A program made the translations under genes and the position numbers. DNA of 61,038 nt from assembly GCA_934101865.1 (NCBI GenBank), contig CAKOSA010000004.1, positions 1-61,038 on the forward strand. The letters run 5' to 3'. Positions 1-61,038 of this stretch are shown piece by piece. Below the pieces are notes generated by a model that saw only the letters and a program-made list of their open reading frames with translations, was not told where the DNA came from and searched no databases. The stretch comes from an uncultured Bacilli bacterium. GTDB lineage: Bacteria; Bacillota_I; Bacilli_A; RF39; UBA660. Position 1 is the stretch's first letter, and the number at the start of each line of letters is the position of its first letter.

Positions 1-237
1 GGAATGAGTATTGCTCTTAATAAGGTTAAGGGTATATATTGTGCTAAGGTTAGTAATGTAAGCGAAGCTATACTTAGCAAAAGTCATAATGATGCTAATG
101 TTATTGCGTTATCTGAGGATATAGAAGGAGACCAACTTAAAGAGATTATAGTTAGTTTTATTGATACACCTTTTTCTAATGTTAATAAGTATATAATTAG
201 AAATAATAAGATTAAGGATATGGAGAATAATGGTTAA
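1..237 (+). CDS. rpiB: Sugar-phosphate isomerase, RpiB/LacA/LacB family, C-terminal fragment (5' end outside window)
   Basis: ORF is open to the window edge. Translation SIALNKVKGIYCA...SKSHNDANVIALS resembles the conserved MSIAANK...HNDANVL core of RpiB-type isomerases. Confidence 0.65.
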   Translation, partial: GMSIALNKVKGIYCAKVSNVSEAILSKSHNDANVIALSEDIEGDQLKEIIVSFIDTPFSNVNKYIIRNNKIKDMENNG

Positions 238-418
238 GTTTATTATCTATATATTGGTTATTCCTCTTGTTATATGGAGTTTCGATGCTGTTAATTTGAA
301 TGGTATTTTTAAGAAAAATAGGTATACGCAAAGTAGATTTTTCTATATGATTTTGTGTTTTTGTATATCATATTTGTTTACTAATTTTTTATATGATTTT
401 TTGACGGCTTTGAAATGA
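230..418 (+). CDS. Small two-helix membrane protein, DUF1146/YwzB-like
   Basis: 62 aa with two hydrophobic helices separated by FKKNRYTQSR. Resembles Bacillus YwzB, which also lies near spoIID. Start overlaps the upstream ORF end. Confidence 0.5.
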   Translation: MVKFIIYILVIPLVIWSFDAVNLNGIFKKNRYTQSRFFYMILCFCISYLFTNFLYDFLTALK

Positions 419-559
419 TTTAGGATTAAAAATTAACAATATTTTCATAGTAAAATTTAGGTTGTGTTGAACTCAACTAGGGGTTTAGTTAGGTCAACTC
501 CCTGGTTATTTACTTAATTGTAGAAATATGTATAATTAAGTTAGAAGGGATAAAAAAAG

Positions 560-1240
560 ATGAAAAAGAAAATATTGTTAATTTTATTTATAATAGTGGG
601 AACCGTAGGAGTAGTTACTTACAATGTAAAGGGAAAAGAACTTGATGATGCAATGAAGTTTAAAAAAGAATATGAAAGTTTTAATGGAAAGAAGAATGAT
701 TATTTTAAATATAGAAATTTGTCTATAAGTGAGAAAAATCCATTTATTTATACAACTGCTGAGGATATTGTAAAAAGGATTGAAAAGAAAGAAACCTTTA
801 TCGTGTATTTTGGTGATCCCGAATGTCCTTGGTGCCGAAGTGTTATAGAACAAGCAGTAAAATCTGCTAACGATAATAATGTTAATAAAATATATTATGT
901 TAAAATGTGGGATGGCTTTCATAATGAGAAGTTAAGGGATGTCTATGAATTAGAAAATGATAAGCCTGTACTTAAAAGTAAGGGTACAGATGCTTATTAT
1001 AAGTTACTCAATTATTTTGGTGATTTATTAGAAGATTATACATTAACGGATGAAAGTGGTAACTCAGTGAACGTTGGTGAAAAAAGAATATTTGCTCCTA
1101 ATTTTATATTAGTAGAAAATGGTGAAACTAAAAAGGTAATACAGGGAATATCAGAAAAGCAACAGAGTTATAATTCAGAGTTAAATACGGAAATAATAAA
1201 TGATGAAAAGAGTATTTTTGATAATTTCTATAAAAAATAA
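560..1240 (+). CDS. Membrane-anchored thioredoxin-fold protein (CPWC active site)
   Basis: N-terminal hydrophobic anchor (ILLILFIIVGTVGVV). FGDPECPWCRS is a CxxC thioredoxin-like motif. Confidence 0.6.
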   Translation: MKKKILLILFIIVGTVGVVTYNVKGKELDDAMKFKKEYESFNGKKNDYFKYRNLSISEKNPFIYTTAEDIVKRIEKKETFIVYFGDPECPWCRSVIEQAVKSANDNNVNKIYYVKMWDGFHNEKLRDVYELENDKPVLKSKGTDAYYKLLNYFGDLLEDYTLTDESGNSVNVGEKRIFAPNFILVENGETKKVIQGISEKQQSYNSELNTEIINDEKSIFDNFYKK

Positions 1241-1346
1241 ATTTATATCTATTATAAATGTTAAAGGGGTTCTGTCAGAAAGATATTTAGATTTTGACAG
1301 TCCTTTTTTGACATTTATTTTATTTTGGAGGTGATAATATTTAATT

Positions 1347-2267
1347 ATGAGAAAGTTAATTTTATTTATTTTGCTCATTTTATTTTTACCACTTATTATT
1401 GTTTATTGTTCTCCTTCGGAGGATACGATTGAACTTAAACTTAATTATGGAAGTGATAAGTTAATTAGAGTTAAAAGAGTAGATAGTGGAAATATTGATA
1501 ATATTGGCTTAGAAGAATATATTGTTGGTGTTTTAGCTGGGGAAATGCCTATTTATTTTGAATTAGAAGCACTTAAAGCACAGGCTGTTGCGGCTCGAAG
1601 TTATGCTTTGAAAAGAATGGAATATAATAAAAATAATGAATATGATGTTGTGGATTCTATTATGAATCAGGTATATTTAGATAGAGATTATTTAAAGGAG
1701 GCGTGGGGAAGTAGTTATACGAGTAATATTAATAAGTTAATTAGGGCAGTTAATGAGACTAGTGGAGAATACTTGGATTATGATGGTGGTATTGCTGATG
1801 CTTTATTTTTCTCTACTAGTAATGGATATACTGAAAACTCTGATGTTGTGTTTTCGTTTGATGTACCGTATTTAAAGAGTGTTGATAGTAAATGGGATGA
1901 AAGTGTTTCTAGTGTGTTTCATAGCAGTATTACAATTTCTGTAAGTGATTTTTTACAGAAAATGAAAATTAGTAATAGTGATAAGGTGGTTTTTAGTGAT
2001 ATTGTTAAGAGTGATACAGGGAGAGTAATTAGTATAAATATTAATGGTGTAGATTTTAAGGGGATGGATGTTTATAATAATTTGGGGTTAAAATCACTTG
2101 ACTTTTCTTTGGAACAAGTTGGTAGTAATGTTGTTATTAATACAAGTGGTTATGGTCATGGTGTTGGTATGAGTCAGTATGGAGCATTGGGAATGGCTAA
2201 GAATGGATATAATTATAGGGATATACTATTTCATTATTATACGGGAGTAACAATAAAAAAAATATAA
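1347..2267 (+). CDS. spoIID: Stage II sporulation protein D (lytic transglycosylase)
   Basis: Signal/anchor helix plus motifs LKAQAVAARSYAL, ALFFSTSNGYTEN and GHGVGMSQYGA typical of SpoIID. Synteny with spoIIID and mbl. Confidence 0.85.
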   Translation: MRKLILFILLILFLPLIIVYCSPSEDTIELKLNYGSDKLIRVKRVDSGNIDNIGLEEYIVGVLAGEMPIYFELEALKAQAVAARSYALKRMEYNKNNEYDVVDSIMNQVYLDRDYLKEAWGSSYTSNINKLIRAVNETSGEYLDYDGGIADALFFSTSNGYTENSDVVFSFDVPYLKSVDSKWDESVSSVFHSSITISVSDFLQKMKISNSDKVVFSDIVKSDTGRVISININGVDFKGMDVYNNLGLKSLDFSLEQVGSNVVINTSGYGHGVGMSQYGALGMAKNGYNYRDILFHYYTGVTIKKI

Positions 2268-2330
2268 AAAAAATAAATTTTATGTATAGTTTTAAAAAAA
2301 GTGCTGATACTTATAGTAGAGGTGAAAACA

Positions 2331-2972
2331 ATGATTAAAAAAAGATTAAAGGATGCAATGGTTCCTGGTATGTATTTAATAGTAATAGCACTTTTTATAG
2401 TTTGTTTATTTATGATTAATGATGTAGTAAAAGGATTTATACTAAAAGATAATAGTGGTGGTAAAATGGTAGATGATGAAATAGTTAATACTGATAATAG
2501 TTATATTCCTGTGGTAGCAAGTGATCCGGAAATAATTAAACCGTTTATGAATGAGGGAGTTAGTGTATATAAGGATTTTTATGATTATAAAGGTGAGTCT
2601 TCTGGACAGGAAAAGGCAATAATTTACTATGGGAATACATATATTCAAAATTCAGGCATAGATTATAAAGGGGATGCTTCGTTTGATGTAATTAGTATAC
2701 TAGATGGTACGGTTACAAGAGTAGAAGAAAATGAGATGCTTGGGACTACTGTTGAGATTAGACATAGTGCTGATATTGTTAGTGTTTATCAAGGTGTTAG
2801 TGATGTTTCTGTTAAAAAGGATGAAGTTGTGAAGCAAGGTCAAAAGATTGCTGTTAGTGGTAAGAGTAAAATTTATAGTGATGTTGAAAATGGACTTCAT
2901 TTTGAGATTAGTCATAATGGAATGATTGTTAATCCTAGTGAATACTTTAACAAGACTTTAAAAGATTTGTAG
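2331..2972 (+). CDS. spoIIQ: SpoIIQ-like membrane-anchored LytM/M23-domain protein
   Basis: ATG at 2331 follows AGAGGTG. N-terminal TM helix, then an M23-like C-terminus (GLHFEISHNG). The HxGxD motif reads NSGID (Ser in place of His), as I recall for B. subtilis SpoIIQ. Sits between spoIID and spoIIID. Confidence 0.6.
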   Translation: MIKKRLKDAMVPGMYLIVIALFIVCLFMINDVVKGFILKDNSGGKMVDDEIVNTDNSYIPVVASDPEIIKPFMNEGVSVYKDFYDYKGESSGQEKAIIYYGNTYIQNSGIDYKGDASFDVISILDGTVTRVEENEMLGTTVEIRHSADIVSVYQGVSDVSVKKDEVVKQGQKIAVSGKSKIYSDVENGLHFEISHNGMIVNPSEYFNKTLKDL

Positions 2973-3043
2973 GTATTTGCCTACTTTTTTCTTAATATAA
3001 TGTAGTATAAACTATCTTGCTTTTAAATGGAAAGGGTGAAATT

Positions 3044-3295
3044 GTGGATAAGAGAATAATGGATAGGGTTTTAAAAGAAAGTAGTTATATATTAGATACT
3101 GGTGATACGATTAGACAGATAGCAGAGGTTTTTGGTGTTAGTAAGAGTACGGTTCATAAAGATTTAAATGAGAGGCTTCTTAATATTGATTATGATATAT
3201 ATAAGGAAGTAAATAAGGTTCTTATGTACCATACTTTGATAAGACATATTAGAGGTGGAGAGTCTACTAGACAAAAATTTTTAGAAAAAGGATAG
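3044..3295 (+). CDS. spoIIID: Stage III sporulation transcription factor SpoIIID
   Basis: GTG at 3044 follows GGGTGA. IRQIAEVFGVSKSTVHKDLNERL and HIRGGESTRQKF closely match the SpoIIID HTH and C-terminal motifs. Confidence 0.85.
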   Translation: MDKRIMDRVLKESSYILDTGDTIRQIAEVFGVSKSTVHKDLNERLLNIDYDIYKEVNKVLMYHTLIRHIRGGESTRQKFLEKG

Positions 3296-3357
3296 AAAAA
3301 TACTATTAAAAAGAGGTAAAATGTGGTAAAATAGTAAATAAAGGTGTGTGAATAGAT

Positions 3358-4356
3358 ATGTTTAATATGTTTAATAAAGATATTGGAATAGATTTAGGGA
3401 CCGCTAATGTACTTATATATATAAAAGGACAAGGTATTGTACTTAATGAACCTAGTGTTGTGGCTATTGATTCAGAGACTAAGAAACCGCTTGCTGTTGG
3501 TACGGAGGCTCACGAGATGCTTGGTAGAACTCCAGGAAAAGTAAAAGCAATTAAGCCTATGAAGGATGGGGTTATTGCTGATTATGATACAACGGAGTTA
3601 ATGCTTAACTATTTTATTAAAAAGGTTAATGGTAAAAGTTTCTTTTGTAGACCGAGGATTCTTATATGTTGCCCTTCTAATATTACGCAAGTAGAGAAGA
3701 ATGCTATTAAAGAAGCAGCGGAAAGAACGGGAGCTAAGAAGGTCTTTTTGGAAGAGGAGCCTAAGGTGGCTGCAATTGGGGCTGGAATGGACATTTCCAA
3801 ACCTAGTGGTAATATGGTTATTGATATTGGTGGTGGTACTACTGATATAGCTATTTTGTCATTAGGGGGAATAGTTAATAGTACTTCGATTAGAATAGCT
3901 GGTAATGCTTTTGATAATGATATTGTTAAGTATATAAAAGATAAGTATAAACTTTTAGTTGGGGAGAGAACGGCGGAAGAGATTAAAATTAGGATAGGAA
4001 CGGTTTTTCCTGGTAATAGAAATGACAAGATGGAAGTTAGAGGTAGAGATTTAGTTACGGGGCTTCCTCATACTATAACGCTTACTAGTGATGAAGTAGA
4101 GGAAGGGTTGAGAGAGAGTATTTATACAATAATTCACGCTATTAAGGGAATACTTGAACAAACTCCACCTGAACTTGCAGCAGATATTATTGATAAGGGT
4201 ATTGTTATTACTGGTGGAGGTTCTCTTGTTGATGGATTTAATTTACTTCTTGCTCAGGAGTTAAAGGTTCCTGTATTTGTTGCGGAAAGTCCACTTACTT
4301 GTGTTGCTGAGGGAACAGGAGTGCTTTTGGATAATATATATATGATAGAGAGGTAA
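3358..4356 (+). CDS. mbl: MreB-family actin-like rod-shape protein (Mbl-like by synteny)
   Basis: Motifs DIGIDLGTANVLIY, MVIDIGGGTTDIAILSLGG and GIVITGGGSLV are classic MreB phosphate and adenosine motifs. Lies immediately downstream of spoIIID, as in Bacillus. Confidence 0.9.
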   Translation: MFNMFNKDIGIDLGTANVLIYIKGQGIVLNEPSVVAIDSETKKPLAVGTEAHEMLGRTPGKVKAIKPMKDGVIADYDTTELMLNYFIKKVNGKSFFCRPRILICCPSNITQVEKNAIKEAAERTGAKKVFLEEEPKVAAIGAGMDISKPSGNMVIDIGGGTTDIAILSLGGIVNSTSIRIAGNAFDNDIVKYIKDKYKLLVGERTAEEIKIRIGTVFPGNRNDKMEVRGRDLVTGLPHTITLTSDEVEEGLRESIYTIIHAIKGILEQTPPELAADIIDKGIVITGGGSLVDGFNLLLAQELKVPVFVAESPLTCVAEGTGVLLDNIYMIER

Positions 4357-4372
4357 TTATCCTCTTTTTTTT
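4349..4372 (+). terminator. Intrinsic terminator after mbl
   Basis: AGAGG (4349-4353) pairs with CCTCT (4361-4365). A 7-nt loop contains the stop codon, followed by T7. Confidence 0.6.
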
Positions 4373-4374
4373 AT

Positions 4375-4460
4375 AAAGTGGTGCCAAAAACGTGATGATT
4401 ATTATTAAAAGTGGTGCCAAAAACGTGGTAATTAGTAAAAAAAGTGGTGCCAAAAACGTG
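4375..4460. repeat. Three perfect 20-bp direct repeats (AAAGTGGTGCCAAAAACGTG) with 33-bp periodicity
   Basis: Copies at 4375-4394, 4408-4427 and 4441-4460, separated by 13-nt AT-rich spacers. Located between the ends of two convergent genes. Confidence 0.9.
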
Positions 4461-4491
4461 ATTAGATGTTAAAATGCTAAAAAAGTAATGG

Positions 4492-4920
4492 TTATTCATT
4501 GATAAAGCCATTACTTTTTAATTTAGAAATTAATTTATCAGTACTTACATTACCTTCTATGCGGTTAACAGCAGTCTTTTCTTTACCATCGTTTATAAAC
4601 AAAGTTGTTGGTGTTCCATTATAAGCATATTCTGTTTTAAATTTCTTTTGATCATCTGCGGTAAGTTTATCCACTTCTAGATAGTAAGTTTTAATCTTGT
4701 ATTTGTTTACAACTTTTTTTACTTTTGGTTTATATGCATCACAATTTGAACAAGTTGTTTGTGATATTATAAAGATAAAAGTTTCTTTATTATCTAGTTT
4801 CTTTTGTAAATCAGTATATGTAATTGGTTGCATATAGTTTTTGTTAGTAATAGTAAGTATAATTGGTACTATTATTATTAGTAGTATAATACCTATTAAA
4901 ATCATATATTTTTTGTTCAT
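4492..4920 (-). CDS. Membrane-anchored thioredoxin-like protein (CSNC active site), Bta/TlpA-like
   Basis: N-terminal TM helix, IISQTTCSNCDAYKP CxxC motif and a GTPTTLFI cis-Pro loop. Close paralog of 15614-16093. Confidence 0.65.
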   Translation of the reverse strand: MNKKYMILIGIILLIIIVPIILTITNKNYMQPITYTDLQKKLDNKETFIFIISQTTCSNCDAYKPKVKKVVNKYKIKTYYLEVDKLTADDQKKFKTEYAYNGTPTTLFINDGKEKTAVNRIEGNVSTDKLISKLKSNGFINE

Positions 4921-5187
4921 TTAATTCACCTTCTATTATAAGTATACTACAAAATATTTAAATTTGTAAAGTTTAGATTTCAGTTTTTCAAAAAATGTTT
5001 CTAAATATATGCAAATTTTATATAATAATAGCAATTTTGATGTTTATTAATTGAGGTTCACATCAAAGATTTAGGTTTTTTCTTTTAGGTATTACCCAAG
5101 TTTATATACATAAAAGTATACATTTTTACGTTTATTTAATTTTTGAATAAAAAAATTAATAAAAGTCTTTCCTTTTTTTTCAAAAAA

Positions 5188-5196
5188 TGATATACT
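5188..5196 (+). promoter_or_regulatory. Candidate extended -10 promoter of the pilus-like operon
   Basis: TGATATACT (TGnTATACT) lies about 30 nt upstream of the first ATG (5225). No good -35 element. Confidence 0.4.
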
Positions 5197-5224
5197 TGTG
5201 ATAGTAGACTAGTGGGAGGTGTTT

Positions 5225-5884
5225 ATGAAAAAGATATTATTTTGTATCAGTTTATTTGTTTTTGGATTAAGCACTGTATATTGTGATTGCACAGATAGTG
5301 ATGTGGAACAATATAAGAAAGAAGCTAGTAGTATTAATGTAAGCTATGAGAGAGATAAAGATGCAACAGATGCGTTTGATGCTCCTGTATATGATGCTTA
5401 TATAGTTACAATTAAGAATTTATATGATAATTATTACATAGAAGATAATAAGTCAGGAATTAAAATAGGTAAAGATTATTTATATGAGGGTGAAACGGCT
5501 GAAAATAATACTTATGTTAGCGATGCTTTAAGTAGTGGTGTTAAAAAACTTAAAGTTTATCATAATGGATGTAGTACCGTAATAAAGACTATTGAACTTA
5601 AACTTCCAGTTTATAATGTTTATAATGAAGATCCTTTGTGTGATAATGTAAATAAGAGTAATGTTAAGGTTTGTGATAAATGGTTAGAGAATCAAATTAC
5701 TTATGAAGAATTTTATAATGAAGTTAGTAAATATAAAGAGGAAAATAATACTAATAAAAATTTTACTAATAATGTATTAGATTTCTTTAAAAATAATTAC
5801 ATAACAGTTATAGTTGCAGTATTAATATTTGCTTTGATAGTGGTACTTGCTTCTGTTATAAAGAAGAAGAGGCCGGTAGTATGA
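5225..5884 (+). CDS. Secreted, C-terminally membrane-anchored protein (first gene of pilus-like operon)
   Basis: GGGAGG RBS. Signal peptide (ILFCISLFVFGLSTVYC), several Cys, a C-terminal TM helix followed by KKKRPVV. Stop overlaps the next start (ATGA). Confidence 0.6.
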   Translation: MKKILFCISLFVFGLSTVYCDCTDSDVEQYKKEASSINVSYERDKDATDAFDAPVYDAYIVTIKNLYDNYYIEDNKSGIKIGKDYLYEGETAENNTYVSDALSSGVKKLKVYHNGCSTVIKTIELKLPVYNVYNEDPLCDNVNKSNVKVCDKWLENQITYEEFYNEVSKYKEENNTNKNFTNNVLDFFKNNYITVIVAVLIFALIVVLASVIKKKRPVV

Positions 5885-8217
5885 AGAAGAAATTAGTATA
5901 TTTAAGTATATTGTTTATAGGACTATTTGTTATGGGTAATGACGATGTGTATGCTTATCAAAAGGGAGCTATAAGTTACGATATAGAAAGTATGGATGTT
6001 TCTAATGATAGAATTACTTTTAGTGGTTGGGCCATAGTTCACGATGTTAATAACGTTGGTGGAGTTTCGACAAAAATTTCAATAGTAGCTACTGATGGTA
6101 CAAATAGTATAAAGAAGGAATCAAATGGTTATAAAGAAAATAATTTGTATTTGGGATTGTGCAATAATGACTCAAATTACAAATGTACGGCGGAATATTT
6201 GAATACTTGTCATAGTGGTGCAAGTTCAAATTCACAATATGAAAAAAGTTGTATATATCGTAATGTGGCTTTTTCTATATCTTTTAGTATAAAGGAACTT
6301 AAAGAAAAATTTAATACAAGCAATATTAAATTTAGATTACAGGTAGATTATAATGAAAGCTGTAAAGTTAATTCAAGTTTGAAAACTTATTCGGGAATAT
6401 ATAACAAAGGAAGAATGAATACAGGTGCTAAAAGTTTTGGGATTACTTGTGGTGATGGTAATTATAAATCTAGTTCAACTTTACTTGGAGTTCATACTAA
6501 TGTTGTAAAAAAGGATGGGTCAAATGCTAATGTTGTTAACGGTAAATTAGAAATTAATAAAGGTTATTATTTTGCTATTAGAGATATAAGTGATAATGTA
6601 AATATTATAGATAGTGATAATAAAGTTCAAAAGTCATCTGGTGTAAAACACAATCCACAATTTTATTTTAGATCCGGTGCAAATGTTATAAATCCTAATA
6701 TGCCAATTACCTATAGTAATACTTATCAGGTTAAATTGTATGCAATTAAAGGCTATGGAAAAAATGGAAATACCTATGCTTTAGCATCTTGGCTTGAAAC
6801 GGTTGGTGATATAACTTTACAATTTGAACCTAAGGAAGATGATATACCTGAAATTGTTTCCAATTGTCCTGTTAATAGAAAAGAGTTAGGTGGAGCTTGT
6901 GTTTGGGATAATAGTACTAATAAGGGAAGATCAAATACAACTACTGTAAATTATAATGGTACTACTTGTAAGACATATAGTTCCGAAGTTCATTATCAGA
7001 GTAAATATAGTTCAAGGCAATGTATGGGCAGAGGTGTTTATGAAGAAATTAATGGTGGATATTATTTAAAGAGTTCTATTAGTTCGACTGTTAACTTTAC
7101 TCAAAAGGGGACACTTACATATATGCTTGGTCCTAATACAATTCATTCTGGTGGAGCAACTCAGTTTTCTGTAACTTATACAAATGATTTTAGTTGGGCT
7201 TATAAAGATAGGTATTATTATAATGGTTTTTCCTCAGGTATACATTTTAATGACTATACTGATTATTATGGATATACTACTTGTGGTTTATATAGTTGTA
7301 CTGATCATTGCGATCCTGTTAATGTTTCCGCTTCGGAAATAGCTGGTAGAATTCGTGGAGGAGAGAGTTTCCTAAATAAGGATAAAAAAGTAGTTAGAAG
7401 TGGCGAAGAGATTATAGAGACTTATACTGCTAATGATTATGATAAGAACTTCTTGGGAACATTAAATTCTTCTTATTCAATTGGTGTTCCGGCTAATGAT
7501 ATTCAAGGATATTGGACAGGTACTAATGCTAGTATAGGAACTAGATGGAATGGAAGTAATTTACATAGTACATATATATTTAATTTATATGATGCTTATA
7601 TAAATAGAGTAGATGGTACTGTTACCTATAATAATTCTGGTAATAATATTTACAGTGATGAAGAGGATAATGAATATTTATATAGACCTAAAAATTATTT
7701 TATACCGCTAGATTTTTATACAGGAAAATATAATTTTAAGTTTAGTATAAGTGATTTAAGTTCTATGCGTGGTGGAAGTAATGATTTATTCAAATGGACT
7801 AATAATTATACTTGTGATGTTAACTGTGAACAGAAATTTTATGGTAAGAAAGATGGATATTATTTTAAGTATAGACCTATTGATTTGAACAATGTGTTCC
7901 CACGTAATAATGCTGGATTTCAGTGGCGTCAATGGATGGAAAGTGACCCTATTGGGGTTACAAAAGTAAAAAGTAATGGTACTCTTGTTCTAGATGATGA
8001 AAAGGAACTTAATTTAGAGACTAGTCTTAACGAGGATAGAATGAATGAAATAAGAAAATATAATAATGATACAGAGCATTTAGGAGGATACCTTAATGAT
8101 AGCATTGACTTAAATGGTAAGAGTAATTTCTTGGAGAAGTATACCTATACTGTTAGTGGTGGTAATTATAAATTAGGTTGTGGTTCTCTTAACGAAGGTC
8201 GAGGTGAGTGTCAATAA
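5881..8217 (+). CDS. Large secreted cysteine-rich protein (candidate pilus-associated adhesin or tip protein)
   Basis: 778 aa with signal peptide ending VYA-YQ and about 20 Cys, often in close pairs (TTCGLYSCTDHCDP, YTCDVNCEQ, LGCGSLNEGRGECQ). Translationally coupled on both sides. Confidence 0.6.
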   Translation: MKKKLVYLSILFIGLFVMGNDDVYAYQKGAISYDIESMDVSNDRITFSGWAIVHDVNNVGGVSTKISIVATDGTNSIKKESNGYKENNLYLGLCNNDSNYKCTAEYLNTCHSGASSNSQYEKSCIYRNVAFSISFSIKELKEKFNTSNIKFRLQVDYNESCKVNSSLKTYSGIYNKGRMNTGAKSFGITCGDGNYKSSSTLLGVHTNVVKKDGSNANVVNGKLEINKGYYFAIRDISDNVNIIDSDNKVQKSSGVKHNPQFYFRSGANVINPNMPITYSNTYQVKLYAIKGYGKNGNTYALASWLETVGDITLQFEPKEDDIPEIVSNCPVNRKELGGACVWDNSTNKGRSNTTTVNYNGTTCKTYSSEVHYQSKYSSRQCMGRGVYEEINGGYYLKSSISSTVNFTQKGTLTYMLGPNTIHSGGATQFSVTYTNDFSWAYKDRYYYNGFSSGIHFNDYTDYYGYTTCGLYSCTDHCDPVNVSASEIAGRIRGGESFLNKDKKVVRSGEEIIETYTANDYDKNFLGTLNSSYSIGVPANDIQGYWTGTNASIGTRWNGSNLHSTYIFNLYDAYINRVDGTVTYNNSGNNIYSDEEDNEYLYRPKNYFIPLDFYTGKYNFKFSISDLSSMRGGSNDLFKWTNNYTCDVNCEQKFYGKKDGYYFKYRPIDLNNVFPRNNAGFQWRQWMESDPIGVTKVKSNGTLVLDDEKELNLETSLNEDRMNEIRKYNNDTEHLGGYLNDSIDLNGKSNFLEKYTYTVSGGNYKLGCGSLNEGRGECQ

Positions 8218-9101
8218 TGAGATGGTCATATTCGATAGTGGCAGTTATAATATTGGGGTTGTTTAGTTTATTTATATTATTCTTATTCGAAGAGGCAACA
8301 GTTGCTAATGAACAAGATTATTATAATTTAAAAGAAACAACCGAGGCAGCGATGTATGAAGCCGTTGATGTTGCTTATTATAGGGATACAGGAAATATTA
8401 AGATAATTCAGGAAAAGTTTATTGAAAGTTTTTTAAGAAGATTTGCCCAGAATCAAAAATTAGACAATTATAATGTACAATTTTACGATATAATGGAAGA
8501 GCCTGCTAAGGTTACTATAAAAGTAAGTAATGATACAGATTCTTATAACATTTATGGTAGTAGATCACAAGTTAGAGTTGTTAATAAATTGTCGGCTATA
8601 TTAGATACTCCAGATGATGAATTTTTCAGTAATGGAAGTGATAGCTGTACAAGAATAAGAGTTATTTACTCAGCCCCTTGGGGAGAACCTACACCAAATG
8701 GATCTAGTAGACATTATAGTGGTTCGTTTGAATTAAATGACTGGAATGGATATAAGGCAACGAGCATAACTTATGTAGGCAGTTGGAGAACTAGTATTGG
8801 TTCTAATAACAATATTTTAGTTGCATCTAAGTTAATGGATACTTATGAAAGTACTAAAAGTGATGTCTTTAAGAGTTACAGTGATAGTAATTATAATGGT
8901 GTTGTAAGGTCAAACTTTCAGGTTGGGGCTTTTGCTAATATTAGTAATATGAATACTGCGGTTAGTGGTAATAATGTAACGACATCGTTTGATTATAGTT
9001 GTGATGTTAGTATGGGTGCAATGGTAAATGGTCAAGAGAAAGAAATTTGTATGCTTGGTACTATGTACCGAGTTGAATATAAGAAAGATAATTGTAATTA
9101 G
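8217..9101 (+). CDS. TadG-like / pseudopilin-like protein with N-terminal hydrophobic helix
   Basis: ATG overlaps the upstream TAA (TAATG). MRWSYSIVAVIILGLFSLFILFLFEEATV... resembles TadE/TadG-type N-termini. The rest is predicted extracellular. Confidence 0.45.
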   Translation: MRWSYSIVAVIILGLFSLFILFLFEEATVANEQDYYNLKETTEAAMYEAVDVAYYRDTGNIKIIQEKFIESFLRRFAQNQKLDNYNVQFYDIMEEPAKVTIKVSNDTDSYNIYGSRSQVRVVNKLSAILDTPDDEFFSNGSDSCTRIRVIYSAPWGEPTPNGSSRHYSGSFELNDWNGYKATSITYVGSWRTSIGSNNNILVASKLMDTYESTKSDVFKSYSDSNYNGVVRSNFQVGAFANISNMNTAVSGNNVTTSFDYSCDVSMGAMVNGQEKEICMLGTMYRVEYKKDNCN

Positions 9102-9122
9102 AAAAGAAAGGAAGGAAGAAAA

Positions 9123-10040
9123 ATGGGAAATTTAAGTGGTACACTTAAAAAGTTTATGGGTAACAAGAATACTGTTACTATAGTGGGGGTTTTGATTTGT
9201 ATACTTGTACTTTACTTTGGGTACAATTATAGGGTTAATAAGGCAGTGAAGATGGTTAGAGTTCCTTATGCTTTAGAGACTATACAACCTAAGACAAAGA
9301 TTACAAGTGAAATGATTGGGTATATGGAAGTACCAGAATCTTTTGAGGGTAACTATTATACTTATGGTGATATTAATAGTTTAATTGGTAAGTATTCTAG
9401 CTATAATACTATAATACCTGCTGGTAGTTTATTCTATGATGAGTTTGTTATTACTGAGGATAAGATTCCAGATGCTGTATTTTACAATGTTAAAAAGGGT
9501 TATGTTGTAGATAACTATAAAGTAGGAATGGATACTACTTATGCTAATTCTATTATGCCAGACTCTCTTATTGATATTTATGTTAAATATAATAATAATG
9601 GTAAGGTTAGTTATGGTAAGTTCTTTGAGAATGTTTCTGTACTTGCTGTTAAGGATGGTAGTGGTGCTAATGTATTTGAGAATACAGAAGAGAGTAGGAC
9701 ACCTGCTTATATGTTCTTATCTTTACCTAAAACACAGTACTATGCGTTTAAGTTATTGCAATATGCTAGGGACGAATTTTCTGACTATGGTATAGAAATT
9801 GTTATTGTTCCTAATACACAAGAGTATACGGCTGAAAATGAGGGTGCTGTTAAAGTTAGTAGTAATGATATTTTAGCTTTTGTTGAAGATAAGATTACTA
9901 AGATTGATAGTCAAGATGAAGAGTTTAATAAGTTAAAAGAAGATATGGCTAATCAAAAATTAGAAGATGAAAACCAAGATGATACTACTGATGATAATAG
10001 TGATACTAATAATGATAGTAATGATAATATTAATGGATAA
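9123..10040 (+). CDS. cpaB: CpaB/RcpC-like (SAF-domain) Flp pilus assembly protein
   Basis: N-terminal TM helix, a SAF-like segment (VRVPYALETIQPKTKITSEMIGYMEVP) and position directly upstream of the TadA-like ATPase. Acidic, Asn-rich C-terminal tail. Confidence 0.5.
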   Translation: MGNLSGTLKKFMGNKNTVTIVGVLICILVLYFGYNYRVNKAVKMVRVPYALETIQPKTKITSEMIGYMEVPESFEGNYYTYGDINSLIGKYSSYNTIIPAGSLFYDEFVITEDKIPDAVFYNVKKGYVVDNYKVGMDTTYANSIMPDSLIDIYVKYNNNGKVSYGKFFENVSVLAVKDGSGANVFENTEESRTPAYMFLSLPKTQYYAFKLLQYARDEFSDYGIEIVIVPNTQEYTAENEGAVKVSSNDILAFVEDKITKIDSQDEEFNKLKEDMANQKLEDENQDDTTDDNSDTNNDSNDNING

Positions 10041-10058
10041 TAGATAAGGAGGGTTATT

Positions 10059-11444
10059 ATGGATGGTGGTTTTACACAAGTTGATTTTGGTCCATTACAA
10101 ACGTTTTTGGAAAATGATGATATAACCGATATTTCTTATAGTAATAATGGACAGGTTTGGTTAAAGACTTTATCTAAGGGTGTATACAGAGTAGAGAATA
10201 CGGGAGTTGATAATGCTTTAATAGAGAAGATAGCCTTTCAGTGTGCAAATACAATGGGTAAGACATTTAATATGGCTAATCCGTTCTTGGATGCTGAAAG
10301 TGCTGAACTTCGTATGAACTTTGTTCATGATTCTATTGCTAAGAATGGGATTGCTTTACTTATAAGAAAGACTCCAGCTAAGATAAGGCTTGAGAAGGAT
10401 AAGATTATTAAAGAGGATTATATTAGACTTGATATTCACGATTTTCTACTTAAATGTGTAGAGGGTCACTGTAATATTTTGGTTAGTGGTGAAACTGGTA
10501 GTGGTAAAACGGAGTTTGTTAAGTATTTGGCTGCTCATACGAAAGAGAATGAAAAGATTATTACTATTGAGGATACTTTGGAGCTGCATTTGGATAAGAT
10601 ATTTCCACACCGTGATATTGTTGCTATGAAAACTAATAATATTGCTAGTTATAGTGATGTACTTGTTACTTGTATGAGACAGAATCCTAGATGGATACTT
10701 TTATCAGAGGTAAGAAGTGCGGAAGCGGTTATGGCTGTTAGGAACTCTATTAGTTCGGGACATAATATTTTATCGACAATACACGCTGATAAGGCAGCTT
10801 CTATTCCAAATCGTTTATATAGTTTGTTAGAGTCTAATTTGGATTTGGAACAATTTCTAAGAAGTATTCATAGATATGTTCAACTTGGTGTTCATATTAA
10901 GGGTTATTATAGTAAGGAGCTTGGTAGGTTTCATAGAGAGGTATGTGAAGTAACGGAGTTTTATGTTACTGAGAATAATGAAGCTAAGAGTAATACTATT
11001 TATAAGAAGACTCCTGATGGTAAGTTTACTATTAAGAATCCTACTAAGTATTTACTTGGATACTTAGAGAGTCAGGGAGTTATAATGCAACCGGATATTT
11101 TGGTTAAAGAGGAATTTCACGAAGTTAAGGATGACTTTGTTATAGATAAGTCTACGGGAGAAATGAGAAATAATAATGCTAATCTTAATATGAATACTAC
11201 TAATAATATTAATAGTGGTAATATTAATAGTGTTAATGCTAATTATAGAGTAGATAATAGTAGTAATAATATGGCTATTAATAGTAATGCACGTAGTGTC
11301 CAACCTCAAAATAGTATTCCTAATAATATGGGTTATAATAATCCTAATGTAAATAATATATATGGATTTAATAATGGTTATGTAATGCCAAATCAAGTTA
11401 CACCTGTAAACCCTGTTAATATTAATAATCAGAGTAATGGTTAG
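10059..11444 (+). CDS. tadA: TadA/CpaF-type secretion ATPase (VirB11/T2SSE superfamily) with Asn-rich C-terminal extension
   Basis: Walker A VSGETGSGKTEF, TIEDTLEL, Walker B-like RWILLSEVR and a His box (STIHAD). The last roughly 95 aa are low-complexity N/S/V-rich. Confidence 0.8.
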   Translation: MDGGFTQVDFGPLQTFLENDDITDISYSNNGQVWLKTLSKGVYRVENTGVDNALIEKIAFQCANTMGKTFNMANPFLDAESAELRMNFVHDSIAKNGIALLIRKTPAKIRLEKDKIIKEDYIRLDIHDFLLKCVEGHCNILVSGETGSGKTEFVKYLAAHTKENEKIITIEDTLELHLDKIFPHRDIVAMKTNNIASYSDVLVTCMRQNPRWILLSEVRSAEAVMAVRNSISSGHNILSTIHADKAASIPNRLYSLLESNLDLEQFLRSIHRYVQLGVHIKGYYSKELGRFHREVCEVTEFYVTENNEAKSNTIYKKTPDGKFTIKNPTKYLLGYLESQGVIMQPDILVKEEFHEVKDDFVIDKSTGEMRNNNANLNMNTTNNINSGNINSVNANYRVDNSSNNMAINSNARSVQPQNSIPNNMGYNNPNVNNIYGFNNGYVMPNQVTPVNPVNINNQSNG

Positions 11445-11458
11445 AAAGTAGGTGAGTT

Positions 11459-12355
11459 ATGATAGAGATAGTAATAGTTGGTATAATTATTGTATTTATT
11501 GTTTTATATCGTTCTAGTAATGGGGAAAATGTATATAAGTTTTTAGTTGATCAAACGGCAGATACTTATAATAAGCTTGCTCCTTATTCTTTCAAGATGA
11601 TGAGGGACAAGGTTAAGGAACTGGGTCTTGAATATAGTGTCAAGCAATATACTATTCAGATTATTATATTTGCGGGATTCGCTGGCTTAGTTGGATACTT
11701 TTATTTCTATGATTTAGTTGTTGTAGTTGTATATGCTTGTATAGCTGTAGCGGTTATTCCTTATCTTACTTATTTGAGGTGTAAAAGGCAATATAGTGAG
11801 TTTATATTTGAACAAGTACAGGTATATACTACGAATACGATAATGGAGTTTGCAACGACAAAGGCTTTTGTTAAGGCTCTAGAGGGAGTTGTTGAGTCTG
11901 GGGTATTAGAGGATCCGGTTTTATCTGATGTTAAGACAATGATTGCTTTATCTTATGAGAATGGTGATATAGAGGATTCTATTAAATATATGGATTCTAA
12001 GTATCCTTTCTATATGGTTAAGAATATGCATCAACTTTTCTTACAGGTTACTAAAGAGGGTGCTAAGGATACGGAAGAGACTTTTAATAATATGCTTAAT
12101 GATATTGACCTTCTTGTTGATGGTGTTTATAGGGATAGAAGTGATAGGAAGTTATTCCACAGACAGTTTGTTATATTTGGTCTTGTTCTTTATGCTATTA
12201 TAGTACTGGTACAGTTACTTCTTGGAGTGGATTCTTATATTAAGCTTTTGGATAGTCTTATTGTTACGATAATGGTACACGGAGTTGTATTTATTAATAG
12301 TTACTTTCTTCTTAAGGGAGAAAAATATTATAACGAGAATGTGGGTGCGGAATAA
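11459..12355 (+). CDS. tadB: TadB-like (T2SSF-family) polytopic membrane protein
   Basis: About 300 aa with an N-terminal TM, a cytoplasmic domain and C-terminal TM pairs. Immediately follows the ATPase, as in tad loci. Confidence 0.6.
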   Translation: MIEIVIVGIIIVFIVLYRSSNGENVYKFLVDQTADTYNKLAPYSFKMMRDKVKELGLEYSVKQYTIQIIIFAGFAGLVGYFYFYDLVVVVVYACIAVAVIPYLTYLRCKRQYSEFIFEQVQVYTTNTIMEFATTKAFVKALEGVVESGVLEDPVLSDVKTMIALSYENGDIEDSIKYMDSKYPFYMVKNMHQLFLQVTKEGAKDTEETFNNMLNDIDLLVDGVYRDRSDRKLFHRQFVIFGLVLYAIIVLVQLLLGVDSYIKLLDSLIVTIMVHGVVFINSYFLLKGEKYYNENVGAE

Positions 12356-13149
12356 TGTATATAGAAATTCTTATTGTTATTATTGTAATTGGCTTTATTT
12401 TGGTGTATAATAATGTTATAAGTACTAATAGATTCTTTGATGAGAATTCAAAAGTATTTCTAGCTATTAAAGAGAAGGATTATGATTTCTTACTTAGGGC
12501 TAAGTATGGTGAGAAGGTTTATGATCCTAATGAAGTATTTATGAGAAGAATTAGGAAGGCTATAATGGTTACGTTCTTATTTCTATTTATATTTATTTCT
12601 AAGATTAGTGCTTTATATATTCTTATTTCTTTAGCTATTGGAGTTCTTGTATTTAAGCTTCCTTATATTGATTTAAAGAAGTATTATAAACAACATTTGA
12701 ATGTTATTGACTCTTTACTTCCTTATTATTTGAAGAGTTTAGAGGTACTTGTTCAGCATTATACAGTGCCTGTTGCTCTTGCTAAGAGTATAGAGGATGC
12801 TCCAGCAGTGTTTAAGCCTGGTCTTAAGGAGTTAGTAGCTAAGATTGAGGCTGGAGACTCTAGTGTGGATCCTTATATGGATTTTGCAAAGGAGTATCCG
12901 GTTAGGGATTCTATGAGAATGATGAGGCTTTTGTATAGGCTTGGGTTAGGTGAACAAGAGATGAAACACGAGCAAATGGTATCGTTTTCGAAGTCTGTTT
13001 CTTCACTTCAACTTAAAGCAAGAGAGCAAAAGTATAAGGCAAGATTAGATTCTATGGAAAATCAAACTATGAAGATGTTAGTATGTACAGGCGGAAGTGC
13101 TTTGTTAATATTACTTATTGCGGCATTTCAGATGCTTGGTTCATCATAA
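12355..13149 (+). CDS. tadC: TadC-like (T2SSF-family) polytopic membrane protein
   Basis: Start overlaps the upstream stop (ATAATG). Same TM/cytoplasmic/TM layout as the preceding gene; a paired TadB/TadC arrangement. Confidence 0.6.
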   Translation: MYIEILIVIIVIGFILVYNNVISTNRFFDENSKVFLAIKEKDYDFLLRAKYGEKVYDPNEVFMRRIRKAIMVTFLFLFIFISKISALYILISLAIGVLVFKLPYIDLKKYYKQHLNVIDSLLPYYLKSLEVLVQHYTVPVALAKSIEDAPAVFKPGLKELVAKIEAGDSSVDPYMDFAKEYPVRDSMRMMRLLYRLGLGEQEMKHEQMVSFSKSVSSLQLKAREQKYKARLDSMENQTMKMLVCTGGSALLILLIAAFQMLGSS

Positions 13150-13203
13150 TATAGACGTATTAGAAAGAAAAAATGAATTATTATATTTAAAGGAGGTGAA
13201 AGG

Positions 13204-13392
13204 ATGAAAGAAGCAACAGGTGAAGTAAGTATGACTATTGTTACGTTGGTTGCTATTGCTGTTATTGGAGCGATACTAGCATCACAATGGGATACTATTA
13301 AAAATTATGTTACAGACTTATGGGGAGCTGGTCAGTCATCTACTGCTGGAAATGGCTATGATAATGTTATTAAGAAGAAAGATACTCCATAA
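13204..13392 (+). CDS. flp: Flp-like small pilin (atypical leader)
   Basis: AGGAGG RBS. 62 aa: a short charged leader MKEATG, then hydrophobic helix EVSMTIVTLVAIAVIGAILA. Sits after tadC as in tad loci, but lacks the canonical G/xxxxEY motif. Confidence 0.55.
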   Translation: MKEATGEVSMTIVTLVAIAVIGAILASQWDTIKNYVTDLWGAGQSSTAGNGYDNVIKKKDTP

Positions 13393-13420
13393 TATACAAT
13401 TTAGAAAAGAGGTGTTTTAA

Positions 13421-13870
13421 ATGAGGGAAAGCTTTGGTGGGTTATTTATGATGGTTTTACTACTTATTATTCTAACTGTGGTTGTTGCTTTTGCAGCAAT
13501 TGGGCTTTCCATAGGTAAAACATTTCGAGTGAAAAATCAGATTATTGCTTATATTGAAGAATATGAGGGTTGTAAAATATCAACTGGTAATAATTCAGGA
13601 AAAGCAGGAGTTTGTGATGGTGATAAAGCAGCAACGAAGATTAATGAATATCTTGCTAATTCTGGTTATAACAATGGTTATAATGTTGTTATGTTGGATT
13701 CTAATGAGGGAAAGGGTTATTATTACGAAGTTACAGTATATGCAACTTGGTACCTTCCCTTTGTAAGTTCCAATAATAAAAGTGTATTTGCTTCTTCTGC
13801 CGGTAATGGTACGGGAGGAAGTTGGAGTATAAGAGGAAAAACAGATCTTATTATGAGAGGTGTTAATTAA
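13421..13870 (+). CDS. TadE-like pseudopilin
   Basis: MRESFGGLFMMVLLLIILTVVVAF leader plus helix. About 150 aa; position after flp. Confidence 0.5.
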   Translation: MRESFGGLFMMVLLLIILTVVVAFAAIGLSIGKTFRVKNQIIAYIEEYEGCKISTGNNSGKAGVCDGDKAATKINEYLANSGYNNGYNVVMLDSNEGKGYYYEVTVYATWYLPFVSSNNKSVFASSAGNGTGGSWSIRGKTDLIMRGVN

Positions 13871-14292
13871 TGAAGGATTCTTTTGGTTCAGCATATATGA
13901 TATATGTATTTATATTTTTTGTTATTATATTTGTTATTTTTATTTCTTTAATACTTAAATATGCTCAAGCATTTAAGGTTAAGGATCAGATAATTAGTAT
14001 AATAGAGGAGTATGAGGGGTATGATTATAGGGTTATTGATGATATTCAAAATTATATAGAATCTACTTCTTATAGAACTGAAATTGATAATAAAACTTAT
14101 AATAAGATAGATGGAGATTGTAATACAGAATATAGATATTGTATTGCTAAGCATTCTACTGGTGATGTAACATATTATACAGTATACACTTTTGTTAGTT
14201 GGAATTTTCCATTCTTTAACCTTAGTGGAGTTTGGAATATACAAGGGGAAACTAGACCTGTTATATCTAATGTAGTGCAAGATTATAGTTAA
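13870..14292 (+). CDS. TadE/TadF-like pseudopilin (paralog of previous gene)
   Basis: MKDSFGSAYMIYVFIFFVIIFVIF. Shares with 13421-13870 the leader, the FRVKNQII.YIEEYEG / FKVKDQIISIIEEYEG block and a C-terminal W..PF motif. Start overlaps the upstream stop. Confidence 0.5.
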   Translation: MKDSFGSAYMIYVFIFFVIIFVIFISLILKYAQAFKVKDQIISIIEEYEGYDYRVIDDIQNYIESTSYRTEIDNKTYNKIDGDCNTEYRYCIAKHSTGDVTYYTVYTFVSWNFPFFNLSGVWNIQGETRPVISNVVQDYS

Positions 14293-14304
14293 GGAGGAGA
14301 GATT

Positions 14305-15273
14305 ATGAATGTAATAGTTGCTAATAAGAATAAGGATTTATTTAGTAATTTGGATGTTGATGTTATTAGAAGTGAATATGGTGAATTTACGGTAGAAGAA
14401 CTTATACAGATGTTTTCTAATTTCTTCTTTAATAGAATGTTTTTGGATATTACTGCTATTGAGGGATATGAGAATTTGGGTAATATCCAAAAATTGTCTA
14501 TGAATATGGATATGAGTAAGGTTATTTTTTATTTAGATGATTTTGAGTCTACTAATAATCCTAATTATATATCTAATTTGATTAGTATGGGGATATATAA
14601 TTTTACTCGTAATTTAGAGGGGCTTATGTATTTATATAATCATCCTAATAGTTATAAGGATGTTGCTCATCTTCATATACTTGGTGGGAGTATGAATCTT
14701 AGTAATAATAATAATAATAATAATAGGGTTAATACTAATAAGAGTATGGATAATATTATGAGAGGTGGTGCTAAAATTGTTGGGTTTAAGAACCTTACTT
14801 TACACGCTGGAGCTACATCTCTTGTATATATGATAAAGAAGTATTTATCTACTTATAAGAATGTTGTAGCAATAGAAGTTGATAAGAAGGATTTTACTTA
14901 TTTTAGGGATAGGGAACTTGTTTCTATTAGTGATAGTGATGTTAGTAATGTTATTGATAAGTATAGGAATGTTGATGTAATACTTATTGATTTAAATAAT
15001 TCTCGTAATACTCATTTATGTGATGATGTTATATATTTAGTGGAGCCTTCTACTATTAGACTTAATAGGCTTATGCTTATTAATAAGAATGTTTTTAATG
15101 ATTTAAGGAATCATAAGATAGTACTTAATAAGAGTTTACTTGATAGTAATGATATTAGTGATTTTGAGAGGGAAGCTGGTATTAAGTTATTTGCTAATAT
15201 TCCTCCTATTAATGATAAGGGTGATGATTTTAGTGCTTTGTCTATGATGCTTAATAAGTTAGAAATTGATTAG
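14305..15273 (+). CDS. TadZ/CpaE-like ParA/MinD-fold protein with degenerate P-loop
   Basis: Receiver-like N-terminal domain, poly-Asn linker, then a MinD-like block KIVGFKNLTLHAGATSLVYMI...VDVILIDL. The expected KGGxGKT Walker A reads HAGATS. Confidence 0.45.
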   Translation: MNVIVANKNKDLFSNLDVDVIRSEYGEFTVEELIQMFSNFFFNRMFLDITAIEGYENLGNIQKLSMNMDMSKVIFYLDDFESTNNPNYISNLISMGIYNFTRNLEGLMYLYNHPNSYKDVAHLHILGGSMNLSNNNNNNNRVNTNKSMDNIMRGGAKIVGFKNLTLHAGATSLVYMIKKYLSTYKNVVAIEVDKKDFTYFRDRELVSISDSDVSNVIDKYRNVDVILIDLNNSRNTHLCDDVIYLVEPSTIRLNRLMLINKNVFNDLRNHKIVLNKSLLDSNDISDFEREAGIKLFANIPPINDKGDDFSALSMMLNKLEID

Positions 15274-15468
15274 TTTACACTTTATATTATTGATGTAAAT
15301 AGACAGTGTAAAGGTGTAAAATGATTATACACATAGTGTAAAGTGTGTAAATAAAAAATTGCCCTGTATATAATAGCAGTTTTTGAAAAACTGTAATAGA
15401 TAATGTGCAGAAATTGAAAAACTGTATACTTAGTACCGAAAGTATAAGATTGATATTTCTATTAACTT

Positions 15469-15500
15469 AGAAGATATATATGCTTCTTTTTTTCTTTTTT
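15469..15500 (+). terminator. Candidate terminator of the pilus-like operon
   Basis: AGAAG...CTTCT hairpin (15469-15487) followed by a long T-rich run. Confidence 0.45.
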
Positions 15501-15613
15501 AGTTCGCAATAGCGTACTCTTATAAAAAAGGAATGTGAATATTTTGTGATTTATAGTCGGAACTACTTGCATAAGGGGGAAAAATGTTGTAAAATGTTAG
15601 TAAGGAGGAGTTT

Positions 15614-16093
15614 ATGAAAAAGACAGATTATATTTTAATAGGCGTTGTAGCTTTAATTATTATCCTTAGTATTTTTGTTGTTAAGGGTACAAATAAAGAA
15701 GAAAAAACTAATGTAGAGAAGGTAACCTTAGTTGGTGATGCCGGACTTGTTAAAGTTGGTTATAGTGACTATGATACATCTATTAAGAATGGTGAAGGGC
15801 AACTTATTATCATAGAAAGAACAGGATGTACATATTGTGAGAAGTTTATGCCTATTGCTGAGGAAGTTGCAACAGAGAAGAATATTCCTATTAGATATAT
15901 TGATATTGCAGAAATTAGTGAAGATGAACTTAATAGTTTAACTACTTCAAACAATTACTTTAAGAAGAATACTGAATGGGGAACTCCAACTACTTTACTT
16001 ATGAATGGTAGTGATGTTATTGATAGTATAAGTGGTTATGTTGAGAAAGATAAATTAAATGAGTTTATTGATAAAAATGTTAATTTAGGTTAG
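15614..16093 (+). CDS. Membrane-anchored thioredoxin-like protein (CTYC active site)
   Basis: AGGAGG RBS, N-terminal TM helix, ERTGCTYCEKFMP motif and a WGTPTTLLMNG cis-Pro loop. Paralog of 4492-4920. Confidence 0.65.
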   Translation: MKKTDYILIGVVALIIILSIFVVKGTNKEEKTNVEKVTLVGDAGLVKVGYSDYDTSIKNGEGQLIIIERTGCTYCEKFMPIAEEVATEKNIPIRYIDIAEISEDELNSLTTSNNYFKKNTEWGTPTTLLMNGSDVIDSISGYVEKDKLNEFIDKNVNLG

Positions 16094-16103
16094 GATGTGA
16101 AAA

Positions 16104-16580
16104 ATGAGTGATACTTATAAGTTAGCTAAAAGGTTTAAGAGGAAATATCCTTTAACGGTGGCGTGGAGACTTAGAAGTCATTGTAAAGTAATTGATATGC
16201 ACCTTAATAAGAGTGAAGGAGAAGAGATTCTATACTTGTTTATGGGACAAAAGAATGAAAATCCTTTTGATTTTGTTAATACTAATGTTATTGTTCTTAC
16301 TAATAAGAGAATAATGGTAGCTACAAAGAGGATTGTCTTTGGATATTTCTTTATATCTATTACTCCAGAAATGTATAATGATCTTACTATTAAGAAGGGA
16401 TTATTATGGGGTACTGTAATTATTGATACTATTAAGGAAAATTGTTACTTTACTAATATTGATCCTAAGGCATTACCGGAAATTGAAACTAATATCACGG
16501 AAATTATGGCAAGGGTTCAAAAGGAATGTGAAGTTCCTATTAGACGTAATAAGGCTATGGCTAAAAGTATTGAAAGTTAA
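16104..16580 (+). CDS. Bacterial PH-domain (YokE-like) protein
   Basis: EEILYLFMGQ...VIVLTNKRIMVATKR pattern is typical of bacterial PH-like (bPH) domains. Confidence 0.45.
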   Translation: MSDTYKLAKRFKRKYPLTVAWRLRSHCKVIDMHLNKSEGEEILYLFMGQKNENPFDFVNTNVIVLTNKRIMVATKRIVFGYFFISITPEMYNDLTIKKGLLWGTVIIDTIKENCYFTNIDPKALPEIETNITEIMARVQKECEVPIRRNKAMAKSIES

Positions 16581-16636
16581 TAAGTGTTTAGGCACTTATT
16601 TTTTCTTTTGGAATATCTTATTATTGGGTGATATTT

Positions 16637-17086
16637 ATGTATGAAATTTATGATATTAAGGATGGGGATACGTTAGAGAGTATTGCTTATATGTATGATA
16701 TTACTGTTCAGGATATTAAGGATATTAATGGTGATGTTAGTAATTTTAGGGCTGGTGGTAATATAATTGTACCGAAAAAGAGGAATGCTTACTTTGATAC
16801 TTATCCTATAAAGAAGGGAGATTCTCTTTATGCTATTAGTAAAGAGTATGGTCTTAGTCCTAGTTTATTAGCGGGTCTTAATGGTCTTAATCTTAATGAT
16901 TATATTTATCCTGGGGATAGTATTATGGTTCCTAAGAGTGGTGTTAGTGTATATATTACAGCACAGGGTGATACTGTTGATAGTGTAATAAGGGGTATGA
17001 ATGCTAATAGGGATGTTTTTCTTAAGGAAAATGATAGGATTTATTTGTACCCTGGGCAATTAATTGTGTATAAGGAAGAAAAATGA
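16637..17086 (+). CDS. Triple LysM-domain protein
   Basis: Three LysM-like repeats: YDIKDGDTLESIAYMYDITVQDIKDING, YPIKKGDSLYAISKEYGLSPSLLAGLNGL and YITAQGDTVDSVIRGMNAN. Confidence 0.7.
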   Translation: MYEIYDIKDGDTLESIAYMYDITVQDIKDINGDVSNFRAGGNIIVPKKRNAYFDTYPIKKGDSLYAISKEYGLSPSLLAGLNGLNLNDYIYPGDSIMVPKSGVSVYITAQGDTVDSVIRGMNANRDVFLKENDRIYLYPGQLIVYKEEK

Positions 17087-17144
17087 CTTTTCTTTTCTTT
17101 TTTTTTGCGGTATAATAGTGTTATGATAGAGGAGGGATTGTTAT

Positions 17145-18683
17145 ATGATTATTAGGAAGCCTTATGCTTTTTTGATTAAGAATTTTAAGAGGATTCATTT
17201 ACTTATTACATTGGTGCTTGTGTTTCTTATTTTTAGGAGTCATAAGTTATATGCTTTTATTAAGGGTCTTACGCTTGGAACATCTAATAGAAGAAATGGT
17301 ATTAATTTTATTGATTATGGGTTAATATTTGTGATATTAGTTGTTTTAGTGGCGTTTGGACTTATTTATTATTTAATGAGACATAAGAAGAAACCGAAGT
17401 TTATTTATATGGCATCTATAATTGGGTATTTTGCTTTTATAGTAGTTTTGGTACTTGTATTTAATTATTTTGGTGTTATTAAGAGTGAACTTGTAGAACA
17501 GAAAACGGCTAGAATTTTTAGAGATTTATTTAGGTTTTTACTGGTTTTTCAGTATATTATTACTATTTTTATGTTGGTAAGGGGACTTGGGTTTGATATT
17601 AAGAAGTTTGATTTTAAGAAGGATTTAAGGGAACTGGATATTAGTGATGTTGATTCTGAAGAAGTAGAGGTTAATGTTAATGTTAATACTAATGGTATTG
17701 GAAGATTTTTTAGGAAGATTTTCCGAAAACTGGGATATTATTTTCAGGAGAATAGGCTTGTTATTAGTGGTATTATTGTTATTGTTTGTGTTATTATTGG
17801 TATATCTATTTATAAGGGTTTTAAGGGTGGTAAGAGTTATGTGGATATGAATACTTATTTTAATTCTTATGCTTTTACTATGAAAGTTAATGATAGTTAT
17901 ATTACTAATTATGATGAGGATGGTAGTAAGCTTGATAATTATTATGTAGTGGTTAGTTTTAATGTTAAGGGGATTACTAATAATAAGAATAGTATAAGTG
18001 AGACGGCTCTTAAGCTTAAAGTTGGTAATAATATTTATTATCCTGATAAGGGGGATTGTTCTTATTTTGGTGATTTGGGTGGTTGCTATATGAATAGGAC
18101 GATTAGTAATTATGATTATAGGGATTATATTTTGGTATATAAAATTGGGGATAGGGATTTGAAAAAGAAGATGACGTTTATTTATGAATATGGTTATAGT
18201 GAGAAGGATGTATATTCGTTTAATGTTAGGATTAATCCTAAGAATTTGTATAGTAGCAGGGATGTTATTAGTGCTAAGGTTGGAGATGAGGTTAGTTTTG
18301 CTAATACGGCTTTATCTAGTGGTAAGTTTAGGGTTAATAGTTATGAGGGGGGAAAGAGTTTAGAGTATGTGGGTATTGATAGTTCGTGCGCCAAGGCGGG
18401 CTGTGAAAAGGAAGTAGTGAAGAGTATTAGCAGTGATAATTTTATTATGAAACTTGATTATACGAGTGATATTAGTAATATTTTTGGTAGTAGATTGTTT
18501 CTATATTATACGAGAGTTGGTTATTCTATAGATGGTGCTAATAAGAGTACATTCTTAAAGCGTATTAAGGTTAGTAATACGAAGTATATGTTTTTAGAGG
18601 GTCCTAGTGAAATGGAAAATGCTGATAAGATATGGCTTGATTTTAGTATTAGAAATAGTAAAATTAGATATTATTTGAAGTAA
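17145..18683 (+). CDS. Polytopic membrane protein with large extracytoplasmic C-terminal domain
   Basis: 512 aa with about 5 N-terminal TM helices followed by a soluble roughly 290-aa domain. No recognisable motif. Confidence 0.55.
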   Translation: MIIRKPYAFLIKNFKRIHLLITLVLVFLIFRSHKLYAFIKGLTLGTSNRRNGINFIDYGLIFVILVVLVAFGLIYYLMRHKKKPKFIYMASIIGYFAFIVVLVLVFNYFGVIKSELVEQKTARIFRDLFRFLLVFQYIITIFMLVRGLGFDIKKFDFKKDLRELDISDVDSEEVEVNVNVNTNGIGRFFRKIFRKLGYYFQENRLVISGIIVIVCVIIGISIYKGFKGGKSYVDMNTYFNSYAFTMKVNDSYITNYDEDGSKLDNYYVVVSFNVKGITNNKNSISETALKLKVGNNIYYPDKGDCSYFGDLGGCYMNRTISNYDYRDYILVYKIGDRDLKKKMTFIYEYGYSEKDVYSFNVRINPKNLYSSRDVISAKVGDEVSFANTALSSGKFRVNSYEGGKSLEYVGIDSSCAKAGCEKEVVKSISSDNFIMKLDYTSDISNIFGSRLFLYYTRVGYSIDGANKSTFLKRIKVSNTKYMFLEGPSEMENADKIWLDFSIRNSKIRYYLK

Positions 18684-18740
18684 AAATGGTAAAAATTTAT
18701 AATAATTGAGACATTTTATTAACTTTTCACATAAAATGTA

Positions 18741-18769
18741 TTGAAAAAGTTAATAAAATCTGCTATAAT
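18741..18769 (+). promoter_or_regulatory. Sigma-A-type promoter for the tRNA pair
   Basis: TTGAAA (18741-18746), 17-nt spacer, TATAAT (18764-18769), about 20 nt upstream of tRNA-Cys. Confidence 0.6.
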
Positions 18770-18790
18770 ACAGATACATTGATGAATTTT

Positions 18791-18864
18791 GGACTCATAG
18801 CCAAGTGGTAAGGCATGGGACTGCAACTCCCTGATCGTTGGTTCAAATCCGACTGGGTCCTCCA
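18791..18864 (+). tRNA. tRNA-Cys (GCA), CCA encoded
   Basis: Acceptor GGACTCA pairs with TGGGTCC. Anticodon loop is CTGCAAC. T-arm is GTTGG-TTCAAAT-CCGAC. Ends TCCA. Confidence 0.85.
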
Positions 18865-18882
18865 ATTTATCTTTTGTATTAT

Positions 18883-18959
18883 GGCGAGATAACTCAGTTG
18901 GCTAGAGTACACGGTTCATACCCGTGCTGTCGTGGGTTCGAATCCCTCTCTCGCTACCA
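18883..18959 (+). tRNA. tRNA with CAU anticodon (Met; Ile2/fMet not excluded), CCA encoded
   Basis: Acceptor GGCGAGA pairs with TCTCGCT (G1-U72 wobble). D-arm ACTC/GAGT. Anticodon stem CACGG/CCGTG with loop TTCATAC. T-loop TTCGAAT. Confidence 0.8.
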
Positions 18960-18987
18960 AATTTGAATTTATTTATTTATATATGTG

Positions 18988-19013
18988 AAAGAGATTGGTT
19001 CAATCTCTTTATT
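18988..19013 (+). terminator. Terminator after the tRNA genes
   Basis: 9-bp stem AAAGAGATT / AATCTCTTT with a 5-nt loop, followed by ATT (short T tract). Confidence 0.5.
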
Positions 19014-19055
19014 ACTAACTAAAAATTTTAATATTTAAAGAAAGGATGGATTTAT

Positions 19056-19247
19056 ATGGGTTATGGTTTAAATGATTTAGAGAATGCTCTTGAAAATCAA
19101 GACATTGTTAGTGCTAATTTTATAGTTGATGAAATTTGCAAAACAGGAAATAAAGAATTAATAAAAGTAGCAAAAGAAAAGCTTATTTATTTTTATGCTT
19201 ATGCTGATATGTATAAACAAAAAAAACCTGTGACATCTCATAGGTAA
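19056..19247 (+). CDS. Hypothetical small protein
   Basis: 63-aa ORF with AAAGGATGG upstream, followed by a strong hairpin terminator. Confidence 0.45.
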   Translation: MGYGLNDLENALENQDIVSANFIVDEICKTGNKELIKVAKEKLIYFYAYADMYKQKKPVTSHR

Positions 19248-19253
19248 TGAAAA

Positions 19254-19288
19254 AATATAGGATAGTTTGAATCCTATATTTTTCTTTT
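19254..19288. terminator. Bidirectional intrinsic terminator
   Basis: Perfect 10-bp stem AATATAGGAT / ATCCTATATT flanked by an A-run and a T-run. Lies between convergent small ORFs. Confidence 0.7.
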
Positions 19289-19303
19289 GGGCTAAAAGTA
19301 ATA

Positions 19304-19459
19304 TTATATTAGATTACTTTTGCTATCTTGATTCATATTGTTGTTACTGTTTTCGCGTTCATTTTGATTAGTGCTATGGCATTTATCTTTGTTAGAACGG
19401 TTACTTTTGTTTTTGTTTGAATCAAAACTATTTTGAGATTTGTTCTTTCCCATTTTCAT
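19304..19459 (-). CDS. Unlisted 51-aa very hydrophilic protein (small acid-soluble spore protein-like composition)
   Basis: Below the ORF-track cutoff. ATG at 19459 follows GGGTGA. Translation MKMGKNKSQNSFDSNKNKSNRSNKDKCHSTNQNERENSNNNMNQDSKSNLI. Ends before the bidirectional terminator. Confidence 0.4.
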   Translation of the reverse strand: MKMGKNKSQNSFDSNKNKSNRSNKDKCHSTNQNERENSNNNMNQDSKSNLI

Positions 19460-19572
19460 CACCCACTATTAATATGGTTTATTATTTATTTTTTATGTAA
19501 AAAAATTTAAAAAATGGTTTAATTAATTCTTTTTTTTTGGTACAATATATTAGTAAAGTGAAGTGATTATTT

Positions 19573-22500
19573 ATGAACGAAAATTTTAAAATTTTATTAA
19601 GTAATATTGGGATAGAAAGTGAAGAATTAGAGGGAGCAGGAATCGATAAGGTTGTTGTTCTTGATAGTAAAGATTGGGAATTTGTTATTAATACAAAATC
19701 TAATTTATCCTTAGATATTTTTAATCTTTTAAGAGATAAACTTAATAGTTATTTTACGGGTGTTCAGAATATTAGTGTTAGTATTAATCCCGAAAGTATT
19801 GATTATAAAAAGTTTAGGGATTATTTTGATGTTTATTTTAATGAGATTATTTCTTCTAATAGTAGATATGAAATTTTTAGGGATAGAAATTTTAATAGAA
19901 GTGGAGACGATATTAGCATTCCTATTTATAATAGGGTAGAATATGGTCTTATGAAAGATATTATTGGAGAGTTAAAACCTAAACTAGATAGAGCTGGGTA
20001 TGGTAATATTAATATGGGAATGGATATTGAGAAGGATGAAAATGTTAATGAAGAGATAAATAGGGATATGGAAGTGGGCGAGACTAATTATGTGTACAAG
20101 GAACCTAAGAGGGATTATAGAGAATACAGAACTCATAAAGGCCCACGTAGTGAAGAAATTACATTAATAAAAGATATTCGTAGTGAAATGGACAACATTA
20201 ATATTAAGGCCGAGGTGTTCGGGGTGGAATTTTTCGAGTCGAAGAGTGGGTTTAAGATTGTTACGCTCAAAGTGACGGATTATAGCGATAGTATGTATTT
20301 GAAGCTTTTCACCAAGGATGATGAGGAGTACGATGCGATTAAGAAGCTTATTAAAGTGGGGAAATGTTTTGTATTTTATGGTCGGGCAGTTATGGATAAA
20401 TATGCGAATGAGATTGCTTTTAATTCTAGGCTCAAGGATGTTACGGAGTGCGAGGGATTTCCGAAGGATAGCATTGTTGATGATGCCGAGGTTAAGAGGG
20501 TTGAACTTCACGCTCATACGATGATGAGCCAGATGGATGGTATTACGAGGGTGGATCTTAATAAGCATACTTGCGAACTTGTATCTAAGTGTATTGAAAT
20601 GGGTTACAGGGGAGTTGCTATTACTGACCATAATGGTTGTCAGGCTTTCCCAATTGCTTATGGTATTATATCTAGTTATAATAAGAAGATAGAGGATCTG
20701 AGTAAGCATTTTAAGGGGCTTTATGGAACGGAGCTTACCTTGGTTGATGATGAGGTTTATATTGTTGTCAGGCCGGATGATAGGGATCTTATGAGTAGCA
20801 CTTATGTTGTATTTGATACGGAAACAACGGGGTTTAATGCCGCGGGAGCAGACCAAATGATTGAAATTGGTGCGGTTAAGATTAAGGATGGGATGATTAT
20901 TGATAAGTTTGATGAGCTTATTGATCCGAAGAGACCTATTCCGGAGAAGATTACGGAACTTACTTGTATTACGGACGATATGGTTTGTGGTAAGGATGAT
21001 GAAGAGACGGTTACGAGGCGGTTTTTGGAGTGGACAGGCGATGCTCCAATGGTGGCTCACAATGCGAAGTTTGATATTTCCTTTCTTGAAAGTGCAATGA
21101 GGAAATATGGGTTGGGTGAGTTTACGAATACGGTTATTGATACGTTAGAGTTATCGAGAGTTTTGGATCAGGGTTACAGCAGGCACGGGTTGTCGGCTCT
21201 TGTTAAGAGGTACAATGTTCCTTGGGAAGAGGATGCTCACCACAGGGCTGATTATGATGCTGAGGGTACGGCTCTTGTATTTCATAAGATGTTAGAGAAG
21301 TTGTCGATGCAGAATTATGAGACTATTAATGATTTGGATAAGCTTATTAGTAAGGACGAGATTTATAAGTTTGGTAGGACATTTCATTTTAATGCTATTG
21401 CTCTTAATAAGATTGGGCTTAAGAATTTGTTTAAGATTATATCACTTGCTAATACTACTTATTTGTATAAGACACCGCGTATTCTTAGGAGTAAACTTAA
21501 TGAACTTCGTGAGGGGCTTATTATTGGTAGTGGTTGTTATGAGAGTGAAGTTTTTAGAGAAGCGAGGAGCAAGAGTGGAGAAGAGCTTAATAATATTATT
21601 GGTTTTTATGATTATGTAGAAGTACAGCCAATAGAGGTTTATGATCATCTTTTGCAGACTAGTGATTTTAAGAGTAAAATGGAAATTGAGGAGCATATTA
21701 AGAAGATAGTGGAAGCAACTAAGAATGCGGGTAAGATTATGGTAGCTACTGGTGACGTGCATCATTTTTCGAGGGAGGATAAGATATACAGAGAGATTAT
21801 TGTAAATCAAAAAATCCCCGGAGGGGGAAGACATCCGCTTGCTAAAAGGAGTATTACGAATATTCCATCGCAACATTTTAGGACTACGCAGGAGATGCTG
21901 GATGATTTTGCGTTTTTAGGCAAGGACGAGGCGTACGAGATTGTGGTTACGAATACGAACCGAATTTTGGATATGGTGGAAGAGATTGAGGTTATTATTG
22001 ATACGGGGGGGATTCCGTTTAGTCCGAGGGTTAAGAGTGATGACGGGAAGAGTTATTTGGATTGTCCGCGAGTGGTTACGGATTTGGTATTTTCAAGAGC
22101 TAGTGAGTGGTATGGAGAGGATATTCCTCATAATATAGAGGAAAGGATTTCGACGGAGCTTTATGGTAGTATTTTATATAGGGCAGTAGAGAAAATGGTT
22201 AAAGAGAATAATGTTGGTAAGAGTGAGGGCGAGATTACGGAGATTATTTTTAGTGAACTTCATAGGTATTTGGTAGCGGGATTTGATAGTGTCAAGGAGG
22301 TTGTAAAGGGGTTTGTAAAGAAGCATTGGAGTGAAGAGGACGGAGAACTTACAGAAGTGGCTTTGGATAAAAGGGTTAAGAAGGAGCTTGGTGGTGTTAT
22401 TGGAGGGGGATTTGATCCGATTTACTTGATTGCTCAGAGGCTTGTTAAGCATTCTAATGATGATGGGTATTTGGTTGGGTCTCGTGGTAGTGTTGGGAGT

Positions 22501-24180
22501 AGTTTTGTTGCTACTTTGATGGGAATTACGGAGGTTAATCCGCTACCGGCTCATTATAGGTGTTTGAAGTGTAAGCATAGTATTTTTAGGGATGATGATG
22601 GTAATGAACTTGGTGCTACTTATAGTAGTGGGTTTGATTTGCCGGATTTGAAGTGTCCTAAATGTGGGGAACTTATGTATAAGGATGGGCAGGATATGCC
22701 GTTTGCTACATTTCTTGGGTTTAATGCGGACAAGGTGCCGGATATTGACCTTAACTTTTCGGATTTGAACCAAGCATCGGCTCACGAGTATACGAAAGTG
22801 CTTTTTGGGGTTGATAATGTTTATAGGGCTGGTACGATTGGTACGGTGGCTGAAAAAACGGCGTTTGGCTTTGTTCGGGGATATTTTGAGGACAAGGGGA
22901 TTATGAATAAGAGTATGGCGGAGGTTGAGAGGTTAGCGATGGGATGTACGGGGGTGAAGAGGACGACGGGACAACACCCTGGGGGTATTGTTGTTGTTCC
23001 TGATTATATGGATGTTGCTGATTTTACGCCATATCAGTTTCCGGCTGAGGATGCTACGAGTGCTTGGAGGACGACACATTTTGATTATCACGCGATTGAT
23101 CAGGATTTGTTAAAGCTTGATATTTTGGGACATTCGGATCCGACCCAGCTTAGGCTTATTCAGGAATTGTCGGGAACGGATATTTTAAAGGTACCGCTTG
23201 ATGATAAGGAAACGATGAGTATTTTTACGTCTACTAAGGCTCTTGGTGTGACTAATGAAGAGATTATGTGTGAGACGGGAACGCTTGGTATTCCGGAGTT
23301 TGGAACACCGTTTACGATTAGTTTGGTTTATGATACTAAGCCGACGACGTTTGCGGAACTTATTAAGATTTCAGGGCTTTCGCACGGTACTGATGTTTGG
23401 CTTGGTAATGCACAGGATTTGATTAAAAATAATGTGGTTCCGTTTAAGGAAGTTATTGGGTGTCGTGATGATATAATGGTTTATCTTATGTATCACGGGG
23501 TGGAACCTATCAAGGCTTTCAAGATTATGGAGTTTGTTCGTAAGGGAAAGGCTAGTAAGGATCCGGATACGTGGGCTAAGCATAAGGAAACGATGGAGAA
23601 GGCGGACATTCCGGAGTGGTTTATTAATAGTTGTTTTAAGATTAAGTATATGTTCCCGAAGGCTCACGCAGCTGCTTACGTTATTAGTGCTTTTAGGATT
23701 GCTTGGTACAAAGTGCATATGCCGGTATATTTTTATGCTAGTTGGTATAGTACGAAAGCGACGGATTTTGATATTGATGCTATGATTGGGGGGTATGATG
23801 CGATTAGGGATGTTCTTAGTGATATTGAGAGTAAGGGATATGATGCTACTAACAAGGAAAATGGTGCTAAGGAATGTTTAAAGGTTGCTTTGGAGATGGC
23901 AGCGAGGGGGATTAGGATTAAGCCTTATAATTTGTATGAGTGTAAGGCTATGGTGTTTGATGTTGAAGATGATAAGACTATTATTCCTCCGTTTAGGGCA
24001 ATTGATGGTCTTGGGGATGTTGTTGCTAATAATATTGAGACGGAAGCTAAGAGGGCACCTTTTATTAGTATTGAGGATTTTCAAAAGAGATGCAAGGTTT
24101 CTACTACTTTGATTGATAAGATGAGAAGTATGGGAATATTTGAGGGAATGAGTGAAACTAGCCAGCTTTCTTTGTTCTAG
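19573..24180 (+). CDS. polC: DNA polymerase III alpha subunit, PolC type
   Basis: 1535 aa. PHP motifs (ELHAHTMMS, ITDHNGCQAFP), a 3'-5' exonuclease insert (VVFDTETTGF, AHNAKFDISFL, HRADYDA) and the polymerase core (VPDIDLNFS). Confidence 0.95.
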   Translation: MNENFKILLSNIGIESEELEGAGIDKVVVLDSKDWEFVINTKSNLSLDIFNLLRDKLNSYFTGVQNISVSINPESIDYKKFRDYFDVYFNEIISSNSRYEIFRDRNFNRSGDDISIPIYNRVEYGLMKDIIGELKPKLDRAGYGNINMGMDIEKDENVNEEINRDMEVGETNYVYKEPKRDYREYRTHKGPRSEEITLIKDIRSEMDNINIKAEVFGVEFFESKSGFKIVTLKVTDYSDSMYLKLFTKDDEEYDAIKKLIKVGKCFVFYGRAVMDKYANEIAFNSRLKDVTECEGFPKDSIVDDAEVKRVELHAHTMMSQMDGITRVDLNKHTCELVSKCIEMGYRGVAITDHNGCQAFPIAYGIISSYNKKIEDLSKHFKGLYGTELTLVDDEVYIVVRPDDRDLMSSTYVVFDTETTGFNAAGADQMIEIGAVKIKDGMIIDKFDELIDPKRPIPEKITELTCITDDMVCGKDDEETVTRRFLEWTGDAPMVAHNAKFDISFLESAMRKYGLGEFTNTVIDTLELSRVLDQGYSRHGLSALVKRYNVPWEEDAHHRADYDAEGTALVFHKMLEKLSMQNYETINDLDKLISKDEIYKFGRTFHFNAIALNKIGLKNLFKIISLANTTYLYKTPRILRSKLNELREGLIIGSGCYESEVFREARSKSGEELNNIIGFYDYVEVQPIEVYDHLLQTSDFKSKMEIEEHIKKIVEATKNAGKIMVATGDVHHFSREDKIYREIIVNQKIPGGGRHPLAKRSITNIPSQHFRTTQEMLDDFAFLGKDEAYEIVVTNTNRILDMVEEIEVIIDTGGIPFSPRVKSDDGKSYLDCPRVVTDLVFSRASEWYGEDIPHNIEERISTELYGSILYRAVEKMVKENNVGKSEGEITEIIFSELHRYLVAGFDSVKEVVKGFVKKHWSEEDGELTEVALDKRVKKELGGVIGGGFDPIYLIAQRLVKHSNDDGYLVGSRGSVGSSFVATLMGITEVNPLPAHYRCLKCKHSIFRDDDGNELGATYSSGFDLPDLKCPKCGELMYKDGQDMPFATFLGFNADKVPDIDLNFSDLNQASAHEYTKVLFGVDNVYRAGTIGTVAEKTAFGFVRGYFEDKGIMNKSMAEVERLAMGCTGVKRTTGQHPGGIVVVPDYMDVADFTPYQFPAEDATSAWRTTHFDYHAIDQDLLKLDILGHSDPTQLRLIQELSGTDILKVPLDDKETMSIFTSTKALGVTNEEIMCETGTLGIPEFGTPFTISLVYDTKPTTFAELIKISGLSHGTDVWLGNAQDLIKNNVVPFKEVIGCRDDIMVYLMYHGVEPIKAFKIMEFVRKGKASKDPDTWAKHKETMEKADIPEWFINSCFKIKYMFPKAHAAAYVISAFRIAWYKVHMPVYFYASWYSTKATDFDIDAMIGGYDAIRDVLSDIESKGYDATNKENGAKECLKVALEMAARGIRIKPYNLYECKAMVFDVEDDKTIIPPFRAIDGLGDVVANNIETEAKRAPFISIEDFQKRCKVSTTLIDKMRSMGIFEGMSETSQLSLF

Positions 24181-24408
24181 GGTTTGTGATTTTTAATGGG
24201 TCCGATAGGGCAGGAAATTTTACAGTTTTTGAGAAATTGTTAGGTGTATTGTGCAGTTTTTGAAAAATGGGAATATTTATGGTGCAGAAATGGGAAAACT
24301 GTAAAATTGTTGAAGAGGGAATGGGTAATTTTATCCATTTCTTTTTGTGTTTTAGTAATGTTTATATGTAACGGGCTTTCATATAATATTTTGAAAGGAG
24401 GCATTAGT

Positions 24409-24576
24409 ATGTATGGATATGGATATCCTTATGGGGGATATGGATATGGTGCAGGTAGTGGTTTTTGGATAATTATTGTAGTTCTTATTATATTCTTTGT
24501 TTTGTTCTGGGGTACTGGTAACAATAATGGTGGATGCTGTCCTCATAATTCTTGTAATGGATGTTGCCCTAAATAG
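24409..24576 (+). CDS. YjcZ-family-like small sporulation membrane protein with Cys-rich tail
   Basis: AAAGGAGG RBS 7 nt upstream. Sequence is MYGYGYPYGGYGYGAGSGF followed by the hydrophobic helix WIIIVVLIIFFVLFW, then GGCCPHNSCNGCCPK. The longer track ORF (24244) lacks an RBS. Confidence 0.6.
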   Translation: MYGYGYPYGGYGYGAGSGFWIIIVVLIIFFVLFWGTGNNNGGCCPHNSCNGCCPK

Positions 24577-24667
24577 TTTTGTTTTGTGATGACGAGAAAA
24601 GATATGTGAATTTGGAAAAATTTATATAGAAAAGACCCTATTCTTGTTTATGGAATAGGGGTTATTT

Positions 24668-25999
24668 TTAGTTTAATAAACTGGCAAAGGTATTTATATT
24701 GTAGTCTCTCATTACGTATATTCTTTTTAGGTTGTATGTATTTAGGTAGTTTGGATTTTCCATTCCGCTATCTGTACTTAGTCCGTATTTGTAGTATTTA
24801 CTAACTATATTTAGTACACGACTATCATAACTTCCTACGGGATAGGCTATTACATTTATGGGACTTCCTAATAGGTTTTCTAGGTCTTGTTTGCTTTGAC
24901 TTACTTCGTATTCAATGTCTTCATTTGATAGGGTTGCTAATTGTCTATGGGTTACAGTATGAGAACCTATTTCGAAGTTAGGGGAGTTATGGATTTCTTT
25001 TATCATATTGTTATCCATATAAACATCTCCACCAATCCAGCCACTAATTATGTAGGAATTTCCTTTTAAATTATATTTTTGGAGTATTGGCCAAGCATTG
25101 GTATAGATATCTTTGTATCCGTCGTCAAAGGTTATTATTACTGGTTTTTCGTAGTTATTTGCTGATGCTATTTCACTAGCAAATAGGGTAGTGTAGCCAT
25201 TATCTTTTAGGTATTTCATTTGTTTTTCAAATTCTGCTACTTTTACAAATAGGCTGGTTATGCCCCAAGGGTTGTCTAATACTCCGTGGTAACATAGTAT
25301 TGGAACGAGGCCTTTTGTTCCGCTATATACAGGTGTTTTTATAACTTCAATTTGTGTTTTTAGATTTAGGTTGTATTTAGTACTGAAATTATCTAGTATA
25401 TTTTTAGTGTCATTGTTTTTTGCTATGTATATATTATCTGATAGGGTGTATTCTTCTTTTTTTTCTTTTAGGTTGGTTATGTCATTTAATATGTCGTTTA
25501 AATTATTTATGTAGTCTGTTCGTTTTTGGTTTTCCGTTTCAATATTTTTTATAGTATTATTTTGATTATATATTTCTAGTGCGGTTTTTTTGTCTAGATT
25601 TTTGGGAATTAGATTTATGAATTCTTCTTCATTTATAGGAACTATGTTGGTATATTTATCTATTTCCACGGCTATATTTTGAGATATATTTTCTATATCA
25701 TCTTTGAAATTTTTATCTTTTAGTAGATTTATTTTAAATGTTTCAATATTTATTTTATTATTATCTTCTTGATATGTTATTATGTTGTTTAGGTATTCTA
25801 AGTCTTTTTCCTCAGTATTGTTGTTTGTAATTTGGTTTGTTCTGAAAAAGTTGTATCTTTCCTTAGTGTTATTTATTGTGATTTGCTTCTGTTTTTCTTC
25901 TTCTTTTCTTTGATGAGTTTGATATAAGTACAGTGATGTTAGAACTACGAGTAAAGTTACGATGATGATACCCCCGATTATTAAAAGTTTTTTCTTCAT
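24668..25999 (-). CDS. Membrane-anchored polysaccharide deacetylase (NodB/CE4 family)
   Basis: N-terminal TM helix, a long Asn/Lys-rich linker, then NodB motifs ITFDDGYKD and GSHTVTH. Confidence 0.8.
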   Translation of the reverse strand: MKKKLLIIGGIIIVTLLVVLTSLYLYQTHQRKEEEKQKQITINNTKERYNFFRTNQITNNNTEEKDLEYLNNIITYQEDNNKINIETFKINLLKDKNFKDDIENISQNIAVEIDKYTNIVPINEEEFINLIPKNLDKKTALEIYNQNNTIKNIETENQKRTDYINNLNDILNDITNLKEKKEEYTLSDNIYIAKNNDTKNILDNFSTKYNLNLKTQIEVIKTPVYSGTKGLVPILCYHGVLDNPWGITSLFVKVAEFEKQMKYLKDNGYTTLFASEIASANNYEKPVIITFDDGYKDIYTNAWPILQKYNLKGNSYIISGWIGGDVYMDNNMIKEIHNSPNFEIGSHTVTHRQLATLSNEDIEYEVSQSKQDLENLLGSPINVIAYPVGSYDSRVLNIVSKYYKYGLSTDSGMENPNYLNTYNLKRIYVMRDYNINTFASLLN

Positions 26000-26118
26000 T
26001 TTTATTCTTCCTCTTCTTATTATCTTAATGTTATAATATCATAATTTGATATATTTTGCAAATAGAAAAAAATCATAATAATTGTATATAAAAACTATTA
26101 TTATGATTTAAATAAGAA

Positions 26119-26733
26119 TTATATAATTGATTTTCTATTATAGTCTGTTATATCACTGCCTAATTTTTCGTAGAGTTCTTTTACGGTTAATTTCTTTGTT
26201 TGGATTTGTTCTAGTTCATCGTTAGTTATTCCGACAAATTCTATAAACTCTACTTTTCCGTTTGGAGTATCTATTTGGCCAAATTGCTTGTCGGGAATGG
26301 TTATTAGGGAATTTATTAGTGATTTTTTACTACAATCTATTCCGTCTGTTTTTCCTGTGTACATATATTCATAAGGTAGGAATATTTCTCCTTGTTTGAA
26401 TGTTGCACGGGCTAGGGTTTGTAGTAAAACACATATATTTTCTAGTTCTTCTGTTTCGTCTTCGTAGTTGTCTTTTTTTAATTTTAGGGTAAATTCCATT
26501 CCATAACCGCTTAATTCTTTATTTTTTGATACTTTTTCATATAGTTCTGATAATCCATAGGTTACAAAGTGCCAATAATCTCCTCCATCATAGATGCTTA
26601 TTCCGTCTAATGGATCATTTCCGCCAAGGGCCCAACTTATTATGGTTCCGTAGTGTTTGGGTTTTAATTGGTTTGGATATATTTCGTGGCATCTTTTTTC
26701 TATGGCATCCCAACCTGATGTGTTCTCTTTCAT
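26119..26733 (-). CDS. SUFU-like (suppressor-of-fused domain) protein
   Basis: GWDAIE...HYGT...GGNDPLDGISIY....YWHFVTYGLSELY pattern is typical of bacterial SUFU-like domain proteins. Confidence 0.55.
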   Translation of the reverse strand: MKENTSGWDAIEKRCHEIYPNQLKPKHYGTIISWALGGNDPLDGISIYDGGDYWHFVTYGLSELYEKVSKNKELSGYGMEFTLKLKKDNYEDETEELENICVLLQTLARATFKQGEIFLPYEYMYTGKTDGIDCSKKSLINSLITIPDKQFGQIDTPNGKVEFIEFVGITNDELEQIQTKKLTVKELYEKLGSDITDYNRKSII

Positions 26734-26749
26734 AAATCCTCCTTAAAAG

Positions 26750-26839
26750 TGTACCTAATTTGTACCTAAACGTATTTTTTATTTTGAAAACCCCCGTAAA
26801 ATGGGGCTTTATTTTCTCGATGGTGGAGCCGAGGGGAAT
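26750..26839. repeat. attL: 90-bp direct repeat containing a displaced 19-nt tmRNA 3' end plus terminator
   Basis: Identical base-for-base to 60891-60980. Contains TGGTGGAGCCGAGGGGAAT (reverse complement of ...CCTCGGCTCCACCA). Confidence 0.9.
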
Positions 26840-26942
26840 AAAATTACAATCTTTTAAAATCCCTAAAACCTTTAAAAACGGTGGTTTATCTTTTACAATA
26901 ATTGCTCCATCTGTATACTATTATACACCATTTTTGATTATT

Positions 26943-26963
26943 TGTACCTAATTTGTACCTAAA
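26943..26963. repeat. Third copy of the TGTACCTAATTTGTACCTAAA motif (candidate integrase arm-type site)
   Basis: The same 21-mer forms the outer end of both att repeats (26750-26770 and 60891-60911). Each contains two TGTACCTAA units 11 nt apart. This copy abuts the integrase stop codon. Confidence 0.6.
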
Positions 26964-26968
26964 ATTTA

Positions 26969-28066
26969 TCATTTTTCTATTAGTTTTATTATGTTGTTTA
27001 ATTTTGATTTATATAAGTGTGCGTACCTATTTAGTGTCATACTCACATCTGCGTGACCTAGATACTTTGCAACTAGTACTGGATCCGCATTTTTTGATAT
27101 TAATAAGCTAGCACAACTATGTCTAAAATCGTGTATTCTAATCTGTTTTACCCCTGCTTTTTTACAATATGCGTTTTTATGTTTTTGGATTGTTGTTTCA
27201 GGAGTAGGGTATATTCCTCCAAAAACGAACCAATCATTATTAAACCCGTCTAGGGTATTATATGTATTATATAATGTAGCAAGTTCGTTTTTGACTTTTT
27301 CTGTTATTGGTATAATCCTGTAACTTGATTTTGTTTTTGGAGGAAATAGAGTATATTTTTCTCCTTTTAACTTAGTTGTTAATGTTTTGTTTATATAAAT
27401 TGTTTTATTATCAAGGTCTATATCATTCCAAGTAAGTGCCATTAATTCTCCTTGACGTAAACCACAGTAAAATAATACTGTAAACAATGTTCTCCATAAT
27501 TGTTCATCAATAACCTCTAAAAATTTGTTGAATTCTTCCAATGTAAAGAATAGCATTTCTTTTTTCTTTTCGTTTTTGTCAACAAACTTTCCCTCAATTG
27601 CAATTACATTTGTAGTTACATTATAGTGCGTTTCGGCATATCTAACTATTTCACACAGTAATTTATATATTTTATTTTTGTAAGAACAACATAGGTCCTT
27701 ATTATTCATTTCTGTTTTCCATTTTTTAAATTGTTTTAGAGTTAATTTATTTATCTGTATTTTTCCAAGAGTATTTTCAATATGTTTGTAATAATTATTT
27801 ATCTTTTTTAATGTAGTTATCCTTAATTCTTCTTCTTTTTTTAGATATAGTTCTTTATACGCATAATTAAAGGTAATCTTTTGATTACAGACATTTTCTC
27901 CAATTGACAGTAGGAAACGTGCCTCTTCCTTAGTTGCTTCTTCCTTTGTTAAATACTTCTTACTTTTCTTTTGTTTTTTGTTTCCTTCTAGGTCACTATA
28001 ACAACATTTAAAGTACCATATCTTATTTGTTTTGGTTTTTTCTGCTTTTGATTTGTAAACTGGCAT
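26969..28066 (-). CDS. int: Tyrosine recombinase / phage integrase
   Basis: C-terminal catalytic motifs GLRQGEL, RIHDFRHSCASLL and LGHADVSMTLNRYAHL. The ATG at 28066 has better RBS spacing than the GTG at 28075. Confidence 0.9.
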   Translation of the reverse strand: MPVYKSKAEKTKTNKIWYFKCCYSDLEGNKKQKKSKKYLTKEEATKEEARFLLSIGENVCNQKITFNYAYKELYLKKEEELRITTLKKINNYYKHIENTLGKIQINKLTLKQFKKWKTEMNNKDLCCSYKNKIYKLLCEIVRYAETHYNVTTNVIAIEGKFVDKNEKKKEMLFFTLEEFNKFLEVIDEQLWRTLFTVLFYCGLRQGELMALTWNDIDLDNKTIYINKTLTTKLKGEKYTLFPPKTKSSYRIIPITEKVKNELATLYNTYNTLDGFNNDWFVFGGIYPTPETTIQKHKNAYCKKAGVKQIRIHDFRHSCASLLISKNADPVLVAKYLGHADVSMTLNRYAHLYKSKLNNIIKLIEK

Positions 28067-28238
28067 AAAAATCACATTTCCTTTCCATTATTATTGCGTA
28101 ATGATGATTTCTATGCTATAATTATATTGCATAGAAAAATTCATCGTGCTTGATTTATTTTTTTGTGTATTTGGTTCAACCTATTGCAGTAGGTTGGGCT
28201 TTTTATGTATTTTTTTTTATTTTTTTCATATACTATAA

Positions 28239-28267
28239 TTGACAAATGATATATTTTATGATATTAT
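28239..28267 (+). promoter_or_regulatory. Near-consensus sigma-A promoter of the candidate sRNA
   Basis: TTGACA (28239-28244), 17-nt spacer, TATTAT (28262-28267). Confidence 0.55.
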
Positions 28268-28273
28268 TTAGTC

Positions 28274-28373
28274 AGTGAGTGAGTAGTTCGCTGAATTGCT
28301 GAAGGGTATATTAATATATACCAGCAGGCTTGCCCTGTGGGTTCCTTCAGGCAGGGGAAAGCTCACTTTTTTT
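28274..28373 (+). ncRNA. Candidate structured small RNA convergent with, and overlapping the 3' end of, the DUF3800-like gene
   Basis: About 100 nt with G+C clearly above all flanking DNA. Helices AGTGAG/CTCACT (28274-79 / 28362-67) and CTGAAGG/CCTTCAG (28299-305 / 28344-50), plus two internal hairpins. Ends in T7 (28367-28373). Has an upstream promoter. Confidence 0.5.
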
Positions 28374-29100
28374 GTTTTGTAATAAAATTTATTAAGTTGT
28401 GCAATTCTTTTGCTTTACTCTTGTCAGGAACAAGTTTTAATCCATAACTCAAATAATTGTTATATCTACGATATATTTTATTTTTTTTGATAAATACATA
28501 ATTAAAATGAGTATTATCGTTATATTTTAATGCTTGAAATAATGCACTACAACAACAATCTGCTAATTGTAATAATCTTTTTCTTTCGTTTTGCATAATT
28601 TTAATTGACTTTATTCTGTTTACTTCTATATTGAATTTTTTATGATTGTTACTATTTAAGTAATCGCTTAGTTTTTTTTTCGATAAATTTCCTCTCGAAC
28701 TAATATTTATGTTTGCAATTCCGTTCTTTTCATTCATATACCAGCATATTCTTTCATAAAGATATCCACTGAAAAAGTTATATATGTTATTTGAAGGTAT
28801 AAACTTTATGCTTTTTGTATCTACTATTACATTGATAATTATTATATCTGAACTACGCACTATTTTCATTATCGTTTCTTTATTTGAAAAACCTTTTAAT
28901 AATTTCCAATGTAATTGACTTTTTTTATTCATTCCTAAGTTTTCTTTTATAATATCAACTTTTTTTGCTATCTCCAAGTCATTTTCTTTATCTACTATAA
29001 GAGCAGTTAATATAAAGTATTTTGAACCTTTATTTATTCCTTCATCCCCAGCTTCATCAATGTAAACATTGTATTCTTTGTTTTTTAATGCAGTATTCAT
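28363..29100 (-). CDS. DUF3800-like protein
   Basis: ATG at 29100 follows GGAAGGG (the track start at 29136 is TTG with no RBS). The N-terminal NVYIDEAGDEG and C-terminal LLQLADCCCSALFQAL resemble the conserved DESG and ADxxa motifs I associate with DUF3800. Confidence 0.55.
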   Translation of the reverse strand: MNTALKNKEYNVYIDEAGDEGINKGSKYFILTALIVDKENDLEIAKKVDIIKENLGMNKKSQLHWKLLKGFSNKETIMKIVRSSDIIIINVIVDTKSIKFIPSNNIYNFFSGYLYERICWYMNEKNGIANINISSRGNLSKKKLSDYLNSNNHKKFNIEVNRIKSIKIMQNERKRLLQLADCCCSALFQALKYNDNTHFNYVFIKKNKIYRRYNNYLSYGLKLVPDKSKAKELHNLINFITKQKK

Positions 29101-29119
29101 TCTTTTTTCCCTTCCTTTT

Positions 29120-29320
29120 TTATTTGAATAAGTCAAAAATACTGAAAGTAGTTTTTTTGTATACTTTGTTGTATAGTGATTTTTTTGGATTAGTAATTAA
29201 TCCCACTCCCTTTTTTCCATAAAAAGGATTAATACTTTTTTTGATACTTCTTTTTAGTTTTCCCGTAGTCCTCGCTTTTATGGATTTCATTGGGCTAGGT
29301 GTTCTCATTCCTATTTTCAT
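29120..29320 (-). CDS. 66-aa highly basic protein (first gene of the DUF3800 operon)
   Basis: ATG at 29320 lies 5 nt after GGAGG. MKIGMRTPSPMKSIKARTTGKLKRSIKKSINPFYGKKGVGLITNPKKSLYNKVYKKTTF... is very Lys/Arg-rich. Stop lies 19 nt before the DUF3800 ATG. Confidence 0.55.
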   Translation of the reverse strand: MKIGMRTPSPMKSIKARTTGKLKRSIKKSINPFYGKKGVGLITNPKKSLYNKVYKKTTFSIFDLFK

Positions 29321-29362
29321 CTTAGCCTCCATACACAATAGTGCTTGTCTGCACTTAATTCA

Positions 29363-29390
29363 ATTATAAAGCATATTTTCTCATTGTCAA
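29363..29390 (-). promoter_or_regulatory. Consensus sigma-A promoter for the basic-protein/DUF3800 operon
   Basis: On the minus strand: TTGACA (29390-29385), 16-nt spacer, TATAAT (29368-29363). The palindrome GTGCTTGTCTGCAC lies just downstream (29341-29354). Confidence 0.6.
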
Positions 29391-29598
29391 CTTTTTTTGT
29401 AAAATAGAGTAGGGGTGGAAAGTTGAAGAATTTAAAAAAGTTCTATAAATATCTTAAAAAACATAACTATTATAGCAGTTTTATAAAGTTATTAATAGAA
29501 CGTAGTAAAAGCACCAAATAAGGTGCTTCAATTATTATACTTGATGTAATATTATAGAAGTATATTAAAGCAAAAAAATAGTTAGACAATATTACTAA

Positions 29599-29760
29599 CT
29601 ATTTTTTTGCTGATACTATTTTTACCTGACTTCTTCCTTTTACTACATTATCGCTCCATTTGAAAGGAGTAACATTGTTTAAGGCTTCTTTCATATTTAT
29701 TGTTGGTCGAGGCTGTGTAAAGAATCCTTTAGGAAATTTAGGGCATTCTTTCTTTTGCAT
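29599..29760 (-). CDS. Small hypothetical protein (53 aa)
   Basis: ATG at 29760 is preceded by AAGGAGAGG. Downstream partner of the PemK-like ORF. Confidence 0.45.
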   Translation of the reverse strand: MQKKECPKFPKGFFTQPRPTINMKEALNNVTPFKWSDNVVKGRSQVKIVSAKK

Positions 29761-29874
29761 ATAAACACCTCTCCTTATATAATTATACACCAATTTCAAC
29801 AAAAAATGTATAAATGATTGTTGTATATAATATCATTTTATCATAATTTTGTCAACTTATTTGGAAACATTTAA

Positions 29875-30297
29875 TTAGTTTTCTATTTTATTAAGATTTT
29901 CTGTGATATTTTTTAATAATCCTTTGTCATTAAGAGCAAGTATTAATTGTACTAGTTCATCTAGAAGTTCTGCCTCCATATGGGCTATAATTTTGTATTC
30001 TATTAACTTTTTATTAAAGTAATACAATTGGTCTGCTTTTATGTAACCTTCTTTTGAATTAATTTTATCACCTGAAATATATTCTTCCTTAATGGGTAAG
30101 TTTTCTTCATATTTTAATTTTTTATTTTTATGTTCTTCATTATGAAAACTACACATCATATTTGAAACGAAGTCATATTTTAGCCCCTCAACATAATCCT
30201 CTTCATCATTAATAACTACAAATGAGTGTTTAGGTACGGAAATACCTTCTTCATTTTTAAATTCTTTTACTACTATAATATCTCCTAATTTACACAT
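29875..30297 (-). CDS. Possible PemK/MazF-fold toxin-like protein
   Basis: N-terminal GDIIVVKEF..EEG..VPKHSFVVIND resembles the GDI..V.F....G.E..K.RP.VV start of PemK/MazF-type proteins. The rest is divergent. Confidence 0.3.
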   Translation of the reverse strand: MCKLGDIIVVKEFKNEEGISVPKHSFVVINDEEDYVEGLKYDFVSNMMCSFHNEEHKNKKLKYEENLPIKEEYISGDKINSKEGYIKADQLYYFNKKLIEYKIIAHMEAELLDELVQLILALNDKGLLKNITENLNKIEN

Positions 30298-30371
30298 ATT
30301 TATCTCACTTCCTTTACTACTTTTTATATATTAAAAAAACTGTACTAGCATATTCTTAACCAAATTATGCT

Positions 30372-30725
30372 TTATTTGTTATCTTTCAAGAATTCCTTAT
30401 TAGCGTTAACGAACTGGAACAGCTTGTCCAGTTCTTTTTCCGTTAAGTCCTCATCTTTGCTCATAAAGCCGTTTTTAATTAGGAGTGATTTAAGTGCTTC
30501 AATTTCTTTTAGTTCTTCATTATTTTTGTATGAAACATTTCCCAAAAGATAGTCGGTTGTAACATTAAAGTAGTTAGCAATTTTTGTGGTTGTTTTTAAA
30601 TCTGGCTCTGTTTCGCCACGGCACCATCTACTGACAGCCTGAGTAGTATATCCAATGTGCTTGGCTAAGTCAGTTTGATAAATTCTATTTGCTTTTAGTA
30701 GTTCATTTAATCTATCTTTAAACAT
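30372..30725 (-). CDS. XRE-family HTH repressor (cI-like)
   Basis: ATG at 30725 lies 7 nt after AAAGGAG. HTH segment LKANRIYQTDLAKHIGYTTQAVSRWCRGETEP. Divergent from a Cro-like gene. Confidence 0.8.
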   Translation of the reverse strand: MFKDRLNELLKANRIYQTDLAKHIGYTTQAVSRWCRGETEPDLKTTTKIANYFNVTTDYLLGNVSYKNNEELKEIEALKSLLIKNGFMSKDEDLTEKELDKLFQFVNANKEFLKDNK

Positions 30726-30818
30726 AATCAAACTCCTTTCTTATATTAACATTATACAACATTTAGTTTTGAAAATAAATAAAAAATGAAAAAAATAAAC
30801 AAAAATGCAAAAAAACTG

Positions 30819-30872
30819 TTGACATTTTAAACAAAATGTTGTACAATCAAATTGTAATCAAAATTGATTACA
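30819..30872 (+). promoter_or_regulatory. Early rightward promoter with operator-like inverted repeat
   Basis: TTGACA (30819-24), 17-nt spacer, TACAAT (30842-47), followed by the 9-bp inverted repeat TGTAATCAA-AA-TTGATTACA (30853-30872). Confidence 0.55.
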
Positions 30873-31112
30873 GAAAAGTTGTATAAAAAAAGATATCAAG
30901 CCCCAGTCGGCAAACTTGTACTTGATATCAAAGAAAGAATTATAAGAATAATTTTTCAATTATCTTATATAACAAACATTCCATAAACAAAATAACCAAC
31001 AAGTAACCACAACTAATGGCCTTTTGTAATTATAGATGTCTTTCTTACCTTTTGCAAGGTAATTAAATTATACAACAAATAGTTATTAAAGTCAATTGGA
31101 GGTGAGTAAAAA

Positions 31113-31328
31113 ATGGAAAAAAGAGACTGGTTAACAAAAATGCGACAAGAAAGAAAGTTAGACCAAAAATCAATGGCTGAATTAATTGGAACATCGCAAC
31201 AGTTTTACAGTTATGTAGAAAGTGGTAAAAGAAGACCAAGCCCAGAAATTGCAATCAAAATAGCAAAGGTTTTGAATTTCGACTGGACAATATTTTATAA
31301 ACCAGTTAAAAAAATTAAAATACAATAA
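31113..31328 (+). CDS. XRE-family HTH protein (Cro-like)
   Basis: GGAGGTGAG RBS. HTH segment RKLDQKSMAELIGTSQQFYSYVESGKRRP. Divergent from the repressor. Confidence 0.75.
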   Translation: MEKRDWLTKMRQERKLDQKSMAELIGTSQQFYSYVESGKRRPSPEIAIKIAKVLNFDWTIFYKPVKKIKIQ

Positions 31329-31433
31329 AAAAAGCCACTGCAATGGCAAATCAAGCACGAAAGGAAGAATAATGGAGAAGACTTTAAAAAGGAAAAAAGG
31401 CCTGTTTATGATTATATAGAGCAGGAAAAAGTA

Positions 31434-31658
31434 TTGAATAAGCCTTGGTTATGTACAGAGGATTTAAAAATAATATTACCACTTGGTGAAAGTGCGGTTA
31501 ATGGATTTAGAAAATCTGTATGTGATGAGATGGACAAAAACAATGAGTTTTATTTCAAAACACGACCAATACTTATACCTACTAGAAAAGTAGTAGAAAA
31601 ATTAAATATAGATGTTGCTCTTATTAGAAGAGAAGCTAGAAAGATGAGAAAGAGGTAA
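31434..31658 (+). CDS. Hypothetical early protein (possible small DNA-binding or excisionase-like protein)
   Basis: 74 aa with a basic C-terminus (REARKMRKR). Call rests on position after cro only. Confidence 0.35.
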   Translation: MNKPWLCTEDLKIILPLGESAVNGFRKSVCDEMDKNNEFYFKTRPILIPTRKVVEKLNIDVALIRREARKMRKR

Positions 31659-31663
31659 TAGAA

Positions 31664-31900
31664 ATGAAAATAAGAATAAAGTGGAATAATGTGATATTAG
31701 CAATGTTATTTGTGGCATCTATGACTATTATAATCGGACAATTTTGTTATATATTCATTTACCCAATATTTAGTGGTCACGTAATTGGTCTTACTTGGCT
31801 AGGGATATCATTACTAACAGTAGTTAGTTATGTAGCATATACATCTTATGAGGCATTAAAAGAGAGTGCCAGCTATAAACCAAAGCACTCAAATAACTAA
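31664..31900 (+). CDS. Small two-TM membrane protein
   Basis: 78 aa with two clear hydrophobic helices. Confidence 0.5.
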   Translation: MKIRIKWNNVILAMLFVASMTIIIGQFCYIFIYPIFSGHVIGLTWLGISLLTVVSYVAYTSYEALKESASYKPKHSNN

Positions 31901-31956
31901 ATACTTGTCAAGTATACTACAAAAAGAGTGTTTTGTCAAATAAAGGAGGAATAGAA

Positions 31957-32130
31957 ATGGAAGAAAATAGAATAGATGAAAACAGTATAACAATAAGTGC
32001 ATCCAATGAAGAAATTAAAATGGATGATTTAGTACAATTAGCAATTAATTATTTATATGATAGATTTAAAAATATAAATTATATATCAGCTCAGGATGTT
32101 GAATTGTTTAAATTACTTTATAGGTATTAA
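31957..32130 (+). CDS. Hypothetical small protein
   Basis: ATG at 31957 is preceded by AAAGGAGG. Confidence 0.45.
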   Translation: MEENRIDENSITISASNEEIKMDDLVQLAINYLYDRFKNINYISAQDVELFKLLYRY

Positions 32131-32134
32131 AAAA

Positions 32135-32159
32135 GACTAGATATTGCGAGTATCTAATC
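32135..32159 (-). terminator. Hairpin terminator for the leftward small gene (also ends the cro operon)
   Basis: TAGATA / TATCTA stem with a 7-nt loop. The A5 run on the plus strand gives a U-run for the minus-strand transcript. Confidence 0.45.
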
Positions 32160-32167
32160 TTATAGAA

Positions 32168-32380
32168 TTAAACACCTTGAATAGAGTTATTGCCCTTATC
32201 TATTGTTTCAGTTGCTATTTGCTTTTTGTCTAGTTCATCAATCTTGTTATAGATTTTTTCAAATGCTTCTGGTATTGCATTTAATCTATCGTAAGTATCT
32301 TTTGTTGAATTAGATACAACTGCAATGATAATATCGGCAGTAATTCTAAGCTTATCGTTATTACTAGTCAATTTACACAC
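32168..32380 (-). CDS. Hypothetical 70-aa protein in reverse orientation within the early region
   Basis: GTG start after AGTGAGG. The only leftward ORF between cro and the replication genes. Has its own terminator. Confidence 0.4.
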   Translation of the reverse strand: MCKLTSNNDKLRITADIIIAVVSNSTKDTYDRLNAIPEAFEKIYNKIDELDKKQIATETIDKGNNSIQGV

Positions 32381-32446
32381 CTCACTTTCTAAATTAATTA
32401 TAAGTTAGAAAATAAAAAAAGTAAATAAAAAAAGAAAGGGGACAAA

Positions 32447-33262
32447 ATGGATGATGGATTCATAAAGATACACCGACGGATGCTTAAATGGGAATGGTAC
32501 AAAGACACAAATACTAAGGTACTGTTTCTACATTGTTTGTTAAAGGCGAATTGGAAAGATGGGAGATTTCAAGGAATAGAAGTTCCAAGAGGAAGTTTTG
32601 TTACAAGCTTATCTACATTAAGCGAAGAACTGTCTAGTAAAGAACAGACTTTTACAGTTCAGAACGTTAGGACATCACTAAAACACTTAACTCTAACAGG
32701 GGAGCTAACAAGCAAAAATTATTCAAAATACCGCATAATTACGGTGAATAAGTACAATGAATATCAAGTTGCTAACATAGTACCTAACAATCAGCTAACA
32801 AACAGCCAACAAGCAACTAACAAGCACCTAACAACAATAGAAGAAAAGAAAGAAATATATAATACCTACAACACCATATACGCGTACACGGAAAAACAAT
32901 TTGGAAGAGTTCTATCAGCAACAGAAAAAGAAGAGATAACCAAATGGCCTGATACAGAACTTACGATGTATGCAATTAAACAAGCAATGCTCTATGGAAA
33001 GAGTAATGTTAAATACGTTTCAAAAATAATCGAAGCCTACGGGAGAGAGAACATACAGACTGTTCAACAAGCCCAGCGAAGGGAAAGAGAGTATGCGGAG
33101 GCTAAGAAGAGAAAACAAGAAATGAAAAGAAACAATGGGTATCAGAAGAATACCAAAACAATTGAACCAGAACCTGAATGGTTAAACCAAAAAATCGAAA
33201 AACAAGAACTTACACCAGAAGAAAGAGAAGAACTGGACGAGTTACTGAAAGAGTACAAGTAG
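32447..33262 (+). CDS. DnaD-domain replication initiation / replisome organizer protein
   Basis: N-terminal winged-helix-like region (FIKIHRRMLKWEWY) and a DnaD-like repeat YTEKQFGRVLSATEKEEITKW...AIKQAMLYGKSNVKYVSKIIEAY. Confidence 0.65.
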   Translation: MDDGFIKIHRRMLKWEWYKDTNTKVLFLHCLLKANWKDGRFQGIEVPRGSFVTSLSTLSEELSSKEQTFTVQNVRTSLKHLTLTGELTSKNYSKYRIITVNKYNEYQVANIVPNNQLTNSQQATNKHLTTIEEKKEIYNTYNTIYAYTEKQFGRVLSATEKEEITKWPDTELTMYAIKQAMLYGKSNVKYVSKIIEAYGRENIQTVQQAQRREREYAEAKKRKQEMKRNNGYQKNTKTIEPEPEWLNQKIEKQELTPEEREELDELLKEYK

Positions 33263-33293
33263 CTGAAAGAAAAAAGAAAGGAAGAAAAAAAGA

Positions 33294-34184
33294 ATGAAGA
33301 ATGAAATAGCGGTAGTAGAGCAACTACCAAAAATAATTGACAAAATGGAAATAATAGGTGCAGACCTAGAAAAAAGACTTGAAGAGTTAAAACTAGATGA
33401 CCTCATTTGCACAGAGGAAACTAGAAAGGGAATAACAGACTTTAGGACAAGTCTAAAAAAAGAGCAAACAGAATTTGAAAATCAAAGAAAAAATATCAAA
33501 AACGAAATAATGGCACCTTACGAAGAGTTTAACAAAATTTACGACGCAAATATCAAGAGCAAGTATGCAAATGCAATAGCAATTTTAACTGAAAAGATAA
33601 CGGTGGTTGAAAACACTATTAGGGAAAATACAAAAACCAAAATGATAGAGTTCTTTGAGGAAAAAAGAAATGCTAGCAATATCAAATCCGAGTGGCTAAG
33701 TTTTGACGAGTTAAACATTAAAATTGGTATCAATCAACTTACGTCAAAAGGAGAACTAGTTAAGAAAGTCAAAGACGAAATAAATGACGCAGTGGATACA
33801 ATTAAAACTTGCATAGACACAATAAATTCAATGCAGAACAAAGAAGAAATACTTGCGGAGTACTTAAAGCATAAAAACTTACAAATGGCTATCAAAGAGG
33901 TAAATGATAGGCACGAGATACTTAGCCAAGTGCAAAGAGACTACGAGGCAGTAGAAGAAATACAAGTTCAAGAGGAGCAAGCAATTGAAAAAGTAAACGA
34001 AGTTTTAGAAGCACCAATTGAGGGACAAATGAGCATTGATGACTTCGAGGAAGAAGTAGTACAAGAACCAGTAAAAGGATTATTTATTGCTAGATTTGAA
34101 GCATTAGCAGAAACAGAGGAAGCTTTGATAGATTTAGTTAATTTTATGAGGGAAAGAGGTATAAAGTATGAATCAATTGAATAA
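33294..34184 (+). CDS. DUF1351-like phage protein (recombination-module accessory)
   Basis: About 300-aa coiled-coil-rich protein directly upstream of recT, the usual position of DUF1351 in Firmicute phages. Confidence 0.4.
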   Translation: MKNEIAVVEQLPKIIDKMEIIGADLEKRLEELKLDDLICTEETRKGITDFRTSLKKEQTEFENQRKNIKNEIMAPYEEFNKIYDANIKSKYANAIAILTEKITVVENTIRENTKTKMIEFFEEKRNASNIKSEWLSFDELNIKIGINQLTSKGELVKKVKDEINDAVDTIKTCIDTINSMQNKEEILAEYLKHKNLQMAIKEVNDRHEILSQVQRDYEAVEEIQVQEEQAIEKVNEVLEAPIEGQMSIDDFEEEVVQEPVKGLFIARFEALAETEEALIDLVNFMRERGIKYESIE

Positions 34185-35022
34185 TAAACCAAAATTTAGC
34201 TTAGCAATTCAAAGCGACGCATACAAAAGACTAATTAATAATACGCTTGGAGACCCTAAGAGGTCTGCTAAGTTCATAGCAGGTATTACTAGTGCGGTAG
34301 CAACTAATCAGGCTTTACAAGAGTGTGACGCAGGAAGTATATTGAGTGGAGCATTGCTTGGCGAGGCACTTAATTTAAGTCCAAGCCCTCAATTAGGACA
34401 ATACTACTTAGTACCATTTAAAGGTAAAGCACAGTTTCAATTAGGCTATAAGGGATACATACAATTGGCTATTAGGAGCGGTCAATATAAGAAATTAAAC
34501 GTACTAGCAATCAAAGAGGGCGAACTAATTAGTTACGATGCCTTAAACGAAGAAATAGATGTCAGACTAATCGATGATGAAGAAGAAAGAGAAAATGCAA
34601 ATACAATCGGTTATTATGCAATGTTTGAATACACAAACGGATTTAGAAAAACTCTTTATTGGTCAAAAAACAAGATGAAAAAGCACGCGACACAATATTC
34701 TCAATCATATATTAGAGATGTAAAAGATGGTACAAGATATTCCTTTTGGAGCAAAGATTTTGACGGAATGGCCTTTAAAACAATGCTTAGACAACTTATC
34801 AGTAAGTGGGGAATTATGAGTGTTGAAATGCAAGAGGCATTATCAAAAGATATGGCTGTAATTAGAGAAGATGGTAGTTATGACTACGTAGATAATACCC
34901 CAGTAACAGAACCAAAACAAGTGGTAGAACATCCAACAGAAGAACCAAAACAAGAACAACCACCAGTACAAACAACTACTACTAATATAGAGCCTAAAAA
35001 GGTAAATATCAATGAATTATAG
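34168..35022 (+). CDS. recT: RecT-family single-strand annealing recombinase
   Basis: Motifs SILSGALLGEALNLSP, QLGYKGYIQLAIRSGQYK and YYAMFEY.NGF are typical of RecT. Confidence 0.8.
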   Translation: MNQLNNKPKFSLAIQSDAYKRLINNTLGDPKRSAKFIAGITSAVATNQALQECDAGSILSGALLGEALNLSPSPQLGQYYLVPFKGKAQFQLGYKGYIQLAIRSGQYKKLNVLAIKEGELISYDALNEEIDVRLIDDEEERENANTIGYYAMFEYTNGFRKTLYWSKNKMKKHATQYSQSYIRDVKDGTRYSFWSKDFDGMAFKTMLRQLISKWGIMSVEMQEALSKDMAVIREDGSYDYVDNTPVTEPKQVVEHPTEEPKQEQPPVQTTTTNIEPKKVNINEL

Positions 35023-35632
35023 CATTATAAATAGTGGCTCTGACGGTAATGGAATGGTCGTAGAAGATACTATCTTAATTGATTGCGGTGTATCATTTAA
35101 GAATTTAGACAGCTATTACAAAAAGATTAAGTTAGTTCTTCTAACTCATATTCACGGAGACCACTTCAATAAATCTACAATAAAAAGACTTGCCTACGAA
35201 AGACCAACTCTAAGATTTGGATGTTGTAAGTGGCTTGTTAAAGATTTAGTAGATTGTGGAGTTAATAAGAGAAACATTGATGTCTACGAAACAGGCAAAA
35301 TTTACTCATACAGAGATTTTATAGTATTACCCATCGAATTATACCACGATGTACCACAATGCGGTTACAAGATAAAAATAAATAGGAAAAAAATGATATA
35401 TGCTACTGATACGAATAGAATAGACCATATCGTTGCTACGAATTACGATTATTACTTCATAGAGGGAAACTATGAAAACGAAGAAGAATTACACGAAAGA
35501 GCCATAAATAGTTTCTATGAGAAAAGAGTTAAAGCAACTCATTTAAGCAAAGTCAAGGCAACTGAGTGGTTAATGATAAATATGGGGGATAAATCTAAAT
35601 ACACATTTATGCACGAGCATAAAGAAAAATAG
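35012..35632 (+). CDS. Metallo-beta-lactamase-fold hydrolase (putative recombination nuclease partner)
   Basis: LLTHIHGDHF is an HxHxDH motif. Lies downstream of recT. Confidence 0.65.
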   Translation: MNYSIINSGSDGNGMVVEDTILIDCGVSFKNLDSYYKKIKLVLLTHIHGDHFNKSTIKRLAYERPTLRFGCCKWLVKDLVDCGVNKRNIDVYETGKIYSYRDFIVLPIELYHDVPQCGYKIKINRKKMIYATDTNRIDHIVATNYDYYFIEGNYENEEELHERAINSFYEKRVKATHLSKVKATEWLMINMGDKSKYTFMHEHKEK

Positions 35633-35647
35633 AAAGGAAGAACGTTT

Positions 35648-35779
35648 ATGAATATAGATACAAGTGAGTATTACGGAGGTACTTATCCGGATCCTCCCGA
35701 ATATGAGGAAGATGATAATACTTACGACGAATGGGATTTGGCTGATGATTTATATGAAATGGAAAGGATAGGAGAATAA
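35648..35779 (+). CDS. Unlisted 43-aa acidic peptide
   Basis: AAAGGAAG RBS. Stop overlaps the next ATG (TAATG). Below the ORF-track cutoff. Confidence 0.35.
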   Translation: MNIDTSEYYGGTYPDPPEYEEDDNTYDEWDLADDLYEMERIGE

Positions 35780-36321
35780 TGGATTTTAAAGTTGGAGACA
35801 AAATCAAAGGATTAAGGGATAATGGTTATGGAGTTACAAATGAAAATATGTTGGTAGGAGCAGTAACAGACGTTTTTGATAATGAAATGAGGATTAAAGT
35901 ATTAAACCATACCAATAAGGCTTATGAAAATAAACATTATCATGCAGATAACTCTAAGGAATATTTTGCATTAGTAAATGAAGCAAAAACTTTCTTTAAA
36001 AGATTACCAAGTGATTTTACTGGTACTCTTGAAATAGAAAATGGTTATATTGTCGAACATAAAGAAATATTGGACAAAGTCGAAAAAGAATACCTAGAAA
36101 ATTTTCTAAGACCATTTAAAGAAGATGTAAAAGAAATAACAAAAATAAAAAAGGCATTTAGTTTTCAAAATGAAATGTTACATATTGGTCTAAAAGACAT
36201 TGGAGCCTATGACATAATACTACCTGAATTTAAAAAAGGAACTATGTATAAGGGTATGGAATTATACGAAGCTTATACTTTACAAGACCTAGGCTTATTC
36301 AAGGAGGGAACAAATGAATAG
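35779..36321 (+). CDS. Hypothetical phage protein
   Basis: 180-aa ORF, translationally coupled to neighbours. No recognisable motif. Confidence 0.5.
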   Translation: MDFKVGDKIKGLRDNGYGVTNENMLVGAVTDVFDNEMRIKVLNHTNKAYENKHYHADNSKEYFALVNEAKTFFKRLPSDFTGTLEIENGYIVEHKEILDKVEKEYLENFLRPFKEDVKEITKIKKAFSFQNEMLHIGLKDIGAYDIILPEFKKGTMYKGMELYEAYTLQDLGLFKEGTNE

Positions 36322-36775
36322 AGCAACACTAATCGGTAGAATTACTAAGGATATAGAGTTAAGATACACATCTAATGATGTAGCATTTACATCTATACAG
36401 GTAGCTACAAGCAACGGTAAAGACAAAGAAGGTAATGATAGACCAGCAGACTTTGTAAATGTGCGTGTGTGGGGTAAAACGGCTGAGAACTTGGAGAAAT
36501 ACCAAGGTAAAGGTAGCAAGATACTAGTTGAGGGTCCAATAAAGAACGATAGTTACACGGCTGATGATGGAACAGTCAAATACGTTACTTATGTAAGAGC
36601 AACGAGAATAATGTTTTTGGATAGTGCAAGTAATAAAAATTCTAAAAATACTGCTGAAATGACTTATACTCATACTTCTACGAGTAATGATTTAAGTCCT
36701 GCTGATTTTGAACAAACGGAACAGAAACAATTGGATTTTATGGAAACGTTCGATCCAAACGATATACCTTTCTAA
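36314..36775 (+). CDS. ssb: Single-stranded DNA-binding protein
   Basis: MNRATLIGRITKDIELRYT OB-fold start, RVWGKTAENL, and an acidic C-terminal tip DPNDIPF. Confidence 0.9.
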   Translation: MNRATLIGRITKDIELRYTSNDVAFTSIQVATSNGKDKEGNDRPADFVNVRVWGKTAENLEKYQGKGSKILVEGPIKNDSYTADDGTVKYVTYVRATRIMFLDSASNKNSKNTAEMTYTHTSTSNDLSPADFEQTEQKQLDFMETFDPNDIPF

Positions 36776-36819
36776 CTAGTAAGGGGGTTAAGGTTGTTTA
36801 AGAAAGGGAGACAAATGAA

Positions 36820-37107
36820 ATGAAGAATTTAGTTAAGGGGTTTAGAAACACTCGTAATAAGATAAATAAATACTTTGAAAAGAAAGTTAGAAACATTAGG
36901 TATGAAACTAGATATAAAAATGCTTTAAAGAAGATAGAGGAATTAGAGCAGGAAATAAGAGAGGTAAAGAAAAAACTTGATAAGGATAAAAATCTTAAAG
37001 AAATCGAAAACCTAAGAGGACAAGTTATAAGACTTAAAAACGTTAATTCTAATCTAAGTAGAGACGTTAGAACTTTGGAAGAAAGGTTAAGGGTTGTAAA
37101 TGAATAA
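36820..37107 (+). CDS. Coiled-coil hypothetical protein
   Basis: 95 aa, charged heptad-like sequence. Confidence 0.45.
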   Translation: MKNLVKGFRNTRNKINKYFEKKVRNIRYETRYKNALKKIEELEQEIREVKKKLDKDKNLKEIENLRGQVIRLKNVNSNLSRDVRTLEERLRVVNE

Positions 37108-37249
37108 CAAAGAGGTTGCATTATTAACAATGCTTGCATTACTTGCTTGTATATTCTTTATCACAAGTGTAATATACATAATATTCGCAAGTGAACTTGT
37201 TGGTCAGATACCAACAGACAATGGAAAAATAATTATTGAAAAGGAATAA
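37100..37249 (+). CDS. Unlisted 49-aa single-TM protein
   Basis: ATG overlaps the upstream gene end. Translation MNNKEVALLTMLALLACIFFITSVIYIIFASELVGQIPTDNGKIIIEKE. Confidence 0.35.
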   Translation: MNNKEVALLTMLALLACIFFITSVIYIIFASELVGQIPTDNGKIIIEKE

Positions 37250-37265
37250 AAGGGAGGAATTAAAA

Positions 37266-38003
37266 ATGAAAGAATTAATTAAAATTGAAATGAATGATAA
37301 TCAAGAACCAATCGTTGGGGGAAGAGAGTTGCACGAGGCTTTGGGCATAGAAACTAGGTATAGTGACTGGTTTAAAAGAATGTGTGAGTACGGATTTGTT
37401 GAAAATCAAGACTATGTTTTGGTTACTCAAAAAAGAGTAACCAATAATCCAAGAAATCCTTATACAGAAGTAATTAATCACGCAATTAAACTTGATATGG
37501 CTAAGGAAATAGCAATGATACAGAGAAATGAAAAAGGCAAGGAAGTTAGACATTATTTTATTCAAGTAGAAAAAGAGTATAACAGTCCAGAAAGGATAAT
37601 GGCTAGGGCTCTTAGAGTGGCAAACGAAGAATTAAAGAAATTAACAGTTGATGTTAATAAACTACAACTAGAAATAAAAGAGCAAAAACCAAAGGTAATC
37701 TTTGCGGATGCCGTTGATACATCACGCACTAGTATCTTAATTGGTGACCTAGCGAAGCTAATTCAACAAAATGGTTACAGCATAGGTCAAAATAGATTAT
37801 TTGAATGGTTGAGAGATAATAATTACTTAATCAAGAGTGGTGAACGTAGAAATATGCCAACACAAAAATCTATGGAATTAGGATTATTTGAGGTAAAGGA
37901 AAGAAGTGTAATTAATCCTAATGGAAGTAATAGGCTTACAAGGACTACTAAGGTAACAGGTAAAGGACAGATATACTTCATTAATAAATTTATTACTGCT
38001 TAA
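37266..38003 (+). CDS. Phage antirepressor (AntA/ORF6N N-domain plus KilAC C-domain)
   Basis: AGGGAGG RBS. GGRELHEALGIETRYSDWFKRMCEYGFVENQDYV (AntA-like) and SILIGDLAKLIQQNGYSIGQNRLFEWLRDNNYL (KilAC-like). Confidence 0.7.
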   Translation: MKELIKIEMNDNQEPIVGGRELHEALGIETRYSDWFKRMCEYGFVENQDYVLVTQKRVTNNPRNPYTEVINHAIKLDMAKEIAMIQRNEKGKEVRHYFIQVEKEYNSPERIMARALRVANEELKKLTVDVNKLQLEIKEQKPKVIFADAVDTSRTSILIGDLAKLIQQNGYSIGQNRLFEWLRDNNYLIKSGERRNMPTQKSMELGLFEVKERSVINPNGSNRLTRTTKVTGKGQIYFINKFITA

Positions 38004-38374
38004 TGGGGAAAAATTTAAAACTGTATATTGATTATGATTTTCCAAATTGGAATGAATACATCAATTTAGAAAGAAAAAACAAGTACGCCGCTAACCGGTT
38101 AAAACAAAAAGAAAAGAAAATAGTTGAGTGTTATGCAGATAATCAAAGGTATGACGGCAAGTATCCTATTGAAATTTTATTTAAGGTGCATTTTAAGAAC
38201 CGTAGGAGAGATTTGGATAACACGAGAGTAAAGGGTTTATTAGATGGTTTAGTGGCGTGCAAGTTTATTGATAATGACAATCTTAATTGTATACAGAGAA
38301 TAGTCCTTAAACCTGTCTTTGATAGTAACAAGGGGATTGAGGTAGAGATAAAGGAGATAGAAAATGAAATTTGA
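38003..38374 (+). CDS. rusA: RusA-like Holliday junction resolvase
   Basis: About 120 aa. RRRDLDNTRVKGLLDGLVACKFIDNDN contains the D-x-DN...K...D motif pattern of RusA. Confidence 0.55.
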   Translation: MGKNLKLYIDYDFPNWNEYINLERKNKYAANRLKQKEKKIVECYADNQRYDGKYPIEILFKVHFKNRRRDLDNTRVKGLLDGLVACKFIDNDNLNCIQRIVLKPVFDSNKGIEVEIKEIENEI

Positions 38375-38723
38375 AATGAATAACAGAACTTGGGAGATTA
38401 AAGAACTATCCCAAGAGGAAATTAGAAAACATATTGTAGATTATAAATACGATGGACAACCACAAGAGGTTAGATATTGTGGGCAAACTTATTTCTGTGA
38501 GCAAACAATTTATCTTGATAAGGACTTACACCCAGAACAAAAAATGCAAACTTTAATACACGAATTAGCTCATTGTTATATTGGGAGTTTTATAACTTTT
38601 CAAGATGGAAAAAGATACATCGAAGAAGAAGTGGCGGATATAGTTAGTAATTCATATTTTGTCATTTTGGAAATTATTATTGGATATTCAATGGAAAAAG
38701 GAAGGGAGAAAGAAGATGAATAA
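38364..38723 (+). CDS. Small HExxH metallopeptidase-like protein
   Basis: LIHELAHCYIG is a zinc-binding HExxH motif in a 119-aa protein. Confidence 0.5.
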   Translation: MKFEMNNRTWEIKELSQEEIRKHIVDYKYDGQPQEVRYCGQTYFCEQTIYLDKDLHPEQKMQTLIHELAHCYIGSFITFQDGKRYIEEEVADIVSNSYFVILEIIIGYSMEKGREKEDE

Positions 38724-39039
38724 AAGATTTGGGAATGACGAAAACTTAAACAGAATATATGAATTGCTAGATAGTGCAAAATTTAGAAATTATATTTACG
38801 ATTTAGACGGAAAAGGAACTTACTGTGAATATATTGATGAGTACGAAGTTGCTATCGATGATAGAGATGATAGGATTAAAGAACTAGAACAACAAATTAA
38901 AAAGCAAAAAGAAATCATTGATAAGGCAATAAGTTATATAAGCAAATATTCAACAGATGAAAACGGAGATATTAGTATAAATTTATTTTCTTATAATTGT
39001 GTTGAATTATTAGATATATTAGGTAAGACATCAAAATGA
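38716..39039 (+). CDS. Hypothetical phage protein
   Basis: ATG at 38716 follows GGGAGAAAG. Coiled-coil centre. Confidence 0.45.
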   Translation: MNKRFGNDENLNRIYELLDSAKFRNYIYDLDGKGTYCEYIDEYEVAIDDRDDRIKELEQQIKKQKEIIDKAISYISKYSTDENGDISINLFSYNCVELLDILGKTSK

Positions 39040-39099
39040 AAGATATAGACAATGTAGTATTTACTGACGAAATACTAGAAAAATACAAGGGTGATAGTA

Positions 39100-39339
39100 A
39101 TGTTAAAGATTAAAGATAATGTAGATTTAAAAGAATTAGAAAAATATGGTTTCAAAAGAAAATATTATAATGGCACAAAAAATTTAGTTTTGGAATATGA
39201 ATTAAAAGACCATCCACACAAATATCAAGATATTATATTTGACATTCCTACAAGAAAATTAGAATTTTGTAATTGGGGTAGTGAAATTATGTTTGACTTA
39301 ATAAAAGCGGATTTAGTTGAGAAAGTTGAGAGCGATTAG
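39100..39339 (+). CDS. Hypothetical phage protein
   Basis: ATG follows GGGTGA. 79 aa. Confidence 0.4.
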   Translation: MLKIKDNVDLKELEKYGFKRKYYNGTKNLVLEYELKDHPHKYQDIIFDIPTRKLEFCNWGSEIMFDLIKADLVEKVESD

Positions 39340-39342
39340 TGA

Positions 39343-39534
39343 ATGTATGATAAATGTAGTGATTGTGAATACACAAATTATGATAATTTAGTTCAAGAAG
39401 TAGAAAATCAACAAAAAGAGTTTATAAATTATTTAGAAGAGGAAAGCAAAAAAGTATATCGAGATGGTGGATTAAGGCAAAATATTTATAAAGATATTTT
39501 AAAAAAGTACAAAAAAATAATAGGAGATGACTAA
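39343..39534 (+). CDS. Hypothetical phage protein
   Basis: 63-aa ORF in operon orientation. Confidence 0.4.
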   Translation: MYDKCSDCEYTNYDNLVQEVENQQKEFINYLEEESKKVYRDGGLRQNIYKDILKKYKKIIGDD

Positions 39535-39611
39535 ATGAAACACATAAATATTACAAATGCTGATATTGTTAAAAATATGAGAGAAAGAATTGATAGAATG
39601 GGGGGAAAGTA

Positions 39612-39836
39612 ATGCTTAAAATTGGAAATGTAATAATTGACGAGAAAGAAATAATGTATATAACTACAACAACATTTCGGGGTTTTAAACCGGAAATAAA
39701 TGTCGTTTTTAAAGATAAAGAAATGGACAAACTAAATATACCTTTTGAAACAAATGAAGAGAGAGATAATGAATTTGAAAAACTAGTAAAGAAATTGGTA
39801 GGAGGGAAATATGGAATTAATAGACTTATTAAATAA
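39612..39836 (+). CDS. Hypothetical phage protein
   Basis: GGGGGAAAG RBS. 74 aa. Confidence 0.45.
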   Translation: MLKIGNVIIDEKEIMYITTTTFRGFKPEINVVFKDKEMDKLNIPFETNEERDNEFEKLVKKLVGGKYGINRLIK

Positions 39837-40005
39837 AATAGTAAATAAAGAAGTGTTACCATTTAAGATAAAGTACAGTAATCATTTCTATGCTTTGTAT
39901 CCTGATGGTTATTTTGATATTGATGATGATAGTAGCATATACGATAGGATAGGTTGCTGTTCAGACTTAAATAAAAAAATAGAAATTATAGAGGAGAGAA
40001 AATAG
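39811..40005 (+). CDS. Hypothetical phage protein
   Basis: GGAGGGAAA RBS. Overlaps the upstream gene end. Confidence 0.4.
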   Translation: MELIDLLNKIVNKEVLPFKIKYSNHFYALYPDGYFDIDDDSSIYDRIGCCSDLNKKIEIIEERK

Positions 40006-40038
40006 AGTAATTAGTTAGAATAAAAGGAGGACAAATAA

Positions 40039-40425
40039 GTGGATGTAGTAGAACAAATTGAGAAAGTAGTAAAGGAATTGGACGAGTTAGATAAGTATAC
40101 ATCTTGTTTAAACCAACAACTAAGCATAGTTGACGGAAAAATTCAAGATATAGTGCATTACATCGAATATAATAAAATTAACGTGCTAACGTGCTATAAT
40201 CTTGTCAAAAAGATTAAAACTTTAAGAATAGAAAGAAGAAAAATAAAAGAGGATATGGAGTTGTCAAAAAGATATGACGAATTAAAGCATAAATTGGCAA
40301 CTAATATGAACAACAGAAAAAATATTTTAGGTGAGTTACGTGGAAAAAAGAAACAATTAAACACGGAGTACAAGCCTAGACAGTATAACAAGGAAGATAT
40401 AGAAAAAATTTTAAAAGGGGTGTAA
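40039..40425 (+). CDS. Coiled-coil hypothetical protein
   Basis: GTG start after AAAGGAGG. 128 aa. Confidence 0.45.
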   Translation: MDVVEQIEKVVKELDELDKYTSCLNQQLSIVDGKIQDIVHYIEYNKINVLTCYNLVKKIKTLRIERRKIKEDMELSKRYDELKHKLATNMNNRKNILGELRGKKKQLNTEYKPRQYNKEDIEKILKGV

Positions 40426-40426
40426 T

Positions 40427-40849
40427 ATGTACGAAGATTATCATTTACTATACAAAAAGCACAGGGATGCTGAGAGAAGATACAATGAAGCACTTGAAGA
40501 GAAGAGCAAACTTATATTAGCGGTAATGCCTAAGGCAACAGAGTACAAAGAGGTAATGTCACAAGGCGGACATTCCTCTCCTGATACTCATATATTGGAC
40601 TATACCGAGAAAATAGGCGGTGTAGATGCACTAATTAATCAGAGTAGGAATACTCGTGATATGCTGGCTTATGAACTTAAAAAGATGGAAAATGCGATGA
40701 GAGAAAGTGGGGACGTTTACGATAAGATTTACGTTTACAGGTGGATAGAGCATAAATCAGTGTATAAATTTTACAGAACATTAGGGTATAGTGTAAGGCA
40801 AGTGTACAGATATATGGATGAAATAAAGAAAAAATTATATCAAAGTTAA
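40427..40849 (+). CDS. Putative late-gene transcriptional activator (ArpU/RinA / sigma-70 region-4-like)
   Basis: 140 aa. The last gene before terS. The C-terminal VYKFYRTLGYSVRQVYRYMDEIKKKL looks like an HTH. Confidence 0.45.
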   Translation: MYEDYHLLYKKHRDAERRYNEALEEKSKLILAVMPKATEYKEVMSQGGHSSPDTHILDYTEKIGGVDALINQSRNTRDMLAYELKKMENAMRESGDVYDKIYVYRWIEHKSVYKFYRTLGYSVRQVYRYMDEIKKKLYQS

Positions 40850-40850
40850 A

Positions 40851-40884
40851 ATGGCACAAAATGGCACAAAACTAGGTTTATAAT
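40851..40884 (+). promoter_or_regulatory. Candidate activator-dependent late promoter
   Basis: Exact tandem ATGGCACAAA x2 (40851-40870) occupies the -35 region of a perfect TATAAT (40879-40884). Confidence 0.4.
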
Positions 40885-41039
40885 GGTATCGTGGGAATAG
40901 AGAAAAAACTCTATTTCCTTTTCTTCCTTTTAGGTCAGTCCCTTTTAACTACCCTTTGGGTAGTATTAAGAGTAATGCTACGTTACTTTTAATAGTGTCA
41001 AGAGGTTAGGAGGAAACAAAGCGAAGTAGGTGATATAAC

Positions 41040-41408
41040 GTGAAGAATAAAGGCGGTAGACCATTAAAATTCAAAAGTGTTGCTGACTTAGAGGCAAAAA
41101 TTAATGCTTATTTTGAGGACAAAGACACATTTCCTCACACGGTCTCTGGTCTTGCTTTTTGGCTCGGTTGTGATAGAAAAACTTTAATCAATTATGAAGA
41201 AAAAGAGAGGTTTTTCCCCACTATAAAAAAGGCCAAAACTAGAATAGAAGCAGAGATAGAGCAGAGAGCATTAACTGGTTATTATAATCCTACTTTCAGC
41301 ATATTTAATTTGAAGAATAATTTTGATTGGAAAGATAAGCAAGAAGATACTGCTATAAAGGGAAATATCAAAGTAGAGATAGTCGACGACTTACCCGAAG
41401 AAGAATGA
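41040..41408 (+). CDS. terS: Terminase small subunit
   Basis: GTG start after AGGTGA. The N-terminal KGGRPLKF....L...I..YF and VSGLAFWLGCDRKTLINYE HTH are typical of Firmicute phage TerS. Confidence 0.75.
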   Translation: MKNKGGRPLKFKSVADLEAKINAYFEDKDTFPHTVSGLAFWLGCDRKTLINYEEKERFFPTIKKAKTRIEAEIEQRALTGYYNPTFSIFNLKNNFDWKDKQEDTAIKGNIKVEIVDDLPEEE

Positions 41409-42766
41409 GACTAAAAGAAGCAATAGCACCTACTTTTTGGAAGACGTTTAAAAGCAAAAAGCCTAGACAAATAGATAAGGGAGGAAGAGGGTCGACTAAA
41501 ACTAGTAAAAACTCACTTAAAGTAGTTTATCATTGCATTAAAGAAGAAAAATGTAGTGCAGTAGTGCTAAGGAACCACCAAGTAGATTTACGTAAGTCTG
41601 TTTACAAGGAAATAAAGAGAGCCTTAAAAAGACTAGGGCTAGTTGAAAACGTACATTATCAGGCTTATTTAAGCCCTATGTATATTCACCTTTGGAATGG
41701 TAACAACATCTACTTTGCTGGTGCAGAAGACTACGAAACTCTCAAAGGTATGATAGACGAAAATACACCAATTAAAATTGTTTGGTTTGAGGAATTAACT
41801 GGTTTTAAAGATGAGGAACAAATAGAACAAATTATTGCTACCTTTTCAAGAGGTAACGATGACTGGTTCATTTCTCTTTATTCATTTAATCCACCTAAAA
41901 ACAAGTATCACTGGATAAATATTTGGTCTGACAAAATGTCTAAAAGAGATGATGTATTAATCACTAATTCAGATTACCGTACGGTACCTAAGGAATGGTT
42001 AGGGCAAATGTTTATCAATGAAGCCTTACGTATGGAAAAGTTCGATAATAAAAGGTACAAGTGGATTTATTTAGGTGAGGTTATAGGATTAGAGGGTATG
42101 ATATACAACCCTGAATTAATAGAATATGTTGATAAAAATTACATAGAAAGCAATAATCTTAAAATAGTTTATCTTGATTTCTCTGTTGACGGTGGACATC
42201 AGACATCAGCAACCACTTGCGGATGTTTCGGTTTTGCCAACGATGGATATTGGTATTTACTAGACCTCTATTATTATAGTCCTCACGAAAAGCCAAGAAA
42301 AAAGGCACCATCGGAATTATCAAAGGACATATTTACTTTTGAAATAGCAATGATTAAAAAGTGGAAAGCCCCCGAAGATAAGGAAACGATAGATAGTGCA
42401 GAGGGAGCATTAAGAAACCAACTCTATAAGGACTATGGAAAGAGATTTAATCCTGTTAATAAAGGTAAATCAAAAGAGGAATTAATAGATTACTCACAAA
42501 CCTTTCTCGCAAGGGGAAGATTTAGAGTACTGCTAAACGATAACAACAGGATATTTAGAAAAGAAAACGAAAATTATATGTGGAAAGAGGGAACGATAGA
42601 AAAAGGTAAACCTGAACCAGATAAAGCCGAAAAGGAATTTATTGGTGAGGAGCCTTATTTTAATAGTTGGTGCAATGATTTTTCCTACTATTATGCAGAC
42701 CATAGTCAGGACCTTTTCCAGTATTGGGTAAAGGATAATTTAGGCAAGCTTGGGATAAAGGAGTGA
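41405..42766 (+). CDS. terL: Terminase large subunit (PBSX-type)
   Basis: Walker A-like KGGRGSTKTS, Walker B VWFEEL, and C-terminal nuclease region. Overlaps terS. Confidence 0.85.
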   Translation: MRLKEAIAPTFWKTFKSKKPRQIDKGGRGSTKTSKNSLKVVYHCIKEEKCSAVVLRNHQVDLRKSVYKEIKRALKRLGLVENVHYQAYLSPMYIHLWNGNNIYFAGAEDYETLKGMIDENTPIKIVWFEELTGFKDEEQIEQIIATFSRGNDDWFISLYSFNPPKNKYHWINIWSDKMSKRDDVLITNSDYRTVPKEWLGQMFINEALRMEKFDNKRYKWIYLGEVIGLEGMIYNPELIEYVDKNYIESNNLKIVYLDFSVDGGHQTSATTCGCFGFANDGYWYLLDLYYYSPHEKPRKKAPSELSKDIFTFEIAMIKKWKAPEDKETIDSAEGALRNQLYKDYGKRFNPVNKGKSKEELIDYSQTFLARGRFRVLLNDNNRIFRKENENYMWKEGTIEKGKPEPDKAEKEFIGEEPYFNSWCNDFSYYYADHSQDLFQYWVKDNLGKLGIKE

Positions 42767-42770
42767 TAAC

Positions 42771-44267
42771 GTGAAATTATATAATAGTATTCAAGAAACG
42801 TTAAGTAAAAAAAATGTTAACCTTGTCGTTGGTAGCATTTATGATATGATGGGCATTTGGAAAAGTTGGTATCGTGGCAGTGTAAACGATTTTCATTACT
42901 ACAACATCAAAATGGCAAATGGTACTACAAAAACGTGCGAAAGACTAACTATGAATATGCCTAAAAAGGTATGTGAGGATATGACTAAACTCTTGTGGTC
43001 TGAAAAGGTACAAATTAAGTTAGATAGTAAGGAAAATACAGAGAAACTTTTAAAGGTACTAGAAAGTAAAGAAAATGCTTTACTGGTTAATTTACCTAAC
43101 TTTATCGAAAGGGTATTTGCCTTAGGCACAGGGGTAACTGTTGAATATAGAAAAGATAATAAAACGATAATTGACTACATCGATGGTGATGTAGTTATTC
43201 CATATAAATTTACTAATACGTACATCAATGGTTTAATTACTATAAGCAGATACACTAAGGGAAGTCAAGAAAGTAAAAGATATTATACACATATAACGTA
43301 TCACGAATATGAGAGTAATACTTATTCAAAACTTAATGAACTATATATGTCAGAGACTGGGGATGATTTAGGAGAGGAGATAAGTTTTAACAACGAATTT
43401 CCAAACGTTAAGGAATTTGAAGTATACGACAACGTAGACACTCCTCATTTCCAAGTATGGAGACCTCTAATATCAAATAACTTCGATACTAATAGTCCAA
43501 TGGGGTTATCAATACTTGCTAATCATATAGATAAGTTTAAGTCAATAGACACTAAATATGATAGTTTTAACAGAGATTTTAGAACTGGTAAGAAAAGAAT
43601 ACTAGTTGATAGAACGGCTTTAAAAGCCCAAGCAAAGGTTGATGATACAGGTAATATTAATTATGTTACATACTTTGATACAGAAGATGAGACTTATGTT
43701 GCAATTGGGGGAATGGATAATCAACCTGTAAAGGAAATAGATTTCTCATTAAGATATCAAGAACATATCTCATCTATTAATGCTGACTTGAATTATTTGT
43801 CTGCGGGGGTATCACTAGGGCAACATTTTTATAATTTTGATGGACAAGGTGTTAAAACGGCGACAGAAGTAGTTAGTGAGAACTCTGATACTTACAGAAC
43901 TAAGAAACATCACGAAATAATGGTTAATGACTGTCTATATGACTTAATAGCGTCTGTATGTTATTTAGAGGGTATTAACTACAAGGATATTACTATTGTA
44001 TTTGATGATAGCATAATTGAGGACGAGAACGCATTAATTGAAAGAGGAATAAAACTATATCAGGCTGGTACAATTTCTCTTGAAAAGTTTATGAGCAAGT
44101 ATCTTCACTATGAAGAAAGCGAAATAAAAGAGGAACTAGAAAAAATACAGAATGAAAAAAAGATAATACAACCAGAGGGGTTAGACTTTTTCGGAAGTGA
44201 TGAAAAGGATAAAGAAGGCAAAGAAGAAGCAGACAATAAAGAAGAAGATAATCAGCAATCAGAATAA
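42771..44267 (+). CDS. Portal protein (SPP1 gp6-like)
   Basis: 498 aa immediately after terL, with an acidic C-terminal tail. Confidence 0.7.
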   Translation: MKLYNSIQETLSKKNVNLVVGSIYDMMGIWKSWYRGSVNDFHYYNIKMANGTTKTCERLTMNMPKKVCEDMTKLLWSEKVQIKLDSKENTEKLLKVLESKENALLVNLPNFIERVFALGTGVTVEYRKDNKTIIDYIDGDVVIPYKFTNTYINGLITISRYTKGSQESKRYYTHITYHEYESNTYSKLNELYMSETGDDLGEEISFNNEFPNVKEFEVYDNVDTPHFQVWRPLISNNFDTNSPMGLSILANHIDKFKSIDTKYDSFNRDFRTGKKRILVDRTALKAQAKVDDTGNINYVTYFDTEDETYVAIGGMDNQPVKEIDFSLRYQEHISSINADLNYLSAGVSLGQHFYNFDGQGVKTATEVVSENSDTYRTKKHHEIMVNDCLYDLIASVCYLEGINYKDITIVFDDSIIEDENALIERGIKLYQAGTISLEKFMSKYLHYEESEIKEELEKIQNEKKIIQPEGLDFFGSDEKDKEGKEEADNKEEDNQQSE

Positions 44268-44284
44268 GATAGGAGTTGATATAA

Positions 44285-45979
44285 ATGTCTTTTGAAGAAG
44301 AACAAGAACAAGTAGAGAGAATTTATATCGATATGGAAAATAGGTTACTACTTAATATTGCGAAGAAAATTGCAAGGGGAAAGCCTATGGAAATAGATAA
44401 GTGGGATGAGGAAACAGGACAACCAATATATGGTAGCGGTGGAGTAAATGAGTGGCAATTAGAGAGATTAAAGGAACTAAACGGACTTAATAAAGAAAAT
44501 GCCAAAATAATTGCTAGTTACTCTAAAAAGACTGTGGAAGAGATTGAGAAAATATTTGATAGAGCAAGAGAAATAGGAACCGCATCCGATAAGAGAATAT
44601 TGGAAATGGGAGTTAAAGCAGGAATACTCAATGAGATAGATCCGACAGATGAAAGTAAGCAAGTAAAAAAGATAATAAAGCACGCAATTAGAGAAGTTTT
44701 AACAACGTTTAATAAGCAAAATAATAGCCTACTTGCAAGTGCTGGGGAAGAATACAAGGAAATAGTTAATACTGTTTCTTCAAAGGTTTTATCCGGCAAT
44801 AAAACTGTTGGAAGTGCTATTCAAGAGGCGGTTTCAAGATTAGCAGAAAAAGGCTTAACTGGTTTTACTGCACGAAATGGTGCTAAATGGACACCGGAGG
44901 CTTATACTAAAATGATTATGAGGACTAATACCCAAAATACCATAAATAACATTCAAGAAGAAAGATTAGCCCTTGCTGGTAATGACTATATAGAGATAAG
45001 CAAGCATAGTGGTGCTAGACCTAAATGTGCAGATGACCAAGGGCAAATATTTTCATTAAGTGGTAACACTAAACCTATCGTAGATGGGCGAGGTAAAAAG
45101 ATAAATGTAAGAGCGTGGTCTTCATCTTCTTATGGCAAACCGGACGGTATTCTTGGTATTAATTGTGGTCATACAAGATATGCCTTTGTACCTAACTTAT
45201 CCATCCATAGAGAGCCTGAGTTTACCAAGGCCGAAAACGACGCAGAGTATTTAGAGAAACAACAGCAAAGACTGTATGAAAGAAGTATCAGAAAGAAAAA
45301 AAGAGAAATACAAATGCTAGAAGAAATAAAGGCAGATAAAGATTACATAAAAAAGAAAAATAATCAATTAAGGGATTATCGCAAAGAATACATTGGTTTT
45401 CTAAACAAGACAGGACGAACTAGAATAAGTAGTAATGAATGGATAAGAAATAAAAAGACATTTAAAGGGTTGTCAGGGTCCAATAATATTTCAAAAGTTG
45501 CAAAAGACCATTCTAAACATATTTTATTAGAAAAAATACCGACCAATTCAAAATCGATATCTAAAACAATAAAAAAATATGAAACAATAATAAAAAATGA
45601 TATAATAGAAAACGCAATAGTTATTACTGTCGGTGGTGATGTGTATCAGTGTTTTGGCAATGCAACAAGTGTATATCCTGATATAGATTTAGGAGAAAAA
45701 TTATTTGGAGCAATAGTAACACATAATCATCCAGCCGAAGAAACTAGTTACAGTTTTAGTGAAAATGATATAAAATTATTTGAAAAGTTTAAATTATCAA
45801 AATTGAGAGGTATTGACAATAAATATATTTATGAATTAGACAGAAATAATCCATCTAATCTGGAACCACCAAAATTTGGCGAAGATATTGAGGATAATAG
45901 TTTATATCATTTACAAGCTATTCAGTATGCTATTGATAACAATATTTCTTATAGGAGGTGGAAAAATGACCAAAGATGA
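44285..45979 (+). CDS. Head morphogenesis protein (SPP1 gp7 / MuF family) with C-terminal RadC/JAB-like extension
   Basis: MuF core (RTNTQNTINNIQEE...SKHSGARPKCADDQGQIF), a coiled-coil linker, then about 150 extra aa containing ENAIVI...GAIVTHNHPAEETSYSFSEND. Confidence 0.7.
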   Translation: MSFEEEQEQVERIYIDMENRLLLNIAKKIARGKPMEIDKWDEETGQPIYGSGGVNEWQLERLKELNGLNKENAKIIASYSKKTVEEIEKIFDRAREIGTASDKRILEMGVKAGILNEIDPTDESKQVKKIIKHAIREVLTTFNKQNNSLLASAGEEYKEIVNTVSSKVLSGNKTVGSAIQEAVSRLAEKGLTGFTARNGAKWTPEAYTKMIMRTNTQNTINNIQEERLALAGNDYIEISKHSGARPKCADDQGQIFSLSGNTKPIVDGRGKKINVRAWSSSSYGKPDGILGINCGHTRYAFVPNLSIHREPEFTKAENDAEYLEKQQQRLYERSIRKKKREIQMLEEIKADKDYIKKKNNQLRDYRKEYIGFLNKTGRTRISSNEWIRNKKTFKGLSGSNNISKVAKDHSKHILLEKIPTNSKSISKTIKKYETIIKNDIIENAIVITVGGDVYQCFGNATSVYPDIDLGEKLFGAIVTHNHPAEETSYSFSENDIKLFEKFKLSKLRGIDNKYIYELDRNNPSNLEPPKFGEDIEDNSLYHLQAIQYAIDNNISYRRWKNDQR

Positions 45980-46154
45980 AATAGAACAACAATGGCAGAA
46001 AAGTTTAAGGGAATTTTTAACATATCATAGAGAAAAAGTTAGGGATATGACACAAGAGGAAGAAAAAAAATATGTTAAAGAAAATAAAGTGAACGAAAAG
46101 TTACAACAATTACAAAAGAGTTTTCAAAAAATGTATAAAGACACTCAAAAATAG
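45966..46154 (+). CDS. Hypothetical 62-aa protein
   Basis: ATG at 45966 follows AGGAGG. Overlaps the MuF stop. Followed by a terminator. Confidence 0.45.
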   Translation: MTKDEIEQQWQKSLREFLTYHREKVRDMTQEEEKKYVKENKVNEKLQQLQKSFQKMYKDTQK

Positions 46155-46166
46155 AGTGTTTTTATT
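46141..46166 (+). terminator. Intrinsic terminator inside the late region
   Basis: ACACTC / GAGTGT stem with an 8-nt loop that includes the stop codon, then TTTTATT. Confidence 0.5.
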
Positions 46167-46204
46167 ATGCTATCTTGTAGGTAGCATAGAGTAGAAATAT
46201 ATAT

Positions 46205-46380
46205 CTATTCTATGGTGCTTATAAGCACTGTGTAACCAATACCTATACTACCTTAAAGGTAGTGTGTTGGTGATGTATCACCTTGTTGCGAGGTTTAAGT
46301 ATATGCAACCAGTGGGAAGTTTTACATCACCAATGCAGTATCGTTAAGGTACTACAAGCCAGTAGAAATACTGGTTTTTA
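46205..46380 (+). ncRNA. Candidate structured RNA / regulatory leader between the MuF and scaffold genes
   Basis: Possible promoter TTGTAG-17-TATATA (46175-46203). Perfect 11-bp long-range stem TTGGTGATGTA/TACATCACCAA (46267-77 / 46323-33). Several local hairpins. Terminator CCAGTA-GAAA-TACTGG plus T5 (46359-46380). No ORF. Confidence 0.3.
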
Positions 46381-46462
46381 TTATGTCTTTTACTTAGTTA
46401 GACATTAAAGAGATTAAGGTGTGGGAATTACTTTGTTACCCAAATAAAAAAATGGAGGAAAT

Positions 46463-46990
46463 ATGGAAAACGAAAAAGAACCAGTTACTCAAACTGACGA
46501 CAAAACTGAGGAGACAGTTACAACTACTGTTGAAAAAACAGAACAAGAGCCAAAAACATTTACGCAAGAAGAAGTAAATGCAATGCTAAACAAAGAGAAA
46601 AAGAAAATGCCTAGCAAAGAAGATTTAAAGGCTTTTCGTGAGTGGCAAGAGGCTCAAAAAACGGAAGCTGAAAAGCAAAAAGAGTTAACTCAAAAAATGA
46701 CAGATACTGAAAGTGAAAATACATCTCTAAAACAAGAAATTCAAGTCCTAAAAAGTGGAGTTAATGTTGATGATGTAGACTATATTCTTTTTAAAGTATC
46801 AAAGATGGAAGGTGAATTTGAAGATAACCTAAGGGATTTCTTAAAGAACAATCCTAAATATCTACAAACTAAAAAAGATACAGAGGAAACCACTACTACA
46901 AATGGAACTTCTGTAAAAAAATTAAATGAGGATGCCAATAGTGGTGTAAATGCTATTTTAAAGCAAAAACACCCAGATTTATTTAATTAA
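46463..46990 (+). CDS. Capsid scaffolding protein
   Basis: 175 aa, highly charged and helical (EEVNAMLNKEKKKMPSKEDLKAFREWQEAQK), directly upstream of the capsid gene. Confidence 0.6.
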   Translation: MENEKEPVTQTDDKTEETVTTTVEKTEQEPKTFTQEEVNAMLNKEKKKMPSKEDLKAFREWQEAQKTEAEKQKELTQKMTDTESENTSLKQEIQVLKSGVNVDDVDYILFKVSKMEGEFEDNLRDFLKNNPKYLQTKKDTEETTTTNGTSVKKLNEDANSGVNAILKQKHPDLFN

Positions 46991-47007
46991 GAAAAGGAGT
47001 GATAGAT

Positions 47008-48078
47008 ATGGCTAATCCAATCGGAATAAACGGTTCGCATAACAGAAAAGAAACTTATGCAAACCAAATATTAACAATCGCTAGATTAGAGACTAATCTA
47101 TACGATGATTTCTCAACAGATTATGAAAAAGACCCAGCAACAGGGCAAATAATGGTTCCAACAAGGGACAAAGACGTAACAATCACAGATTACGATATCA
47201 AAAATGGTATTGAACTAACAGTATCAGAAACTGATTACTTACCATTACCAATTGATAAAAATTATGCTTGTAATGAATTAATTGATGGTTACGAGGCACA
47301 AGCAGTACCTGATAATATAAGGGCACAAAGAATTGAAAGTGCTGGTTATTCTTTTGGTAAAAAGAAAGAAGAAATGGCAATAAACGAACTTATGAATGGT
47401 ACTATAAGCACTGATAAAGCCGACCTTACAGAAAGTGACGTTTATAAGAAAATTGTTAAAGAAGTAAAGAATATGAAGAAAAGAGGTATGAAAACCTCAT
47501 TTATGAGAATTGCACTTAGTGCAGATACAGAGGCTTTACTTTTAACTGACGAAAAATTTTCAAATAGTGCTGGTAATTTAGGTGCTGAATTAATCCGTGA
47601 GGGAGTTATTGGTAAGGTTGCTGGTGTAGTAACTAAACCTAACTACTACTTAGATGATGAGGGCATAGATTTTGCTGTTTATGATAAGAGATTTTGTCAA
47701 AAATACGAAGTTTGGAAGAAAGAACCAACTATTGAAGACTTAAAGGACGGAAAACACATTGGTGCTAGTGCTTTACAAGGTAGACAAGTTGGTGGTTTAA
47801 AAGTAACTAATCCACTTGGAGTACAGTTAAAAATAAATTCTAAGAGTAATATTCTTGTGGTATCTTATGATGTTAATGGTGGTACTGGTAGTATAGCCCC
47901 TACTACTTATAAAGGTAGTGCAATAACTTTACCAGATGGTACAGGCTTAACTGGACCTACGGGTAAAACTGTATTTAAAGGTTGGGCAACTGCTAAGTCT
48001 AAGACAGCACCAGACGTAACTAGTCCATATACACCATCAGCAGATACTACTTTATATGCAGTTTGGGCTGCTGAATAG
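47008..48078 (+). CDS. Major capsid protein with C-terminal Listeria-Bacteroides-repeat-like domain
   Basis: AAGGAG RBS. Position after the scaffold gene. The last roughly 70 aa (VVSYDVNGGTGSIAP...TVFKGWATAKS...ADTTLYAVWAAE) match the NGG...F.GW...LYA.W repeat signature. Confidence 0.65.
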   Translation: MANPIGINGSHNRKETYANQILTIARLETNLYDDFSTDYEKDPATGQIMVPTRDKDVTITDYDIKNGIELTVSETDYLPLPIDKNYACNELIDGYEAQAVPDNIRAQRIESAGYSFGKKKEEMAINELMNGTISTDKADLTESDVYKKIVKEVKNMKKRGMKTSFMRIALSADTEALLLTDEKFSNSAGNLGAELIREGVIGKVAGVVTKPNYYLDDEGIDFAVYDKRFCQKYEVWKKEPTIEDLKDGKHIGASALQGRQVGGLKVTNPLGVQLKINSKSNILVVSYDVNGGTGSIAPTTYKGSAITLPDGTGLTGPTGKTVFKGWATAKSKTAPDVTSPYTPSADTTLYAVWAAE

Positions 48079-48099
48079 AATTAGAAAGGAGCATTTTAA

Positions 48100-48468
48100 A
48101 TGATAACGGAAAAAGATTATAAAGATTATTTTGAAGTAGAGAATGTTCCTTCTAATTTTTCAAGATTAGAATTTCTAAGCTTGCAAACTATAAAATCGGT
48201 AATTACAGGAAATGTTCCAACAGATAAGTGTCCATTTTATAATGATTTTAAAAAGGCACTTATGGAACAAATAAATTTCTATGATATAAATAGGGATTTA
48301 ATTACAAATGAAACTACTAGTGGTTATACCTTGGGAAGTTACTCTGAAAGTGCATCCAATAAGGTTTCGACATCTAGTAGTGTTGATAGATTAAGTCCTA
48401 TGACTTATGAAATATTATTAAATATTGGATTGCTACAAAGCCCAATAGGAGGTTGTTGTTATGACTAA
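48100..48468 (+). CDS. Head-tail connector (gp6-like) protein
   Basis: Size and position after the capsid gene only. Confidence 0.4.
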   Translation: MITEKDYKDYFEVENVPSNFSRLEFLSLQTIKSVITGNVPTDKCPFYNDFKKALMEQINFYDINRDLITNETTSGYTLGSYSESASNKVSTSSSVDRLSPMTYEILLNIGLLQSPIGGCCYD

Positions 48469-48592
48469 ATATAAATGTGGTGCATTAATTAAAGAGGTTG
48501 TTAAAGGTGCCGAAAAATGGTATGAAATGGCTGGTTGGAAAAAGATAGTTTCTAAGGAAAAAGGTAAAAACAATGATAAGACCAATTCCTAA
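48461..48592 (+). CDS. Unlisted 43-aa ORF
   Basis: ATG lies 8 nt after AATAGGAGG. Overlaps both neighbouring genes. Below the track cutoff. Confidence 0.3.
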   Translation: MTKYKCGALIKEVVKGAEKWYEMAGWKKIVSKEKGKNNDKTNS

Positions 48593-48908
48593 AAGATTAT
48601 TACCACATAAATGTGTATATAAAGAGTATCAGGGAAACAATGGTGAAAAAGACGAATGGGCAGACGGCACAGGATTATCTTTTGTAAAGATAGAAGAAAA
48701 GTTACAGTTTAAAGTTACTTCCAATGGAAGAGAACTAGTAGGAAATGCTCGAATGTTTTATGACACTGTTAATTCCATAGGTTTAACTAATAAACCTGTT
48801 TCTAATAGTATTATACTTTTTAATAATAAAGAGTATAAGATTGTTGATGCTGATATTTTATATGCTGAAACAGACAAAGAACATCATTACGAGGTACTTT
48901 TAAAGTAA
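48573..48908 (+). CDS. Head closure / head-tail adaptor protein
   Basis: 111 aa. Call rests on position in the head-tail joining cluster. Confidence 0.4.
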   Translation: MIRPIPKRLLPHKCVYKEYQGNNGEKDEWADGTGLSFVKIEEKLQFKVTSNGRELVGNARMFYDTVNSIGLTNKPVSNSIILFNNKEYKIVDADILYAETDKEHHYEVLLK

Positions 48909-49270
48909 TGGCTAAACAATTTAAAAATATGAAGAGTGCCTGTACTTGGCTTAAAAGTGTTGTGGATGCCTGTGCTAATGAGACAAGAGGAAATATCGCT
49001 GAACAAGTCTATAAAGATAGCAACGAATTTACATATAGAGATACCGGAGAAATGTATAAGTCAGGAAGTTTACAGAGTGAATTTGAGGCTGGATACGTAG
49101 TAGAAAGAACTCCTTATGTAAGAAGACGATATTACGAGGGTGGTAAGGCAGGAGCAGGTAATCCCAAAGCAGAGTCAAGGTGGTTTGAAAAAACGTGGGC
49201 TAAGAATAGTGGAGATTATCAAGATATGTGTATATCTGTATTTAAAAGAAAGAAGAGTGGTAAAAATTGA
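48908..49270 (+). CDS. Head-tail joining protein (HK97 gp10-like)
   Basis: 120 aa. Start overlaps the upstream stop (TAATG). Call rests on position. Confidence 0.4.
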   Translation: MAKQFKNMKSACTWLKSVVDACANETRGNIAEQVYKDSNEFTYRDTGEMYKSGSLQSEFEAGYVVERTPYVRRRYYEGGKAGAGNPKAESRWFEKTWAKNSGDYQDMCISVFKRKKSGKN

Positions 49271-49656
49271 ATATAGGAAGTCTTGTTACTATAATAAGGG
49301 AGGAAGTAGAGAAGTGTGATATCAAGTGCTATTCTCCCGATTTACCACATAATGATAATAAATGTTGTGCAATTTCTTTGGGTACAGGAACTAATACCAG
49401 AGCAGTTGGAAAGGATATCCTTTATAGTGATATTCCTTTTTATTTGCTTATACGTGGTACTTCTGATGATAGCGAAACTAGAAATATAGCAGATACTCTT
49501 TTTAATAAGTTAGACCATAGAAATGATTTAGAAAATGATAAACTAGATATTATTTTAATAAGTTGTAGTACACCTAATTATGCGTTTAGAGACGAAAATC
49601 AGAGAATATATTATAACATTAATGCAACGGTAAAAGTTGCGTGGAAGGAGGGCTAA
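49267..49656 (+). CDS. Tail completion / tail terminator-like protein
   Basis: TTG start overlapping the upstream stop. 129 aa. Call rests on position before the major tail gene. Confidence 0.35.
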   Translation: MNIGSLVTIIREEVEKCDIKCYSPDLPHNDNKCCAISLGTGTNTRAVGKDILYSDIPFYLLIRGTSDDSETRNIADTLFNKLDHRNDLENDKLDIILISCSTPNYAFRDENQRIYYNINATVKVAWKEG

Positions 49657-49657
49657 T

Positions 49658-50110
49658 ATGCCAAAATATGATAGTTCTGTAAAACAGTTTAAAGTACAGT
49701 TTGACATTAGCGATAGTGACCAAGCACAGTTTGAAGATGTTATTACCCTTTCTGTTGGTTACGACCAAGGAGAAACATTGGATACTTGGCAAGACCTATA
49801 TAATTTCTTATCTAATAATGTTAAAACTGGACTAGACCCTACGTGGAGTTTGTCCGTTAAGTTGGACAAGTCAAGTGCGGTTTGTCAATTTATCTTAGGT
49901 AAAGAATTTGCCGTAGGTGCTGAGGCAACTGCCAAAACTAAATTAATTAATTTGCTTAAAGGAACAAAAGGTAAAGAGATTAACTTTACTGCTACACTAA
50001 GTAACATAAGTTATGAGGCAACAGCAGAAGAAGTACTTCAAGTAGACTTTGATTTAAAAGTGTATGATAATTCTACATTTACAGAAAAAGACTACACACC
50101 AAGTAGTTAG
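49658..50110 (+). CDS. Major tail protein
   Basis: ATG at 49658 follows AAGGAGGG. About 150 aa, upstream of the chaperone pair and tape measure gene. Confidence 0.5.
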   Translation: MPKYDSSVKQFKVQFDISDSDQAQFEDVITLSVGYDQGETLDTWQDLYNFLSNNVKTGLDPTWSLSVKLDKSSAVCQFILGKEFAVGAEATAKTKLINLLKGTKGKEINFTATLSNISYEATAEEVLQVDFDLKVYDNSTFTEKDYTPSS

Positions 50111-50165
50111 CACGAGGGTAGGCTAAAATGGTCTACCCCTATTTTTTATATAAGGAGGATTTTAA

Positions 50166-50597
50166 ATGATTACTTTAACAAGAAAAAAATATGAAATAGA
50201 GGAGCCTATTCAAGTAAAGGGTGAAGATGGTTCTTTATTAGTTGATTATATGATGAAAATAACACCCGAAGAGAAACTAAAAATAAAAGATATTATCTTT
50301 GATGAAGAAGATGTTAAAAATGGAAGATTAATGGATAAACTCCAAAAAGAAAAAAATACAGAAGAGTTAGAAAAATTGGAAGCAAAGGTTTTAAAAAATG
50401 CCCAAGAAAGGCAAGAGAAGTTCGAAAAAATTGTATTCAAGGAAGAAAGAGAAAATATAAAAGAAAAGGCTGGTCAATCTGTTTATATTGATTTAGTTGA
50501 TATGCTTTTTGATTTTTTCGTAAAAACCTTTGTGGACAAGAAAGCGTCACAGATAAATACTATAACTTCACACCTACGCAAGATTTCAAACAAATAA
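50166..50597 (+). CDS. Tail assembly chaperone (gpG-like)
   Basis: AAGGAGG RBS. Acidic 143-aa protein immediately upstream of a -1-frame ORF and the tape measure gene. Confidence 0.55.
   Translation: MITLTRKKYEIEEPIQVKGEDGSLLVDYMMKITPEEKLKIKDIIFDEEDVKNGRLMDKLQKEKNTEELEKLEAKVLKNAQERQEKFEKIVFKEERENIKEKAGQSVYIDLVDMLFDFFVKTFVDKKASQINTITSHLRKISNK
50513..50519 (+). promoter_or_regulatory. Candidate -1 programmed frameshift slippery heptamer T_TTT_TTC
   Basis: In the zero frame it reads GAT TTT TTC. The -1 frame is open from 50513 through 51157. Confidence 0.45.
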
Positions 50598-50653
50598 ATT
50601 TATTAAAGATAGATGATAAAGAGTACTATCTTAACATTACATTTAAAAACGTT

Positions 50654-51157
50654 ATGAAAATATTTGAATTAATGAAAGTTAGTACTATGGACAATATTAA
50701 AAAGTGTGTAGAACTATTAGGTATAGATAACTTAACCGAGGAAGAACAAGTATTGGTACTGGATGAGGTTTCAAAATATGTCTTTGATATTAATAAAAGA
50801 CACTCTACCGAGAAAAAAACATTTGATTTGAATTTAGACTACAAATATTACTTTGTGGATTTTTTGAATGTTGGTAAAGGTATTAATCTAAATACTGATG
50901 ATGTTCCTTGGTGGGAGTTTGATGCCATTTTAGAGGGTATATTTTTAGATGAAAAATCTGTTACAAATAGAATGCTTAATTATAGGCTTTACGAAAAACC
51001 TCCTAAAAATGTCAAAACACAAGAGGAACAAGAGCATCGTTTCAGAATGAAAATGAAACAAAAATATGCACTACCTGAGCAGATTAATTCAGATAAGGGG
51101 CTGGAAAAATTATGGAACTATGTAGAAAGAAAGGTAGGTGAGAACAATGAATGCTGA
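50654..51157 (+). CDS. gpT-like ORF, probably expressed as a -1 frameshift extension of the chaperone (frame open from 50513)
   Basis: In the -1 frame relative to 50166-50597. No SD before its ATG. Overlaps the tape measure start. Confidence 0.5.
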   Translation: MKIFELMKVSTMDNIKKCVELLGIDNLTEEEQVLVLDEVSKYVFDINKRHSTEKKTFDLNLDYKYYFVDFLNVGKGINLNTDDVPWWEFDAILEGIFLDEKSVTNRMLNYRLYEKPPKNVKTQEEQEHRFRMKMKQKYALPEQINSDKGLEKLWNYVERKVGENNEC

Positions 51158-53438
51158 TGCGGTTGTAAAATTTTTTATAGATTTAAGCAATAAAGATGCC
51201 ATAAAGGGTGTTACACAACTAGAAAAGAAGAGTGAAGCCTTATCGAAGAAGTTTACAAAGACTGGTAAGACACTAACCCTAGGATTAACTACACCACTAC
51301 TTGCTTTTGGTGCTTATGCTAAGAAAACAGCAACAGATTTTGACAAGGCAAGCAATAAAATGCAATCTGCCCTAGATTTAACAACCGATGAATTAAAAAA
51401 TTATGAAAACACGATGAAAAACATCTATAATGCTGGTTATGGTGAGAGTTATGAAGATGTAGCGGATGCCATTTCGCAAGTATCACAACAACTCTATGAG
51501 TTACCAACAGATGAAGTGGAAAAGATAACAAAGAATGCCTTGACTTTACGTGATGTTTTTGGTGTGGAAGTAAACGAAAGTGTAAGAGCCACAAAAGCAC
51601 TTATGACACAATTTGGTACATCAGGTGAGCAAGCCTTTAATTTGATAGCCCAAGGGGCTCAGAATGGTTTGGATTTCTCAGGAGAACTTATTGATAATAT
51701 TAATGAGTATTCGGTACAGTTTAAGAAATTGGGTTTCAATGCAGAGGATATGTTTAACATATTCCAAAGTGGTGCTGATGCCGGAGCGTGGAACTTAGAC
51801 AAGATAGGTGATGCCGTTAAAGAGTTTTCAATTAGAGCAATAGACGGTTCTAATACAACGGCAGACGGATTTAAGAAATTAGGTTTCAATGTTGATGATA
51901 TGGCTAATAAATTTGCGTCTGGTGGAGATACTGCTAAAAATGCTTTCTATCAGGTAATTGACGCTATTAAAGCAATGGATGACCCTGTGGAGCAATCTAT
52001 TGTTGGTGTTGACCTATTTGGTACTATGTGGGAGGATTTAGGACCACAAGTAGTGACACAATTAGGAAGTATTAGGGAGGGCTACAATCAAAATTCTGAT
52101 GCAATGAAGAATATGCAAAACATTAAATTTGATGACCTTGGTAGTATGTTAGAACTATTAAAAAGGCAATTTGGAGATATTGCCTTAGAAGTAGGTAACG
52201 AATTAATGCCAACAGTACAGTCATTCATAGGGAAATTAAGTTCCTTAGTTTCTTGGTTCAAACAACTAGATCCGGAAACAAAGAAAATAATAGGCTCTAT
52301 CGCCAAAGTTTTAGCAGTAGTAGGACCTCTTTTAATAGTAGTAGGAAAGATAATTACTCCAATTACTAAGGTAATAACACTGACAGGTAAAGTGGTAGGT
52401 ACGTTAAGTAAATTATCACCAATATTCAGCGGAATAAAAACGGCTCTTAGTGGTATTATGTTTGTTGCAAAAGCCTTAGGTGCAGTTATAATGGCCAATC
52501 CAATAGTTGCTATAATAACAGGTATTGTTGCCCTAATAGTCCTTTTATATGCAAAATGTGAGTGGTTTAGAAACTTAGTCAATACAATAGTCTTGGGAAT
52601 TGCTACTACTATAAAGACAATAGTAACTGGTATTGCTAGTTTTATTGGAGGAATAATTGGAACCATAGTTGACTATATAAAAAATACAGTTTTATTAATT
52701 GTTGCTATTGTGGCTACGGTCATTGAAACTATTTATAATGTTGTAAGTGGAGTTGCTCTATGGATATATGATAATGTGTTATTACCTATATTCAATTTTT
52801 TTGCAACCATATTTACAGCAATATACAATACTGTTGCTAGTTTTATAGGAACAGTGTTTGCGATATTTGGCACCGTGGCATCGTGGATATATAACAATGT
52901 TTTAGCACCAATATTTAATTTCTTTTATTCTATTTTTAATGGAATATGGAACATTATTTGTGGTGTAGTAGACAAGATAAAAAGTGCCTTTCACACGGTC
53001 GCAAGTGTTGTCAAGAGTGTTTTTAGTAGTGTAAAAAGTTTTATCAGTAACATCTTTGGTACTGTTGGAGGAATAATTAAGACACCTATTAATGGAATAA
53101 TAAGGGGTATTAATGGTGTCCTAGGTACTATGAATAAAATTAAGGTTCCAGACTGGGTACCCGGATTGGGCGGTAAAGGTATTAACTTTAAAATGATACC
53201 ATCGCTTAATGTCGGAACTAACAACGTAAAACACGAAGGATTAGCATATCTACATCAGGGTGAAGCAGTTGTTCCTAAGAAGTATAATCCAGCCGTAGGC
53301 GGTACTAGTAATGCTCCAACTTATGTTACAGTTGTTGCTGATATGGACGTCAATAAGTTTGGAAAGGCATTTGTTAGAGATGTTAAGACTTTTTCAGGTG
53401 GTGCTAAAAATGCCTATAACTATGGAGGTGGTAGGTAA
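51147..53438 (+). CDS. Tail tape measure protein
   Basis: About 760 aa. Helical N-terminal part, a central block of hydrophobic repeats (VASWIYNNVLAPIFNFF...), and canonical position. Confidence 0.85.
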   Translation: MNADAVVKFFIDLSNKDAIKGVTQLEKKSEALSKKFTKTGKTLTLGLTTPLLAFGAYAKKTATDFDKASNKMQSALDLTTDELKNYENTMKNIYNAGYGESYEDVADAISQVSQQLYELPTDEVEKITKNALTLRDVFGVEVNESVRATKALMTQFGTSGEQAFNLIAQGAQNGLDFSGELIDNINEYSVQFKKLGFNAEDMFNIFQSGADAGAWNLDKIGDAVKEFSIRAIDGSNTTADGFKKLGFNVDDMANKFASGGDTAKNAFYQVIDAIKAMDDPVEQSIVGVDLFGTMWEDLGPQVVTQLGSIREGYNQNSDAMKNMQNIKFDDLGSMLELLKRQFGDIALEVGNELMPTVQSFIGKLSSLVSWFKQLDPETKKIIGSIAKVLAVVGPLLIVVGKIITPITKVITLTGKVVGTLSKLSPIFSGIKTALSGIMFVAKALGAVIMANPIVAIITGIVALIVLLYAKCEWFRNLVNTIVLGIATTIKTIVTGIASFIGGIIGTIVDYIKNTVLLIVAIVATVIETIYNVVSGVALWIYDNVLLPIFNFFATIFTAIYNTVASFIGTVFAIFGTVASWIYNNVLAPIFNFFYSIFNGIWNIICGVVDKIKSAFHTVASVVKSVFSSVKSFISNIFGTVGGIIKTPINGIIRGINGVLGTMNKIKVPDWVPGLGGKGINFKMIPSLNVGTNNVKHEGLAYLHQGEAVVPKKYNPAVGGTSNAPTYVTVVADMDVNKFGKAFVRDVKTFSGGAKNAYNYGGGR

Positions 53439-54919
53439 TGTACAAGATATTTATTAATAACGAGGAAGTAGTATGTGAGAGTTCTTTTGATATAGAAGAG
53501 GAACTCTCTAATCCATCTTCAATAGTATTATCTAAGGTTTATCCCAAAAGTTGGAAAGGTACAAATAAACTACTTACAAATTATTATTTTCCACAAGATT
53601 ACTCAAAGTGTAAGATATTAAAAAATAATGAACTATATTTTATTGGAATAGTTAAAAATAGTGCTGATATGGTTATTGACCCTCGTAAGCCACACTATTG
53701 TAGTTTGCAAGTATTGGATTTTACAAGTTTACTTAGTGAGGGAGATACACTTGACTATGTAATAACAAATAAAACTGTTAAACAAGCTATTGAACAAGTA
53801 GTGGGAAGTGTCAAGAAGTATGGTTTTACTCTTGGAAATATTAATATAAATGATGAGTATAACACATTAATAGGAGCATATTCTACCAACGAAAAAGCAC
53901 CTTACGATGTACTACAATACTTGGCACTCATCTCACAATCTAAATGGTCTACCAGAGTTATCGATGAAAATATCGTGGCAATTGATTTTATTGATTATAG
54001 CCTTGAAACGGTGCAAGGAACTATTGATAATACGGTAAGTTATTTTGAAAATAATCGAGTAATGGACATCAATTATTCTTATTCTACGAGTGATTATAGA
54101 AATAAACAGATAATAACATCAGAGGAAATAGAAGGTAATGTAACGCAATATCAATCTTTACGAGCAAATGGATATGATACATCGTTTTCTTTGGAACAAA
54201 AAATATCAAAGATAGGTGATATAAAAGTTGATAATACAAGCCAAGTTGTTCTTACCAAAGGTGAATATGATTTGGGATTAGAGTGTGATTTTTATTATGA
54301 AAAAAAGAGTAATACTATTAATTCCGTAGAAACAATAGCGAACGGAAAGATAATAACAGTTTCATACTTACCAATAGTAACAGGCAGAGAAGTGTCATCA
54401 TCTGCGACAGAAATATCAAGAATACGTAACAATCTTAACATAGACGGCACTATATCAAGATATGAAAATAGAAGTGACGCTACTTCAAATGTGGAGTTAA
54501 ATGCTATTGCTAATTCGTACATAAAATACAATTCCAAACCGGCAATAGAGCTAACTATAACATCGAAAAATGATTTCTTAAAATTAGGTAAGATATATAA
54601 TTATTCTCCGTTTAAGGAATTATCCGGTAATTATTTAGTTGCTAAAAAAATAACATCTGTCTTGCAAGCAGGAGATTTTATTCAAACTAAATATGAATAT
54701 ACCTTAAATAATACATTTAATACCGAAAATGAGATAAATTTCTTTGACAATCAAAGGGCCAAAAATGTTGGTAACATCGAAGAGGGTTCGTTTATAACTA
54801 GAAATATTGATATAGAAGATACAGCAAATATTATTTTTAAAAATTTAACTGTTAATGAACTAGTATCTACTAGTAATAATGTTTTGGATTGTCCATTAGA
54901 TTGTCCATTTATTTTTTAG
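53438..54919 (+). CDS. Distal tail protein (Dit-like)
   Basis: First gene after the tape measure gene (start overlaps its stop). 493 aa. Confidence 0.5.
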   Translation: MYKIFINNEEVVCESSFDIEEELSNPSSIVLSKVYPKSWKGTNKLLTNYYFPQDYSKCKILKNNELYFIGIVKNSADMVIDPRKPHYCSLQVLDFTSLLSEGDTLDYVITNKTVKQAIEQVVGSVKKYGFTLGNININDEYNTLIGAYSTNEKAPYDVLQYLALISQSKWSTRVIDENIVAIDFIDYSLETVQGTIDNTVSYFENNRVMDINYSYSTSDYRNKQIITSEEIEGNVTQYQSLRANGYDTSFSLEQKISKIGDIKVDNTSQVVLTKGEYDLGLECDFYYEKKSNTINSVETIANGKIITVSYLPIVTGREVSSSATEISRIRNNLNIDGTISRYENRSDATSNVELNAIANSYIKYNSKPAIELTITSKNDFLKLGKIYNYSPFKELSGNYLVAKKITSVLQAGDFIQTKYEYTLNNTFNTENEINFFDNQRAKNVGNIEEGSFITRNIDIEDTANIIFKNLTVNELVSTSNNVLDCPLDCPFIF

Positions 54920-54931
54920 GAGGATGAATAT

Positions 54932-56812
54932 ATGACAGAGGAATATAAGAAAAAAATATTAGAGTGGCTATGTGGTAAATATGATTTGCAAGTAGGAAAT
55001 GATACACCACAATTTGAAAAAGCCGACGTAATAAGTAATAATTTAGAGAAATATATATGGGATAATTTCTTCTTGAATAATAGTAAACCTAATATATCAG
55101 GAATAGTTAGGGGTAGAAGTAATAATGGTGAATATTTAGACAGTTATGCACTTTACGGAATGTGTATGGATGAAAATTCTAAACAACAAGGTTTTATTAT
55201 AATACTTGATAATAAGTTCAATCCTGTTCAAAGTATTACAAAATTTAGTAGTGATGTAAAAATAGGCTTTTTACAAAAGTTAGATGTTGATGAGGAGGGT
55301 AACTTTTACGCACTTGAAACTCCTTATGATAATAGTAGAGACCGTTTCTTAATGCTAAATAACCTTTTATTGAAAGGTACTACACAATCGACTTATCAGT
55401 TAAAAATAAGAAAATCTTATGTAATACCGACGGATGTTACAATGCCAGATACACTAGTAAAAATTATCAAACAATACGGAGGTTCAAGATATCTTTTTTG
55501 CGGTACATATAATACCAAAGGAAGAGTGGTAGACTTAAAGGTTAATGTTGGTTCGGAAAACGAATGGACAACACTGGTTGATAGTGGGGAGGCACCTATC
55601 TTAATGTTAGATGCTTATGCTGATTTTACTGATGATGATGTTTCGATAAAAATAATCGGCTCAAATAAATATATATTCTTTTTGATTGTTAATTCAGGAG
55701 ATGCACTGATTAGACAATGGGAATTTTCGTTCGGTGAGACAGTTAATACTTTTAGAAGTGCTAAGGCGACAATATTAAATAGTAGTACTGGTTGGATAAT
55801 TATGGACACTCAGACTGATGAATATAGAATTACCATTGGCAAAATAGAAAATTTGCATTCTCCCAAGTTAAAATATCGAGCAATAGTGGGTGAGGGTGCA
55901 AAATATGATAATGTAGTTTTTAGTAATATAGTGAGTGACGGTATCAATACTTATGTCTTTTTTAATGCCCCGCAAGATACAAACTATGAAAAGTATAAGT
56001 ATTACCAAGGAATTATATACAATGATGAGGTATTTTTGAATGAAATAGGGGAGTTTAGTGCTTCGCAGATATCTAATTTTACTATGCAAACGGTATTTAA
56101 TTCTTTTAACTTATACTTGTATCTTTGTCAGGTTGGAAATAGTGCTTATATAACTAAGCAAATTTTTAACATAAATAATTACAATGGTAAAGGATATAAT
56201 GCAGTTAATGCTTTAATACCTAATTCAGGAGTTCTTTATGACAGTGATAATAGCCCCATATTTGCTCGTAACTTGTATAACAAGACAGTTAGAGGGTCTA
56301 CAACAATAAGTACAATAGAGGTGCCTAATACGCAGTTAAACGATGTATCTATAAGTAAAAATAACTTGATAGGACAAACTAACTTTATATTAAATTCAAA
56401 AACTAATGCAGTATCAAAAAACATTTATGAAACACTTAATATCAATTTTATAAATACATTGATAATGAAAAATAGTAATGATGAAGAAAATGAGCAACTA
56501 AATACCGAGGGTGCAATCAAAATTAACAGAAGTATCTCAGAACTTGCTGATTATGAAAATAGTAAGTTATCGAAATATAAGATAAATTATAGTGATAATA
56601 GCAGTAACATAGTAAGTATTGATAGTTCACAAATAAGTATTCAAAACAATGTGGCAATTGTAAATATATTAGTATACAATCCGCAAGAGAAAAGTATAAA
56701 CAGCATTGATTTAATTAGCAACGATGAAACAATTTCTTATTTGAATATTGATTGTTCGACTATGATTAATGATAAGTGTTACTTAATAAATCAAAAAGTA
56801 GAAATAGATTAA
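54932..56812 (+). CDS. Tail-associated / baseplate structural protein (Tal- or RBP-like)
   Basis: 626 aa, second gene after the tape measure gene. AGGAGG RBS. No enzymatic motif recognised. Confidence 0.45.
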   Translation: MTEEYKKKILEWLCGKYDLQVGNDTPQFEKADVISNNLEKYIWDNFFLNNSKPNISGIVRGRSNNGEYLDSYALYGMCMDENSKQQGFIIILDNKFNPVQSITKFSSDVKIGFLQKLDVDEEGNFYALETPYDNSRDRFLMLNNLLLKGTTQSTYQLKIRKSYVIPTDVTMPDTLVKIIKQYGGSRYLFCGTYNTKGRVVDLKVNVGSENEWTTLVDSGEAPILMLDAYADFTDDDVSIKIIGSNKYIFFLIVNSGDALIRQWEFSFGETVNTFRSAKATILNSSTGWIIMDTQTDEYRITIGKIENLHSPKLKYRAIVGEGAKYDNVVFSNIVSDGINTYVFFNAPQDTNYEKYKYYQGIIYNDEVFLNEIGEFSASQISNFTMQTVFNSFNLYLYLCQVGNSAYITKQIFNINNYNGKGYNAVNALIPNSGVLYDSDNSPIFARNLYNKTVRGSTTISTIEVPNTQLNDVSISKNNLIGQTNFILNSKTNAVSKNIYETLNINFINTLIMKNSNDEENEQLNTEGAIKINRSISELADYENSKLSKYKINYSDNSSNIVSIDSSQISIQNNVAIVNILVYNPQEKSINSIDLISNDETISYLNIDCSTMINDKCYLINQKVEID

Positions 56813-56849
56813 AGGAGTGATAAAAATATGAAAATAACATTTATTGTAT

Positions 56850-56861
56850 GGGGGGGGGGGG
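56850..56861 (+). repeat. G12 homopolymer inside a 15-codon mini-ORF (56828-56875)
   Basis: 12 consecutive G in an otherwise AT-rich region. The mini-ORF MKITFIVWGGGVAST has an AAGGAG RBS at 56813-56818. Confidence 0.9.
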
Positions 56862-56902
56862 TTGCTTCAACGTAACTTCTCTTTAATAAAGGGAGGTATC
56901 CT

Positions 56903-57421
56903 ATGAACCTAATAAATTATGAAGATAAAGAACAACTATATGAAAATTCAAACATACCAACAAAGAATAAGGTAATGGCTAGTGATATGAATAATATCAA
57001 AAATGCCATTAACAATTTGCTCTTACCAGCAATTAGAGATATATTATTGCCAGTAGGTATTTATATACATACTAGTGATATTAACTTTAATCCAAATGAA
57101 ACAATAGGTGGTACGTGGGAACTTGATAATGATGGTACTGTGTTAGTCTCTAAATCTAACGTTACTGGTAGTTCTTTCAATGCAGATGTTGGGAATACGG
57201 TTGGTGAGGAAAAGCATACTTTAACTATTAATGAAATGCCCGAACATAATCATAATGTATATTTGTCAGGCGGTAGTTTGCCTAGTAGGGCTGGTACATT
57301 GCAGTATAGTACTAATACAGCACAAACTTTTTCTGGTTCTGTTGCAGATACTGGTGGTGGACAACCTCATAGTATTGTACAACCCTCTAAGATAGTTTGC
57401 AGGTGGCATAGGATAGCATAA
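56903..57421 (+). CDS. Tail fibre / receptor-binding protein with phage tail-collar domain
   Basis: GGGAGG RBS. GEEKHTLTINEMPEHNH is the signature of the tail-collar (MdpB-like) domain. Confidence 0.65.
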   Translation: MNLINYEDKEQLYENSNIPTKNKVMASDMNNIKNAINNLLLPAIRDILLPVGIYIHTSDINFNPNETIGGTWELDNDGTVLVSKSNVTGSSFNADVGNTVGEEKHTLTINEMPEHNHNVYLSGGSLPSRAGTLQYSTNTAQTFSGSVADTGGGQPHSIVQPSKIVCRWHRIA

Positions 57422-57435
57422 TGAAGCGAGAAAAT

Positions 57436-57999
57436 ATGGCTAAAATTAATTTTACAAATAAAGTAGCAGTTAATGAAAATACAAGTATACCAGATGTAAA
57501 TAAATGCAAAGCAAGTGACTTAAATGAGATAAAGGAAGTGGTAAATCAAAATGATGACAATGTTGGCAATCCAACTAATTTAAACACTACATCTAAGAAT
57601 GTGGTAGGTGCAATTAATGAATTAGATGGAAAAATAAAGAAAATAAAACTAGTAAATCTGTACGAAAACGCAAATGGTTCATATAGCGATATAACGTTAT
57701 CTGATAGTCAAAGTAATTATGATTATTTTATTATCGACTACATAACTAATGACGGAAACAATTTTCAAAACAGCCAAATGGTAACTTGCGAAGAAAATAA
57801 AATGCCTTGTTTGAGTTATTGGTTTACAAGTGGGACAATGTTAAATATAAAAATGAAAATAGTAAAGATAAGTGGTAACAAGATATTAAACGTGGATGGT
57901 AAATATTCAGACACCCAAGTTGCACCAACCGTGCAAGTAGCTAATGTCAATCACATTGCAATTACAAAAGTCAGAGGATTGAAAATAATATATAGTTAA
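57436..57999 (+). CDS. Second tail-fibre-like protein sharing the N-terminal module of the previous gene
   Basis: MAKINFTNKVAVNENTSIPDVNKCKASDLNEIKEVVN aligns with MNLINYEDKEQLYENSNIPTKNKVMASDMNNIKNAIN. Start may be 57421 or 57436. Confidence 0.5.
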   Translation: MAKINFTNKVAVNENTSIPDVNKCKASDLNEIKEVVNQNDDNVGNPTNLNTTSKNVVGAINELDGKIKKIKLVNLYENANGSYSDITLSDSQSNYDYFIIDYITNDGNNFQNSQMVTCEENKMPCLSYWFTSGTMLNIKMKIVKISGNKILNVDGKYSDTQVAPTVQVANVNHIAITKVRGLKIIYS

Positions 58000-58015
58000 A
58001 AGAAAGGAGAGTATA

Positions 58016-58342
58016 ATGGAAAACATCACCCTTGGACAAGTCTTTGAAGCAACAAAATTCATAGTAGAATTTGTCGGTATAGTAGGTACCGTTCTAATTG
58101 GATTTAAGAAAGTAATGAGTAAACAGTTAGCACCTATTAATGAAAAGATAGAGAAAATAGATGAAAATCAATGCCGAAATTTTCTAGTAGACTTTTTAGC
58201 GGATTTAGAAAATGGTATAAAAAAAGATGATGTCCAAATAACACGTGCTTATGAAGTTTATGAGCACTACACCAAAGATTTACACAAAAACAGTTATATC
58301 CACGATAAGTGGGAAAAACAGAGAGAGAGAGGTAATATATAA
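58016..58342 (+). CDS. XhlA-like lysis-module membrane protein
   Basis: AAAGGAGAG RBS. 108 aa with one N-terminal TM helix. Lies directly upstream of the holin and amidase, like PBSX xhlA. Confidence 0.4.
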   Translation: MENITLGQVFEATKFIVEFVGIVGTVLIGFKKVMSKQLAPINEKIEKIDENQCRNFLVDFLADLENGIKKDDVQITRAYEVYEHYTKDLHKNSYIHDKWEKQRERGNI

Positions 58343-58551
58343 TGAAAATGAGTAATAAAGTATATGACAAGTTAAAATATAGTTTATTTATATTTATACC
58401 TGCGTTAATAACGTTAATAGGAACACTAGGTAAAATATATAAGTTTGATACAGAAACTATTATATTAACGATAAGTGCATTAACTACATTTGTAGGAGCC
58501 ATAACTGGTTTATCAAGCATAAATTATAATAATAAGAAAGAGGGTAATTAG
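58342..58551 (+). CDS. Holin
   Basis: 69 aa with two TM helices and a charged C-terminus (NNKKEGN). Start overlaps the upstream stop. Lies immediately before the endolysin. Confidence 0.65.
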   Translation: MKMSNKVYDKLKYSLFIFIPALITLIGTLGKIYKFDTETIILTISALTTFVGAITGLSSINYNNKKEGN

Positions 58552-58552
58552 T

Positions 58553-59476
58553 ATGATAAATATAGTAAAACAAATAGTACCACAGAGTAAGTATTCTATT
58601 AAGTGTCCTTATTCAATGACACCAATAGGTATTACAGTTCATAACACGGCAAATGACGCTTCGGCTAGAAGTGAGATAGCATATATGACTAACAATAATT
58701 CTGAAACATCGTTCCATTTTGCGGTGGATGACAAGGAAGCAGTACAAAGTCTGCCTCTTGATAGAAATGGCTGGCACGCAAGCGACGGTGCAAATGGTAC
58801 TGGAAACAGGAAAACAATTGCCATAGAGATATGTTATAGTAAGTCTGGTGGAGATAGATTTATAAAAGCAGAACAAAACGCAGTAGAGTTAATAGTTTAT
58901 CTTATGAAACAATACGGTTGGGGAATTGACCGAGTAAAGAGACACTATGATTACGCACCAAATAAGAAGTATTGTCCGCATCGTACAATGGATATGGGCT
59001 GGGATAGATTTTTAAATATGATAAAGGCTAAACTAAGCACCAGTTCTAGTACGATTACCGAACCTGATTGTACAGGGGTTATTACATATCAAGCATATAC
59101 AAGTAAATGGTTACCTGAGGTTAAAAAATGTGATAATACTGTTAATGGCTTCGCAGGAATAGGCAATGAACCAATTACAGCATTTAGATGTAAACCTGCT
59201 TACGGCGAAATTATATACGAGGCTCATAAACTAGGCGGTGGATGGTATGGTGCAGTTAATAGTAGAGATTATAATAGTAACTCAATTAATTCGTATGCAG
59301 GCATACCAAGTCAAGCAATTGACCTTATCAGAATTAAATCTACAAGGGGTTATGTAGATTATCGTGTAAAGACACGTGAAGACGGCTGGCTACCTTGGGT
59401 TAGAGGCTTTGGAGATAGATACTATGAATATGCGGGTATAGTTGGACACGCTATTATAGGTATACAAATGAAATAA
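58553..59476 (+). CDS. Endolysin: N-acetylmuramoyl-L-alanine amidase (Amidase_2/PGRP) with three ChW-like C-terminal repeats
   Basis: GITVHNTAN, FHFAVDD, NRKTIAIEIC and KYCPHR are amidase_2 motifs. The C-terminus has three Y...W...AG...I..I..K repeats resembling the clostridial hydrophobic-W domain. Confidence 0.85.
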   Translation: MINIVKQIVPQSKYSIKCPYSMTPIGITVHNTANDASARSEIAYMTNNNSETSFHFAVDDKEAVQSLPLDRNGWHASDGANGTGNRKTIAIEICYSKSGGDRFIKAEQNAVELIVYLMKQYGWGIDRVKRHYDYAPNKKYCPHRTMDMGWDRFLNMIKAKLSTSSSTITEPDCTGVITYQAYTSKWLPEVKKCDNTVNGFAGIGNEPITAFRCKPAYGEIIYEAHKLGGGWYGAVNSRDYNSNSINSYAGIPSQAIDLIRIKSTRGYVDYRVKTREDGWLPWVRGFGDRYYEYAGIVGHAIIGIQMK

Positions 59477-59494
59477 GAAAAGGGGACAGGCTTT

Positions 59495-59695
59495 TTATTG
59501 CTCGTCCTCTTTTTTTAATGTTCCATTTTCTAATGATTTAAGTGCTAATCTAACTAATTCCGCTTTTGTCATATTTCTTTCTTTTAGAAGAATATTTGCT
59601 TTTTCCCATTCTTCTATTTTTAAATCTACTCTGAATGATTTATAGTGTTCTTTATTGTATCCTTGAATATATTTTGATTGATTAAAATCAGACAT
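59495..59695 (-). CDS. Small ribbon-helix-helix-like regulator
   Basis: ATG at 59695 lies 5 nt after GGAGGTG. FRVDLKIEEWEKANILLKERNMTKAELVRLALKSL has a CopG/RHH-like beta-alpha-alpha pattern. Confidence 0.45.
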   Translation of the reverse strand: MSDFNQSKYIQGYNKEHYKSFRVDLKIEEWEKANILLKERNMTKAELVRLALKSLENGTLKKEDEQ

Positions 59696-59719
59696 TTTAC
59701 ACCTCCGATAACATTTTAA

Positions 59720-59779
59720 CACATATCGTACAAAAAATCAATAAAAACTATTGACATAATGTACGATATGTGATATACT
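59720..59779 (+). promoter_or_regulatory. Divergent control region: consensus promoter bracketed by a perfect 12-bp inverted repeat
   Basis: CACATATCGTAC (59720-31) and GTACGATATGTG (59761-72) flank TTGACA (59751-56). 17-nt spacer, then TGaTATACT (59771-79). Confidence 0.6.
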
Positions 59780-59826
59780 AAGTACGTAAGATAAAGAGAA
59801 AACATATCTTACGGAAAGGAGAAGTA

Positions 59827-59946
59827 ATGAACAATATAAAGAAAAAGCCAATCCGTAATTTAACTTTAACCGAGTGTTACGAATTAGCCAAATCAGGTTA
59901 CATCTTTATTAAATATAAAAATGTAATTGTAGTAGGAAAGGATTAA
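59827..59946 (+). CDS. Unlisted 39-aa ORF
   Basis: GGAAAGGAG RBS. Translation MNNIKKKPIRNLTLTECYELAKSGYIFIKYKNVIVVGKD. The leader contains the 9-bp hairpin CGTAAGATA/TATCTTACG. Confidence 0.4.
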   Translation: MNNIKKKPIRNLTLTECYELAKSGYIFIKYKNVIVVGKD

Positions 59947-60116
59947 ATCCTTTTCCTACACTGATTATATCATTAGTTCATTACAAAGTCAAATGAAAAA
60001 ATTAATAAAAGGGGTAGAGTTGATAATTAACTACTATAAGTCTAACAATTCTAACTACATTCCTATATACAGTGGAGATGAGTTAATCACTTATTGTAAG
60101 AGGGAGGTATGTTAGT

Positions 60117-60851
60117 ATGGAGAGTAGAGTACAAAGATATTCAAGAAAGAATAGACTAAAAAGAAGAATAAAGAGAAATTTAAAGGCACTTCCTAAAAAT
60201 GTAATAATGAGTATTATTTACATTTTAGTAGCACTTGTTTACATCATCTATGCTATTGTAAAATTCTTTGATAATCTAATAGCAAAACTATTTATGAAGA
60301 TACCTAGATTAATAAGAGTAGCACTTATTTATACTATGGTAATCAATACTATTACAAATATAATTCTTGTAAGTGGTAATCATAATTTAGAACTAATTAA
60401 TCCTTTATCATTAGAAGTAATACATCTTGATTCTGAACAGGTAAATTTTAACGTAGAAGGAGAAAAAGTACAAGAATGTAAGTTTGATAGTACAAGTTGT
60501 TTAATCTATGAGAAAGCCAAAGAAATAGGTTTAAATGAGGACCAAACACTAATGAGCATAGCAATAAGCAAATGGGAAACTGGTAATTATACCAGTGTTG
60601 CGTTTAGAAGTAAAAACAACGTTGGTGGTATGATGTGTAGTAGTGGACTTATAACTTATGGTTCCCTCGAAGAAGGTATCATAGCATTTCTAAGTAATCT
60701 AAAATATAATTATTTCGACATAGGCCTTGATACCTTAGAAAAAATCCAACCAAAATATTGCCCAATTGGTGCTGAAAATGATCCTAACAACCTTAATATT
60801 AACTGGTTGGGTGGAGCCAAAAAGATGTACAATGAGTTAAAGAGCAAGTAA
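60117..60851 (+). CDS. Membrane-anchored glucosaminidase/lysozyme-like protein (prophage right-arm accessory gene)
   Basis: GGGAGG RBS. Basic N-terminus, two TM helices, then ISKWETGNYTS.AFRSKNNVGGM, which resembles the E-x-G...NN.FG motif of FlgJ-type glucosaminidase domains. Confidence 0.45.
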   Translation: MESRVQRYSRKNRLKRRIKRNLKALPKNVIMSIIYILVALVYIIYAIVKFFDNLIAKLFMKIPRLIRVALIYTMVINTITNIILVSGNHNLELINPLSLEVIHLDSEQVNFNVEGEKVQECKFDSTSCLIYEKAKEIGLNEDQTLMSIAISKWETGNYTSVAFRSKNNVGGMMCSSGLITYGSLEEGIIAFLSNLKYNYFDIGLDTLEKIQPKYCPIGAENDPNNLNINWLGGAKKMYNELKSK

Positions 60852-60880
60852 ATGAATACCTGCTCTGTTCTTTTTATTTT
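60841..60880 (+). terminator. Terminator after the right-arm accessory gene
   Basis: AGAGCA / TGCTCT stem (60841-46 / 60861-66) followed by a T-rich run. Confidence 0.45.
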
Positions 60881-60890
60881 TTTGAAAATC

Positions 60891-60980
60891 TGTACCTAAT
60901 TTGTACCTAAACGTATTTTTTATTTTGAAAACCCCCGTAAAATGGGGCTTTATTTTCTCGATGGTGGAGCCGAGGGGAAT
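60891..60980. repeat. attR: 90-bp direct repeat forming the 3' end plus terminator of the intact tmRNA gene
   Basis: Identical to 26750-26839. Identity stops exactly at 60980 inside the tmRNA T-arm. Confidence 0.9.
60927..60952 (-). terminator. tmRNA terminator
   Basis: On the minus strand, a CCCC-ATTTTAC-GGGG hairpin followed by a T-rich tract, about 10 nt after the CCA end. Confidence 0.45.
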
Positions 60981-61038
60981 CGAACCCCTGTCCAAAAATA
61001 CCGATAATTAAATATCTACAAGCTTAGTTAATTATTTT
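60962..61038 (-). ncRNA. ssrA: tmRNA (ssrA), 3' portion; 5' part outside window
   Basis: The reverse complement ends GGACAGGGGTTCGATTCCCCTCGGCTCCACCA (T-arm, acceptor and CCA). U at position 70 allows the G3-U70 alanine identity pair. Upstream sequence is AT-rich with no matching 5' acceptor within 78 nt, so it is not a tRNA. Confidence 0.6.

What the first reader, a model, noticed from the sequence alone, without database searches (positions are those of the whole stretch)
28239..29390. Prophage accessory module: basic 66-aa protein plus DUF3800-like protein, opposed by a GC-rich structured sRNA overlapping the operon's 3' end
Seen, part 1: in the usual moron/defence slot between int and the repressor, a consensus minus-strand promoter (TTGACA-16-TATAAT, 29390-29363) drives two genes. 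The first is a Lys/Arg-rich 66-aa protein (29320-29120). The second starts 19 nt later and is a 245-aa protein (29100-28363) with YIDEAGDEG and LLQLADCCC motifs that I recognise as DUF3800-like (function unknown). Seen, part 2: on the opposite strand, TTGACA-17-TATTAT (28239-28267) precedes a stretch of about 100 nt whose G+C is strikingly higher than anything nearby. It folds into a closing helix (AGUGAG/CUCACU), a second helix (CUGAAGG/CCUUCAG) enclosing two hairpins, and ends in U7. Its last roughly 10 nt are antisense to the DUF3800 stop region. Established: convergent 3'-overlapping antisense RNAs control prophage type I toxins in B. subtilis (txpA/RatA, bsrG/SR4). From memory, comparative RNA surveys named a set of 'DUF3800' RNA motifs for their association with DUF3800 genes, with no known function. 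Inference: this is a three-part protein/protein/RNA module expressed in the lysogen. It may be a toxin-antitoxin-like, abortive-infection or RNA-dependent defence system that has not been characterised.
Basis: partly seen in the sequence, partly recalled or inferred. Interest (0 to 1): 0.8.

Follow-up and report, generated by a model that had tools for sequence, protein, structure and literature searches.

The report
DUF3800 nuclease with partner RNA
A prophage carries a known but functionally unexplained pair, an RNase H2-like "DUF3800" protein gene and a small structured RNA (Rfam DUF3800-VII) transcribed towards it; the two always travel together as a compact unit, probably a defence or addiction module, while the neighbouring 66-aa basic protein is not a fixed part of it.

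Summary
Window 28278-28372 (+) is a full-length Rfam DUF3800-VII RNA (68.8 bits against a cut-off of 36.2). ORF 29100-28363 (-) is a Pfam DUF3800 protein (E 1.2e-15) with an RNase H2/HII-like predicted fold. Both lie in a 34-kb prophage integrated at tmRNA, between int and the repressor.

The conserved unit has two parts, not three. In 93 of 93 related loci with downstream sequence (protein identity 27-100%, G+C 21-66%), the RNA follows the DUF3800 gene. It is convergent in 91 loci and co-directional in 2. It has its own TTGACA promoter, and its 3' end lies within about 10 nt of the stop codon. Covariation supports the fold (26 of 28 pairs). No third gene is conserved.

The 66-aa protein belongs to a very large independent family and is absent from those loci. 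A sister prophage with 96-98% identical flanks replaces exactly the DUF3800 ORF plus the RNA body with a different DUF3800 and a different RNA.

Function is uncharacterised in the literature. My best guess (about 0.4) is that the RNA acts in trans on the nuclease as a gatekeeper or antitoxin in a defence or addiction cassette. Antisense control like type I toxin-antitoxin systems is unlikely to be the main mechanism. This is a new member of a known, unexplained kind.

The parts
28278..28372 (+). DUF3800-VII small RNA (Rfam RF02967). Transcription probably starts around 28274-28278. The RNA ends in the P1 stem plus a U7 intrinsic terminator.
   Evidence: Rfam match of 68.8 bits against a gathering score of 36.2, full model. 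My own covariance model gives 69.3 bits, and there is a single copy in the window. Fold -35.1 kcal/mol, z -2.9. Covariation in the family: 26 of 28 pairs change on both sides.
28239..28267 (+). Promoter of the RNA (TTGACA-17-TG-n-TATTAT).
   Evidence: 11 of 12 consensus matches with a TG extension. A TTGACA -35 box at the same distance is present in nearly all related loci, from 21% to 66% G+C. In sister prophage L122 this promoter stays with the flank and drives a different RNA.
28363..29100 (-). DUF3800 protein gene (245 aa), a predicted RNase H2/HII-like nuclease. Candidate catalytic residues are D15, E16, E116 and D181.
   Evidence: Pfam PF12686, E 1.2e-15. AlphaFold2 model with pLDDT 82 and pTM 0.84. 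Best Foldseek matches in the PDB are human RNase H2A 3puf, Tk RNase HII 2dfh and Bst RNase HIII. D15, E16, E116 and D181 are at least 90% conserved in 50 diverse representatives.
28273..29111 (-). The exchangeable cassette: ribosome-binding site, DUF3800 ORF and the transcribed body of the RNA.
   Evidence: Sister prophage L122 is 96.4% identical to window 29776-29112 and 98.4% identical to window 28272-27113. Between these flanks it carries a different DUF3800 (293 aa, 25% identity) and a different convergent RNA.
29120..29320 (-). 66-aa Lys/Arg-rich protein gene. It is first in the operon in this prophage. It is not a conserved partner of DUF3800 plus RNA.
   Evidence: It matches the N-terminal 66 residues of phrog_10934, 29766, 4721 and 3374. 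The family has 2030 protein clusters, mostly free-standing at 66 aa. It is 65-85% identical to proteins of Streptococcus, Enterococcus, Lactococcus and Paenibacillus phages. It is absent from the other DUF3800-VII loci.
29363..29390 (-). Promoter-like site of the 66-aa/DUF3800 operon (TTGACA-16-TATAAT).
   Evidence: 12 of 12 consensus matches. The same sequence is present in L122.
29340..29355 (-). Short hairpin in the 5' leader of the operon (AGTGCAGACAAGCACT). Its role is unknown.
   Evidence: Reported by the terminator-like scan, but no T run follows it. It is conserved in L122.
26969..28075 (-). Context: the prophage tyrosine integrase, downstream of the cassette.
   Evidence: Pfam Phage_integrase, E 4.4e-26, plus an Arm-DNA-bind_4 domain.
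26750..26839 (.). Context: attL, a 90-nt direct repeat of 60891-60980 (attR, which overlaps the tmRNA 3' end). The two repeats bound a prophage of about 34 kb.
   Evidence: Exact repeat. tmRNA 3' end at 60962-61038. Terminase, portal and tape-measure genes lie inside.

Best explanation
The finding is an autonomous two-component cassette. It encodes a DUF3800 protein, which is a predicted RNase H2/HII-like nuclease with an intact D-E-E-D set of residues. It also encodes that protein's cognate structured small RNA, DUF3800-VII. The RNA is made from its own strong promoter on the opposite strand and ends at the gene's stop codon.

Shown here:
- The two genes are inherited and exchanged as one unit across very distant bacteria and phages.
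- No third gene is conserved with them.
- The RNA fold is under selection.
- The cassette repeatedly sits in prophage int-repressor slots and at scattered chromosomal sites.

Inferred:
- The RNA works in trans by binding the DUF3800 protein, rather than by antisense pairing.
- The most likely role is that of a gatekeeper. The abundant RNA, largely double-stranded and so not cleavable by an RNase H-type enzyme, would hold the nuclease inactive.
- When the RNA supply fails or the RNA is damaged, for example by phage-induced shut-off of transcription, by phage nucleases or by loss of the element, the nuclease would be freed. It would then attack RNA-DNA hybrids or ribonucleotide-containing DNA, stopping the cell or the invader.
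- This resembles a type III toxin-antitoxin or abortive-infection system. It also resembles retron type VII, in which a DUF3800 protein is paired with the RT and its ncRNA.
- In this prophage the cassette is expressed from the lysogenic operon led by the 66-aa gene and would serve superinfection defence or prophage maintenance.
For: Obligate pairing:
- The RNA is found next to the gene in 12 of 12 genome loci and in 2 other prophages.
- In my own covariance-model search it is found in 91 of 95 sources. L055 and L056 are recovered with permissive Rfam filters. The only two remaining failures are loci where the contig ends at the gene.
- Proteins in these loci are only 27-33% identical to the window's, yet the RNA still scores 50-90 bits.

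Independent transcription:
- A TTGACA -35 box lies upstream of the RNA and a U-tail downstream of it in nearly all loci, across 21-66% G+C.
- U-G at one pair in 53 of 73 sequences fixes the strand.

Selected structure:
- 85.5% of cells are paired against 65% in shuffles.
- 26 of 28 pairs show changes on both sides.
- Sliding the partners by 1-3 columns gives about 40% paired.
- Unpaired bases are conserved: the CA(G) after hairpin 1 and GUGGG.UCC.

Action in trans:
- L063 and L109 have intact ORFs with the RNA co-directional, under its own promoter.
- Weinberg et al. 2017 report that DUF3800-I RNAs lie on either side of the associated gene and in either orientation.

Cognate pair:
- Sister prophage L122 swaps the ORF and the RNA body together.
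- The second RNA type is itself conserved, with compensatory changes, in 4 loci.

Autonomy:
- No neighbouring gene family is present in more than 9 of 94 loci.

Nuclease:
- The fold search and the conserved residues support an RNase H2/HII-like enzyme. This agrees with PMC7736814 and PMC10910872.

Conflict-system context:
- The cassette lies between int and the repressor in the window and in L019, L021 and L122. Integrase genes also flank it in L055, L056, L059 and L060, and repressor-like genes in L056 and L058-L060.
- It is present in Ralstonia phage RsoM1USA.
- Other DUF3800 proteins accompany type VII retrons and Cas12a2, Cas12a3 and Cas13 systems.
- L012 and L061 have decayed DUF3800 genes but intact RNAs. 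No intact gene lacks the RNA.
Against: - No experiment on any DUF3800 protein or DUF3800 RNA was found. Toxicity, RNA binding and phage defence are all inferred.
- PADLOC models give no hit to the protein.
- In a Legionella Tn-seq study a strain-specific DUF3800 gene scored as essential alongside antitoxins. This fits a protective protein better than a toxin, although that protein is a distant relative.
- Many copies sit between housekeeping genes, with no other sign of a defence island.
- The ratio of 2 decayed genes to 0 lost RNAs is not significant, because the gene is an eight-fold larger mutational target.
- The near-universal convergent layout leaves room for an added antisense or transcription-collision component.
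Confidence: 0.4

Rival explanations
1. The RNA is a positive cofactor. It would act as a scaffold, activator, guide or substrate that the DUF3800 enzyme needs in order to act. The pair would then be a ribonucleoprotein effector, not a toxin-antitoxin pair.
For: - The obligate pairing, the co-swapping of protein and RNA and the strong conservation of unpaired bases fit this equally well.
- The RNA has a strong promoter.
- The Legionella DUF3800 gene behaves as needed rather than toxic.
- DUF3800 proteins accompany RNA-guided Cas12 and Cas13 systems.
Against: - There is no hypervariable unpaired segment that could serve as a guide. Variation is confined to covarying stems, loops and the length of hairpin 2.
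- RNase H-type enzymes do not cleave RNA-RNA duplexes (established knowledge), so the RNA is an odd substrate.
- Weinberg et al. found no self-cleavage for DUF3800-I.
Confidence: 0.25
2. Antisense control like type I toxin-antitoxin systems. The convergent RNA would pair with a 3' extension of the DUF3800 mRNA, or its transcription would collide with that of the gene. Either effect would lower DUF3800 expression, as RatA does for txpA and SR4 does for bsrG.
For: - The layout is convergent in 91 of 93 loci, with the RNA end within about 10 nt of the stop codon.
- No T run follows the structure on the mRNA strand. The mRNA could therefore read through and become fully complementary to the RNA.
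- The RNA promoter is near-consensus.
Against: - L063 and L109 keep a high-scoring RNA in the same orientation as the gene.
- Overlap with the ORF is only 2-10 nt.
- The secondary structure covaries across phyla and unpaired bases are conserved. Pure antisense function does not require this.
- The product is a 245-aa enzyme, not a small membrane peptide.
Confidence: 0.1
3. The 66-aa basic protein would be a required functional partner of DUF3800 and the RNA, for example an RNA-binding adaptor or an antitoxin.
For: - The two genes share an operon with a 19-nt spacer.
- In sister elements the gene after the 66-aa gene is another DUF3800 type (L122) or a PemK/MazF-like protein (L123).
- In some phages the 66-aa module is fused to variable C-terminal domains such as HIRAN. 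This suggests a generic partner of variable effectors.
Against: - The protein is absent from all other DUF3800-VII loci examined.
- It is reduced to a 17-codon remnant upstream of an intact DUF3800 plus RNA in L019.
- It occurs alone or with cadherin-like proteins at chromosomal sites.
- The structure model has low confidence (pLDDT 69, pTM 0.33).
Confidence: 0.1
4. The pair is a selfish mobile element. An RNase H-fold recombinase or nuclease would use the RNA for its own movement or homing.
For: - The cassette is compact (about 0.9-1.0 kb) and occurs in many unrelated contexts.
- A sister prophage shows a precise replacement of the cassette.
Against: - There are no terminal inverted or direct repeats beyond chance in 21 of 22 loci tested.
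- There is one copy per locus and one in the window.
- The fold is type 2 RNase H, not a DDE transposase.
- The swap in L122 has homologous flanks, as expected for ordinary recombination.
Confidence: 0.05

Closest known systems
DUF3800-VII RNA motif (Rfam RF02967; Weinberg et al. 2017, PMC5737381), found next to DUF3800 (PF12686) genes
   Same: The window RNA matches the whole model well above the gathering score. It lies next to a DUF3800 gene and ends in an intrinsic terminator. This is what the locus is.
   Different: Nothing essential differs. The published description gives no function and no fixed gene arrangement. This copy lies in a prophage lysogeny module behind a 66-aa gene.
Type III toxin-antitoxin and abortive-infection systems (ToxIN, CptIN, TenpIN)
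   Same: A small RNA and a nuclease are encoded as a compact, mobile two-gene unit. The proposed logic is the same: an abundant RNA neutralises a protein nuclease.
   Different: The RNA is a single structured unit and not a tandem repeat array. It lies downstream of the gene and convergent with it, not upstream on the same strand. The protein has an RNase H2-like fold, not a ToxN/AbiQ-type fold. Inhibition is not shown.
Prophage type I toxin-antitoxin systems of B. subtilis with 3'-overlapping antisense RNAs (txpA/RatA, bsrG/SR4)
   Same: The location is a prophage. The RNA is convergent with the gene and its 3' end overlaps the gene's 3' end.
   Different: The protein is a 245-aa enzyme rather than a short hydrophobic peptide. 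ORF overlap is 2-10 nt. Co-directional variants exist. The RNA structure is conserved across phyla.
Retron type VII (RT, ncRNA and a DUF3800 protein or fused domain; Mestre et al. 2020, PMC7736814)
   Same: A DUF3800-family RNase H2-like protein is paired with a structured non-coding nucleic acid in a defence-type module. The same DE...D motifs are present, with E in place of the second D.
   Different: There is no reverse transcriptase in the window near the cassette or in related loci. PADLOC models give no hit. The RNA is not an msr/msd.
RNase HII/H2 and RNase HIII (type 2 RNase H)
   Same: These are the best structural matches. The N-terminal DE(A/S)G motif is the one I recognise from RNase HII (my own knowledge, not tested here). 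The carboxylates are conserved.
   Different: TM-scores are only 0.41-0.48 and sequence identity about 12%. G-D-E-G replaces the G-R-G motif that I recall as the 2'-OH sensor of RNase HII (my own knowledge). There is no sequence-level PDB match. The substrate is unknown.
CRISPR-associated DUF3800 proteins (TPR-DUF3800 with Cas12a2 and Cas12a3; Csx32 with Cas13)
   Same: The protein belongs to the same Pfam family, linked to systems that act on RNA.
   Different: Here there is no TPR domain, no cas genes and no CRISPR array. Those proteins' roles are also unknown.

Membership tests
Rfam RF02967 DUF3800-VII RNA | Covariance-model score at or above the curated gathering score, over the full model | tested here: met
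   68.8 bits against 36.2, model positions 1-90 of 90, E 3.7e-12.
Rfam RF02967 DUF3800-VII RNA | Lies next to a gene encoding a DUF3800 domain | tested here: met
   The RNA 3' end overlaps the stop region of the DUF3800 ORF by 10 nt. The same holds in 93 of 93 related loci with downstream sequence.
Rfam RF02967 DUF3800-VII RNA | Consensus helices supported by compensatory changes | tested here: met
   On 73 distinct sequences, 26 of 28 pairs change on both sides. 85.5% of cells are paired against 65% in shuffles and about 40% when partners are slid. Helices 2-4 are about 95% paired. The alignment was fitted to the model, which leans towards the structure. RNAalifold on a plain MAFFT alignment also found 10 of 11 predicted pairs compensated.
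Pfam PF12686 DUF3800 | HMM score above the gathering cut-off | tested here: met
   58.9 bits against 21, E 1.2e-15, profile positions 1-148 of 149.
Pfam PF12686 DUF3800 | N-terminal DE motif and C-terminal QxxD motif | tested here: met
   YIDEAGDEG contains D15 and E16. LLQLADCCC contains Q178 and D181. D15, E16 and D181 are at least 90% conserved in 50 diverse representatives.
Type III toxin-antitoxin (ToxIN-like) | The antitoxin RNA is an array of tandem repeats | tested here: not met
   There is no tandem repeat within 28274-28372. Only low-score AT-rich repeats occur, in the promoter region.
Type III toxin-antitoxin (ToxIN-like) | The RNA gene lies upstream of the toxin gene on the same strand, separated by a terminator | tested here: not met
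   The RNA is downstream of the gene and convergent with it.
Type III toxin-antitoxin (ToxIN-like) | The RNA binds and inhibits the protein toxin | not testable with these tools
   This needs co-expression toxicity assays and binding assays.
Type I toxin-antitoxin (txpA/RatA, bsrG/SR4 type) | The toxin is a small hydrophobic peptide | tested here: not met
   The product is a 245-aa alpha/beta enzyme-like protein.
Type I toxin-antitoxin (txpA/RatA, bsrG/SR4 type) | Extended antisense pairing between the RNA and the toxin mRNA | tested here: inconclusive
   Only 2-10 nt overlap the ORF. Pairing with a read-through 3' UTR is possible, because no terminator is seen on the mRNA strand. Two relatives have the RNA co-directional.
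Retron type VII | A reverse transcriptase gene and an msr/msd ncRNA next to the DUF3800 protein | tested here: not met
   The neighbours are the integrase, the 66-, 67- and 140-aa ORFs and HTH repressors. No recurrent RT family appears in 94 loci. PADLOC gives no hit.
Type 2 RNase H (RNase HII/H2/HIII) | RNase H2-like fold with four active-site carboxylates | tested here: inconclusive
   The top Foldseek hits are 3puf, 2dfh, 2d0a and 3asm, at E 1.6e-4 to 1.5e-3 but TM-scores of only 0.41-0.48. D15, E16, E116 and D181 are conserved. Their clustering in space and any enzymatic activity were not tested.

The most novel reading that the evidence does not exclude
DUF3800 plus its RNA is a previously unrecognised and very widespread class of two-component RNA-protein conflict system. 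A structured RNA would act as a pseudo-substrate that gates an RNase H2-like nuclease, in effect a retron without reverse transcriptase or a new kind of type III toxin-antitoxin system. Many non-homologous RNA folds (the 11 named DUF3800 motifs, plus the second type seen here in L122) would each have co-evolved with their own DUF3800 clade. Prophages would exchange these cassettes at a fixed slot to vary superinfection immunity.
Probability: 0.35. Interest if true: 0.8.

Novelty: new member of a known kind. Interest (0 to 1): 0.5.

Why it matters
The DUF3800 RNAs have been an open puzzle since 2017. At least 11 unrelated RNA folds are tied to one protein family, and their discoverers wrote that no specific hypothesis for their function was obvious to them. 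DUF3800 proteins also turn up as unexplained accessories of retrons and of Cas12 and Cas13 systems.

This locus and its relatives sharpen the problem into testable form:
- The unit is exactly one gene plus one RNA.
- The RNA has its own promoter and a fixed tail-to-tail junction with the gene.
- Nature has already done a swap experiment, in which the protein and the RNA were exchanged together between nearly identical prophages.
- A cultured phage (Ralstonia phage RsoM1USA) carries the same pair, with the RNA unannotated.

If the RNA proves to gate an RNase H-like nuclease, that would define a new RNA-protein defence or addiction mechanism. It would also suggest what DUF3800 does in retron and CRISPR loci. 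If not, the locus is simply one more copy of a catalogued motif.

Tried and rejected
Protein annotation:
- PADLOC, NCBIfam and PHROGs gave no hit for the DUF3800 protein.
- A sequence search of the PDB found nothing.

Searches in phage and viral collections:
- The viral-contig scan with the window protein found no relative.
- The only deposited phage with a protein-level match is Ralstonia phage RsoM1USA.
- At the DNA level, only the 66-aa gene matches deposited phages.

Literature:
- The supplementary text of Weinberg 2017 is not held.
- Searches for functional work on DUF3800, PF12686, skipping-rope or retron type VII effectors found no experiment. The one PF12686 hit in an ICE paper appears to concern a different domain, that of a coupling protein.

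The 66-aa protein:
- Its AlphaFold2 model was of low confidence (pLDDT 69, pTM 0.33), so no fold search was run.
- A profile search of the PDB gave nothing.

Ideas considered and rejected:
- Transposon-like ends. There are no flanking repeats beyond chance in 21 of 22 loci.
- A bidirectional terminator. No A run precedes the RNA 5' end, so no U run follows the structure on the mRNA strand.
- A conserved anti-Shine-Dalgarno role for the CCUUC in helix 2. That helix covaries freely in relatives.
- A conserved GGAUCC palindrome as a dimerisation site. Its central bases vary (UU, AA, GU, CU).

Not reproduced:
- The 'ctRNA_pT181' annotation at the same relative position in phage phiARI0995b was not recovered at Rfam gathering score.
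Full report
**1. What is in the window**

The region lies inside a prophage of about 34 kb.
- A 90-nt direct repeat (26750-26839 and 60891-60980) bounds it. The right copy overlaps the 3' end of a tmRNA gene.
- Inside are a tyrosine integrase (26969-28075, minus), an HTH repressor (30372-30731, minus), a divergent Cro-like gene, and terminase, portal and tape-measure genes.
- Related contigs are from uncultured, AT-rich gut Bacilli.

Between int and the repressor, the minus strand carries:
- a 12/12 consensus promoter (29390..29363);
- a 66-aa Lys/Arg-rich ORF (29320-29120) with a GGAGG ribosome-binding site;
- 19 nt later, a 245-aa ORF (29100-28363) that matches Pfam DUF3800 (E 1.2e-15).

On the plus strand, an 11/12 promoter with a TG extension (28239..28267) precedes a full-length match to Rfam RF02967, the DUF3800-VII RNA (28278-28372; 68.8 bits against a gathering score of 36.2).
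- The RNA ends in U7, and its last 10 nt overlap the DUF3800 stop region.
- The plus strand folds about 10 kcal/mol better than the minus strand.

**2. What is known**

- Weinberg et al. 2017 defined DUF3800-I to -XI as unrelated RNA folds found near DUF3800 genes. Several are followed by terminators. The authors wrote that no specific hypothesis for their function was obvious to them. For DUF3800-I the associated gene can lie on either side and on either strand.
- DUF3800 is described as an RNase H(2)-like fold with DE and QxxD motifs.
- It is an associated protein or fused domain in type VII retrons.
- It is an accessory of Cas12a2, Cas12a3 and some Cas13 systems.
- No paper in the library reports a biochemical or genetic test.
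- A Legionella Tn-seq study lists a strain-specific DUF3800 gene as apparently essential, next to antitoxins.
- DefenseFinder flags a solo DUF3800 gene in a temperate Streptococcus suis phage.

**3. The protein**

- An AlphaFold2 model (pLDDT 82, pTM 0.84) is closest to human RNase H2A, Thermococcus RNase HII and Bacillus RNase HIII. Foldseek E-values are 1.6e-4 to 1.5e-3 and TM-scores 0.41-0.48.
- No DUF3800 structure is in the PDB by sequence search.
- In 50 diverse representatives from an exhaustive HMMER search (437 representatives at E up to 0.001), the following are invariant or nearly so: D15, E16, G18, D19, G21, H64, E116, R117, R136, D181, Y219, G220 and K222.
- The window protein keeps all of them, so it looks like an active enzyme of the D-E-E-D type noted for retron VII proteins.

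**4. The conserved unit is gene plus RNA**

Close relatives:
- Twelve genome loci with proteins 66-76% identical all carry the RNA on the opposite strand at the end of the gene.
- So do two other prophages (L019, L021).

Distant relatives:
- Eighty metagenome loci reach down to 27% protein identity. They come from sediments, soils and guts, with G+C from 21% to 66%.
- Rfam found the RNA in 30 of 40 loci scanned.
- A covariance model built here found it in 91 of 95 sources, once per locus.
- L055 and L056 were recovered with permissive Rfam filters.
- In the last two, L054 and L085, the contig ends at the gene.
- So 93 of 93 loci with downstream sequence have the RNA.

Arrangement:
- In 91 loci the RNA is convergent with the gene. 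Its 3' end falls between 10 nt inside and 5 nt beyond the stop codon in nearly all of them.
- A TTGACA -35 box lies upstream of the RNA in nearly all.
- In L063 and L109 the RNA is co-directional with the gene and just downstream of it. It has its own TTTACA-17-TATAAT promoter, and the ORFs are intact.

Autonomy:
- Clustering all flanking ORFs from 94 loci shows no third conserved gene. The commonest neighbour family, a DNA methylase, is in 9 loci, integrases in 6 and repressors in 5.
- No flanking inverted or direct repeats exceed chance in 21 of 22 loci.

**5. The RNA structure is under selection**

On 73 distinct sequences aligned to the model:
- 85.5% of cells form standard pairs, against 65% in shuffles and 35-50% when partners are slid by 1-3 columns;
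- 26 of 28 pairs show changes on both sides;
- helices 2, 3 and 4 are about 95% paired.

A plain MAFFT alignment with RNAalifold, which is not fitted to the model, independently gave 10 of 11 predicted pairs with compensatory changes.

A U-G pair in 53 of 73 sequences would be a C-A mismatch on the other strand. Together with the promoters and the U-tails, this fixes the strand.

Conserved unpaired bases are the CA(G) after hairpin 1 and GUGGG.UCC between hairpin 2 and helix 2. This pattern is typical of a protein-binding or tertiary-contact RNA. Antisense function does not require it.

**6. A natural swap experiment**

L122 is a sister prophage.
- It is 96.4% identical to window 29776-29112, which covers the promoter, the 66-aa gene and 8 nt beyond its stop.
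- It is 98.4% identical to window 28272-27113, which runs from the RNA start site through the RNA promoter into int.
- The segment between these flanks corresponds exactly to the DUF3800 ribosome-binding site, the ORF and the transcribed RNA. In L122 it is replaced by a different DUF3800 member (293 aa, 25% identity, Pfam 32 bits).
- It also carries a different convergent three-hairpin RNA, driven by the same promoter (fold -27 kcal/mol, z -4.2).
- That second RNA has no Rfam match at E up to 0.1.
- It is conserved, with compensatory changes in hairpin 2 and in the terminator, in three further loci whose proteins are 61-75% identical to L122's.

Protein and RNA are therefore exchanged as a cognate pair.

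**7. The 66-aa protein**

- It matches the first 66 positions of four PHROG families of different lengths.
- It is 65-85% identical to proteins next to int in Streptococcus, Enterococcus, Lactococcus and Paenibacillus phages.
- The family has more than 2000 clusters, mostly exactly 66 aa and free-standing.

What follows it varies:
- a different DUF3800 (L122);
- a PemK/MazF-like protein (L123);
- a cadherin-like protein (L024-L033);
- a recombinase (L034);
- nothing related (L038);
- a fused C-terminal region such as HIRAN (phiARI0995b).

The protein is absent from all other DUF3800-VII loci. In L019 only its first 17 codons remain, directly upstream of an intact DUF3800 plus RNA. Its structure model is low-confidence and helical.

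It is therefore not part of the conserved module. It leads a slot in which variable, often nuclease- or toxin-like, cargo is exchanged. A looser functional link with whatever follows it is not excluded.

**8. Mechanism**

Shown:
- The pair is obligate and co-inherited.
- The RNA is independently promoted and structurally constrained.
- The protein has an RNase H2-like fold and keeps its conserved acidic residues.
- The cassette is autonomous and recurs in prophage lysogeny modules and in a cultured phage.

Inferred:
- The RNA acts in trans on the protein. The two co-directional loci, the conserved unpaired bases and the literature on DUF3800-I all argue against obligatory antisense action.

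My preferred reading (about 0.4) is a gatekeeper RNA.
- The RNA is abundant and mostly helical, and RNase H-type enzymes do not cleave RNA-RNA duplexes. It would occupy or restrain the nuclease.
- Loss or damage of the RNA would release the nuclease.
- This resembles type III toxin-antitoxin logic. It also resembles type VII retrons, in which a DUF3800 protein sits beside the RT and its ncRNA.
- Supporting hints are the two decayed genes with intact RNAs (L012, L061) against no intact gene without an RNA, and the prophage and defence-type neighbourhoods. The first hint is not statistically strong.

The main rival (about 0.25) is that the RNA is a required cofactor or scaffold of a ribonucleoprotein enzyme. 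The Legionella essentiality result fits this better.

An antisense or transcription-collision contribution (about 0.1 as the main mechanism) remains possible. No terminator is visible on the mRNA strand, so the mRNA may run through the RNA gene.

**9. Verdict**

- The features are real and correctly identified.
- The locus is a new member of a catalogued RNA-protein association whose function is unknown, so it is not categorically new.
- The three-part and type I readings are not supported.
- The added value lies in four things: the strict architecture, the cassette swap, the second RNA class, and a cultured phage carrying the pair. That phage is Ralstonia phage RsoM1USA, where the RNA lies 9 nt after gene 58 and scores 56 bits. 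Together they make an old open question directly testable.

Noticed in passing
window 29120-29320 (-); L013-L015, L024-L041, L122, L123: The 66-aa basic protein belongs to a very large family of unknown function in Firmicutes prophages and chromosomes, with about 2030 clusters at 65-98% identity. It is either free-standing or forms the N-terminal module of longer phage proteins (phrog_3374, 4721, 29766, 10934). The gene or domain after it varies: two DUF3800 types, PemK-like, cadherin-like and HIRAN. This resembles a conserved leader or adaptor for exchangeable cargo.
   Followed up: partly
L122:3590-3672 (-); L125 about 1320-1400 (-); the 170 nt downstream of the DUF3800 genes in L126 and L129: A second DUF3800-associated small RNA class with no Rfam 15 match at E up to 0.1. 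Its consensus is UUAGUyAUGGAAGC-loop-GCUUCGGGG, a covarying hairpin, CGGUUAA, and a covarying terminator that overlaps the last codons of a 281-296 aa DUF3800 clade. It is convergent with the gene and has its own TTGACA promoter.
   Followed up: partly
L124:2268-2352 (-), which is Ralstonia phage RsoM1USA MG747435, about 38971-39055: A cultured, fully sequenced phage carries a DUF3800 gene (RsoM1USA_58). An unannotated convergent DUF3800-VII RNA lies 9 nt after its stop codon (56 bits with my model). This could serve as an experimental system.
   Followed up: partly
L123:1040-1185 (+): Right after the PemK/MazF-like gene that occupies the same slot, there is a TTGACT-17-TAGAAT promoter-like site, a structured stretch and a terminator-like hairpin with a T run. 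This may be another protein plus small-RNA pair.
   Followed up: no
window 26750-26839 and 60891-60980; also 26943-26963: The prophage att sites are a 90-nt exact direct repeat that includes the tmRNA 3' end. A 21-nt partial third copy lies just beside the int stop.
   Followed up: partly
window 28173-28200 (+): A 12-bp terminator-like hairpin with a T run on the plus strand lies between int and the RNA promoter. It is also present in L122. It could shield the RNA promoter from plus-strand read-through that is antisense to int.
   Followed up: no
window 29875-30297 (-): A 140-aa ORF between the repressor and the 66-aa operon matches phrog_21589 (E 2.5e-33, unknown function). It also matches a MazF-like growth-inhibitor PHROG weakly (E 0.005).
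   Followed up: no
L015:3406-3508 (-) in phage phiARI0995b; L058:2382-2472 (-): In a pneumococcal phage, the depositors annotated a convergent 'ctRNA_pT181' ncRNA that overlaps the 3' end of the gene fusing the 66-aa module to HIRAN. It was not recovered at Rfam gathering score. A sub-threshold ctRNA_pT181 hit (38 bits against 56) also lies beside the DUF3800-VII RNA in L058.
   Followed up: partly
L005, flanks of the cassette (about 3740-3970 and 4840-5080): An 18-nt direct repeat (GCACCAGTGATGAATCTG) flanks the DUF3800/RNA cassette in this one locus. It is the only one of 22 loci with a flanking repeat longer than any seen in shuffled controls.
   Followed up: no
L012:2356-2911 and L061:1501-2217: These DUF3800 genes are decayed: one is truncated at the 5' end and the other has an internal deletion. 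Each still has a full-scoring RNA and RNA promoter.
   Followed up: partly
window 26119-26733 (-): A SUFU-like protein (Pfam PF05076, E 8.6e-31) lies just outside attL in the host chromosome.
   Followed up: no
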